A stretch of DNA of 64,000 nt, taken from NCBI GenBank assembly GCA_021613535.1, contig CP075497.1, positions 1,426,001 to 1,490,000 of the forward strand, read 5' to 3'. Origin of the DNA: Adineta vaga (Eukaryota > Animalia > Rotifera). The position numbers and the translations under genes are program-made. Positions 1 through 64,000 of the stretch are shown here, piece after piece (position 1 is the first letter of the stretch; every line of letters begins with the position of its first letter). Under the pieces are notes generated by a model. That model had not been told where the DNA came from. It saw only the letters and a list, made by a program, of their open reading frames with translations, and made no database searches.

Positions 1-1023
1 TAAGTAAATATATACCAAATAGAAGTCGTTTTCATCCAAGACAAATAGTTGGCGTTACGTGTACACAAAATGTATTGAAACGAGAATATGAATACATGAT
101 CAATCTCAATTGCTATGTGAGTATAATTATATATGTATATATCTGCTCGATTTCAGTTTAATAATAATATTATTTTTCTTTCGTTTCAGTTTGATCATCT
201 CCCACAGACTTTTCATGTATGGTACACTTTACCATGGGCTTTTGATCAATTTTTTACATTGAAAAAGTCAAATCAATACATAACTAAAGTAGAAACATGT
301 GCTCCATCACAATGCAATTCATCCATGATTTATACATCTCAACTTCGTACACTTGATATATCTCAAAATAAATCATTACCGTCAATTGTTTCAATGCCGC
401 ATGTTGTTCAATTCAATCGTATTAATACAGTTCATTTGTCATTTCATGATTGACCTTCTGGTTTACATCTTTCAAATCTTCATCATATTACATTAACAAA
501 TAATCTTACTGCATTAAAAACCGTCTCCTTATTTCCACGTACTATTCGTTCAATCCAACTAATATTTCATGCTCGTATGCCAAACTTTGTTTGTACTGAT
601 TGGTCTGTTCTTCCTTCACTTTCGTCTTTATCAAAACTCACTTCATTACGAATCATTTTCCACGATATGAATATAAGTTTTGATGAAAATATTTGTCAAA
701 TTATCGCTGAAACAGCATCAATACTTGTTCATTTTGACATTTGTTTTCGACGACAGTCCGATGTAATAACAGAACCTGATGATTTTAATCCACCTAATGT
801 AGTAGAACCTTTCATTTGGGATATGTATAATATAGAACCTGATCTTGTTATTGGAGAGGACGGTAATCTTGGTGTTGGTGCTTTACGTTTTCAGAAATCA
901 ATCATTATGAATTATCAAAAATCTATCGAAGAAATACACCGTCGCATTGTAAGTTTATCATTTTGTGTTAAACTGCTCATTGTTGTAGAAGAAGGAAAGT
1001 GTGGATTGACTGTTTGGTTCTAA
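1..1023 (+). pseudogene. 3' part of an LRR/F-box-associated-like hypothetical gene interrupted by an in-frame TGA
   Basis: ORFs 133-453 and 577-1023 are in the same frame, separated by one TGA (451-453) and 41 open codons. LRR-like phrases are present (LRTLDISQN, LSSLSKLTSLRI). A probable intron lies at ~117-190. The gene is cut by the window edge. Confidence 0.5.
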
Positions 1024-2418
1024 TTTTGTCATAATAAATAAATGATACAAATGAATTCTGTAAAATTTTCAAATAGATGATTTATTGAGGAACATATAAT
1101 GGAGATAGGAATGAATAGATAGAATAAATTAACAACTTTTTGTTTTTATTTTTCTTATTTATAAAATATTAGATTACGAAATATATCAAACTCCAATAAG
1201 TTAATTTTTCTTAACTGAATTATTTATTTTGTTGGTCAGTCATTTGTTGATAAATACGTGGAAGAATCTTTTAATTCGATTTCTTTGTCTGTTCAAGTTA
1301 TGTTTGAACTTTTTTTCCAATAAACTCAAATGATTTCCGATTGGTTTATTCTGAAAAGAAAAAAAACGAAAGAAATTTTTTAAAATTGAATACAAATTGC
1401 AATCATAGTATCAATAACTGTTTGATAATTGATTTAGTTCATTCGATGATCCATGAAATAAAAAACTTCACTTTTATTTTCTTCAGGACGATTTTCAAGT
1501 TTAAGATATTCTAAATGAATATTTACCAAATGAACAAATCTATTCAGAAAAAAAGATGAAAACAGATATTATCTCTTACTCTTTTTTTAAGATCTACAAA
1601 ATTGATTTTAACTGTTAAAACATCTTCATAACTATTATCAATCACCTACATTCGTTTCATATCGATTTGTATGTGTTATAAATGTGTAGGATAAGACATG
1701 GACAGTTTCAAGAATATGATAATATAGAGTTTCCTGTAGTTGATTTCACATGTTTGTAGGAAACGAAACTCATGTATTTTGATTCAGTAAGATTTTCTAA
1801 TCGAAGTTCTTTCTCAAACTGCTCCATAGCAGAGATTCGAGTAAACTCAATTTAACCTTACAAATCTTTCCGTTCTCATGCGAGAAATTTAGTTGATCTT
1901 TATTCTTTGATTTCGCAATGCTGAGAAATGATGATATTTTTTTTCATTAATAGAAAAGTGTTGCTCTGGTAGATCAGTGTTGCCACCGATCCACACGATT
2001 TCGTCATCGCAACTTGTATTTTTCCGTAACGATATTTACCTCTTGGTAAGTTGTAATAAGCAATTTGTCCAGATGAGGTGTGGAGCAAGATGTTTTTGTT
2101 GTCCCTACATCTATTATTTTGGAAGAAGCAAACGAAAAGTGCAAAGTGTAGAGACATAGTAGATGTCGTGTTCCACACGTCGTGAAGACAAATTGCTTAT
2201 TAAAACTTACCAAGAGGTAAATATTCTTACGGATTTTTGAATTAAAAAAACAAACAGAAAATTTTTTCAAATTTAAATAAAAAGAAACAAAGAAGATATC
2301 TGTGAAACGAGTGATTGTAGCGTGATTCTTGTCAGCTCATTCTGTGCTCTATTTCAATTTATTCTTCTATTATATACTTTCATTAACCTTTCCTTACCTT
2401 TGGTTACGAAATTTTATA

Positions 2419-3615
2419 ATGTCGTTTCACCAATTGATACGGGAAGCAGTTTTGCTTACATTGATTAAAGGTAGCGATCGAATCGATCGCACAGGAATGA
2501 TTAATGCTCTCGGTCAGATTATTCCAGTGTCAGATATTGACTCGTTTGGAAATCTCGGAAATTTCTCTGAATGGTACGTCATCTTTAAAACAACCAATGC
2601 AAGAGAAATTATTCTTAAAAGTAATGAATTTAAAGTGGGTGATCAAACATTTATGATTAGCGAACCATACAAACATGTCAAAATTATTAGATTACTTAAT
2701 GTTCCACCAGCTATTTCAGACGACGATATTCGATCAATTGCTTCAAAATGGGGAGGTTTAGTTCTTAATGTTGATGTAGAAAAACTGCCACAACCTTTTG
2801 AAACAATCAAAACATTCGTACGTCGCATACGTATTCGTTTTTTTACACGTCAAGACGAAGAAAAAGTACCTATTAGTATTCGTTATAATGGTTACACGTT
2901 CTCAGTCAATCTTGAAGGTCGTCAAAAAGTTTGTTATAGATGCAAACAAGCTGGTCATATCAAAGCGGAATGTAAAGTTTTAAAATGTCATAAATGCTTT
3001 ACACTTGGACATGATGATCCATTATGCCAACAGAATAAATCATATGCAGCTGCAGTTAGTGAAGCGTCAGTCAACATTTTTTCTACAAACTCACCAGATG
3101 TTCAAGGTAATACGGATGTTGAATCCACTCCAGTTGGACAGGTAGTTAAAACAACAACGGCTTCACAAAAGCGGAAAAAAAAAGTTTGTCCTCGTTGTCA
3201 GCAACCCGGTCACAAACCCAAAGATTGCTCTTTTCAGCAAAATCTTAATATTCAACCTGGAAAAGAAGATACAAATAATCATATTATTTCCATCGAAGAA
3301 GTCCAACAAACAACAACAACTTTAACAAATACAAAAGCTGGACCAGAAAATGAAGACAATGTAATACTTGATCCACAACAGTCCACATTATTAGAGGATC
3401 AAAATGAAAAAGCTGTGGTTGCTACAATAGCCACATCATTACAAGAACGTATAATGTATCAAGCATACAAGAACTCAACAAGTGATTTTAAACGAACATG
3501 TGCAGATCGAAGCATCGATTCGGATCTTGAAGTAGACCCAAAGAAAGCTCACACATACGACTCTTCAACCTCTGTCATGGACGAGCAGGAGGAGGGAGAA
3601 GTTAACGACCAATAA
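2419..3615 (+). CDS. LINE ORF1, gag-like nucleic-acid-binding protein with three CCHC zinc knuckles
   Basis: Knuckles CYRCKQAGHIKAEC, CHKCFTLGHDDPLC and CPRCQQPGHKPKDC. The first ATG is at 2419 (the ORF track starts upstream at a TTG). Confidence 0.9.
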   Translation: MSFHQLIREAVLLTLIKGSDRIDRTGMINALGQIIPVSDIDSFGNLGNFSEWYVIFKTTNAREIILKSNEFKVGDQTFMISEPYKHVKIIRLLNVPPAISDDDIRSIASKWGGLVLNVDVEKLPQPFETIKTFVRRIRIRFFTRQDEEKVPISIRYNGYTFSVNLEGRQKVCYRCKQAGHIKAECKVLKCHKCFTLGHDDPLCQQNKSYAAAVSEASVNIFSTNSPDVQGNTDVESTPVGQVVKTTTASQKRKKKVCPRCQQPGHKPKDCSFQQNLNIQPGKEDTNNHIISIEEVQQTTTTLTNTKAGPENEDNVILDPQQSTLLEDQNEKAVVATIATSLQERIMYQAYKNSTSDFKRTCADRSIDSDLEVDPKKAHTYDSSTSVMDEQEEGEVNDQ

Positions 3616-3781
3616 CTCTCCTTCTCACAAGTACAAAATTACACAAAAGCTTCAAAATAAATATATATACACATGTATTTATAATATTCAAAAAAAAAAA
3701 ATTAATTAATTAAAAATTTAAAAAAAAAGAAAAAAAAATTTAAACTATAAAATTCTTATTGATTAAACAATTACGTCAAAC

Positions 3782-6700
3782 ATGATTACAATTTTCTCAT
3801 TTAACATCCGTGGCATTGTAACGGTTAATAAACAATCATTATTTCGAGAATGGCTCAAAGTTAATCCGCATGATATTGTTCTTCTACAAGAATTACATAT
3901 TACGTCGAAACAACAATTAGATGTCTTCAAACAATCATTTACTGATTATGCTATTTTCTGTAGTCTCGGAACGTGGTCAGCCGGTGGTGTAATGGTCATG
4001 ATAAAACACAAATTACTCATTATTGATTCTGGTGTAGATCATAGTGGACGAATAGCCTTCGCCAAAATTATAATCAACAATTGTCCTATTACATTAGCTA
4101 GCGTTTATGCACCAACACAAGTAAATGAAAGGTGTGATTTTTTCAAAGATCTTCATTTATATATTCCAACATCTCGGTGGATGGTGATTGGAGGTGATTT
4201 TAATTGTATTGCTGATCCAACAAAAGATCGTCTTCGCCAAGAAGGTCGAAATGATCAACGATCTTATTCAACTCTCGATAGTGAATTTCTACAACCATTA
4301 TCCTTGATCGAACTATATCGCTCAAAACACCCTCGTTCAATCATATACTCTTACCACAATGAATCCAGAAACATACACAGCCGCATCGACTTTTTCTTTG
4401 GAACGAAGGTTATACGCAAAAACATCTTGCATATTACTTATACACCCGTTGGCATTTCAGATCATGATGGAATGTCACTTCATTTATCATCACCTCCAAC
4501 AACAACAACAGAATACCATAGATGGATATGTAATGGCGAAGTGATTAAAAGACCAAGTTTTCTACCTCGTTTTCAAAAAATATGGGAAGTACTCAAAAAG
4601 TCTTCGAATTTTGAAGATCTTGCCTGGTGGTCAGATTTAAAAACTAGTTTAATTTTGCTCTTACAAGATGAACAAAAACAAATGGTCGCTGAATCACGAA
4701 ATGGTATTAAATGTCTTCAAGAACGTTATCGCATACTTGCAACGAATGCTTCAGCCAACAATTTAAAGGAGATGGATAAAATTCGTGATACCATCCACGA
4801 CACTTTGGTCAAAAAAGTAATGGCAAATAATCATGGACACGGTGATAAAACAACTCAAGAACTTGGAGAAATTGCTCGTTCACGATTATCAAATACACGT
4901 GCAAATCAGTCTGTTATCCACTTTCTCAACCATCCAGTGAAAGGACGTGTAGAGGAAATTGACGACATGCTCGAAGTTGCCACACTTTTTTATCATGAAT
5001 TGTATAAAGAGAAACCTATCAATATGTCATCATGGAGTGAATTGTTCGCTGATTTACCAAAATTAAGTGAAGAAGATCGTGAATTATTAGATCGAGAAAT
5101 ATCAGTATCGGAATGCTTTAATGCACTTCGTGCTATTCCTGATCAAAGATCGCCAGGTGATGATGGAATTACTGCTGAGGTGTGGCGATTGATTTTCCCT
5201 ACCATTGGCAGCCATTACATTCAAATGATTAACACTGCTAAAACAAAAGGTCAATTCCATCCTAAATTTCTTCAAGCATTGTTAACTCTCCTCAAGAAAA
5301 AGAACAAATCCGACGGGTCGATGAAAGATTTTCGACCTATCTCCCTGATGAACATCGATTACAAGATATTATCAAAGGTACTTAGTACACGTCTACGAAA
5401 GGTGATTGCCAACATCATTCATCCTGACCAAACATGTTCAGTTCCTGGCCGGTCAATACAGGACAATGTCATTTTAATCAGATCAATCATTGAATACCAA
5501 AGACGAATTCGTGATCCGATTGGGATAGTTTTATGGGATCAGGAGAAAGCTTTTGATAGGATTAACCATCAATATTTAGTAGGAGTATTAAATGCTTTTG
5601 GTTTTACTTCCAATATCATCAATTGGATAAAACTTCTCTATGGCAACGGATCCTTTAGAATCAAATTAAACAATTACATCTCTACGTCGATTGTTTTTAG
5701 TTCGGGCGTCAGGCAGGGTTGCAGCCTATCAGGCTTATTATTTATTATTTGTCTCGAACCACTTCTAAATCGTATACGATTAAATCAATCAATTCCTGGT
5801 GCCTTTCTACCTGGAAGTCAGTTTAAAGCTATTCGCCAAATTATTTTTCCAATTAATGACAATATACTCAACACGGAACAAGTTAAAATCAAAACCATAG
5901 CTTACGCCGATGATATCAACACACTTGTACGAAACCGCGATGAAGAAAGATCAACAATGGACATGTTTGATTTATATAGTCAAGCATCAGGAGCAAAAGT
6001 CAACAGCTCCAAAACCGAAATACTATGGATATCAGATTGGCTGACTCCACCATATTTTGAAGCCAAAATTAATTGCGAATGGTGTATCTTTCTGGGTATT
6101 CCAATGGATACAAAAGGACAACTGCCACCACTCGAATTGGAAAAGAAAGTAAATAGTATCAAACAACAGATTGGATATTGGTCCTCAATTAACCTTTCTC
6201 TAAATGAACGAGTAACGGTGTTGAAAGTTTTTATTTTGAGTCAATTGATATATTGGTTATCACTCTCAGTTATTCCGAAGAAAGTGGTGGCAAAGCTGCA
6301 AAGTATGTTTGTGAAGTTCTTCTGGTCTTCTTTGGGTCCTAGAATTCATTTAAGAACAATTATCGGTCATAAACATGATGGAGGTTATAGTTTACCGCAC
6401 CTTCAAGCAATGATCGAAGCACTTCGAATTAAATGTGGTTCTCAACTGATCAATCCATCGCATTCGGCTCCATGGAAATTTTATGCTTTAATAGAAACAG
6501 GTTTTCAATTACGACAATATGCCCCACGTCTTTGGTCAAACCTGATACCTCACATCGAGAAAGGCGATTCCTTCTTCCATGAAGTTGCATCAAATACTGC
6601 AAAGTGGCTGAAAGCAGGTGGAAGTCTAAATTTACAACAAAATCAACCATCCTTTTACTGGCAAATAGTTAACCGATTTTACTTTCGTCATCCTGTTTCT

Positions 6701-7195
6701 GTAAGTAGAGTTCCACATTTAAAAAATATCAATTTTTTCCGATTGCTGAGAGAAAGCTTGCCCAGTTATACACTGGACTTTTGGATGATCTTAGCCAATT
6801 ATGGAATTCATACTCGATCACGTACCGGCCACAACGAAAATACAAGAAAATGCCTTTTATGCAACGAAGTCGAAACTCCATCTCATCTTTTCACGAAATG
6901 CTCCGCGTTAAACAAGCTCTTTGATTGTCTCAACGACAGATTAGGATCAATCTGTGGTAATAAAATTAGTAAAACAACAATCGATATTATATACCTCAAA
7001 GAAATCAATCAGTTATCGACCATTCGTCAAATACGGAAGAATATCGTTTTTATGATCGGCAACTATTTATTTTCCATATGGAAATATCGAAATATCGCAA
7101 AACATCAATGCAGTCGAAATTTTGAATTAGATCCATCCATGGCAACCCGACTCTTCTTAACAACCATCAAACGGTTACCTTTTGATGTTGGTTAG
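3782..7195 (+). CDS. LINE ORF2: APE endonuclease + reverse transcriptase + C-terminal CCHC finger
   Basis: APE motifs NIRG, LQE, GGDFN, SRID and SDH. RT motifs PGDDG, FRPISLMN, DQEKAFD, GVRQGCSLS and YADD. C-terminal CLLC...HLFTKC. Confidence 0.96.
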   Translation: MITIFSFNIRGIVTVNKQSLFREWLKVNPHDIVLLQELHITSKQQLDVFKQSFTDYAIFCSLGTWSAGGVMVMIKHKLLIIDSGVDHSGRIAFAKIIINNCPITLASVYAPTQVNERCDFFKDLHLYIPTSRWMVIGGDFNCIADPTKDRLRQEGRNDQRSYSTLDSEFLQPLSLIELYRSKHPRSIIYSYHNESRNIHSRIDFFFGTKVIRKNILHITYTPVGISDHDGMSLHLSSPPTTTTEYHRWICNGEVIKRPSFLPRFQKIWEVLKKSSNFEDLAWWSDLKTSLILLLQDEQKQMVAESRNGIKCLQERYRILATNASANNLKEMDKIRDTIHDTLVKKVMANNHGHGDKTTQELGEIARSRLSNTRANQSVIHFLNHPVKGRVEEIDDMLEVATLFYHELYKEKPINMSSWSELFADLPKLSEEDRELLDREISVSECFNALRAIPDQRSPGDDGITAEVWRLIFPTIGSHYIQMINTAKTKGQFHPKFLQALLTLLKKKNKSDGSMKDFRPISLMNIDYKILSKVLSTRLRKVIANIIHPDQTCSVPGRSIQDNVILIRSIIEYQRRIRDPIGIVLWDQEKAFDRINHQYLVGVLNAFGFTSNIINWIKLLYGNGSFRIKLNNYISTSIVFSSGVRQGCSLSGLLFIICLEPLLNRIRLNQSIPGAFLPGSQFKAIRQIIFPINDNILNTEQVKIKTIAYADDINTLVRNRDEERSTMDMFDLYSQASGAKVNSSKTEILWISDWLTPPYFEAKINCEWCIFLGIPMDTKGQLPPLELEKKVNSIKQQIGYWSSINLSLNERVTVLKVFILSQLIYWLSLSVIPKKVVAKLQSMFVKFFWSSLGPRIHLRTIIGHKHDGGYSLPHLQAMIEALRIKCGSQLINPSHSAPWKFYALIETGFQLRQYAPRLWSNLIPHIEKGDSFFHEVASNTAKWLKAGGSLNLQQNQPSFYWQIVNRFYFRHPVSVSRVPHLKNINFFRLLRESLPSYTLDFWMILANYGIHTRSRTGHNENTRKCLLCNEVETPSHLFTKCSALNKLFDCLNDRLGSICGNKISKTTIDIIYLKEINQLSTIRQIRKNIVFMIGNYLFSIWKYRNIAKHQCSRNFELDPSMATRLFLTTIKRLPFDVG

Positions 7196-8373
7196 TCTAG
7201 TCATTACACTAACATACTTGTTTTTTCAAGTTTAATTTAGTTGTTTTTTGTCATGGATGAAAATAAATAAATCTAGAGGAAAAAAAAAAAAAAAAAATCC
7301 TTGCGGATAAAATACATGTTGCGATGACGAAATCGTGCGGATCGGTGGCAACACTGATCTGCCAGAGCGACACTTTCATCTAAAATTAAATTGACATCTA
7401 TTCAAATGGAATCTTGTGGGTGTGGGAGATTACACACGTTGGTTGCAAGACTCCTCATGTGAAGTCAGAAACTTCAATATATTTTCTGAAGAAATGGATC
7501 AAATATATAATCAATAATAAATAACTCTCTTTATATGCAAAAAAAAGACATCAGCTGTCTTCGTATTTTGCTGTATTGTTTGAAGTTCAGATAGGTAAAA
7601 TCAAAACTTTCTTTCTAATGAATTTTGATCACTCATGTAGAACTTTGAAGTTATTTTTCGTTATATATCGATAAGTTTAGTCAATTATATGATATCGTTA
7701 GAACTTGATTAAACATTTAGTTTTTGAAAGAGTAAGTTGATGCTGAAACATGCTCATTTTTCAGATCATGAAAGATACGAACAAAAAGTTTTACATTCTA
7801 GTTTCTTCGTTGATTATGATTCAAATTTGATTGATCTGAGTATCACAAAGAATAATATAACAAAGATATTCAATAAATAATTTCATTAATAATTGTCGAT
7901 ATGAAATATAAAGAAATTCTTTAACGTTTGGGAAAAAAATCTCCATCTCTGAAAAATTTTCATATGAGAGCAGTGATAAAAATGAATACTTGCTTTTGAA
8001 AAAGATTAAACTCATCTTCTTGAAACTTATTTATTGATCGAAAAATATTTGTATAAATTTCAATATATCTTTGAAAGATGAACTTTTCAATCAATATAGA
8101 TCATCTAAAATTTCGAATATTTAGAGAATCAAAATTACATCTGACTGTGAAACAATAATTGAAATTGTATTAGTATATTTAAATACATGATTAAATCAGC
8201 GTTTGAGAAGGAAGAAAACACACGATAATCACCTATAATATAATAAAATTATTATCGATCATTAATTTCAACGTAGAAAATAATATATTGTGCTTTTTTG
8301 TCTTTTGGAAAATTCATGTGTTCAAAAAGAAAAGAAAAAATTTTATCATAAAAACTTATATATTTTATGCTTA

Positions 8374-8760
8374 ATACAGTATATAATCTTGTATCGCGTT
8401 TATCTCAGCCATTTCGAGTTTAAATAGGAAACCAAAATAGCGTTTTGTAGAGCGAAGTCTGCTCTACAAAACCTGCGTTGGCTCACCTCTGCAGAATGTA
8501 GCTGTTTTGCATAGTATTGATGAACTTTTTTACTACTAAACTACTAATTTAGTAGTAAAAGGGTTGGTCGAAAATTTCTTACGTAGTCTATCTTGTAGAG
8601 CTCTTCGAAAGATTTTGGCTATATCATGGAAAAAATTGACCGATAGGGAAAACTTTTTTACCAAAATGATCACCAAAAAAAGCTCTACAAAACCCATTAT
8701 GAAAAAGCAAAATTTGAAAATCTTGTGTTTTTGTGGTTGACTACTCGTGGAACTACCCAT
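8374..8760. repeat. Probable non-autonomous DNA transposon remnant with internal palindromes
   Basis: Perfect 12-bp stem gttttgtagagc/gctctacaaaac (8442-8472) and a second palindrome tttactactaaa...tttagtagtaaa (~8529-8560). The motif gctctacaaaa recurs near 8682. Termini were not resolved. Confidence 0.4.
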
Positions 8761-9036
8761 ATATCAATGAAAAAACATTGCATAACAACGTAATAGTTGA
8801 ACATTCTGTTATTTTGTAAAAAAAATGTGCATTATGGAAGTAAGAGTATTCACTGATATTTTTTGAACTGTCTCCAATCAAATTAAAATCATTTTTTCGT
8901 TTTTCTTCATAGCAAGAAAGATCGGCGTCAAGCACAATCAATGGACAATTCTTAAACAAACATAACAACAATTGGCAGTGTAAGCATGCATGTACAACTC
9001 GAAAAGACGTTTCGTGTATTAAACTTTTAAAATTTA

Positions 9037-9280
9037 GGGTGGGCGTGGGTGAGGGTGTTGAAAGGCAAAGAGCAAAGGGGTAGGTTGAAAAGTTTAAAAC
9101 TTGAAGCTTTGACTTCTTGATAAATAAGTTTAGAACTCGAATAAGAAGTTTAATACTCGGATCGAGTTAACGATTTCTACACTACTCTTTTATTTTAGAT
9201 ATAATCTCTTCTAATTTCTATTTCTATTCATTAATTTGTTTTCCTTTTCTTTTTTGTATTAAACACTCACACCCACACCC
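9037..9280. mobile_element. MITE-like element with telomere-like (TGTGGG/TGAGGG) inverted ends and a possible TTA target duplication
   Basis: tta|gggtgggcgtgggtgagggtgttg ... aacactcacacccacaccc|tta. Positions 9041-9077 match 54641-54677 at 35/37. Confidence 0.55.
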
Positions 9281-9435
9281 TTATTTCGTTCAGTAGCTGA
9301 ATCTCATCTTGCTACATGTGCTAATATAATACCACATGTTCGTTCTATTTATGAATGGTAAATTTTGAAAATGTTAATTCTATCAACAGACAAAGAAGGA
9401 GTTATAATTAAAAAGAATATCGCGGTAAAGAGAAA

Positions 9436-12400
9436 ATGTCTTTGCTGTCTGTAAAACATCTATTTGGTATTGAAACATCGAAATCGAATAGTGTTTTATA
9501 TTTAAATGAATATTGTTATATTTATCCATCGAATCGACATTTAATATTTTATAATATCGAATATAAATGTCAATATTTTATAAATTATGAGAATGAAGAT
9601 GATCGGTTTCATTGTTTATCGATAAGTCCAAATAAAGAATATTTCGCAATTGTTTTTTCTTCATCGAATAATAAATATCGAATAATTCTTTATAATATTA
9701 ATCAAAGAATTGAAATTCTTCCAAAGAAATTAAAAACATTTTTATTAAAATATTCAAATGAAATTATTTCAATTGTTTTTTCAACAAATTCCAAATATCT
9801 TTTGGCCATTTAGTAAGTTTAGTTATTTTCTTTTGATTATTTCTTCTCTTTTTTTAACAAAAATCAAAAGTGGTGGATCAGATTCTTTTTTGGTTTGTTG
9901 GTCAATTGAAGATTATAAATCAATGGAAATGATATCCCTTCATATAAATCATTCATATGATCCACTTAATTTACAAGTAAATTCAATTTTTCTTCGATGT
10001 TTAAAAAGATAAAAATGAAATTTCAATTGAAGATTTCATTTCATCCTCATGATCCATGTTTATTAATTATAACTGGAAATCATTTCTTTGAAGAATACCA
10101 TTTTAATAATGGAAGATTTACAAAAATCGAAAATGAATTTTTTCATCAATTAAATTTGTTCAATATAAATTGTCATTGTTGGTTAAATCAAAATTCTATT
10201 TTATTATCAATAGAAAATGAATTTTTATATTCAATAAATAAAAATGGACAGATTATTCAACAATATCAAATGTAAGTTTAATATTTGATGAAATAAAAAG
10301 CATTTTTTTCTTATTTAAATAGAAGAAAATTAAATGAAAGAAATGATTTATTAATTTCTTATGAAAATTCATCAAATAGAAAAGAAAAATCTATGAATAA
10401 TATTTCATTAAAAACATCTTTATCTTTAATTGATTTTAATGAAAAACAAAAACGAAGAAATTCTTTTCGATATTTAAATCTCTTGTCAAAAAATCATCAA
10501 AATATGATTTGTTTATTACCTTTTTCTCGTGGACTTTTTCTTTCAACATCGTAAGAAAAATATTTTGAGAATATTTCATTTTTTATATTTCTATTTAAGA
10601 TCAGGAGAAATTTTAATGTTTGAAAGAAATGAAAATAGTATTGAATTGAATTATTTAAGAAGATTTCTTTTACCAATATCTTCTTTTAATGATAAAAATT
10701 CATTTGTTAATTCCTTAACATTAAATCCAAATGAAGAAACTTTATTAATTACAATAAATTCGAATCATTTATATCAAATATCTCTTTCAAATTTAGTAAA
10801 TTCAATTCTAATCTCTTTCTGCATTTCATTGATCAGTCTAATAGGAAGATGAACTCGAATCTGATGTTAGTTTTTCTAAAATTGTATAAATGAATAGTTT
10901 GAAAACATGATTTCTACAAGATAGAGATAAGCGTTCACTTGTAAATCTAATGATAATTTAAATAGGATTATCGAAAACAAGATGAAAATATTTCATCAAA
11001 ATCTCTTCATAATGGTCATCGTGGATCAATTATTGATGGAGTTTTATGTTTATCAAAATCATTATTATTTACAATTGGAATTGATCGTTCAATTAAAATT
11101 TGGAATTATGAAACAAAGTTAAAAGAAAATTTGAAAATCTTTTTAAATTTATCTTCTTTTTTGTCTTTAGTAATGAAGAATTGACTTATGAATTTTCTCT
11201 TGATCCATTATTAATTAGTGTTCATCCAAATGGAATATTACTTTGTTTAGGATTTGAAAATAAAATTGAAATTTATTTGTATATAATTGATAATTTAATT
11301 CTTTTTAAACAAATTCAATTATTAAATATTCAATCTGTATGTGTTTTAGTTAAAATTTGATAAAGTTATTTCATTCTAGATTTTGTATTTTAGATTGAAT
11401 ATAGTCATCAAGGACATATTTTATGTTTGGCATTTAATAATAGAATTCAATTTCATCAACATTATAATTATGATGAATTTATTATTTGTGGAAAATTAAT
11501 AAATTCAAATAAAGTAAAGAATGTTTTGTTTTTCGTTTAAATTTATATTTATCTGAAAAACTTAGTTTCGATTAATTCGTTGGTCATCAAATGATGAATT
11601 TGTTCTTAGTATTGATTTAAATAATTTAATTATTCAATGGAATCCATATACTGGTGAACAATTATCACAAGTAAGTTTTATTTATTTATTTTTCATTTTA
11701 TTTCTTTTCTTTAAGTATCAGATCAAAGATTTCATTATTGAAGATTTCATTTTAACATCAGATAATAGATTTGCTTATATTTTAACAACGAATCATCAAA
11801 TAAAAGAATTCTTTTTAATGACAGTAAAACTCAATTCAAATTTGAAAAGAAAAATCTTTAAATAAATTTAGAATATTCGTGATTTGAATATTTTAATTGA
11901 TAAATCTTTTCCAAAAAAATTATTAATTGATAAAAGAAACAAATATTTATTTATCGGAACACAAAATGGTTCGATTTATTCATTGAAATTAACACAAACA
12001 AATATTATTCTTCATTCCGTATTAAATTCAATTCATCATGGTTCAATTCAAAAAGTAAAAAAAAAGATCCATAATGGAGAAAATGCAAAGCAGATGCTGA
12101 CAGCACCTCAGCATGAATGGATCATATTTCCGATCGAGCGTTTTTTCAATGCTCGTCTGTTTGGGCAAACACCTATTCGATTTTTGAATTTAGATATTAA
12201 TCACATATTCGAATGATTTATTAATAACAATTGGAAAAGATGGAAATATAATTTTAATAAATATCAATGATTATGAAGAAAATCAAGATAAAAAAATGTT
12301 TTATCGTGATGAAATTCTTTTACGAGAAATATTTCTTAAAGAAAAAGTAAAACAAAATTTCGTTTTTCTCTTTCTAAATCAAAATTTGTTTTTAGAATTT

Positions 12401-14476
12401 CGAATTAAATAAATTATTAAAATATCAAATTGAAATGTCAAATGAATATGAAAATGAAATGACAAAAATCGACAAAGAATATGATGAATATTTTATACAA
12501 TTAAATAATTATTATAAAAAACTTCTTGATGAAATTAATTCGAATTTGAATTATTTAAAAAATCATCAAAAGATTTCTCAAAATCAATCTAAAGAAAAAC
12601 TTAAAGATTTTCAAGAAAATTCTCAAAATCAAATGGAAAATTTTCTTGAAAAGAAAAAGATTTCCTATGAAAAATCTTTAATAAATAATGAATTTATTAA
12701 ATCAAACATTCAATTCATTGAAATAGAACAAAAGAAAATCAATCAAATCAATTCTTATTCTTATCAAACAAATATTCGTTCAATTCATTTACAATTTACA
12801 AATCAAAGAAAACAAATTCAAAAGAATTTTTCTCATGTAAAAGTTTCTTTCTATTAACAATTGAGAGAAAAGTGTTGATTGCATCGTTTGAATAGAAAAA
12901 TGAAGAAATTAACAAAGAAATCAATTATTTAAAACAATTTGAAAATTATTTCAATGAAATTTGTGAAATTGAATTAAGAAATTTGAAAAAGTTTTATGAA
13001 GAAAAATTTCAAAAGATTATTAAAGAAGTTGAAGAATTGGAAAATGAAGAGATTTTATTGAATATTCGAGTAAACAATCGTTTTTCTTTGAAACTTTAAG
13101 TTAAAAAACAAATGAATTTAGATAGAACAATTTGAAAAAGAATCTTTTGATAATGAAAATCAAATGAAAAGTTATTTGAAAGAACAAAATGAATTAATTA
13201 ATGAAATTAATCAAATAAATCAAGATTTAATTTTAGTTAAACAAGTTTTTCAACAGAGATATTTTATTATTCAAGAAAAAGTTGATATTCTCTATTTATT
13301 TAGAAAATTTCTAATTGAATTTTCTTAGTTAAAACGAACAAATGATATGGAAAATCGACGAGATGAATTAGAAAAATTTGTTTATGTTTTTAATTATAAA
13401 ATTTATCAATTAAAAAAAGAAATTCTTCCACGAGAAAATGAATTAAATCATTTAATTCAACAATTTAATAATGTTCCTTTTTTTTTCTCTTATCTTTCTT
13501 TTCGTTATTTTATTTTGTATTTAGATGAACTCAGAATATGATGTTTTAAATGAAAATAATCAAAAATATTTTATTCAAATATCAGATTATCAAGCAAGAT
13601 TTCAAGCTATTCAATTCGATTTAAATCAACAAATTCATTTCGTAAAAAGATCATATTTGATTTCTTTTCAAATTCGTTTTTTTTTGTTTTTCAAAGATAC
13701 GAAAATTAAATGAAATATCCGAATATATTAAAGAAGATTTTAGAAATTTATTTCATCTTCTTAATCAACCAAAACAATTAACTAATTTTATTAAAATTAT
13801 GTATCAAAAATATATTCTCAATCAACAAGTAAGATTTTTATCGAAATTAGAGTGTGGGTGTGGGAATGAAGACTGAACACCTACCCGGATACGAGCCTGT
13901 TTTTATAGCAATTTCTCGTTTTTGTTTTTTAGAAAGAAAGAAATTCTGGTGAATTGAATATGTTTGATGATGATCGACAAAGAAATTATTTTGAAAAAAC
14001 AAATAAAAGATTGCAAAGAAAAATCTACAATGATATTTCAAAAGAAAAATTTCAAGAAATTCATCGAATTAAAGTTTCTTTTTTATTTTATTAAATAAAT
14101 TTTCCTTTTGAAAGAAAATCGTTTTTAGGAACAAATTAATTTAATGCGTGAAATTTCATCTTACGTGATAAAAATGATTTCTTTGGAAAGAATTTTCATC
14201 GATTTAGATATTGTATCAACTATCGCAATTGAAAAAAATCTTTTTACAAAAACTTCACTTATACAAATAATTCAATTAGAAAAAAATTCAAATTTTATTG
14301 AAAATAAACAAAATCAATTGAATTTCATTTTAAATAAACAACAAAAACGAATTCAACAATTGAAATATTCAATTAATATTTTAGAAAAACACTTACAACA
14401 AACTTTACATGAACATCAACTAGAATTTCATCAAATCTTTCCTCTTCAATCCAATCATAAAGAAATAGTTTCTTAG
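9436..14476 (+). CDS. CFAP57: Divergent cilia- and flagella-associated protein 57-like (WD40 + coiled coil), multi-exon
   Basis: N-terminal WD40 exons (IYPSNRHLIFYNIE, TIGIDRSIKIWNYET) and a coiled coil with ELEKFVYVFNYKIYQLKKEILPRENE, resembling the CFAP57/WDR65 [26 protein letters not shown] motif. Many short introns. Intactness of every exon was not verified. Confidence 0.75.
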
Positions 14477-14574
14477 TCTTCGTTTAATCACCAACAATAG
14501 TAAAAAAACAATCAAGAATACTTTTATTTTTCTTTGAATAAAATATCTCCTTCTATAATAAATAAAGAATTCAT

Positions 14575-15834
14575 TTATGAACGAAGAAAAGCATAAATTC
14601 CATTATGAGCATTTGCAGTAAATAATGAATAATTGTCATCGAGTTCAAAATTATATGGAGAATATGTGAGTAATGGTAAAAGATTTGTATAATTAATCAT
14701 ATTCATTGTTTGAAATGTTGAATAAAAAGAATCATCTTCAATAAAGACAACTATTTGTTGTTTATTATTAAACGATAATGCCCATAAACGATTACATTTA
14801 TCAAGAAGAATTGATGTTGGACTAATCCATGGCATTTGATATTGATCTAATATCATTCCAGAAACAAGTGATATTCCATGTAATGATAATTCTATTCGAT
14901 ATAACATACCATACTGATCTGTTAAATATAATCTCATATTCATTGAATCTAATGCCATAACTACATGTGGTGAAGGAAATGAAATACTAAAAAATTTATA
15001 AAGTAATATACTAGTATTTGTTTGTGTCAGTAAAACATAAACATTATTCGAACTAGTTACATAATATAGAATATCTTCATTTAAAACAGCTAAACATTGT
15101 GGTGTACCTGCAGTATTTGTGCTATAACTTTTGATTAATTCTGGTTTATCATATCCTGAATTTACATCAAATTGAAATTGTCGAACTTGAATTGTATTTA
15201 TTACATTACAACAAATATATAATAAATTATTAAATGATCGAGCACAAAGTGGTGAACAAGTTATTGGAGAAAATGTATCATTTTGATAAATCTATTAATA
15301 AAATGAGGAGATTCTTTCATTAGATTTAGTTATATTTACTTGTAATGGATTGATATTAAATATAAAATATGAAAAATTCATTGCATCAACAGCTAAAAGA
15401 CGACTTTGATTATTTATTATCATGATAAGGACACTTATTATTTGATATGATGGTAATGCTCGATATGAGTTGGCAGCTGAATAATTCGTATAATTTAATA
15501 AAGGATCTGGTAATGATAAATTACATTGTCTATCTAATGAATTAATTTCATATAAACCAGTTTGATCCAAATTATTTGATAAAGTATAATTAATTATATT
15601 GGGTTTATTGCCAAATATAGAATAAATTTGACATAATGATGAAGAATTCAATGATAAATAAGCAAAATAACCACAATTATATGAATTTAAACATTGACAA
15701 AGACATGAATCTAATGATGAAATATTTGTTCCATTTGTTAATTCAATTTCAACGGAATAATATGTTATATTTAATCCAAATACATATTCATTTAAATTCA
15801 GACAAATACTTAAGAAAAATAATACTTTCATCAT
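14575..15834 (-). CDS. Secreted protein: signal peptide, PAN/apple-like Cys module and beta-propeller-like C-terminal region (2 exons)
   Basis: An intron at ~15292-15340 (GTAAAT...AATAG) joins ORF 15295-15834 in phase 0 to an open frame running to 14575. CLCQC...CGYFAY...CQIY pattern and a hydrophobic N-terminus. Confidence 0.65.
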
Positions 15835-16051
15835 CAGAGAACTTATTTGGAGAATTCATAAGAATAAAAAAATACATAATTTTGTATTTTCTTCCTACCT
15901 TTTTATAATTCTATTTTTCATGATCGACAAAAGTTCGTGTAAATATTGAAGAGAAATACAAACAATATATTCTATAAAATATTAATGAATCAATAAGAAA
16001 TTCTATTATTTACGTTATTGAAAATGACCGAATCATTTGATTGATTCTATA

Positions 16052-16229
16052 TTAATCAAAATCGTCGGAAACACAAAAATAAGTTCACCTTTCAATTACA
16101 TGTACATCAATCTTTAAGTACATTTTTAGTTATTTAGAGATTTCATTCAGATGATTGAATGAAAAAGATAACACTAACATATTTTTTGCATCGTGTATTC
16201 TTAGTGAAGTATTCTCATGTATATAGGAT
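16052..16229 (+). repeat. Copy A of a ~175-bp direct repeat (copy B at 22429-22604)
   Basis: Collinear match, e.g. caaaaataagttcacctt..caattacatgta and tagtgaagtattctcatgtatataggat occur in both copies. Confidence 0.9.
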
Positions 16230-16249
16230 GATCTAAAACAGAGATGACA

Positions 16250-16421
16250 GATGTAAAAGTAAAAAATCCGGAACGTCTGATAACTCTGGACCACGCGTAC
16301 CCCGCTATGATCTTTCTCTGTACCTAGTGAAGTACCATGGAAAGTTTCGTGGCCGTAGCTATGACAGGGATGAACACATAGCGAACAGGCAAACAAACAT
16401 TCTTCTTTATATATATATAGA
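16250..16421 (-). mobile_element. Helitron-like non-autonomous element, 5' fragment
   Basis: The minus strand begins A|TCTATATATATATAAAGAAGAATGTTTGTTTGCCTGTTCGCTATG, the TC-start plus TATA-rich pattern of non-autonomous Helitrons. It is GC-richer than its flanks. No CTRR 3' end was found. Confidence 0.5.
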
Positions 16422-16506
16422 TATGGATAAAAAAGAAACAGTTTTGAAAAATTTCTATGAACCTTGAATTTATTTGATAGATAAATTATTGAAGAAAGAA
16501 ATAAAA

Positions 16507-19500
16507 TTAACAAGTTTGTAAATAAATGCTTAAACTGTCAGTGCCTTCATTTGCAACAGCAAAATCCAATTTTCCATCATTATTAAAATCACTAATAGAA
16601 ATTGCAGCTGGTTGTGAACCATAAGGTAATGCAAATAAAATAATATCATCAAATGTTCCATCACCATGTCCAAGAAAAACACCAAATTTATTATTATTAG
16701 AATTAACAACGATAATATCAATTTTCGTATCATTATTAAAATCACCAGTTTCTACAGAAGACGGAGATGAAGATGAACCAGTTGAATATGTTGTTTGATT
16801 TGTAAATGAACCATTTCCGTAGCCCAAAAAAATACCAATATTGTCAGAATTAGAATTAGCACTAACTATATCCAAGTACGTATCATTATTGAAATGACCA
16901 GTTGCGATAGAAGACGGAGATGATGATGAGCCAGTTGAATATGTTATTTGATCTGTAAAAGTAAAATTTCCATATCCAAGAAAAACACCAATATTATCAG
17001 TACCATTATTAGCTACGATAATATCCATATATTGATCATCATTAAAATCATTAATAACAAATGATTGTGAATTCGAATTATTACCCGTTACAAGCGTTGT
17101 TTGTGTTCTAAAAACTATATTTGGACAACCAAACATAACAACAACATTGTTATCAGCTGCATTTGCTACAACAATATCAAGTTGAGTATCATTATTTAGA
17201 TAAGCAATAGCTACAGATTGTGGACCAGATCCAGTTATATATGTAATTTGAGTAGCAAATGATCCATCACCATATCCTAACAAAACACTAACATAATTGG
17301 TACCAAGATTCGCGACAATTATATCTTGATAACCATCATTATTAAAATCACCAATAGCTAAAGATTCCGGAAGAATACCTACTGTAAAGTTTTTCTTATC
17401 ATGGAAAGATCCATTACCATATCCGAGAAGAACAGTTATCGTTCTAAAGCCCAAAGTAGTCGCAACAATATCCACTCGATTGTCATTATTCAGATCTCCG
17501 ACAGCTAATGAGTATGGACGTGAGTCTACTGAATATGTAACTTGTTGTGTAAATGTACCATTACCAAATCCTAAGAAAATGCCAACATTACTAAGACCAT
17601 AATTAGCAATAGCAATATCCAATTGTGTATCATTATTAAAATCAGCAATAGCAACAGATCTTGGATCAGAACCATTTGTATAGATAGTTTTTGTTTCAAA
17701 TGAACTATTACCATATCCTTGTAATATATAAATAATGTCAATACCATAGGTAACAACTAGATCTAATTTTTTATCATGATTAAAATCAGCCATTGCTACA
17801 AACGTTGAACTAGTACCAATAAAATATGTCAGAGGATTTGTAAAGGTACCGTCACCTTTACCCAATAAAATATAAATATCGTTACCATCATTATTAGTAA
17901 CAACAATATCCACTCGATTATCATTATCAAGATCACCAACAGCTAAAGAAGTTGGCTGAAAATCAAGTGAATATGTCAATTGATCTGCAAAACTACCATT
18001 ACTATATCCCAAGAGAATACTTAAACTATTAGAATCATAATTAACAGTAACAATATCAATGTAACTATCGTTGTTAATATAGTCAAGAACTAATTGTCGT
18101 GGATTTAAATCAGTAAAATATTTCTTTTGATCTCTAAAAGATCCAGTATTGTATGTAGTAAGTATATCAATACTATTACCATCACTGTATCCAACAACAA
18201 CTTCTGATTGTCTATCGTTATTAAAATCACCAGCTGAAATAATGAATGGAGGATATGTCGAAAGAATTTGATAAATTTGTTGACGAATAAATGATCCTTG
18301 ACCATCACCAAGTAATATTCCCACTTGTATATCATTAACAAGAGCGACTGCAATATCTAATTGAGTATCATTATTGAAATAACCAGTAGTCACTGATATT
18401 GGTCGAGAATTTGAATTCATATTAATCATGATTTGATCAAGAAAACTAACATTATCATTTCCAAAAAGAATTCCAATATTATTAGTTCCATAATTAGCAA
18501 CAACAATATCTGTATGAGAATCGTTATTTAGATCAGCAACAATCATCGATTGTAATCGAGAACCATCACCAGATGCATATGATAGTTCATTTGTAAGAGC
18601 ACCATCGTTATTCTGAAGTAATACTTTCAGATAATTAGTACTATTATCTGTTACAATAATATCCAATCGTGCATCATTATTCAAATCTCCAAGAGTTACA
18701 GAGTATGAATATGCTTTCGTATTATATGATATTGCATTGCTAAATGAACCGTCACCATTTCCAAATAAAATATATACACTCGATACAGTCGCACAAGCAA
18801 TAACAAGATCTAGTTGTGTATCATTATTAATATCATTGATGACTATAGATACCGGTGAACTACCTATTCCATATGTAACTTGTGGTATAAAAGAACTATT
18901 ACCATAGCCTAAAAAAACACTAACAGTACCACTACCATAATTAGCAACAACAATATCCATTCGATTGTCATTATTCAAATCATTAACTGCAACAAAATAT
19001 GGTCTCGTACCAGTTGAATATATCAATTGATCTACAAAACTTCCATTACCAAATCCCAAAAGAATACTAATACTTTTATCATTATAATTAACGATAACTA
19101 AATCAAGATGATTATCATTATTGAAATCTTCAATAGCTACAGATCGTGGTCTTGAACCAGTTGAATATCTTATTTCATTTGTAAAATAATCATTATCATA
19201 TCCTAAAAAAATACTAACACTATTATTACCATAATTAGTAACAACAATATCTAATTGATAATCATGATTAAAATCAGCAATAGCAACAGATGTTGGATTA
19301 ATACCAGTTGAATATATTTGTTGAGTTTGAAATGTTCCATTACCATTTCCAAAAAAGATATAAATATTATGACTATCTGTATTAGTAACAACAATATCTA
19401 TATTTGTATCATTATTTAAATCATTAAGTGCTAATGAAGATGGATTAGAATCCGTTAAATAATCTATTAAATATGTAAATAATCCATCATTATTTCCAAG

Positions 19501-21267
19501 AAGAATTATTATTGTATTATTTGTATTACTAATAATTATCATATCTAATATTGTATCTTTATTTAAATCATTCAGCGTAACAAATATTGATCGATAATTA
19601 ATATCCAAATATGTTGAAAGTGAAAAACCTTGAAAATAACCTTTAAGAATATCAATACTATTAGTCATATTATTAATAATAATTGCATCTAATCGATTAT
19701 CTTTATTATAATCACATAAAGCAAATGAAATTGAAGATGTAGATAAAGTTGAATTCATAATTGGATCATGAAATGTTCCATTACCATATCCTAAAAGTAA
19801 ACCAAAATTCAATGGTCCAATATTAACAATAAATAAATCTAATCGATTATCTCCATTAAAATCACCAATACCAATTGAATATGGTAAAGCCAATTCTGAA
19901 TCTATTAAATAAAAATCTTGTTGAATAAAAGTTTGATTAATATCATTTAAAAGAATATAAATCATATTTGTACCAGAATTTGTAATAGCAATATCAAGAT
20001 ATTCATCGGAATTAAAATGTCCAATAGCAACGGATGTTGGTTGAGAATTAATTCCAGTTGAAATAATTAATTCATTTTCTACTATATTATTATTATTAAA
20101 AAATAAAATTTGAATATTATTTGTTCCATAATTTGCAATAATAATATCTAAATAATAATCATTATTTAAATCATTTATAGTTAATGAATATGGATATGAA
20201 TCATAACCAGTTGAATAAGATATTATTTTTGAATTAAAATCATTTCCATAATAAATTGAAATAGAATTTGTTCCATAATTAATAATAATAATATCAATAA
20301 ATGTATCATTATTAAAATCAATTAAATTAATTGTTAATGGACGTGATATTCCTGTTGAAATTTCAATTTGATTTTGAAAATATCCATTACCATGACCATA
20401 AAATATACCAATTGAATGTCTATTATAATTTGCAACGACAATATCCAAATAAAAATCTTTATTAAGATCGCTAACAGCAACCATAATTGGTTTTGAATTA
20501 ATACCAGTTGAATATTGATTTTCTTTTGTAAAATTTCCATATTTATTTCCAAAATAAATTCCTATATGATTAACAATAGAATTTGCTATAACCATATCAA
20601 TCCAACTATCATTATTAAAATCACCAATCGCCACAGATCTTGGTCCATAATTATAATCAATTGGATTTTTAATAGTTCGTTCAAAATTTAATTCACATTG
20701 TGATACTAAACAATACAAAAAAGAATATCTTTCTTATAGAATATGAATAAAATACAGTAAAACTTCTCTATAATGGAGAGATGTGATATTTTCTGGACAT
20801 CTGAAGATTATTAGGGAATAAGATGGAACGCTACTGTTTATCATTATTGCTCTCAAAGAACGAGTAGTTGTTAAAATATAATCAAAACTTATTGACACGA
20901 TTAGACTTTTCAAAAATCTTCATCATAGAGCGTTATCCATTATAGAAAGTGTCCATTATGAGAGATTCTACTGTATACTTTTTTCTTTTGGTGCATTTAG
21001 ACAAACAATAATAATTCCACTTATCATCATAATACAAAATAATATGAAATAATGATAATATTTACTAAGAGAAATAAAATAAAATAATTCGAAGAAAATT
21101 AATATAAAAACAAAACGAACAAATTCCATGAAGATTGAAATTTCTTTTCATTAATTTTATATTGTTCACGATCAACATTTTCATTTGTTGAAATTATTTC
21201 AATCTTAATATAAAAAGTTTTAAATCAAATCATTTTCTTTTCATTTAATTGTTCTTACTTTATTCAT
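16507..21267 (-). CDS. Type II membrane protein with 28 FG-GAP/VCBS-like repeats (about four 7-bladed propellers), 4 exons
   Basis: A 4.2-kb intronless exon carries 28 (D)xNxDxxxD motifs. Three small upstream exons splice in frame: MNK|IEIISTNENVDREQYKINEKKFQSSWNF|KYYHYFILFCIMMISGIIIVCLNAPKEK|ISQCELNF. ATG at 21267. Confidence 0.85.
20755..20973. mobile_element. Tc1/pogo-like MITE in an intron of the FG-GAP gene
   Basis: TA|cagtaaaacttctctataatgga ... tccattatgagagattctactg|TA: ~22-bp imperfect TIRs and a TA duplication. Confidence 0.85.
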
Positions 21268-21401
21268 ATTGTATAAAAACATTTTATAAAGCAAGTTTGA
21301 TGAGTATTTATCTTTTCTATATTGATCATTCAAGCGTAATATTACTTTTATTTTTTCAATCAAAAGAAATCTCTCTTCTTCGTTTTCGTTTATATCTTAA
21401 C

Positions 21402-21639
21402 TAGGAGTGACACTTTAACTTTGCTTTAATGTAAAAGTTACAGTCGCTTGAATTTCATTGATTTTCCAATTATTTTGATGTTAAATAGATTGCAGCAAGG
21501 GGGAAAAGACGGATCCTGGGATCTACTGTTTCCTCCTGGTATTGCAGTTATTCTTTGTAGTATCGTTGTGTGAATTAGAGCAGGTAGAAGTATCAAAACA
21601 AATAGCTAAGTTTACTTTAAAGTTAAAGTACCATCCCTA
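21402..21639. mobile_element. hAT-like MITE ~135 bp upstream of the FG-GAP start codon
   Basis: TIRs taggagtgacactttaacttt / aaagttaaagtaccatcccta, with 8-bp flanks atcttaac / atgttaac (7/8 identical). Confidence 0.75.
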
Positions 21640-22263
21640 ATGTTAACTAAATGGTAGATTATCCAGGATTTATCTATAAAATAAAAAGAAAATGACTTTT
21701 AACCTGAATAATTTATAAAAATGTCAAATTATTTCGTGATAATATAATATTGCAACGTCATTACAGGTAAATCACGTTTTTTTAACCTTTATTGGCCATG
21801 TTTATGTCACGTTTTTTCTCAATTATGTTTGATTAAACTTTAATTGGTAAAACAAAAGAAAGTGTTTCTTTTAACGATTTTATAATATTTTATTTTAAAT
21901 GTGATAATTAACAATGAAATACTTTCTCTCTCTTCACTTCAATTTTTAACATTTATTTTTATTCGATATTAAATTTTATTGAATTATATATTAATCTTTG
22001 TTAAATATTCACGTCAATTCATTTTCTCATAGAATCATAAATACAATGATAATATTTCTATCGACATGCTTGAGTGAATAATTTACCTTGTAGAAAAAAT
22101 TTCTTTGTATCATCACATTCATTCGCAACATTCGGTCAAATATATAAATATTTTTGTAAACAAAAGTATCATTGAAGATGTGGGTGTTTGAAGATGCGTC
22201 TTCTCTTTACTCTCACTCTCACCCTTTTTAGTCATCGAAAATCTTTAACATCGAACAGAAAAT

Positions 22264-22604
22264 ATGTCTTTATTATCTTTGAAATATATTTTTCGTGTAA
22301 AAACATCGAATCGAAATAATATTGAATATTTCAATGATACATTGAATAAATCTCGAATCATTCTTTATAAAATTAATCATGAAGAATTTCATCGATATTC
22401 TTCATTAAATATCACTTGTCATTGTTGGTTAATCAAAATCATTGAAAAAACAAAAATAAGTTCACCTTGCAATTACATGTAGATTAATCTTTAAGTGCAG
22501 TTTTAGTTGTTTAGAAATTTCATTCAAATGATCGGATGGAAAAGATGATACTAACAATCTTTGGATCGTGTGTCCGTAGTGAAGTATTCTCATGTATATA
22601 GGAT
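22264..22604 (+). pseudogene. Internally deleted relic of the CFAP57-like gene fused to copy B of the 16052-16229 repeat
   Basis: MSLLSLKYIF...NKSRIILYKIN...NITCHCWL aligns with three separated parts of 9436-10195 (MSLLSVKHLF, NKYRIILYNIN, NINCHCWL) and then runs directly into the repeat. Confidence 0.8.
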
Positions 22605-23106
22605 ATTCCAAAAGCGCCTGGAACACTTGCTATTTTATCAAATACTGATTGTAAACTTATAAAATGAGAATAACTACCCAATTGTCGAATTAAATAACCA
22701 ACTAATTAAAAATCTAACGGTGCTATGTCATGTAAATGAGGCATCATCATTATTGACTTCTTTTTCTTGAAGAAATGTTTTAATAACCATTGTTTTCCAT
22801 GTAGGATCTTACATTGTTATGATGTTGCCAGATATTGTCAAAAAAAGGTTTTAGACAATTTTCTTTCTAATAAACACTAGATATCGAATACTAATGTGTG
22901 CATTTTCATCCAACAATATATGAACAAATAGCTTTGATCAGTTTGAATGAAGTTTTATCTCAATTAAAACGTTGCGCCCAATCAGCTACCGTACGATATT
23001 CTAACCATAGATAAAAGACTGAAAATAATTAATTTTATTTCTTGAATAAACATAATTTAAAATAGAAATTCATGCAATAAAAGCAAAATGAAAATTTATC
23101 TTCAAA

Positions 23107-24271
23107 TTAAATATGAACATTTGTAAATTTATTTTTATATTTAAGTATTAAAATTGATTGTGGTTCTCTATCACCTGAATAACATTCAATATCTAAAATA
23201 AAACAAAACCAATTTGGAATTTTATATATTTAATTCAAATAGAAATCTACATTGAATATTAACAATTGTTAAAAACCAAGTTCGTTTATGAAATAACATC
23301 ACAAACTAAAATTTAAAAAGAAAAACATTTTAAAAAAGATAATAAATCAAAAACAAACTGTATGTCCTTGTGGATAATTAAATTTTCCATCATAAAGACG
23401 TAAAAATTCTAATCCTAATTCATACATTGTTGGTTCATTTGGAATTTGTTTTAATGCATTGACAAAATTTTCAAAAAGCGGTTTTCTTTAAAAATTTCAT
23501 AGTTAAATTTTATTATTTACAAATATTTTATCCTTTACTTTCGTTGAACATTAAGAAGAATTGAATGAATAACACGTCGTCCATGAATGGATATTGTTGG
23601 ACATGGAGGAAGAAATCTTAATTTAATTAAAATCATTATTGAAATATATTAAATTAATATAAATCTTACTGAGCATATCGAATACTATTTGTTGAACTAG
23701 AAGCACTTTCTTGACGAATTCGATGATGAATTGTAGTTGGTATTAAATGATTTAATTTTTCTTGAAAATGATCTGTTAATGATTGACTTGGTAAATCATT
23801 TATTTGTTGATCAAATTGAGAAGACTCAATTTTCTCATTTAGAAAACATTTTAATTCTAAATGAATAAATGAAATTTAATTTAAAAAGAAAAATTGAAAA
23901 TTTTACCATAAAAATATTTATTAAAATTCTCAATAAGAATTTCAATTTGTTGTTTAAAAGAAATGTTTGTATCAAGTTGAAGATTTTTTAATAAACTTTC
24001 AAGATTTTGTTGATTTTTATCAAAATGATTTGAGAGAATATTCCACGAACCATTTATTAAATTATAATTTAATTCAATTTGATTATTTTCATATTGATAA
24101 AGAAAATCATAACCTATAACATCTCTATTATCATTATAACGAATTTCTTTCAATGTTAAATTATCTTTAACTATAAAATAAACGAAACAATTTTATTAAA
24201 TAAGAAGAAAAACAATTCAAAATAAACAAACATTGATCAATAATCTTTTGATTGATATTAAATATATCCAT
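23107..24271 (-). CDS. Hypothetical multi-exon protein, family not recognised
   Basis: About 7 exons with canonical splice sites give open frames, e.g. KPLFENFVNALKQIPNEPTMYELGLEFLRLYDGKFNYPQGHT and DIECYSGDREPQSILILKY. Confidence 0.55.
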
Positions 24272-25410
24272 TTTGTGATTATATAATGAAAAGAAATAAT
24301 AGAAATGAAAATCGAATATATACATTGAGATTTTCACGACATTTCTTCACGTATTTTCTTGAAAGATAAATCATATCAGACGAACAGATACATTCTTATC
24401 ATTTATTCAACAACATTCTTTATAAAATATTAATCAATTTTTGATTTTGATAACAAAATTTGTAGATGTCACTAAGATTCATTTTGATAATATATTTGAA
24501 GAACACTTACGATTTCAATGAGAAAAGTATTCATATAATATAGTCATTGGGTTCGCATTTCCTGAAGAAATCATTTTAAGAAAACTATATAATGTTTATT
24601 CAAATAATCGTTATGAATTCAATACATGAATATTCCCTTTAGAGAATAAAAGAAACATTTAGTTTTATATAATAGAAAATCTTTTGTTTTGTTCACATAT
24701 AGTTTTAATGAATAAAAAGCACTTCTAATAGATACTTTTGTCGCAGTTATTTTTAAAATAATAAGAAAAACAAATGTGACATTGAGTATAAATTGAATAA
24801 ATAATCGAAGATTTGGATTTTCTTAATGAAATTATCATCTAAATCAATTTTCGATCTTCTTCTTCTTTGATTCTATTAGAATTTCTTATTTTATTAAAAT
24901 AAAAATAAATAAACGTTTTTTTTTCGTCTTTCATTTGATTTAATAATAAAAACAAACTTTTTTTTTTCTTCTTTTCTTGTGATGATAAATTATCTGTTGA
25001 AAAGAAATCGACATGGAAAAGAATGATGTTGATTAGTTTTGTTCAGATAGATGATATATTAAAGATCAAAACTGATGCGATTTCTTCTTCTTTTCTATCA
25101 TCTCCATCGATAGTTGAGACTATGATTTCTTTTTTTTCTCTTCTCGTCAATATGGAGAGAGAAAACATTTGCTTTGGAACTTCTTTATTTTAGATAACAC
25201 ATCAATAATCATCAGACAAATCAAATATTCGTTTTTTTATTATGTAAGTATGACAATTCATGAAGAAAATTCTTGATTATTATCACATTTGAAATCTTTC
25301 TCTTTTATAAAGTATTCGAGTAGAACAATCAGTTATAGGAAAATAATTAGCTTGATTTTTCTTTTAGATTTTTGTAAAGAAAAATGTTATTGATTTAAAA
25401 CAGACGCAAA

Positions 25411-26498
25411 ATGGAGACAATTGTAATGAAATCATCAAATGATTTAAGAGTTGATGAAAATATTGAAGAAATTCATGATAAGAATAAATGTTTAAAACCA
25501 ATTTTAAAAGAAAGTAAATGGAAAATAATTAAAGAATCAAATCAACGAATTGTTCCACGATTTTCTCAAGGTGAAATTAAATTAAGTAATATTATTGAAG
25601 AACTTCAAAAAATCTCAATTGAATCACAACAAGGAAAGAAAACAGATGATATTTTAATAAATAATTCTTCAAATTGTATTGAAATATCTCGACGACGATT
25701 AGCACATATTCTTTTATTACCTAAATTTCATTATTCAATTATTGTTTTAGTTATTATCGATCTTATTGTTGTTCTTATTGATTTAGTTCTTGGTAAGTTT
25801 ACATATATATATATATATATCTACTCATTAGATACAAATCTTTTCGATAATTGATAAAAAAAATTCTATAAGATTTACTTTTTTTCGACTAGTAAAAAAA
25901 TTGAATTTCTTTAGCTCAATTATCATCTCCTTGTTTAACAGATACAGAAATGTTGATTTATAATACAACAAATCAACGCGATTCATGTTTACTTCCATAT
26001 TCTTTAAGTTTAAGTCGTGGTGAATTATTTTTATTTTATTTTTCTGTTTTATTATTAATAATATTTGTATTTGAAATCTTTATATCATTTTATGCATTTG
26101 GTTTACGTCATTATACAAATCCATTATATTTATTAGATAGTTTAATTGTATTTACATCATTTATAATGGAATTATATTTTCATTATGGAAATTTAGGACG
26201 TGCTGGACGCGCTGCAGCTGCAATTGTTGTTTTACGTTTATGGAAAATTGTTCGTGCTATTCATGCAGTTGTTCATTCAATAATTTTAAAAAATCGTTTA
26301 ATTATTAAAAAAATACAAGAAGCACAGATCTTAATTGAACAAGAAAAAGAATCAACAGAAAAAATGCTTGAAAAACAAGATATTAAAGTTGAATATTTAA
26401 CAAATCTTTTAAAAACATATGGTAAATTACCATCGAATCAACAAATTAATAATTATGTTGAAAATTTATGGAAACAAAGATATGAAAACGAAAATTAA
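25411..26498 (+). CDS. HVCN1: Voltage-gated proton channel Hv1-like (2 exons)
   Basis: S1 IVLVIIDLIVVLIDL with the selectivity Asp, S2 FVFE, S3 LLDSLIV, S4 LRLWKIVRAIH, and a C-terminal coiled coil. There is no pore domain. Intron ~25793-25914. Confidence 0.85.
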
Positions 26499-26542
26499 AT
26501 CGTTTTTCTTTTTGTAAATAAAAAAAAAACAACCTTTTTCTT

Positions 26543-28954
26543 TTATAAATCAACAAGAATTCCAATTTTAATTGTATTTTCTGGTATTGATGTAAAATTT
26601 AAAGGCATTCCTGGATATAAATTTTTTAAAAATGAATAAATATACAATGGCCATCGTTTGAAATATGATTTCCATCCATTTGTATTTACATGTATGGTTT
26701 CATTAGGAAGATAAAATGTTATTTTTGATTGATTATCTGTTAATGGAAGTTCATAATTTTGTTTAGCTAAATGAAGAATATTAAAAAGATTAATATTTGT
26801 TTCAGCATAACCAAATATAGTTGTAATATGATAAATATTTTGACCAAATTTTCGAATAATTAAACGTTGTTCATCACTAATTGTTGGTATTCGTGCATAA
26901 TCAAGTTTAAGAAAGATTAATATTTCTTGTGTTGCATTGATACGACAAAGAAAATTTTCAAAAACATATGGAGTATATTTCTTTGATGTTGTTAAAAAAC
27001 AACCAATACCTTTCGTAAAACTTATCTTTTCTCTTAAGATTTCATTTTCTTCATTGGATGAATGAAATGCATTTTCAATTATGGAAATTGATACATTATT
27101 TTGTTCATCATCGGTTGAACTATCATCGATTTCTTCATGAACATCATCTTCTTCATCATCATTTTCAATATGATTTAAATTTTGTATATTAAATCGAATT
27201 GGTAAATCTTCAATTAAATTTGTTTTATATTGTTGAGATAAATAGAATCGAAGACAATTATTTCCATAAAACCAACTAAATGAAAAAATAAATAAACCAA
27301 ATGCAATTAGAATTGCAACCCAACCACCAGAATCAATTTTTGTTGTACAAATCGCAGCAAATGTATATAAATCAATAATTAAAAAGATTCCAAATAAACA
27401 AATAATCCAAATTGGTTTTGACCAAGTAAAACGCATCACCATCATATAAAGAATTGTTGTTATAACCATAACACTACAAACAGTTACACCATATGCATCA
27501 GTTATGTTATCACTTGTTTGAAAACCAATTGTTACAGCAAGTGTTAATGCTAAGAGAAAATAATTCACAACGGGAATATAAATATGACTTATAATAGAAT
27601 GTGATGTATGAACAACAGGAAATGGAACACAATAACCCATGGCAACTGCTTGTGAGATTAATGAAAATGAACCAGTTATAACAGCTTGAGAAGCGATTGT
27701 TGCTGCTATGACAGAAAAGACAACAAGTGGCCATAATGCCCAGTCAGGTGCTGAATGATAAAAACTTTGAAAAGAAATGTAAGAATTTCCTATGAATTCT
27801 TTTGATTTGACTTACGGATTATCAATAAATGTTGGATGTAAAATAATTAGTGCACCTTGTCCTAAATAGTTTAATAAAACAGCTGGAAAAACAAGAACAA
27901 ACCATGAAAATCTCATTGGCCATCTTCCAAAATGTCCTAAATCCGCATACATTGCTTCTAAACCTGTAACTGATAAAAATATCGAACCAATTTGATAAAA
28001 ACCTGTTTTTTTTGTTTTTATTAAATAATGTAATGCTTCCCATGGATTAAATGATTTTAATATAATTGGTTTAAATGTTATTCGCCATATTCCAATTATT
28101 ATTAATATAATAAACCATAAAATCATAATTGGTCCAAAACAAATACCAATTTTTAATGAACCCCATCGTTGTACTAAAAATAATATTATTATCATTACAA
28201 CTGATATTCGAACTGTCCATGATGAAAGACTTGATTCAGCAACAACAATACCTTCAACAGCTGATAAAATTGATACAGCTGGTGTTAATGCACTATCACC
28301 TATTAATAAACAAGCAGCTAAAATGGAAATTATACTAACAAATTGTTTTGTTCGATTTCCAAGACAACTTATTTGACTTGTTAATAAACTACATAAAGCA
28401 AATGGACCACCTTCACCACGATTATCTGCCATTAAGATAAATATTGCATATTTTAATGAAACAACTATAATTAAACTCCAAACAATTAATGAGATTGCAC
28501 CAATGACTTCATGTTCTTTAGGAGATGAATCAAATATCGTTTTGACAACATATAATGGAGATGTTCCACTATGGAGAAATGAAATTTCTTTGAATTTAAA
28601 TACATTTCATTGTTAAATAACTTACATATCGCCAAAAACAATTCCAATTGAACGAATTGTCATTGATAAAAATAAAGGAAAATTACTAAAAGGTGAAACT
28701 CGACCAGCCTTAAGACCTTCATCAGATAAGATCACTTGTGGTGCATCGGATGTTGTTATTGTATTTTCTCGACGTTTTAATATACTTGATTTTCGACGAT
28801 AATGTATACGTTGATTTGATCGTTCTCTATTGGATGAATCAGTATCATCATTAAGATGTGTTTCACTTGAATTATTATCAGCATCTGTATAAACAGTATC
28901 ATTAAACCGTACAGTAAAACCATGATTTCTTTCATTTTTATCATTTGAATTCAT
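26543..28954 (-). CDS. KUP/HAK/KT family potassium transporter (3 exons), probable horizontal acquisition
   Basis: GIVFGD|IGTSPLY across an intron, plus ADNRGEGGPFAL, GDSALTPAVSILSAVEG, GLEAMYADLGHF, LNYLGQGA and IYIPVVN. Confidence 0.95.
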
Positions 28955-29479
28955 TGAAAAAATAAACCAATTAAATATATTCTTCTTTGAGTTTATATTT
29001 ATATCACGTATTTTCTCTTCGATTAAAGTTATGCGTCAATGATCACATGTACTTTTTTTTTATGATAAATATAACACCCATTTATATCTTCAACTGACAT
29101 TATCAATCAATCATTTTATTTACGTTTATTTATTTATTTCAAAAATATAAATATCACGAATAATCTTGAAATTACTCGATATAAAGAACAAATTTTAGTA
29201 GACGAATTACATTTTCCAAGGTTTCAACTTCTCAAATAAATATTTTTAAATTCATTTCTATCGATTGTATTTTGCATAAATAAATATTATTTAAAAATAT
29301 AGAACAATCTAAGGTGGATCACATTTCTATTGGATTCAAAATAAATATTAATCTATCGTTGTTTATTCTCGTTTTTTAATTAATAAAATTCAAATTTATC
29401 GAATATATTTTTTTCTTACAAATTTTTAAAAAATTCAATTGATCAAAAAGTTCTTTTCGAATACGAAAGAAAGTTTAAA

Positions 29480-31137
29480 ATGACCAATATAGTATGTGAT
29501 TTTTTAAAACGTCAATATTGGTTAACAATTACAATTGTTTTATTTATTATTGCATCAATTTTAATCATAATTAGTTCTACTATTGTATCAATTGTTATTC
29601 TTCGTACAAAGACAACAAGTTAAAATATATTTTCGAATTAAATTTAAAAAATTCTTTTATATATTTAGCATCAACAAGTGTGACGACTACAACAACAACT
29701 GCACCATTTGGTAAAATATTTCTTCTTAATTTAAGCGTCTCTTGCACTTTCAGAAAACCCAATTTTGTTTTTTCATAGAAAGATCCATCGAAGTCTTCTC
29801 TCCTAGAATATATGTGGTTTTTAAGTGTTATTAATAAATCAGTATATAGGAATTACATATTCAAAACTTTTTTAATGTTTTTCTCAAAATATAGATTCTA
29901 ATCAGGAAAATTGAAATAACTCCTTTCTAATGTGTGCGATAGCTGATATTTTCTTTTTGCTTTTGAAAGTCTAAGTGACAAATCATTCCTGAGAGGAGGG
30001 GAGGGGGATGGGCTTAATCTAATAAAAATCTTCAATATAATTTAAGTTTGTTTTACAATTCCTTCCCCTCGTCCATCAAATCAATGGTTTATTGTCGGAA
30101 ATATGTCAATTCCTCGTCAGTATCATACAAGTACTTATCTGAGTCAAGATAATTCTGTATTAATAGCCAGTGGTTATTATGGAATTGAATTAAAAACAAC
30201 AGAAAAATATAATCAATCAACTGGTTGTTTTCAAAATGGACTTGATATGCCTCGAACACGTCGTTCTCATACAGCTGATATTTTACCTGCATTTCCTGAT
30301 TATATATTTTTTTCTGGTGGTGTTAGTTCAAGTGGAATATTAAATGTTACTGATTTATTTAATCCAATAACAGGAAGTACAATAACACTTCCATTAACAA
30401 CAATACGTTATGCACATGGTTCAACTGTATTAAGTTCATCACAATTAGTTCTTATCGGTGGAATGGATTCAATTGGTCATATAAAAACAGGAGATGCAAT
30501 AATAAGCGGATCAACAACAACTTTTATTGCTTCTAGAAATACAATGAATGTATCTCGTTCTGATCATACAGTAACAAGACTTGGAAATAATTCAGGAATT
30601 ATTTTAATAACTGGTGGTCGAGATGGATCAGCATATTATTCATCAAGTGAATTATATTATGGTGCATCAAATATATTTATATCATTAGGATCAGGTGGAA
30701 TGATGACAACAGCACGTGCTTATCATACAGCAACTTATTTACCAAATTTTAATAAAGTTTTAATAACTGGTGGTCATTATGATGGATGGACTAATCTTAA
30801 TACAATGATTCTTTTTGATATTGCAACGTATTCATTTACAACATTAACAAGTACAATGTCTACATATCGATCATGGCATACAGCAACATTATTACCAAAT
30901 GGAAAAGTTTTAATTGTCGGAGGACATAATAATACCATAGCAACAACTTCTTGTGATCTTATTGATCCATCAAATAATTATTTAACAATACTAATTGCTA
31001 AACTTTCCATTGGAAGATATCAACATACAACTACTTTAATACCAAATAATGAGAATGAGAATAGTACCGTACTTATTTGTGGAGGATTATCAGCACCATC
31101 TGTTGTGTTAAATTCTTGTGAAATTTATTTAATTTAA
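29480..31137 (+). CDS. Type II membrane Kelch-repeat (galactose-oxidase-like propeller) protein with a Thr-rich stalk (3 exons)
   Basis: Exon 1 MTNIVCDFLKRQYWLTITIVLFIIASILIIISSTIVSIVILRTK (TM) and exon 2 STSVTTTTTTAPF. Exon 3 is intronless with ~7 R..HT....GG repeats such as RSWHTATLLPNGKVLIVGG. Confidence 0.85.
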
Positions 31138-31227
31138 AAGAAAGATAACGATATTATATTGTTATCTAAATAAATAAATATCTATATATAAAGATATTCA
31201 TTGTTTTTATTAAAATAAAGAGAAAAA

Positions 31228-32468
31228 ATGAAATCAATCTTTGTTATATTAAGTCTTGTTTTTCTTACTGGAAATTGTTTTCCAAGATTAAATGATTCTT
31301 GGTCTTTATTTAAACGTGTTTTTAATAAAACATATCTATCAAACGAAGAAGAAATTAATCGGTTTGTTTGTCTCATTTTTTCAAAAAAAAAGATAATTTT
31401 TATTTCGAAAATTTCTAGTCGTCAAATTTGGGAAGAAAATTTATCGATGATTGAAAAACATAATCTTGAATCGGATCTTGGTTTACATAGTTATACACTT
31501 GGAATGAATCAATTTGGTGATATGGTAAGAAAATATTCTATACATATGTATCAGAGTTTTCAAATAGGATCGGTTCATTCATTTGAAACGTGAATAATTA
31601 TCGTTGTTTTTTAGACAAATGAAGAATTTCGAAAACAAATGAATGGATTTCAAATGAATTCGAAAATTGAAGATAATGATCATCATACATTTCGAACTCC
31701 ATTAAATTTTGTTTTACCAGATTCTGTTGGTAAAATATTTTGAGATTAGTCTTTTCTTTTTCGAAATTTATTCTAATGAAATAGATTGGCGTCCAAAAGG
31801 TTATGTTACACCTATCAAAGATCAAGGACAATGTGGTTCATGTTGGGCTTTTTCAACAACGGGAGCATTAGAAGGACAACATTTTGCTAAAACATCGAAA
31901 CTTGTTTCACTTTCTGAACAAAATCTAGTTGATTGTTCAGTTAATTTAGGTTGTCATGGTGGAATTATGGAAATTGCTTATTTATATATTAAATCAAATG
32001 GAGGAATTGATACAGAATGGACTTATCCGTATGAAGCACAACGTGAAAAATGTCGTTTTGATCCAAAAAATGTTGGAGCAACTGATACAGTAAGAAGAAT
32101 TCTAATCTAATTTTTGAGAAAATAATTTTTGAATTTGTTTCAAGGGTTTTGTTCAAATCCAATTAGGTAATGAAACAGATCTTCAAGCTGCTATTGCAAC
32201 TGTCGGTCCAATATCAGTTGCTATTGATGCTGCACGTGGATCATTTCAATTTTATTCATCTGGTGTTTATGATGAACCAAAATGTTCATCTTATTTACTT
32301 GATCATGGTGTTTTAGCTGTTGGTTATGGAACTTTAAATACAAAAGATTATTATATTGTTAAAAATTCTTGGGGAACAAATTGGGGTCAACAAGGATACA
32401 TATTAATGAGTAGAAATAATCATAATCAATGTGGTATTGCTACTTCAGCGAGTTATCCACTTGTTTAA
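31228..32468 (+). CDS. CTSL: Cathepsin L-like cysteine protease (papain family C1A), multi-exon
   Basis: Signal peptide and I29 prodomain (LGMNQFGDM), plus [28 protein letters not shown] and [12 protein letters not shown]. Confidence 0.95.
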
Positions 32469-32630
32469 TTTGCTTTTTGCTTTTTTTTTCAAGAATAAAA
32501 TTGATATTTAGAGGGCGTTCTCTTCTTTTACTTTCTGATAGAGGTCAGACGATAGAATTCATTTTCTCAATGGTAATAATCAATAAATAAAAACAGAATA
32601 GAATAGAATTTGATAAATTTATACATAATT

Positions 32631-32846
32631 ATGTCACAAAACGATGAGAAAAAGAATGTATCAACTGAATTACAAGAAGAAGTTTCTGGTACAGCTGGTT
32701 TAGAACGAACAGTTGGAACATCAATTGTTTCAACTGGAAATTTCGAACGAATTGGTGTTGCACCAGCAATGCCTGATACAGGAAATCTTGATCATGCTCA
32801 TACGGATGGAAATAATCAACAAAACGAATCAAAATCAACTAAATAA
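32631..32846 (+). CDS. Small hydrophilic 71-aa protein
   Basis: ATG-initiated, with host-like codon usage and higher GC than the flanks. Rich in Gly/Thr/Glu/Asn, with no Cys, Trp or Tyr. Confidence 0.55.
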   Translation: MSQNDEKKNVSTELQEEVSGTAGLERTVGTSIVSTGNFERIGVAPAMPDTGNLDHAHTDGNNQQNESKSTK

Positions 32847-33082
32847 ATTCTTATTCAAATATCTTTTTCTTAATCAAGCTTTATTTCGATTATTTTTAAT
32901 CTATTCTTTTTCTAAATAAATTCATGTTAGTAAAAAGAAAAGAATTAAAGTATTTTCTCATTTATTGTGTTATTCATAAAGATGATAAATGAATAAACAA
33001 ACGGTATTTTCAAACAATATTTCAACACATGACGATGAAAGATATTTTCTTGATGAATAGAATAAGAAAATGTGTTGAATAT

Positions 33083-33669
33083 TTATAAACGACGACCACG
33101 TCGACCACCTTTTCGTCTGGTACTATCTGATGGAATTGGTGTTACATCCTCTATTCAATAAGAAAAAAGAAAAACGAAATAAAATTTAATTAAATAGAAA
33201 AGAAATCAACAAACCAATTCTTCCAATTTTAATACCAGATCGAGCAAGTGCTCGAAGAGCTGATTGAGCACCAGGTCCCGGTGTTTTAGTTTTATTTCCG
33301 CCAGTTGCACGAAGTCGAACATGTAAAGCAGTAATACCTAAACCTCTACAACGTTCGGAAACATCTTGTGCAGCTAACATAGCGGCATATGGTGAAGCTT
33401 CATCACGATCGGCTTTAACTTTCATTCCACCAGTTACACGAGCGATTGTTTCTCTATCGAGGAAAAAAAAAAGGTAAAATACTTTTCTTTTCTTTTTTCA
33501 AAATTCTTAACTAAACTTACTTTCCCGAAAGATCAGTGACATGAACAAAAGTATCATTGAAACTTGCATAAATATGAGCAACACCAAAGTTTAATTCACC
33601 TTCAGCTAATTGTGGACCTAAACTAACTTGTTCTTGCTTAGCTACTTGTTGACCTTTACGTGGACCCAT
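33083..33669 (-). CDS. RPS14: 40S ribosomal protein S14 (uS11), 3 coding exons
   Basis: [23 protein letters not shown]|[31 protein letters not shown]...|[22 protein letters not shown]. Confidence 0.98.
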
Positions 33670-33934
33670 GGATTTTGTTTTCTTCTTTTTTTATAGAAAA
33701 TCTAGAGAAAAAAAATATTCTTTGATTGAAATTTTCCGAAAAAAATGGATTTAGATCTTTTTTCTTCTTCTCGAAATGATTTATGTAAATAAACCAATGA
33801 AATTCTTTGTTCAAGATCTTATTGAAATTTCCTCCGAATGATTTTAACGAAAAAATCTTCGAAGAAAATTTTCAATAAATATTTTTCAATAGTTTTAAAC
33901 AAAGATTTTTGTGAAATAAATTCAACGAAAATAG

Positions 33935-35572
33935 ATGTCGCTAATGACAAAAGATTTCTATTCGATAAGTGGAAGAATTCTCATTCTGTCTGATACTTCT
34001 TCTAGTCGCATGAAAATGACTTCAATAAATCTAAATTTAATATTTTATATAATTAATTTAATATTTAATGGATTAATAATTCGTTCAATTAATTTAAATT
34101 CAATTGGAATAGGAAATATTCGTTTTGTATTTCTTTATCGTTCATTCATATTTCTTCCTCGAGATTTTCTTCGTTATCAAATCGAAAAAACTCATCGAAT
34201 TTCTTCAATAAATCATTATATTAATTATCTTTGGTTATTCTTCTTCATTCAATTCATTTTTTTTCTATTCGCATTTCTTTCCTTCGAAACATCGTCGCAT
34301 TTATTTTTATTCTCAACATTTATTGAATTATTCTCTGAACCATTTGATTTATTATCAACAATTACAAACAATCATTCAATACAAATTTATATCGAATTCT
34401 TTGCTTCAATCATCGGTAAATATCTTCAAGAAGAGAATAATTGAACGTTTTTCTCATTGTTGTTATTTTAATTAGGATTTAGTATTCGAACATATTTGAT
34501 ATTAAAATCTCCTGAAAATAGTTTATATTATTATGGAATTGGTTATTTAATTTCATCATTAATTATTACATTGAGTTATTTCGGATATTTTCTTCAACTT
34601 AATAAAGAAAAACGTCGTGAAATCTTTTTAATTTCATCATTATTTGATTTATTATTTAAACCATTATTTCCATTGGTTGATCATAAATTTCTTTTAAATT
34701 CATTAAAATCATTCAAAGAATATTTTTATGAAAAACTTTCAAAAGAAATTATTCCAATTTATTTCATCATTTTCTTTTCTCTATTCTCCAATGAAGAACA
34801 AGGCATATTTTATTTAATATTTTCCTTGATTTCAATCCTACCAAATCTAATTTATCCAAAAATTGAACAAATTTCAATAAATTATTTTCATAAAACATTT
34901 TCAAAGATTCAAACCAATGAAATTCTTCATCCAAAAGATATTTCATTAAATCAAACAATAATATTAAATAGTTACGTATTATTAAATAAATTAATTCGTT
35001 TTTTCATTCTATTTTATCTCTTAACGTTCGTATTTATAATGTCATATAGTTCGAAATTATTAAATCTTTATATTGGATCAAATCTTATCTTAAAATCTTC
35101 TTTAAATCTTTATTTAATAAATTTTCTATTCAATGGAATTAATTTATTTCATAAATCTTATGTAAAATCATTAAAATTAAATACAAATTTAAAAATAATT
35201 AATTTATTAATTTATTATTTATGTAATTATTTCTTTATAAAATATTTTCATTTTAATGGATTTATTTTTATTAATATAATTCATAATATTCTACAAATAC
35301 TTTTAAATAATTATCTTATTCATAAAAATATCATTAAAATTGAAATTAAACGAATTTCATTCTTATCAATTGATTATTTATTAATCTTATTAATCTCATA
35401 TACAATGTGTTATATAAGTCAATATTTTATTGAAAATCTTTATCAAGAATTTATATTTGTTATTGGTTTATATTTAACAATGAATTGTTTATTATTAATG
35501 GAAGAAAAAGAAACATTTCATTATATTTATTGTGTTTATAAATTAAATTTCGTTTCTCAAATAAATTCGTAA
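33935..35572 (+). CDS. Divergent RFT1-like multipass membrane protein (2 exons; start may be 34010)
   Basis: IFNGLIIRSINLNSIGIGNIRFVFLYRSFIFLPRDFLR resembles the RFT1 N-terminal motif. Also EEQGIFYLIFSLISILPNLIYPKIEQ, and many TM segments. Confidence 0.6.
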
Positions 35573-35835
35573 AAAGAAAATACTGAAATGTAGATGTCGT
35601 ATGTTTTGAAAGTAGCGAGGAATGTATATTAAAACCGAACGTGTTGTTTTTCTTTCTTCTTCTTCTTCTCTATTTCTATTTGTCGAGAAAGAATTTTCTT
35701 TTGAGTAAATCTTCTCGTAAATTATATGACGAAGAAGTCTTTTGTTCATCCTTATCAAAAACGTGTCGTGAAAAGAAATCTTCTGGAGAGAAGAAGAAAA
35801 AAAGAAAGAAACGATCTGGTTTTTGCTGGAGAATT

Positions 35836-36657
35836 ATGTCTGAACAAGTTGATCAACGTTTTCAATGTAAGTAGAATAGAAAATTAGAAAAGTAAATCTA
35901 AAAGTCAAATTCAGATCTAGGTAATCTTCCTTTAACCAATATTCCAATAATAAAATTAATATTTTTCTCAACATTTTTTAATTTAATATTATTTATAATT
36001 CTTCCATCAAAATTACAACCTTTAATTAAAACGTATATAATCTCAACATTTCATGCGATAATATCAATTTTAAGTGTATTATCTTATTTTTGTAAATATG
36101 AAATAAATTTTAAAGAAATCAATCGAGTTGTTGGAGGAGGTGTTTTTGGTACAGGTGATGAAATAATGATTTATAATATTTGTTATACAACAGGTTATCT
36201 TTTATATGATTTAATTATAATGTTATTTTATAAATCAGTTCGATCATTTTCAGCAATAATTCATCATATTTTAATCATTTTATCATTTCTAATTGGAATA
36301 TTTAATCAAATATGTCATCCATGTCATTTTTATTTTTTAATTGAAGAATTATCGACAATTCCATTAAATTTAAAATCCATTTATCATGAAAATAAGAAAT
36401 TACATCAAATCTTTTCAATATTATTTGTTATTTCTTTTTTTCTAAGTCGTTTAATTTTTGGAACAATTATTTGTTTTTATGGATTTCGTTTCGCACCAGT
36501 ATTTTTTCGATTAGCTTGGTTCAATAATGATTTTTTATCATTTAGTCTTGGTATTATTCAAGCTTTATTATGTGTATTAACACGAATATTAAATTTTTAT
36601 TGGGCTTTTTTAATTTTAAGAAAAATCTTTTCAAAGAAATCATCGAAAAATCAATAA
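35836..36657 (+). CDS. TLC (TRAM/LAG1/CLN8) domain membrane protein (2 exons)
   Basis: ISTFHA, GYLLYDL, IIHH, EELSTIPLN, FFLSRL and LNFYW motifs. Confidence 0.85.
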
Positions 36658-36716
36658 AAAGATATTTCTTCTTTCTCGATCTATGTTATGTTTATAATTA
36701 TATACGATTCACTGGT

Positions 36717-38267
36717 CTATTTGTTAACAAAATTTTTTAATTTGATAAAAAACTGAAATCAGACAAGCGAAAAGAAAAGAAATACTTGAGAAAATAGTTG
36801 TAATAAAGATAATTTTCATAGTTGAATGTGCTCGTGTTGGTGTTAATAAACTTTCTTGAAATAATTCTAAATCTATTTAAAGAAGAATAATTTTCTTATC
36901 AACAATGAAATTCAATACCTTTTATAAATGATGAACTCGATTGATATTGAATACTTAAACCAAAACAAAATGAACAAATTTTCTTTGAATTCAATGTTTC
37001 ATAACAAGTTCGATTACGTTTATAACTTGTTTCATTATGTTTAATCCATTTCGTAAATGTTGACCATGTACAAATTGATTTTTGATTAATTAAATATTCT
37101 AAATAAAAACAAAATTCATTTCGAAAACTAATCAAAGAAGAAACGAACGACAATTAGATCCATAAACGAATATTTGAATACATTTTTCATTAAAATTATC
37201 TAATTGGTCAATACAACGAATACAATGAATATGATATCCACATTGTTCAAGAAGATTTGGTGTCCATTCGAATTCAATTTGAATTTGATTTCGAATAATT
37301 GTTTCAATTAAGGATTTAATTTTCCAATGAAATTGACTTTGAATTAAACATTGATCAATTTCAATATCACATTGACTTTGTGAAATTAAATCAATTTGAA
37401 TTGTTTCATTTAATAAAATATGAAGAAAATTATTTTCAAAATTTAAGAAATGAATTGTTGGAATTTGATGACAATGTTCACTTCGATTGTCATTATTTAA
37501 ATAAACAAGAAAATGAAATGGTAAACGAGAACGAATTTCATTAATTTTATATTCAATTATTTCAATTTTTATTAAAATTTCATCTTCATCTTTAAATGTA
37601 TTGGCTGGTATTTGAAAAAAACATTTTTTATCAATTAAAATTGAAGATAAAGATATACAATCAAATTCATCTCCATCAGGATCGAAAATTTCAAGAGAAT
37701 AATAAAAATCTTCATAAATATTTATTGAAATATAATCAGGAAAACGAGCAATAGGTGAAGAATTGATTTCATTAAGATTTATATAAGAATTTAATTCAAT
37801 AGGATTGGATAGATCAGACCAATAACCTGAAGGTTTTGAAGGAAATCGAAATTCATAAAATGTTTTCGATGAAATGGAAAGATTTAATCGATTATAAATT
37901 AAACTTTTCGGAGAATCTAAAGTAAAATCAATTATTTCTTTTTTAACGAAAGAAAATGAAAAAAACCATAAGATTTTGAATAACATTCAATATTCGAAAT
38001 ATGATCAGACCAAGATTGACAATTATTCCATGAATTTAAACATTCAAATCCAAATTGTGATTGAATTTCATCGAATTTCGATTGAAAATTATCACATAAA
38101 TGAGAAATTTTATCTGATGATGATAATGTGATTAAAAATTCAATTGTAATTCGATTTGATTCATTAGAAATCAAACGACGCCATGTTATTGAAATTCCTC
38201 GATAATTCAATGCTATTAAACATTCAATACGAGATAACAAACAAAGTATATATAAGAATATTTTCAT
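36717..38267 (-). CDS. Cys-rich type I membrane/secreted protein with a TSP1-like module; apparent frameshift in a T7 run at 37959-37965
   Basis: Signal peptide followed by NYRGISITWR, CTWSTFTKW...RNRTC and a C-terminal hydrophobic segment. The two long ORFs overlap at a homopolymer with no room for an intron. Confidence 0.6.
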
Positions 38268-38325
38268 TGCTGCTTTTTTTTATCAAAGATAACCGCCTTC
38301 TTTCTTATCAAAGTAAATAAAAACA

Positions 38326-39153
38326 ATGAAAAGTATTGAAATATATCAAGTCGATGCATTTACTGATCAATTATTTGCCGGTAATCCAGCAGCTGTATGT
38401 CCATTAGATAAATGGTTAAATGATGATTTATTACAAAAAATTGCATTAGAAAATTGTCTTCCTGAAACAGCATTTTTCGTTCATAGAATTGATAATATAT
38501 ATGACATTAAATGGTTTACACCAGAAATTGAAATGGATTTATGTGGACATGCGACATTAGCATCAGCACATGTTTTATTTAATCATTTAAATTTAAATAC
38601 TAGTGAAATTATATTTCATTCAAATAGTGGACAACTTCTTGTTAAAAAAGAAGAAAATTTAATTATTTTGAATTTTCCATCACGAATACCAATTGAAGTT
38701 GATTTACCAGATATTATTCTAAATGGAATTGGTATAAAACCAATAAAAACGTTGAAATCACGTGATTATCTTTTAATATATGATAATGAAGATATTATTA
38801 AAGAAATTCAACCAAATGAACAAATTTTAAATGAAATTAATCTTGATCCAGGTGGAATTATTATTACTGCTCAAGCAAATAAAAATAATGAAAATATTGA
38901 TTTTGTTTCAAGATTTTTTACACCACAATCAAGTATTTTAGAAGATCCTGTTACGGGTTCAGCACATTGTTCATTAATTCCATATTGGAGTGAACAATTA
39001 CAAAAAGATTCAATGATTGCTTTACAAATTTCAAAAAGAATTGGAAAAATTTTTTGTCAAAATTTAAATGATCGAGTTTTAATTGGTGGAACATGTCAAA
39101 CTTATCTAAAAGGACATATTTATATCCCATTTGATTCATTAAATATTTTATAG
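38326..39153 (+). CDS. PhzF family isomerase/epimerase, intronless, bacterial-like
   Basis: YQVDAFT..FAGNPAAV, PETAF, WFTPEIEMDLCGHATLA, SRFF.P and EDPVTGSAH. Confidence 0.95.
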   Translation: MKSIEIYQVDAFTDQLFAGNPAAVCPLDKWLNDDLLQKIALENCLPETAFFVHRIDNIYDIKWFTPEIEMDLCGHATLASAHVLFNHLNLNTSEIIFHSNSGQLLVKKEENLIILNFPSRIPIEVDLPDIILNGIGIKPIKTLKSRDYLLIYDNEDIIKEIQPNEQILNEINLDPGGIIITAQANKNNENIDFVSRFFTPQSSILEDPVTGSAHCSLIPYWSEQLQKDSMIALQISKRIGKIFCQNLNDRVLIGGTCQTYLKGHIYIPFDSLNIL

Positions 39154-39220
39154 AAATTTTCTATAAGAGTTTTATTAGAAAGGGTGTGAGGGTGAATGAG
39201 AACCCGGTGTCGGTGTGGTG

Positions 39221-39297
39221 TAGAGACGGCGCCAGGATTTTCATTTAGGGGGGGAGGGGGCTCAGCCTCTGTCAGCCCACCTTTGGCGCCGCCACTA
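39221..39297. mobile_element. 77-bp hAT-type MITE with a perfect 8-bp target-site duplication
   Basis: gtgtggtg|tagagacggcgcca ... tggcgccgccacta|gtgtggtg (TSD 39213-39220 and 39298-39305; TIRs 12/14). Confidence 0.9.
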
Positions 39298-39298
39298 G

Positions 39299-39622
39299 TG
39301 TGGTGATTTTTCGCAAGATACAGATGATCTTTCACATCTCTAACGGTATCTCCAACATCCCCGATCTGATGGATATGTGATATCACGCTCTTCGTCTTAA
39401 TGAAAATTGTGACGCTCTCTCTTACATGCGCTGTACGCATGCTGTTTGTCCTCACTTCGGCACATTTTGCTTTACTTTGGTATTACCTTTCCTTTCCTTC
39501 TATTGACGGATGAGTATATAAGCCTGTGTTTTGTATCATATCGATGCGATTTATGTGAGGAAGAAATAAACAAATGCGTAGTTCCATCAGCGCATGCATT
39601 TCCTCCATCAAAAATCGTCACA
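39299..39622 (+). mobile_element. Solo-LTR-like segment
   Basis: TG...CA ends with short inverted termini tgtggtgattttt / aaaaatcgtcaca. An internal TATATAAG (~39515) is followed by AATAAA (~39565). No target duplication is visible. Confidence 0.55.
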
Positions 39623-40014
39623 AAAATGATATTTGTATTACTAAATTCTCTAAAGACAGATGTCCTTAGAAATTAAGAATCGATTGATAATGAACCATTT
39701 GATCAACTCGATCGGTCATGGATGAACAAATCTATTTTAAATCAACCAACAAGTGAATGAAAATTAATGTTCGTCGTTTACTGTCGAAAGAAAAATATCA
39801 TTGGATTAAATAAAATACGAAGAGAAATCGAAAGAAAGAAAAAGAAAAGTAAACATATTCTTTGGTTATTTACGATGTGTTATTGCGAGTACAATAGCTC
39901 GATTATTTTTTCTCTTCTTTTCTTAATGATAATAATCTTGAATATGTCGTTTAGACAATCTATAAAGAAAATCATTCAGTAGAGTAATTTGTTATATTCT
40001 AGATAATTGATCAA

Positions 40015-40879
40015 ATGTCTACGAAAAAAGTTCTTTTTGTCTTAACTTCTCATGGACAATTTCCAAATGGACATCCAACTGGTTGGTATCTACCAGAAGT
40101 AAATCTATTATACTTTTCTTTGTCTAATTCAATATATAGAATATTTGTTTTTATTAAAGGCTGCACATCCATATTATGTATTAGAATCTCATGTTACAAT
40201 TGAATGGGCAAGTCCAAAAGGAGGAAAATGTCCATTAGATCCATCATCAGTTGACAATTTTAAAGATGATGCTGAATGTAAACAATTTTTATCGGATGAA
40301 AAAGCCAAAAATGGTTATGAAAACACCAAAAAATTAAGTGAAGTTAATGCAAATGATTATGAAGCTATCGTTTATGTAGGAGGACACGGTCCTTTATATG
40401 ATTTAGCAGAAGATAAAACAAGTATTAAATTAGCTGAAGAATTTTGGAAACAAGGAAAAATTGTCTCGGCTGTTTGTCATGGACCTGCAGCTATAGGTTT
40501 ATTTTTTAAGAAAAAAGATTTTTAGTTTTAAAATGAATTTCATTTCATTTAAGTTAGTGTTAAAGATGAAAATGGTAAATCAATTGTTGCTGGAAGAAAA
40601 GTAACATCATTTAGTAATGAAGAAGAAGAACAAATGAAATTAACTGATGCTGTTCCATTTCTTGTTGAAACACGTTTAAAAGAACTAGGTGGAAAATATG
40701 AACGAAATGAAAAAGCATGGGGATCACATGTTACTGTTGATGGACAACGTTTGTTTTCACTTTTTTCTTTCCTTTTCTTTTATTTTCTTTCTTTTATTTT
40801 TTTAGTTATTCTTGGCGCAAATCCAGCATCAGCTCATGATTTTGGTGTTGCTATTCTTAATGCTATTCAAAAGAAATAA
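40015..40879 (+). CDS. DJ-1/PfpI family, Hsp31-type glyoxalase III (4 exons), fungal/bacterial-like
   Basis: KKVLFVLTSH, TGWYLPE|AAHPY, ASPKGG..PLDPSS, VGGHGPLYDL, catalytic AVCHGP and GANPASA. Confidence 0.92.
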
Positions 40880-40969
40880 GTTTTCTTCGATATTAATATC
40901 AAACTTATATTTGATTTATCAAAGTAAAATAAACAAATAAAAATTTCGATTGAATTCATTGAAAAGATT

Positions 40970-42655
40970 TTACTGATAATAATAAATTCCTCTATTTAAA
41001 TATGGATAATTAAATCCTACATTAAAGAAATTTCGATTAAATACATTATTTTGAGGTGTTACATAAGGTGTCCAATAATAATTATTTGCCGGATAATTAT
41101 ATGTTTGATCGACTCCATTTGAAACATATAAATTAAATACATTTGCTCCCATTGATTCTTTAGAAAGAAAAAAAGAATTCAAAAAACCTATTTTTGATTT
41201 TGTTCTCGAAAAGAAAACATTTCTTACTCGATTTTCTTAATAAAGAAGGTGTTGGTTGATTTCGTTTCGATTGTTTCTTCTCGGGATTTTTCGCAACCAA
41301 AGATAATTCCTAAAAACATTTTTTAAAATTAATCAACTAAAATTCTTCTTTCACTCAATACCTTTTGTTTAACATTCGAATTCAAAATTCTCTGAAAAAG
41401 AAAATCATTAAAAATATTTTCTCTAAAATCTTATTTTACCGTGTTACTATTAATTGAATTGATTAATTTTTCTTTTTCTGGATGACCAAGATCATTTTCA
41501 ATCAGATTAAATGTATCCGTATTCTATAAAAGAAATAAAATCAATGAACAAATTGAATGAAAGAAAATTTCGTTTACATCTTTCGTACGAATTGCATCAG
41601 CAAATTCTTTTGCTTCAATATAACCGAGATGAATTCCAAGAAGACTAAACGTATGAATACTCTATTGAAAAATAATAATAAGAAGAAATTTTTATTTAAA
41701 ATCAATTTTAATATTTCTTACAGAATTATTACGTATTGCATCAATAAATTTATCTTGTTGAGAAGATTGAAGTTTATCACCCAAGAGACAAAATGTATGA
41801 ATATTCTATGAATGAAGAAAATAATTCATTAAAATTCATTGCATTTTCTTACAGAACTATTTCGAATGATTTGAGCTAATTTTTCCGCTTGAAAATATCC
41901 AAGAAAAGCTCCATCAATACTAATTGTATGAATATTCTAAAACAAAACAAAGAAAGAATTCAAATTGAATTTCTCTTTGTCTTACTGGATTATTTCTTAA
42001 TGCTTCTGTTAACCTTTTGATATCATAATTTGCTACATTAAGATTAAATGATGTTTTTTCTTTTTTAATTTCAATCTTTCTTTTAATAAGACTTAATGTA
42101 TGAATACTCTAAATAAGAAATAAAAGAATTTATTCAAAATATTAACAAAAATAAATCTTACTGAACTGTCACGTATTGCATTGGCAAATTTGCCAATTTC
42201 TGAATAATTATTATGATCTCTTAAAAGTTTAAATGTATGAATATTCTACAAATAAAACAAGAAAAACAAATTTCATTTTTGTTTTGTTTTTTTGAATATT
42301 TCTTACAGAATTATAACGTAATGCATTAGCGAATAGATCACTTTCAAAAACTCCAAGTTGATTTGCCAGAAGACTAAATGTATGAATTCTCTAGAAATAA
42401 ATTTCAAAGTTTATTTCAATAAAATTCAAATCATTTTAATATCATACAGGATTTGCTTTCATTATATTAATTAAGAATTCAATAATTGAATCATTGATAT
42501 GAATTCCTTGAATATGAATTGTATTAAGTATCTTGGAAAAAGAAAATTAAATTATTTTCAAAGAATTAAAGAAGATATTTCCTTACCGTTTTATCTTGAC
42601 TTCTTGTTATTGTTGAATCATCTATTTCAATACTTCCAATCAATTGAATTGTCAT
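40970..42655 (-). CDS. Degenerate RI/NLRC3-like 28-residue LRR protein with one repeat per exon
   Basis: Array of mostly 84-nt phase-0 exons (e.g. 42307-42390 and 42162-42245) encoding (N/S/R)IHT(F/L)SL....LG......FA.A(L/I)R.NS, followed by an Asn/Tyr-rich tail. Confidence 0.75.
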
Positions 42656-43253
42656 CTTTGAAGATCTATTTGAATTTTATTGTATATATAACAAATTATG
42701 AATGAAATATATTTCTAAATTGACAAAAAGAAAAAAAATGAATATTTTCTTTCGATATATTTGTCAATAAGATACACTTTTAATTCTAACATTTGACTAA
42801 TTATACAGATCGACGTGTCAATATCAAAATTGTATATAAAGGTTATATTCTTTCGTTCTTTGGACTTTCACATATATAAAAGCAAAATTAAAATGCATTA
42901 CATTTCACTTGTTTTTCTACCGTTGAATATTTTGTTATGCAAGTTATTTTATGTGTACGTTATATATTTTCATTAACTAATATTACTCAATATGTTTTAG
43001 AGAACAAATTCTATTGATGATACAGTTTAATAAGTGGAAAGACAGAATGATGACCCAGTTATTTTTATTGAAAAACAATTTTCATTTTCATTTTATATTT
43101 CGAAATGAATAAATGATGCAGAACATATTTTGACAATATCCAGATCAATCAATCCGATAGGTATGATGTGAAGTTCAACAATGATAAATGATTTTATTGA
43201 GACAAAATGAAATAATTCTAAATTGAAAAAAGTCTTTTGTTCGAAAAAGTAAA

Positions 43254-47355
<4,102 letters not shown>

Positions 47356-47841
47356 GAGTTATGCTTTCTATTAGATAATATCAAAGCTGTATATATATAT
47401 GCGGTATGAAAAAGAAACCTTAAATGGTTACTTTTACCTCTTTCCTACCGATTGATATTTATTGGAGAATGTTTCATGCCTGAGTAATCATTATAATATT
47501 ATTTAACAAGATAGGTACATCGATATTCATCATTAAAACGACGATTTTTTCCTCTTTCTTTTTTACTCTCTCTCTCTCTACAAAACATATTTATCATTTC
47601 GTTTTTTGTACTCGAATATATAAATGACAATATTTCGTTGTTACTTTCAGTACAAAAAAAAAGACTATTTCTACTCAAATGAATCTTTATCGAATACATG
47701 ATCATCAATAATGAGATCCATTAGTTACAGACGAATGAAGTTGTCTCTTTTCGAATGAAAGTTTATTAAATTAAACAGAAATAAAGGCACAAAGATTTCT
47801 TTTAAAATAAAATCAACTGACGAAAAAATTTCCATGGAAAA

Positions 47842-50800
47842 TTAAAATTGCCAAAGAATAAGATGATTAATCGCATCATCTTTTCCAAAATTTTCATTAT
47901 TAATTTGATAATTTTCAAATCCATCTCCAACAGTCATAATAGATTGATTTTCTTTATTTGAAAGAATAATTCTTACAGGACCAATATGACCAACAGATAA
48001 AGATTTCAATTGAATTGAATTTAATATTAATTTATTTGTTCCATTTATCGATAAATTATCAAATAATTGAGGAATTGTTAAATTAAGAAGAATTCCAGCA
48101 CTTGTTCCAATCCATAATGTTTCTTTTGAAATATTTAATGTACTTATATGAAGACATCCTAATTTATGTGCACGAATGATATCATCACAAACTAAAAGAA
48201 AAAAAATGTGAAAATTTCAGACTCAATCGAGATAAAACAGTTGATAGAAGAAAGAAAGATGTCTTTTTTTCGATAAAATTACTTTGTAATTTTTGTGTAA
48301 TAATCGTTCGAATACTTGTTTCAAATAAACAAACAAAATGTGTTGCATGATAAAGACGAATTTCATGAGAACCTTGTGATGTTATCCAAACATGATGCAT
48401 TAATGAACCACCTGTAATCATACAATTAATATGTCGATGACAATCATCAACAATAAATGAATGCTAATTAAAAGAAGAGAAAAATGAAAAGATTGAATTT
48501 ATTCGAAAACAAAATCATTTACTTGAATTGTTAATGAATCTGTTGAAATAATAAATATTCGATCATGTATTGCACACCATAATTTTCCAGCTGCAATAGT
48601 CATAACTGATATTGGATCATTAGATTCATCATCGGAATATTCATTGGAAGATTTCATTGATGTTTGATTATTTTCATCAATTATTTCAATAATTGGATTA
48701 TCAAAATCCCATTGATCATCTAAAATTCATTTTCTTATTCTTTATCACATAAAATAATTGAATTTATCTTACTAATATCTCTTTTAAAAACAACTAATTG
48801 ACCATGATTTAATGCTAAAAAGACTTTATTATCGAAATATCTAAATAAAATCATAAATAGAAAAGAATTCTTAAATAAAAATAAAAAAAAGAACGAACAA
48901 GATCGAATGAATTGATGAATTCAATTGTTTAACAATTCGATTTTTTCGATGAAAACTTTTCATAATTTCAAATGAATTATAAATAATCAATCTAAATCAA
49001 TCTAACGTATAGAAATCTTTCAACTGAACTTCTTACTCTCCTTGAATTGTTCCTAACCAAATCATATAATGAGTTGAATTTCGTTCCAAAGTAAATTGTT
49101 CATCATCACTTGAATAGAATTCTAAAGATTCATTTGAATTCGAATTTTGTTTCGAAATTTGAATTTGATTGAACGGAATCAATGAAATACAATTAATCTT
49201 TGATGATATGATTGAATTCGAACTTTTAACAATTAATTCTGATTGATAATTAATTAAATAAATATCTCCTTCACTATTACATAAACATAAATCATTGAAA
49301 TCATCACGAATTATTCCACAAGTAAACTAAAATAAATGTTTTTTTTCTTTTAGAAATTTGTCAAATGAAAAACAAACTTGACTTCCGGCACGACGATGTG
49401 GAAGTGTTAAAACATGTTGAAATGTGATATTGTTTCGTCCGGAAAGATTTTCTACTGAAAAGAATTTCAATGAAATTATTTGAAAAGATAATAACGGTTT
49501 TTACGTAAAAGTTTTTTTGCTTCAAGAAAATTCTTTTCCCAGGAAGTTTTTTGGTCAATTGTTGAAAATATAACATTGATTGTTTCGGTGGAATCTCTAA
49601 AATAGATTTGAGAGACTTTAGATAAAGATTAAAATTTAGTTTTCTTTACGTTGTATTTAAGATTAATTGAATATTTCGAGATTTTTCATCGGAGAGACTC
49701 GCTGGTTCAGGGCTTGATTTTCGATGAGGCATTGTTTCATCAATAATATGTTTATTTACTATTTCAACTGTTTCTTTTATTGAATCATCTAATTGCTAAA
49801 ATAAAAGAAAAGATTTCTTTAAAATAAAGAAATCAAACAAACAAACAAACTTGATGAGGAATTGTAATTGTTTTTGATAAATCCGACATTTGCCCAAGTG
49901 TTATTAAATCTTCTTCGAAATGATGATTTTTATCTGATATAGTACTGATTGTTGAATGAGATTTTTTCAATAATGGTGAACTTGACAAGGATGGACGAAC
50001 TTTTTTTAATTGATCTAAATTTCAATCGAATAATAATTCATCCTTGAGTACTCTAAGGAACCGCCTATTAGGTCATGCGGGTACTCTCTTGATGTTTCTC
50101 AAAAACATAAACTCAATATCGACTCAATCGGATGTAATTATAAAGAATTATCGCGTAAACAGCCAGACACACTGATCAGTTCTATAGTGTACTGGCCTTT
50201 TGAGTACACACAAAAGGATAGTTGTTATTTATTGAAAAAAAACGAATCTCACCTGTGTAAATGTCCACATTTTCCAGTGAGATTTTCATAATTAATTTAT
50301 GTTTATTATTTTCGATATATTGTTTACCCGATGGAGAATTCCTAAGAATAGAAAAAAAAAAAGATTTTTCTCTTCTTTTCAAAAGGGAAATATTTACATA
50401 GTAAATGAATTCGTAGATTTTTTTGTTGATGAAAGATTTTTTCTTTTTGAACTTGTTAAAAGAATTAAATCATTAAATAAAAAAATAAATCGATCTTTTT
50501 TTAAACTCGATGATAATTGAAGTGTGACAATCTCATGTGAGATATAATATCTTTCATCATTAACTAACTAAAAAACAAAAGTTCTGTTCTTTTTCTTTTC
50601 TTAAAAAAATAAAACTAACATCATTTAAATTTTCAATAATATCTTGAAGAAATTCTAAAGGATTTTTCGTTGAAATTAATTCAGTTGATCCAACTTCTTT
50701 TTGTACTTGATCAATTTGTTCAGCTAATGAATGAATTTCTAATTGTGCTTTAAGCATTAATTGATAATCAGGATGATTTATATTTGTACATTTAAAAAAA

Positions 50801-53566
50801 TCTTTTAAATATAATTCATATCTTGGAATTCGTTGCACCGGTTGAATTATTAAATCATTCAATGTTAATTTACCACGATGATCACGTGCTTGTTGTTCAA
50901 GAAATTTATTAAATGAAGACATTTCACGACAATTTCCAATTGCTATTTGAGCTGTTGTATAATTATTAACAAAACTTGTATACGTTTCAATAACAGATAT
51001 TCGTGTAAACTAAAAAATTATTCAATTAAAAGAAAAAAGAAATTCGGAAAGTTCGCATTTTATTCTCAGTAGCTACAAAATCAATATCAGATTTGGAACC
51101 AACGTTAAAAACTGAATCAATGCATATATGTTTTAAATAATTTTAAGAAAAAATTTGGTTTCGATAATTCAGTCATTTCTCGAGATATTGATGAGACAAT
51201 TATGTGCACAAAAATTTCAGCTCAATCAGATGTAGTTGTGAAGAATTATCGTGTAAACAGACAACCGGCCACATAGACCGATTATAGTAGTGTACTCACT
51301 TTCTGAATACACTATAAAAGAAAAATGTTTTTATTTACCATTTGTAACAAAAGATCTCCAACGGTTTGTTTATTATCCCATTGAGTTAATTTTTGTGAAA
51401 GTGAAATTAAAAATGCCTAAATAAAGATTAAATTTGCTTTGTTTGAAACTAAAATGACTTGTCATACCGTATGATGTATATGAATTTCTGGTATTTTATA
51501 AAAAATATCATTGATAAGATCATTTGAAACAATATTTTTATCTTTCATTGGTAAATAATATTTCTAAAAGTAAATCAAGTTTTTTCGATTGACGAAATGT
51601 AAACTATTTTACCGTGACAAGATTTTTTAAAGCTTCAACATAAGATTTTTCTGTATCATACATTTGTAAAACAATTGCTTTTCGTTTAGCCTAGAAAAAT
51701 AAAAAGAAAAATTTATGTAAATAAAGAAAAGAAAAGAGAGAGAGAACTTGATTTGAAGATGATTCTTCTTGTGGTTCAGTAAAATGACGTCTTTTTCCAT
51801 AGAAATTTCGATTTGTAATGAATTTCTCTTGATCAATAACAACAGTTTCTGCACGAAGTCGAGTAGTTCTATTCTTGTCTGACATTCTCAAAGAAATTCT
51901 TTTTCTGATATGTCGAGATAAATAGATGGAAAGACAGAATTTTATCTCATCGAATATCTTTGTCATAATAAATGAGAAGAGAAAAGAAATCTATTTATAC
52001 CTCATTTTTGTCATCAATAGTGACACTTGATATCGAAGTTCCAATAGGATTTATTGTATTATTTAAACTCGAAATACTTGTTGATAAATTTGAATTATGT
52101 TCACTTAATAAATTCGATTGATCAGATGAAATTAAATGAGGTGTTGATTGATATGTTAAACAATCAGTCGAAGATAATTCTTCAAAATCTGTATTGATTA
52201 GATCTGTTGGTCTAGGTATTGTATGACTTCGCATAACTCCATTTCGACGATGTAATGATGGACTTCTTCTTGGGAAATCAAAATGATTGATTTGTTCCTT
52301 AAGAAGAAGAAAGATTTCAATAAGAAAAGATCGAATTTCCTCTAACCTGTGAATTTTTATGAAGAATTTTTGGTTGAAAAGGTAAAAAGGTTTTCGAAGG
52401 TAAAATATTTGATGATGATTGTTTTCTTTCTTCATTAAGAAGAGCTAAAAGTGGACGATAGGAATTAATTTGTTCTTCAAGATTTTCTTTTGTTGAACAT
52501 TTTGTTGGAGAAATTGTTTGAATTTTTTGAATAACTTCATTTTCATACGGTGATGAACTAACACTGACACGAATACTTTCAAGATGATTTGTTGAAACTA
52601 AAAGAGAAGAAAAAGTGAACAAAAGAAGTAAATAAAAAGAGAAACTCACTTGAAGATTTATTTGGTTGACGAATTTGAATTCGATGGGGTGAAGAGGATT
52701 TTTTTGTTGAATAAATTAAATCTTCTTGTTTTGTTTTTGTTTCAACTTTTTTATCAAAACAAGTTTGCTCAATTGTAGATAAAACATCACGTATTGGATT
52801 TGAATGACGACGAGATGACAAAGATAAAGAATCAAGTGATGACATCAGAGATTTTCTAGAAGAATTTTAATGAAAAGAATTGAAAAGAATTTTCATTGAT
52901 TTACTTTATTTGATTTCTATTTGAAAAAGTTTGTGCATAAATGAATTGTTTTGGAATTATTCGTTCTAATTCAAATAATTTATGAGTTAAACTTTGAAAA
53001 GAATGATAAATATCGAAAGAATTCGAAAATAAATTAATTTGTTGATTTATTGATAAGAATGATGTTGGATGATTGTTATCAAATGAATAATTAGTTAATT
53101 GATATTGATCAAGATTCTCTTGAGAATAAATTGAATTGATTGAGAAATCAAACTAAATAAGAGTTCGAAAAGGACGAATAGACAATCTATTTGTTATTTG
53201 TTATTACATGAATATATTGATATAGAAAAGAGAATCTTTTCTTTAGATACAACTGGGATAAGCAAAGAAAAAGAAAGAAAACATGTTTCTGTCTCTTCTT
53301 CTAATCATTCGTTCTGTAACCATCAGAGATTAACAAATGTCGATACATATGCCAACCGAATAGAATTAGAGACTTGGCTTATCCAAACGTATTGTAGAAA
53401 AGAAGGACATAATATCGTTCTCTATGCCATTTCTAATAAGACTGATTCTTCTTCTTTTCTTCTTGCAATATTTTCTATTAATGAGCGAACAAAGAAAGAA
53501 AAGAAACAAGCAATTGCTTTTGGCATCGGTGTGTTCTTCATCAGAATAGAAAGACGACATCATCAA
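47842..53566 (-). CDS. ARHGEF17: Rho guanine nucleotide exchange factor 17-like (DH-PH plus C-terminal propeller); N-terminus uncertain
   Basis: DH domain LIIQPVQRIPRYELYLKDFFKCT..HPDY. The C-terminal CDDIIRAHKLGCLHISTL....LWIGTSAGILL and GHIGPVR are typical of ARHGEF17/10. Confidence 0.8.
50040..50215 (+). repeat. Intronic dispersed repeat, Helentron/DINE-1-like fragment
   Basis: ctcaatcggatgta...aagaattatcgcgtaaacag...tagtgtact..tgagtacac is shared with 51220-51315 and ends in a terminal hairpin. Confidence 0.55.
51045..51315 (+). repeat. Intronic dispersed repeat, Helentron/DINE-1-like fragment (second copy)
   Basis: aaaatttcagctcaatcagatgtag...aagaattatcgtgtaaacagac...gtgtactcactttctgaatacac (hairpin). 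A shorter piece, aaaatttcagactcaatcga, lies at ~48211. Confidence 0.55.
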
Positions 53567-54635
53567 TGATTCTTTTCATACTCTAAAGAATTTCTTAATA
53601 AAGAAAGAATAACATCGACAATTGATATCGATTTGTAATGTATATAAACATGTCTTCAAAATCAATTATCTCCGTTTTTGTTTGATTATTTGAAATCTTT
53701 TTCGCAAATATCGATATAATGATCTTATCTATCAGATAGATTAAGAATACATATAGAAATAAAGAGAGAGAAAAAAATGAGTGGGAATAAGTTTCTTTTT
53801 CCATGTAGATTTGTTATTTGAATGTTGATTGACACACATACTTTGACGACACGAGTATACACAAGTTAACTATCTATGGATATATTTTTATAGACTAAGA
53901 TTAACGAAGACAAAAGAAAATTAACTTTTCCCTCTTTCTAATCATAGAAATTTACTTTTAACTTACGGAAATTTTTTTATGCCGATTTAAATTGATTTGA
54001 TAAAGATAAGTTTCAATATCTTCAATGGATAAAAACGATTTCGATAAAGATGGAATTACTTTGAAGGATTTTTCACAACTACCATTTAAATGAATGACTG
54101 AAGGCAAATTATCATTCAATAATATTAATTGACGATCCATTATATTGATGTTGCTATTCACAAGACTTTGTTTATATAAGAATTTATTCTTTAGAGGAAT
54201 AAATATACATCTGTGCTATTATGATACTGATCTTTATTCTTCAAGGCAAAAGAAAGAAAAGAAACAATCTTATGTTAGAACAAGTGTGGATGTATGAAGA
54301 TATATTTATATTTACTATCTTATACAATATTATCAGACAAATGTCACAAATACTTACGCATTCGTTTATTATATCAAATCAACAGTTTTTCTTCATAAAA
54401 AAAACCATTTTTTACAATTTAAAGAAATGATAAATACGCTTTGGTTAACATAATTTTACCAAATCCGAGTTCAATACTGCATTGATTTTATCTATAGTTG
54501 CAAGAAGAAAAATATTTAAGAAGAGAATTCGTCATATAAAAAACAAACTGTTTCCTTTGAAAGAACATAAAGTCTTCGAGTATCCAGTAGTGTCAAACTT
54601 GAAACTTGAATTCAATTGAAAATTCTCCTTTCACT

Positions 54636-54816
54636 TGTGTGGGTGTGGGTGAGGGTGTTGGAAGGCAAAGAGCAAAGTGAGATTGCCTTGGATCCCTCTA
54701 TCGCACTGGACACACAAAAAGCGTTCTTAGCGAAAAAGACACCAATTGATAACGGTCTGCACCCTGATCCACACCGTCGCTTGGCCCCTACCCTTCCACA
54801 CCCACACCCACACCCT
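54636..54816. mobile_element. MITE-like element with telomere-like inverted ends
   Basis: tgtgtgggtgtgggtgagggtgttggaagg ... ccttccacacccacacccacaccct. The left end is shared with 9041-9077. Confidence 0.6.
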
Positions 54817-55830
54817 CAACGACACATAGCTTCCGTTTTTTAACGAATTCTTCAAAAAGAAGAAAAGACCAAAACATCCGAAGATTGAAACAACTATTCA
54901 CTGATTTTTTCCGTGTTATATTGTGTTTCTCGGTTGTTCTGAATAAACTTCTTTCTAGATTGACTGATAAAAATGATCTTCGTCGATTATTATCAAATAA
55001 AGTATTAACTGATTTATTTATTCGGTATTTACAAATATTCTCTTAAGGATCAATTGAATTGATTGATAAATAAAGCTAAAGTTGAATTTATGATAATTAA
55101 GGTGCACACAATGCGAAAGTCGAGTGAAATTTATTTTCATTTTTTTGCACATGTTTTGATAGAGCGTGAGCTGCTGATCACGATGAACTAGTTTTTATTC
55201 TTTTTTAAAGCTGTTTTAGAGTAAAAAATCGCAAAATCCTAAAAAAAACTAAGTTATTCCAAAAACCACGTTTTTCGACAAAACATGCAAAAATCACTAT
55301 GTTCCTGTTCTTGAAACTTTTAGAAAATTTTTTTCAGATTCAGCATTAAAAACTGATTCTAGAAAGCGTCTGAAATTGATATTAACCCAAAAATTCTTCT
55401 AATGGTGGCACTTCTAATATCTTCCACTAGAGTACTAATAGGTAGATCTTGTAAACCTATCTACTTTTTCTAGGGAGGTGCGGAGGTGAATTTTTTTAAA
55501 TTTTAATCCTCATACCAGCTTCTATAAAATTACGCATTGCTTTTGTGTTGTTCCATTTTCTTTGTGGAGAAAAGTTCATTCTACTGGTGGTATAGGAAAT
55601 CGGGGAGGTCATTCGAACATAACACATCCATTTTTCATTCAAATCGTATAAAATTTTTTTCCACTGATAAAACTCGATGCCAAATCGAATGAACACCCTC
55701 CGAAGGTGTATACTGAGTAAAAGTTTTCCAAGGGGTTTTTGAAAACCCTTTTTTTGAAGTATGCTTGTTGTATTTTAAACAATGTTTGAAGATATTTTAC
55801 GCACAAATTTAAATGTTTTAATAACTTTAT

Positions 55831-55910
55831 ATCAAATTGTGGGTGTAAGTGGGTGTGGGGGTCAAGCTATACTCTTAACCTACGCCCACACCGACACCCA
55901 CAAGATTGAT
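55831..55910. repeat. 80-bp hairpin made of telomere-like repeats
   Basis: atcaaattgtgggtgtaagtgggtgtggggg ... cctacgcccacaccgacacccacaagattgat. Confidence 0.7.
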
Positions 55911-56072
55911 TAGTTCCATAGAAAACACCTTTAGTGTATTAGTTTGAAATGCAGGCTTTAGTATCTCAAAAATTTAATTAAATAAAATAGTTTCATAGGA
56001 AATTTAATCAAAAGATAAACTTTTTCTTTATTAAAATATAAAAGACAATTGAAGAGAAAATCGAATAACAGT

Positions 56073-56906
56073 CTATCTCTCCAAGAAGCAGACAAGTTCA
56101 ACTAATTTCGCCAAATTTGAATTTGATACAGCTGAAACATCTGAAGAAATAAATGTAAAAAAATGTATTTCTAGATAAAATTTTGTTTTATATAGACTAA
56201 CCATTACGTTTTGGAAGAACATAAATACCTCCAACATCAATTTGCCAATGACGTTCATGACAAATTTGTTCAACCATTTTCTTGTTAAAACCAAATATTT
56301 TTTCAAGATCATCAAATGAAATTGATTTATATGCAAGTTCAATTAATTGAACATTTTGTATTGTTATTTGAGCTAAAATTAATTCGAAATATATCGTTTC
56401 ATTAAGTTTATCTTGAATAGAAAAAACAAACGCACAAACTAATTGTTGAACATAATGATTCATCTGAGAAGATGATCCATTTTCTACAACTGTCTGACAT
56501 AATTTATAGAAATCTCCATATTGTTTTAAATTAAGTAATGATACAAGTTGTGCCAAAAATTGTAATTCTTTATCCTAATCAAATATAATAGAATATATTT
56601 CAATTTGTTTTTCTTACTGTTTTCATTTGTGTTGAAAGATTTTCCCATAGAAATTTGGCTTCATTTCTAATTAGATAAACAATATTTATCATTTAGAAAA
56701 AGTAATTTACTTACATTTTTGATAAATATAAATAAGTTATCATTAATTCTTTGTAAAAATCAACAGAAATACCGTCGATAGGACTCTAAAAATATCAACA
56801 TGAGAACAATTAACAATATGAAACATTGATTTACTGTTAAAAGTCGACTTTGTAATTGTGATAAACGTTCACGTTGTTGAGTCATAGTTGCCGATGAATT
56901 GGGCAT
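56073..56906 (-). CDS. COPS8: COP9 signalosome subunit 8-like (PCI domain), multi-exon
   Basis: NEAKFLWENL, LIELAYKSIS, ERHWQID...VLP and C-terminal LAKLVELVCFLER match the CSN8 pattern. Confidence 0.75.
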
Positions 56907-57643
56907 TATCGTTGAAAACTAATAGTTGCACAATGAAGATTAAATTCAAAAAGAAAAATTCTATTCAATCTTATGTTATGGCAAAACAACAGAAGTAGAG
57001 AATAAACCAATAACAAATCATTTTCATTTAAAATCAAGATAATAGAGACATCTATCTGAATTTTATACATTCATCATCAAATATGTTCTTTTAAGCCGAG
57101 TTTATTGTCTTCTCGTACAATAGGTCAAACATATTCAGTGGTAAACGACCGTTCACAAGTACCATATACAAGACGAACGATGAAAAACGATTTTCTGTTA
57201 GCACCTAATGTAAAATGGGGGTCGTTATGTAGTCGATCGATTTTATTGATATATTTTACCTGATACTTTCATATTCATATCTGAAAATAATGAAACGAAG
57301 TAAAATATCTATGATTCCTTTCGTCCAAGTACAGAATCCTCATATCGATTATTTATTAGCAAATTAAATGAATCATTCCATAACTTACAAGTAAGTATTG
57401 CGATCTCAGAAAATAGAATTCTATATTCGAATCTTAAACTGCTAGTTATACCTCGATAATTATAATACTGTAAGATCTCTTTCGGTTGAATAGAAAAATC
57501 CTTTTTCGTTCATTTATATATAAAAACGGAAAAAACAACAGATAAATAATTTCATAAGAATGTGCGTTCAATAAATCCAAGATTTGCCATCAACAAAACA
57601 AAACATTAATTAATGCAAAATACAGAAAACGTGGTAGCAATAT

Positions 57644-58480
57644 TCACAGATTGAGTTGTTGGCGATTCACTGAGAAATAAGCACTAATAGCATTGTGAAA
57701 TAGTGTTAATTGTTGTTTCATTACTTGAACCTAATTTAGATAAGAATATATTATGTTTCTTAAGATATTTCAATTGAAATAAACATACTCTATTTTCATC
57801 AAGTAATTTGAATTTAATTTGAAGATTTTCTTTGGATTTTTCATAAATTTGTTTAAAATGTTCATATTGTCGTTGAATATCTTCATCTGGCAAATTATTT
57901 CGTGATAATAAGAATTCATAATGAAATAAAACAGATGAGTATACATATAAAAGAAAGATTTCTTTACGTAAAAGTGTATTGCCATACGGTGATAATACCT
58001 TTTGACATTAAATGTTTCGTACAAGTTAATCAGCAAGATCACCAGGAGACCCATATAGTTGTTGAAGTTCATTGAATAATTCAGCTAAATTGCTCGAGAT
58101 TTTTCTTGCAATATCGAATGAAAGGAAAGGAAATTTAAAACTAATGACGAAAACGTTGTGTTTTGAGAAGACCACCAAAATAGGTGCTTATTTCACGAGT
58201 TTCGTTTAGCATATATTCATACTGACCTTTGGTTTCAAGGACAAGTTAAGTACGTTTTTTTTCATAATTTCAATGAGAGTTTTTTAAGATCGAGTAATTT
58301 ATCCAAATCGTTCTGGAAATCTATGGATGTAATGTACATCTAATGTTCGAGTCCAATTAAGGGTGGCAGGGAAACCATCTAATTAATATACGCAAATACG
58401 TTTATTTTAAATTAAATTATTATAACCAACCAGGAGTTTCATGTGAATCTAATAGACTAATGTAGTTACTTGGAAAAAGT
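57644..58480 (-). pseudogene. Tandem arfaptin pseudogene
   Basis: Collinear with 60766-61880 but lacks the TMEDT exon and has deletions and frame disruptions. Its 3' ~250 bp are nearly identical to the intact copy. Confidence 0.85.
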
Positions 58481-58994
58481 AGTGGAGTCATCTTCTCAAC
58501 TAGAAGAAATAATGATTGAACATCTTGTTTACTACCATTTGGATACAAAAGAAAAAAGAGAGAAATTTTAAACGAATAATTGAGATCATTCGACCTGAGC
58601 ATAGTTTTACTTTATCTGTATGAATACACTGTCTGAAGAGTGCCTTAAAAAAACAATTTCATAATAAGATTTTGTTCATAAATATTTTGTGAATCAGCAT
58701 CCTTTACTAGTATTATCTTATACCGGAATATCACTGATAATAACAAATAACTGAGATCAATGTTTCCTGTTGCTATATCAATTATTTATCTACTTATCGA
58801 TAGTAGTAAAAAATGAATTTCTTCATCCGTTATTTTTCAATATAAAGATTTTTCGTTACTTTATTCTTTATTATAAAGAAAAATAAAAATAAAAATAAAG
58901 TAACACTCTAGCAATAATCGTATATTGTTTATGTTTTTGATATCGTCGAATATTCGTTTCGTTTTTTGTTTCTAAAACAAAACAATTAGATACT

Positions 58995-59415
58995 AACAAT
59001 GAAAAAAATCTTTATTTCGCATAATTTGTTGATCTTATCTTCCACATCATTAAAGTCACGACTGAATGTATATGAATCGATTAAATTTGCGATTATTTCT
59101 GTCCTTGTTGCATCTAATGACTTTGAAAAGTCTGTAACTACAGACAAAAAACGAATTTACAGGAGATGGAACTTTGAAGTGCAACAATACCATTTGCATA
59201 ATATTTATCCCATCATCTTGCAGAATTTCTTCATTTGTTAACGATTTTATTTCTGCAATTTCCAGGTCGACTCGTACGTCCCGGAACCGGCGGGTTACGG
59301 TGATTTCTCACGTCTTTTCTATCGAATCCTGCGGGATCCGAAGATCGAAGCGTCCGTCCTGGTTTGTATGAATGAAGTTGAGAATAGTTTTATATTCATC
59401 TTGATTGATCTGCAA
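58995..59415 (-). pseudogene. GC-richer exon-like fragments with an in-frame TGA, origin unknown
   Basis: The minus strand reads INQDEYKTILNFIHTNQDGRFDLRIPQDSIEKT*EITVTRRFRDVRVDLEIAEIKSLTNEEILQDDG, bounded by AG and GT. Confidence 0.3.
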
Positions 59416-60765
59416 GTTAAACAAGGCAGGTAATATTGTATAAATTATTTAAATAATCATATTACATGAAAAAAATTCAGCCGGCGGCGCCACCGTGACT
59501 GTCGGAAATCCCAAAGTTTTCGAGCTTCCACTGCCAAAGGACCAAAAACAACTAAAGATATCGAGACGTCGGCTTACACCTCTAATCACGTTAGCTAACC
59601 TCTACGCAACGAAATGCTTTTTCTAAATAGTACAACCTTTTGATCTATATAGTGATAGAAATATCCTCTTCTGCTGATATCTCCATTACCCCTTGTTTTC
59701 CTTTTCCCTCCTTTCTTTCTTTCCGTTTTCTCTCTCTGTTGTTATTTTATCTTTTCAAATAATTTTGCCTTGATATCTGTGTGAGATTATAAAAAAAAAA
59801 GAATATGATGCTGTTTATCGAACATTCATCATTAAGAATAGCACATTTAATTATAAACAATTAGATCTTTATATATAACGATGTCAGCAAATTGATTTAA
59901 TTACTGAAAGTAAAGCATAACAATAGTATAGATTAGCTACATTTTCACATCGCAAAATAATTGCTATTTAAAATGATCAATCGGATTGAGACTAGGTCAA
60001 AAAAAGTTTATTGATGATATAATCTTACGAAACTATTTTAGAGTCAATTCGATAGATGCCTATAAAATATTATTGAGAAAGATTTGGCGTTTTTATACCT
60101 GGATCTTAATATTTCTTAAATATTTATTTGAAAAATTGTAACGTGGTTCTTGATTCAAAGCACGTATTTAGGACAAGTGCGTTCCAAACTATTCATATAT
60201 GAGAACTTGCATGATATCACGATGGTGATTAACTTTCGTACAAACAACAAATTTCACGTGAATACTATCTTGTATTGATTTATATTGAAAATGACAGATA
60301 TCATAACTTCCAACTGTTAGATATTAGATTCACTAACTTGTTCAATAAATATTCTTCAGTAATTCAATTCTATCGATTGTTTTTTCTCCTAAACTCTACA
60401 ACTTCTATTTTTCTAAAAATATATCTTTAGCCGTTGAGGAAATATTCAATAGTTTGTTTCAATTTATAAGAAGATGCCAGTTTGTGAGAAAAAGTCCATA
60501 ATAAAGTTACAAAACAGTGAAAATTTAAAGTAAGTAAAAACAAATCGTTTGTTGATTAAAGTTTACTCATTTATATTAGAAATATGAAAAGAAAAATAAA
60601 TAATTTCATAACAAAACTTGTCAAACAAAAATCTGAGATTTGTCAATAACAAAACAGAAAAAAAAGAATTGTTAATTTTAAAATTATTGATAAAATAATA
60701 TTATTTCGTTAAAAAACGGTAATCGATTATTACTCTACGAAATACAAAAAACGTGATAACAATAT

Positions 60766-61939
60766 TCACAGATTGAGTTGTTGGCGATTCACTGAGAAAT
60801 AAGCACTAATAGCATTGTGAAATAGTGTTAATTGTTGTTTCATTACTTGAACCTAATTTAGATAAGAATATATTATGTTTCTTAAGATATTTCAATTGAA
60901 ATAAACATACTCTATTTTCATCAAGTAATTTTAATTTAATTTGAAGATTTTCTTTAGATTTTTCATAGATTTGTTTAAAATGTTCATATTGTCGTTGAAT
61001 ATCTTCATCTGATGAAGATATTCTTTCTTCTGATGGATTTCTTCGAGATAATAATAATTCATAATCATATCGACATGCATCATATTCAATTCTATATTAT
61101 TTCAATTTTCAAGGATTTTTTAAAGAATAAAATGAAAACATACCTTGCATTTTCATAAGTTTTTACTGATAAAATTGTATCTTCCATTGTTTTATTCGTT
61201 AATGTTTGTAATTTATCAACAAATAGATTGATTGAATCTGAAATTGATATTAAAATAAATCTACATAAAATATGTTTTTTTCCTTACTTAAAAGTGTATC
61301 ACCATTAAGTGCTAATACTTTTTGGCATTGACTATTTCGTACAAGTTGATCAATCAGATCATCAGAAGAACCAGATAATCGTTGAAGTTCATCGAATGAT
61401 TCGCCTAAAATTATCGACAAGTTTATAATTAAAGAACAAATTTCAAACTAACCAAGAGAACGTTGTGTTTTTAGAAGACCGGCAAATAACACGCTCATTT
61501 GACGGGCTTCACTTAATATATTTTGATAATGATGTTTAGTTTCACGAAGAACCTAGATAATTTTTTTAATAAGAATTTTCAGAGAAAAAAAGAGAACAAA
61601 CTTGAATCTTTTGTTCAATTTCAATATCTTGCGTTCGAGTAACTTGTCCTGTTCTTTCTTGAAATAACTGTCGAGTATATTTTATTGTTCTAGAACTCCA
61701 TTGACGTAGTGTATCCAATGTTCGACTCCAATTTAGTGTGGCACGTTGTGGAAAAGATGGAACAGGACCATCTAATCAATACATGTATATATATATATGT
61801 GTATTTAATTGATATTCATTCAAAGAATCAAACCTGGAGTTTCATGTGAATCCAATAGACTAACATAACTAGTTGGACGAGATGTTAGATCATCTGTTGA
61901 ATTAATATTTGTATTAAGAGTCGAATACGAAGTTGACAT
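60766..61939 (-). CDS. ARFIP: Arfaptin (AH/BAR domain), ~7 exons
   Basis: LRQWSSRTIKYTRQLFQERTG, VLRETKHHY, NKTMEDTILSVKTYENARIEYDA and IKLKLLDENR|VQVMKQQLTLFHNAISAYF. Confidence 0.9.
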
Positions 61940-62690
61940 CTTGATTTATACTCAAAAAAGAGTGATTGATATTATCACGATAACAATACAGAACGGAAAA
62001 GATATTTACTGGATAAATAAATTGAGTCAATCACACATTATGTTATATTTATATGTCGGATATTTCTGCCATCTATTATGTACATATTCAATCGGAATAA
62101 AGAAATCGTTACAATCACATGTTAATCATTCAGACTACTGCGAACAGTATTTATTAATTTCAATGAATGAAGTTCATAAGCTATTTGCATGCGATAGGTA
62201 AACAAAAGATTTTGTATTATTGGTTCGAATAAAAGTCATAATAACGAGAAATAATATAATAACCATCACAATAGACGATTCCGATCGAACTTAAGCATAA
62301 AATATACTATTGTGTTCAGCATTGTTGAATCGTTCTACGATATATTATTAACCTTATAATCATTCTTCACTATTTGACACATTTCTAATCTATCCTACAA
62401 ACATATAATAAGTTATATTTAACCAAAGGTTGTTTTTTTAAAAAACTATTATTGTAAATCAACACAAAGACTTATTCTAAGACAACGTTGATTGAATGAA
62501 AAGGATAAACAACAGATGTGACTACAAGGTCGCTCATCATTGTAAAAAAATAATACTTTTCAAACTATCGATAAACGATTGACAAGAAAAGGAAGAAGAA
62601 AACGAAGAGAAATGCAACAGCTGCTTACGGATACTTCGTCTAAGCATTCATTTCTATTACTTATATTTTATATTTGCGGTAAGACGAACA

Positions 62691-64000
62691 ATGGATGGAG
62701 AAAACGATGAACTATTTGATTCCGATTCCAATAACTATCAATACGATATTCAACAAGCAAACAATGAGGTAAATGATAAAAATAGATTCTTAAAAAAAAG
62801 CAAACATTATCTAAACTAGACAACAAGAAGATCAGCAATGACTAGTTCAATTATGGATACAACTTCACCTAATCTAACACCTGATAGACATGGAGTACGT
62901 GTTAATTTTCCTTCTTCATTTAATAATGATCGACTTTCACCAATCACACAAACAACTATTATTAAAGGTGAACCTTATTTTAAGGTAATGGCAACGGAAG
63001 ATGAAGTTACAAAACATTTTTATCATAATAAACTACGAACTAATTCGAAAGAAAGAATTCCAAGTGAAGTAGATAGCTTAGAAAATGATTATTCTTCAAA
63101 TTCATTTGTAAGTTATTCAATTAAAAAACGAAATTCTTTCTTAATTTAGTATTCATTTAGAAAGAGAAACAAACTATGTCTACTTCATCTTCACCAATAA
63201 AATCAATTCTAAAGAAACCTCAAAAGAAACGGGAAGAAAATTTTTCAATGCAAAGAACAGATCGTCCTTTGTCTCCATGTCTTTCTTCTTGTTCATCGTT
63301 ACAGAAGAAAGAAAACTCTTTAAAACGTCTTGATTCTAATGAAGTTCCACATCTTGCTGATATAACAGCGAAACAGAATTCTTCTTCCTTATCATCTATT
63401 TATCCTCATTCACTTTTCAGTCAAACAATGAATATATTCGATCCAGATAATTCTTATGCAATATCATCAAGAAATCAAGGACGTTCATCACGACTTCAAT
63501 ATTACATTAAACCATATCGAGGAGAACCTTATCTTCCAACAAAACAACGATCAAGATCACTTTCACGAAATCGATTAACTCAAACATCGACACCATTAAC
63601 TCTTTATTCATCTAATCAATCCATTCAACCATCAACACGACAATCAATAAGAAAACAACAAGTTTCTTGGTCACCCTCAAGACAATGTACTGCTCATCAT
63701 GAAATAAAGAATAACAAAATTCCCATACCTAAAAAAAGGTAATTCATATCTTCAACATTTAATTCATTAGAAATTTCAAATTAATTTAGAAAAAATCCTC
63801 AATCCAGTCCAACTGATAATCTATCTACTTTAAATAATTATTCATCAGTCGTATCAATTCCAATTCGTTTTCGAAAATCTCAATCAACTCAATTTCCATC
63901 TCCATCATCATCATATACAGATTCATATTCTTTTCCTCAACATTCATTAACAACATATCGACCGTTATTACAAATAAGTTATAGAAAGGAAGAGGAAGAA
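62691..64000 (+). CDS. Ser/Arg-rich low-complexity hypothetical protein, multi-exon, truncated by the window end
   Basis: ATG at 62691. Successive open exons are separated by ~50-nt GT-AG introns (ORFs 62838-63149 and 63176-63742). Confidence 0.6.

Follow-up and report, generated by a model that had tools for sequence, protein, structure and literature searches.

The locus analysed here raises the question of what kind of sequence an intact LINE retrotransposon has entered, and whether its position there reflects a preference for that sequence. In the window, i.e. the whole 64,000-nt stretch of Adineta vaga DNA that was analysed, a near-palindrome is split by a retrotransposon, an arrangement that the first-pass annotation had read as a Tx1/L1-type LINE lodged in a dispersed foldback element. 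We consider it very probable (roughly 0.88) that a sequence-specific LINE of the Tx1_Av family has inserted in a pair of spliced-leader (SL) RNA genes, which provide it with a safe harbour within a redundant gene family. The features are listed in Table 1.

Table 1. Positions of the SL RNA gene pair and of the Tx1_Av element within the window
Feature	Position	Strand	Remarks
Intact SL RNA gene, left arm	1953..2061	-	22/22 match to the SL exon, GTAAAT next, ~109-nt unit with covarying stem; exon 2061->2040, GT donor 2039-2038, intron part to ~1953
Shared 133-bp spacer between the divergent SL genes	2062..2194	.	conserved upstream motif
Occupied SL RNA gene, 5' part (right arm)	2195..2234	+	exon 2195-2216; intron start 2217-2234 (first 18 nt of the intron, GTAAATATTCTTACGGAT)
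Full-length Tx1_Av LINE, 5063 bp	2235..7297	+	96% identical to two other genomic copies
ORF1, gag-like, 398 aa, CCHC zinc knuckle	2419..3615	+	Pfam zf-CCHC, E 9.6e-6, one stretch
APE-type endonuclease domain of ORF2 (aa 6-228)	3797..4465	+	Pfam Exo_endo_phos, E 7e-12
Reverse transcriptase domain of ORF2 (aa 506-749)	5297..6028	+	Pfam RVT_1, E 3e-36
C-terminal CCHC zinc-binding motif of ORF2 (aa ~1010-1045)	6809..6916	+	weak zf-RVT, conserved residues
Downstream copy of the apparent 11-nt target duplication (TCCTTGCGGAT)	7298..7308	+	differs at 2 positions from 2224-2234
Occupied SL RNA gene, 3' part	7309..7377	+	two conserved stems, end ...GCCAGAGCGACACTTTC

Results

The Interrupted Palindrome Is a Pair of SL RNA Genes

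The inverted repeat has inner arms at 2023-2109 and 2147-2233 (87 nt, 79% complementary) and outer arms at 1955-2022 and 7309-7376 (68 nt, 94% complementary), the latter with 5286 nt between them. The insert ends in an 18-A tail (7280-7297) and is surrounded by an imperfect 11-nt repeat, whose upstream copy reads TTCTTACGGAT. Removal of the insert together with one copy of this repeat gave a near-palindrome of 350 bp, which the first-pass annotation had recognized and estimated at ~320 bp; the unoccupied inverted copy of the target that it had placed in the left arm was found at ~2022-2034 on the minus strand. A genome search with the reconstructed empty palindrome, which the same annotation had suggested, revealed a multicopy sequence, both dispersed and clustered. 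Ten uninterrupted dispersed copies aligned with the 350-bp reconstruction end to end at 89-95% identity, and the cluster copies were 82-85% identical to it; the match of uninterrupted copies to the reconstruction indicates that the empty site exists. Both LINE junctions were bridged with zero mismatches by contigs of an independent DNA run of 2013, which may derive from the same sample as the assembly.

The palindrome consists of two head-to-head SL RNA genes that are transcribed outward from a shared spacer. The published rotifer SL exon is GGCTTATTACAACTTACCAAGAG (PMC3795323 Table 1), and it is cut from SL RNAs of ~100 nt (PMC1925144). The left arm carries GCTTATTACAACTTACCAAGAG, identical to this exon and followed by GTAAAT, and the right arm carries a variant with A at exon position 9 (21/22 match), again followed by GTAAAT. 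When the genome (100.8 Mb in 6 pieces) was searched for the exon plus donor, 57 occurrences (33 exact) were obtained versus 0 for the reversed control, and the genes were arranged mostly as -/+ divergent pairs 161 nt apart. The length of the conserved unit (~109 nt) agrees with the size reported for SL RNA, and its consensus fold contains a donor-spanning stem and a 3' stem, with compensatory changes at 6 pairs among 19 copies from several taxa. A GTGTAGAGACA-like motif, conserved upstream of SL genes, is located ~50 nt upstream of each SL exon; it resembles a motif upstream of the U2 genes in the same clusters and is presumed to be a promoter element. No clear Sm-binding motif was recognized in the SL RNA, and no Rfam family matched the SL RNA unit. 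In one of the runs guessed to be RNA (X4), contigs start with the SL exon and continue into unrelated sequence, which is compatible with trans-spliced mRNAs. The exon with its donor, the genomic copies and the conserved fold establish the identity of the target, and palindromes of this kind should be labelled in annotations as SL RNA gene pairs rather than as foldback transposons.

The Insert Is a Full-length LINE of the Tx1_Av Family

The insert comprises a 5'UTR (2235-2418), ORF1, a spacer (3616-3781), ORF2 (3782-7195), a 3'UTR (7196-7279) and the poly(A) tail, and both ORFs are uninterrupted, as the first-pass annotation had stated. ORF1 starts at the ATG at 2419 and is open in copies 1, 2 and 3; beyond the knuckle detected by Pfam, it may possess a second CCHC knuckle, judged by eye from a direct DNA repeat (D3) that spans a second KxCxxCxxxGH-like segment. 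ORF2 (1137 aa) contains an APE endonuclease, a reverse transcriptase and a weak zf-RVT match; the endonuclease domain was aligned to human L1 endonuclease structures (E 1e-13), and residues 2-880 are collinear with human L1 ORF2p (E 1e-62; E 1e-18 versus R2). The C-terminal zf-RVT match (E 0.003) is below the Pfam cutoff, and residues C1024, C1027, H1035 and C1040 do not vary among 15 homologues. ORF2 residues 492-575 coincide exactly with all five RT-core fragments of the family that is named 'LINE/L1-Tx1#Tx1_Av' in the published library (Nowell et al., eLife 2021, supplement file 17). On the strength of this identity and of the L1 ORF2p alignment, the LINE can be assigned to the catalogued Tx1_Av family, of L1/Tx1 type with an APE endonuclease, in agreement with the class proposed earlier; protein searches brought up no named L1 or Tx1 reference, and its placement in Tx1 as opposed to L1 follows the published label.

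The Same SL Site Is Occupied in Other Copies and in Other Bdelloids

Only three full-length Tx1_Av copies are present genome-wide, and all of them are located in the same ~12-nt stretch of the SL intron and in the orientation of the SL gene. At the locus studied here (copy 1), the right-arm SL gene is interrupted ~18 nt past the splice donor (RNA positions ~30-41). The outer flanks of the three copies are unrelated; the comparison of flanks that the first-pass annotation had advised came out with one shared SL site in otherwise different surroundings. Three intact U2 genes lie within 3 kb of copy 2, and none of them is occupied; no 5'-truncated Tx1_Av copies were found in the SL genes of this genome. 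An older relative has left a 3' fragment of ~125 nt at a non-SL locus (C4:3807987-3808091), and therefore off-target events do occur.

ORF2 relatives of 39-83% identity reside at the same SL site in Adineta steineri, Rotaria socialis and other bdelloid contigs. Site and orientation are shared with Tx1_Av by relatives of 83% (L084/L085), 64% (L089, Rotaria socialis), 53% and 49% (L072 and L073), 51% (L091), 48% (L086, Adineta steineri, with a perfect 10-nt duplication) and 44/39% identity (L078 and L080). The SL site is thus occupied by relatives in at least six further lineages; the habit has been kept across bdelloid lineages, and together with the three copies of A. vaga this bears out the earlier proposal that the LINE is target-specific. 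Two Rotaria relatives (L087 and L088) adjoin U2 nt 38 onward (insertion at U2 nt ~37/38), and one Rotaria sub-lineage of the family resides in U2 snRNA genes instead of SL genes. A 65% relative (L071) is located outside SL genes.

Independent, Site-specific Insertions Very Probably Account for the Shared Position

The palindrome might be taken for a foldback or MITE DNA transposon that is targeted by the LINE, with a composite that is perhaps mobile, as compared with Xenopus Tx1L/Tx1D. This is what the first-pass annotation had proposed; the palindrome is indeed multicopy, both dispersed and clustered, and DNA transposons are known as targets of Tx1-clade elements (PMC4494074). However, each arm can be recognized as an SL RNA gene by its exon, donor and covarying stems, and the flanks of the ten dispersed copies can still be aligned 200-500 bp past the palindrome ends, the similarity extending over a ~1-kb unit whose borders are ragged. 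These flanks contain neither terminal repeats nor a target duplication that would bound the palindrome, and there is therefore no sign that either the palindrome or the composite is mobile as a DNA element. Moreover, the three LINE-bearing units differ far more than their LINEs do, which shows that the composite was not spread as a whole. We have therefore rejected the foldback reading as exceedingly improbable.

It is also highly improbable that a single ancestral insertion was spread by duplication, unequal crossing-over or gene conversion, with no sequence-specific integration at all. SL genes do form tandem arrays, in which such processes act, copies 2 and 3 share a chromosome, and in the relative L078 a truncated copy and its SL flank are duplicated with a 3.4-kb period. 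Nevertheless, 8 substitutions in 5 kb separate copies 2 and 3 (99.84% identity; 96.0% in each of the other two comparisons), whereas their host SL pairs, promoter and 3' parts included, are only 75% identical (72-87% over the host pairs), and it follows that the insertions were independent. Likewise, the length of the poly(A) tail and the flanking variable bases are not the same among the three copies, copy 1 is in a dispersed unit of another chromosome, and the LINE lineages found at the site in different genera share only 44-65% identity. A further alternative is survivorship, in which specificity is not strong and selection removes all insertions except those in redundant SL genes; the gene-dense, TE-poor genome (PMC7943196) as well as the one old 3' fragment and the one relative outside SL genes would be in line with it. 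We regard it as very unlikely, since the same ~12-nt window and orientation were found in at least 10 events and at least 7 lineages and other positions in SL genes and spacers are equally harmless, so that selection cannot explain the window; in addition, the junction differs from the TTTT/AA-type site of non-specific L1 elements.

Discussion

For the site-specific integration of Tx1_Av we propose that the APE-type endonuclease, possibly with other protein parts, sets the specificity and would nick the bottom strand of the SL gene within the linker, variable and single-stranded, that joins SL stem-loop I to the conserved 3' stems. Once the nick is made, reverse transcription would be primed on the poly(A) tail, as in target-primed reverse transcription. 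Each insertion would inactivate one of ~57 redundant SL genes, and therefore the cost to a gene-dense genome would be small. The safe harbour suggested in the first-pass annotation is supported, with the SL genes as the multicopy sequence that is used.

The LINE may be transcribed from the SL gene promoter. Its RNA would then carry the SL exon and 18 bases of the intron at its 5' end, and such a leader, being homologous to the target gene, could guide the 5' junction. Both junctions are available for 7 elements, and in 6 of them the apparent duplication combines halves from different SL-gene variants, which suggests that the start of the LINE RNA is the start site of the SL gene. Copy 2 has a promoter and a downstream flank of the local cluster type, both identical to those of a neighbouring gene, and its SL exon is separated from the LINE by 18 nt of a different SL variant; copy 3 carries an exon variant that is absent from all other genes of its array. 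The leaders of copies 2 and 3, whose bodies are near-identical, differ at 4/40 positions, and one donor common to the two copies therefore fails to account for both leaders. The unequal halves could alternatively stem from gene conversion between SL genes. In the runs that are only guessed to be RNA, low-depth contigs cover the LINE; none of them reached across the SL-LINE junction, and joints were not detected.

A more extended scheme, which we put forward tentatively and with some doubt, is that a promoterless LINE borrows the SL promoter, that its leader-bearing RNA guides the 5' junction, and that this dependence permitted a switch from SL to U2 genes. Always inserted in sense and 18 nt past the SL donor, the element would use the snRNA-type promoter of the SL gene; its RNA would start with a genuine spliced leader and look like a trans-spliced host mRNA, and the leader on the cDNA would direct the 5' junction, by homology, in the SL gene that is entered next. 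Such a junction would explain both the different SL variants in the duplication halves and the absence of 5'-truncated copies in SL genes. Because SL and U2 genes are interleaved in clusters and have an upstream motif in common, promoter dependence would have allowed the SL-to-U2 switch of the Rotaria sub-lineage.

Among retrotransposons, targeting of SL genes was so far known only from trypanosomes and nematodes, in elements unrelated to Tx1_Av; the latter adds a third independent origin of this habit, with an AP-type instead of a restriction-like endonuclease. The Tx1 group, whose choice of small RNA genes is already known, gains a new target as well; in the literature searched we found no report of an SL RNA gene as a Tx1-clade target. 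Bdelloid rotifers are a test case for the persistence of transposons without sex in compact genomes, and the "neutral safe site" strategy, which Nowell et al. 2021 raised as a possibility, is exemplified concretely by about three LINE copies inside a 57-copy gene family. The nested switch from SL to U2 genes, two targets that neighbour each other in the same clusters, constitutes a natural pair for mapping the determinants of target choice by APE endonucleases.

Among known systems, Xenopus Tx1L/Tx1D, the analogy drawn in the first-pass annotation, holds for the logic, i.e. a Tx1-type LINE with a sequence-specific endonuclease and one site in a repeated sequence (PMC4494074), but not for the kind of target, since Tx1D is a non-autonomous piggyBac DNA transposon and the target here is a functional RNA gene pair. 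R2 and R1, the elements of rRNA genes, are likewise site-specific LINEs; for R2, co-transcription with the target has been reported, and upstream target sequence on the RNA has been proposed to aid the 5' junction (PMC4494074). They have another target, the nuclease class of R2 also differs, and co-transcription of Tx1_Av is presumed. Keno (U2) and SLACS, CZAR, CRE1/CRE2 and NeSL-1 (SL genes) are closer analogues than Tx1L/Tx1D. Keno and other Tx1-clade LINEs are specific for U2, U5, 5S and tRNA genes (Kojima & Fujiwara 2004, summarised in PMC4494074), and Tx1_Av resembles Keno in its APE-type endonuclease, L1/Tx1 architecture, poly(A) and fixed site in a multicopy Sm-class small RNA gene, where Tx1_Av lies in the orientation of the gene. 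Nevertheless, Keno targets U2, whereas Tx1_Av targets the SL RNA gene; membership of Keno was rejected, as SL genes harbour the A. vaga copies, the neighbouring U2 genes are empty, and only the Rotaria relatives L087 and L088 adjoin U2. With SLACS, CZAR and CRE1/CRE2 of trypanosomatids and NeSL-1 of C. elegans, Tx1_Av shares a fixed SL-gene site and a safe harbour in a redundant family. Those elements belong to early-branching clades and have a restriction-like endonuclease downstream of the reverse transcriptase (PMC4640811), whereas ORF2 of Tx1_Av has an N-terminal APE endonuclease and no Pfam restriction-like endonuclease, which excludes it from the CRE/NeSL group despite the fixed SL site. 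Tx1_Av inserts in the SL intron, ~18 nt past the donor and in sense orientation, and its likeness to the SL-gene elements of the CRE and NeSL groups is convergent.

The Palindrome Is a Pair of Spliced Leader RNA Genes

Both arms of the palindrome interrupted by the LINE carry GCTTATTACAACTTACCAAGAG followed by GTAAAT, and the published rotifer spliced leader (SL) reads GGCTTATTACAACTTACCAAGAG (PMC3795323 Table 1); this leader is cut from SL RNAs of ~100 nt and is carried by over half of the mRNAs in bdelloids (PMC3795323 Table 1; PMC1925144). A search for SL exon plus splice donor in the 100.8-Mb, six-piece A. vaga assembly (the window being C6:1426001-1490000) returned 57 occurrences, 33 of them exact, with 0 for the reversed control, and they were mostly arranged as minus/plus pairs 161 nt apart. 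The conserved unit, counted from the exon start, spans ~109 nt and terminates in GCCAGAGCAACACTTTT, and 19 copies from the A. vaga genome and other bdelloid contigs share a common fold consisting of one stem across the splice donor and a 3' stem in which six pairs show compensatory changes. Because the exon and donor, the ~109-nt unit and the shared fold with its compensatory changes occur together, each arm was assigned as an SL RNA gene, and the "foldback" is two SL genes transcribed outward from a 133-bp spacer, in which each exon is preceded at ~50 nt by a GTGTAGAGACA-like motif. Scanning the palindrome against Rfam and for tRNA genes gave no match; the blank in Rfam was considered uninformative, the rotifer SL family appearing simply to have no entry there.

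The first-pass annotation had proposed that the target is a foldback transposon of the MITE kind. In a search for element ends and a target duplication, ten empty copies and their flanks were aligned; the similarity continued 200-500 bp past the palindrome, the borders of the resulting ~1-kb unit were ragged, and a terminal duplication was absent. The MITE reading was rejected for these reasons.

A recurrent variant of the SL exon, with A for C at position 9 (GCTTATTAAAAC...), is found at window positions 2195-2216 and in at least eight other SL genes (for example at C1:1639461, C4:2216454, C6:3847902 and C6:6374888), the carrier usually being the right-hand member of a dispersed pair, and could represent either pseudogenes or a second type of leader. 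In X4, a sequencing run guessed to be RNA, contigs matching window positions 1900-2085 have the SL exon at their start and unrelated sequence after it, a structure that trans-spliced mRNAs would show.

The Insert Is an Intact Tx1_Av Element

The insert, which ends in 18 A, lies within the right-hand SL gene (see the table) between the halves of an imperfect 11-nt repeat, TTCTTACGGAT upstream and TCCTTGCGGAT downstream. After removal of the insert and one repeat copy, the resulting 350-bp sequence matched ten uninterrupted dispersed copies from end to end at 89-95% identity, and array copies at 82-85%, indicating that the empty site is real. The inverted arms, the poly(A) end, the open frames and the matching empty copies thus bear out the earlier description of a palindrome split by an intact two-ORF LINE.

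Gene pair, Tx1_Av copies, relatives and U2 sequences (bare coordinates are window positions, C5 is a piece of the A. vaga assembly, L numbers are fetched loci, and percentages for relatives are ORF2 identities)
Feature	Location	Description
Left SL RNA gene	1953-2061 (-)	
Right SL RNA gene	2195-2234 and 7309-7377 (+)	
Inner inverted arms	2023-2109 / 2147-2233	87 nt, 79% (repeat search)
Outer inverted arms	1955-2022 / 7309-7376	68 nt, 94%, 5286 nt between them (repeat search)
ORF1	ATG 2419 to 3615	398 aa, open; CCHC knuckle
ORF2	3782-7195	1137 aa, open; APE-type endonuclease, reverse transcriptase, weak C-terminal zf-RVT match
Copy 1 (window)	2235-7297 (+)	Both frames open
Copy 2	C5:10915975-10921059	Both frames open
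Copy 3	C5:9902140-9907223	One frameshift in ORF2
Relatives, contigs	L084/L085	83%; same SL site
Relative, Rotaria socialis	L089	64%; poly(A), then GATCTTTGCTGATCAAATACAGGTTGCGATGACG
Relative, contig	L072	53%; head-to-head SL pair split
Relative, contig	L091	51%; same SL site
Relative, contig	L073	49%; head-to-head SL pair split
Relative, Adineta steineri	L086	48%; perfect 10-nt duplication TTTACTGATC
Relatives, contigs	L078/L080	44/39%; 5'-truncated copy and flank duplicated in tandem
Relative outside SL genes	L071:1400-7589	65%; full length
U2 junction, R. magnacalcarata	L087:3382-3575	50%; Rfam U2 89.9 bits
U2 junction, R. socialis	L088:6303-6489	48%; Rfam U2 69.5 bits
Intact U2 genes near copy 2	L068:2320-2515, 3242-3438, 4370-4565 (C5:10913319-10915565)	Unoccupied; within 3 kb of copy 2
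Intact U2 genes, other taxa	L073:303-498, L078:5665-5860	

Residues 2-880 of ORF2 are collinear with human L1 ORF2p (E 1e-62), and R2 proteins matched far more weakly (1e-18). The supplement of Nowell et al. 2021 contains RT-core fragments of a rotifer element, Tx1_Av, under the library label LINE/L1-Tx1, and all five align without mismatch at ORF2 residues 492-575, so that the insert is the catalogued Tx1_Av. The nearest named ORF2 homologues are from Rotaria socialis, R. magnacalcarata and Adineta steineri; single-sequence, profile and ESM Atlas searches yielded no match to a protein named L1 or Tx1, the Tx1 placement being the published label. The Tx1/L1 class proposed for the element agrees with the published fragments and the L1 ORF2p alignment; the target proposed with it has to be changed from a foldback to SL genes.

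About 2.2 kb around the SL pair (window positions 578-2234 and 7309-7863), including a 148-aa ORF at 577-1023, is repeated on a different chromosome at C4:14063632-14066902 with 95-98% identity and is a recent segmental duplication of the SL unit plus its neighborhood. In this duplicate (L002, ~1743, minus strand) and in L003 (~1743), the two SL units nearest to the window copy, the LINE insertion site of the right-hand gene has the sequence ATACCATCAGAAAAATAC, three bases short of the length in other copies and similar to neither flank of the window LINE.

Tx1_Av Inserts Independently at One Site of SL Genes

DNA and protein searches of the genome recovered only three full-length copies, the remaining reverse transcriptase matches being at most 28% identical. 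In each copy the SL gene is broken after ...GGTAAATATNNNACGGAT, the SL sequence resumes past the poly(A) within the same stretch, the LINE is oriented as its SL gene, and the sequence outside the gene pair is unrelated to that of the other copies. The site, occupied in 3 of the 57 SL genes, has GGTAAAT and AAATACATGTTGCG as its conserved flanks. These data confirm the suggestion that the LINE is target-specific.

The LINE bodies are 96.0, 96.0 and 99.84% identical in the three pairwise comparisons, the last value corresponding to 8 substitutions in 5 kb, but the host SL gene pairs are only 72, 87 and 75% identical in the same order, and the poly(A) tails and junction bases vary between copies. 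These differences rule out spread of the occupied unit by duplication, as well as the movement of the composite as a DNA element that had also been considered, and indicate that the insertions were independent.

Relatives from public assemblies and metagenomes occupy SL genes in the same orientation and place (see the table). Their 3' junctions span about six bases and their 5' junctions about four, all inside the linker, variable and unpaired, that joins the donor stem to the conserved 3' part of the SL RNA. There are two exceptions. One is L071, whose flanks are neither SL, U2 nor any Rfam family. A short stretch after its poly(A) resembles its own 5'UTR, and a ~17-nt repeat considered as a target duplication at this locus was dropped because the upstream copy belongs to the LINE 5'UTR. 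The other is a piece of ~125 nt from the 3' terminus of an older relative, located outside SL genes in A. vaga at C4:3807987-3808091 (L034, ~1500-1605); it is 77% identical, has a short A tail and is off-target or captured. In a 50% identical metagenome relative (L074:3330-3594), the 3' region continues into G-rich repeats of the TTTGGG/GGGTTTTGGG type and not into an SL gene, which may be a telomere-like context.

Insertion Mechanism and Origin of the 5' Junction

LINEs of this class are established to insert by target-primed reverse transcription from a sequence-specific nick, and such a reaction at the SL site would be consistent with the fixed site, the orientation and the poly(A) junction. 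From the analogy of Tx1L and R1 (PMC8869645; PMC1919474), we infer that the APE domain sets the site specificity.

The 5' junctions are less uniform. The promoter region and downstream flank of copy 2 match the local array type, with ~70 nt of the flank identical to a neighboring gene that reads GGTATATATCGAAAAAGATAAAATAC; the 18 nt that separate its SL exon from the LINE are GTAAATATCTTCACGGAT, another SL variant. Copy 3 carries the position-9 A variant of the exon, which the other genes read from its array lack. Moreover, the two halves of the "duplication" are unlike in 6 of the 7 elements with both junctions, differing at up to 6 of 11 bases. Given these mismatches, the simplest reading, to which we assign a probability of about one in two, is that the LINE would be transcribed from the start site of the SL gene itself, that its RNA would consist of the SL exon, 18 intron bases and the LINE, and that the 5' junction would form through homology of this leader with the new target gene. 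Against it, copies 2 and 3 have nearly the same body, yet 4 of 40 leader positions differ between them, and conversion between SL genes could produce similar junction patterns. Public runs, available in contig form and guessed to be RNA, yielded no joints, no contig across the SL-LINE junction and no usable transcript ends. Most of the LINE is covered, in three runs guessed to be RNA, by contigs of low depth that are 95-99% identical to the window.

A Rotaria Sub-lineage Targets U2 Genes

In two Rotaria relatives, L087 and L088, the poly(A) is followed by GTATCTGTTCTCGTCGG..., which by Rfam and by comparison with intact bdelloid U2 is U2 snRNA from nt 38 on, indicating that one Rotaria sub-lineage targets U2 genes. 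A quick maximum-likelihood tree with SH-aLRT values, in which several rows have no assigned target, recovers the rotifer family as a single clade (100), groups the U2 pair with the A. steineri SL element (91), nests this group in a clade with another SL element (98), and places SL-targeting elements on both sides of the deepest split of the family. This nesting tentatively suggests a target switch in which SL targeting looks ancestral and U2 targeting derived. The cluster around copy 2 contains three intact U2 genes interleaved with SL genes, intact U2 genes also occur among SL genes at two loci of other taxa (see the table), and the upstream regions of both gene types contain a similar GTGT..AGACA motif at a distance of ~50 nt.

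Comparison with Known Systems

The proposed borrowing of leader and promoter and the tentative switch from SL to U2 are the parts worth testing. Full-text literature searches found neither Tx1_Av nor any Tx1 element tied to SL genes, though an earlier mention may exist in Flot et al. 2013, Gladyshev & Arkhipova 2010 (J Hered), Pouchkina-Stantcheva & Tunnacliffe 2005 or Repbase. Nearest in kind are the Keno-like Tx1 elements, which share with Tx1_Av a specificity for small RNA genes, Keno being specific for U2 (PMC4494074) and Tx1_Av residing in SL genes. Nearest in target are SLACS/CZAR/CRE and NeSL-1, which also occupy SL genes but use a restriction-like endonuclease (PMC4640811) and are therefore unrelated in nuclease class to Tx1_Av with its APE domain.
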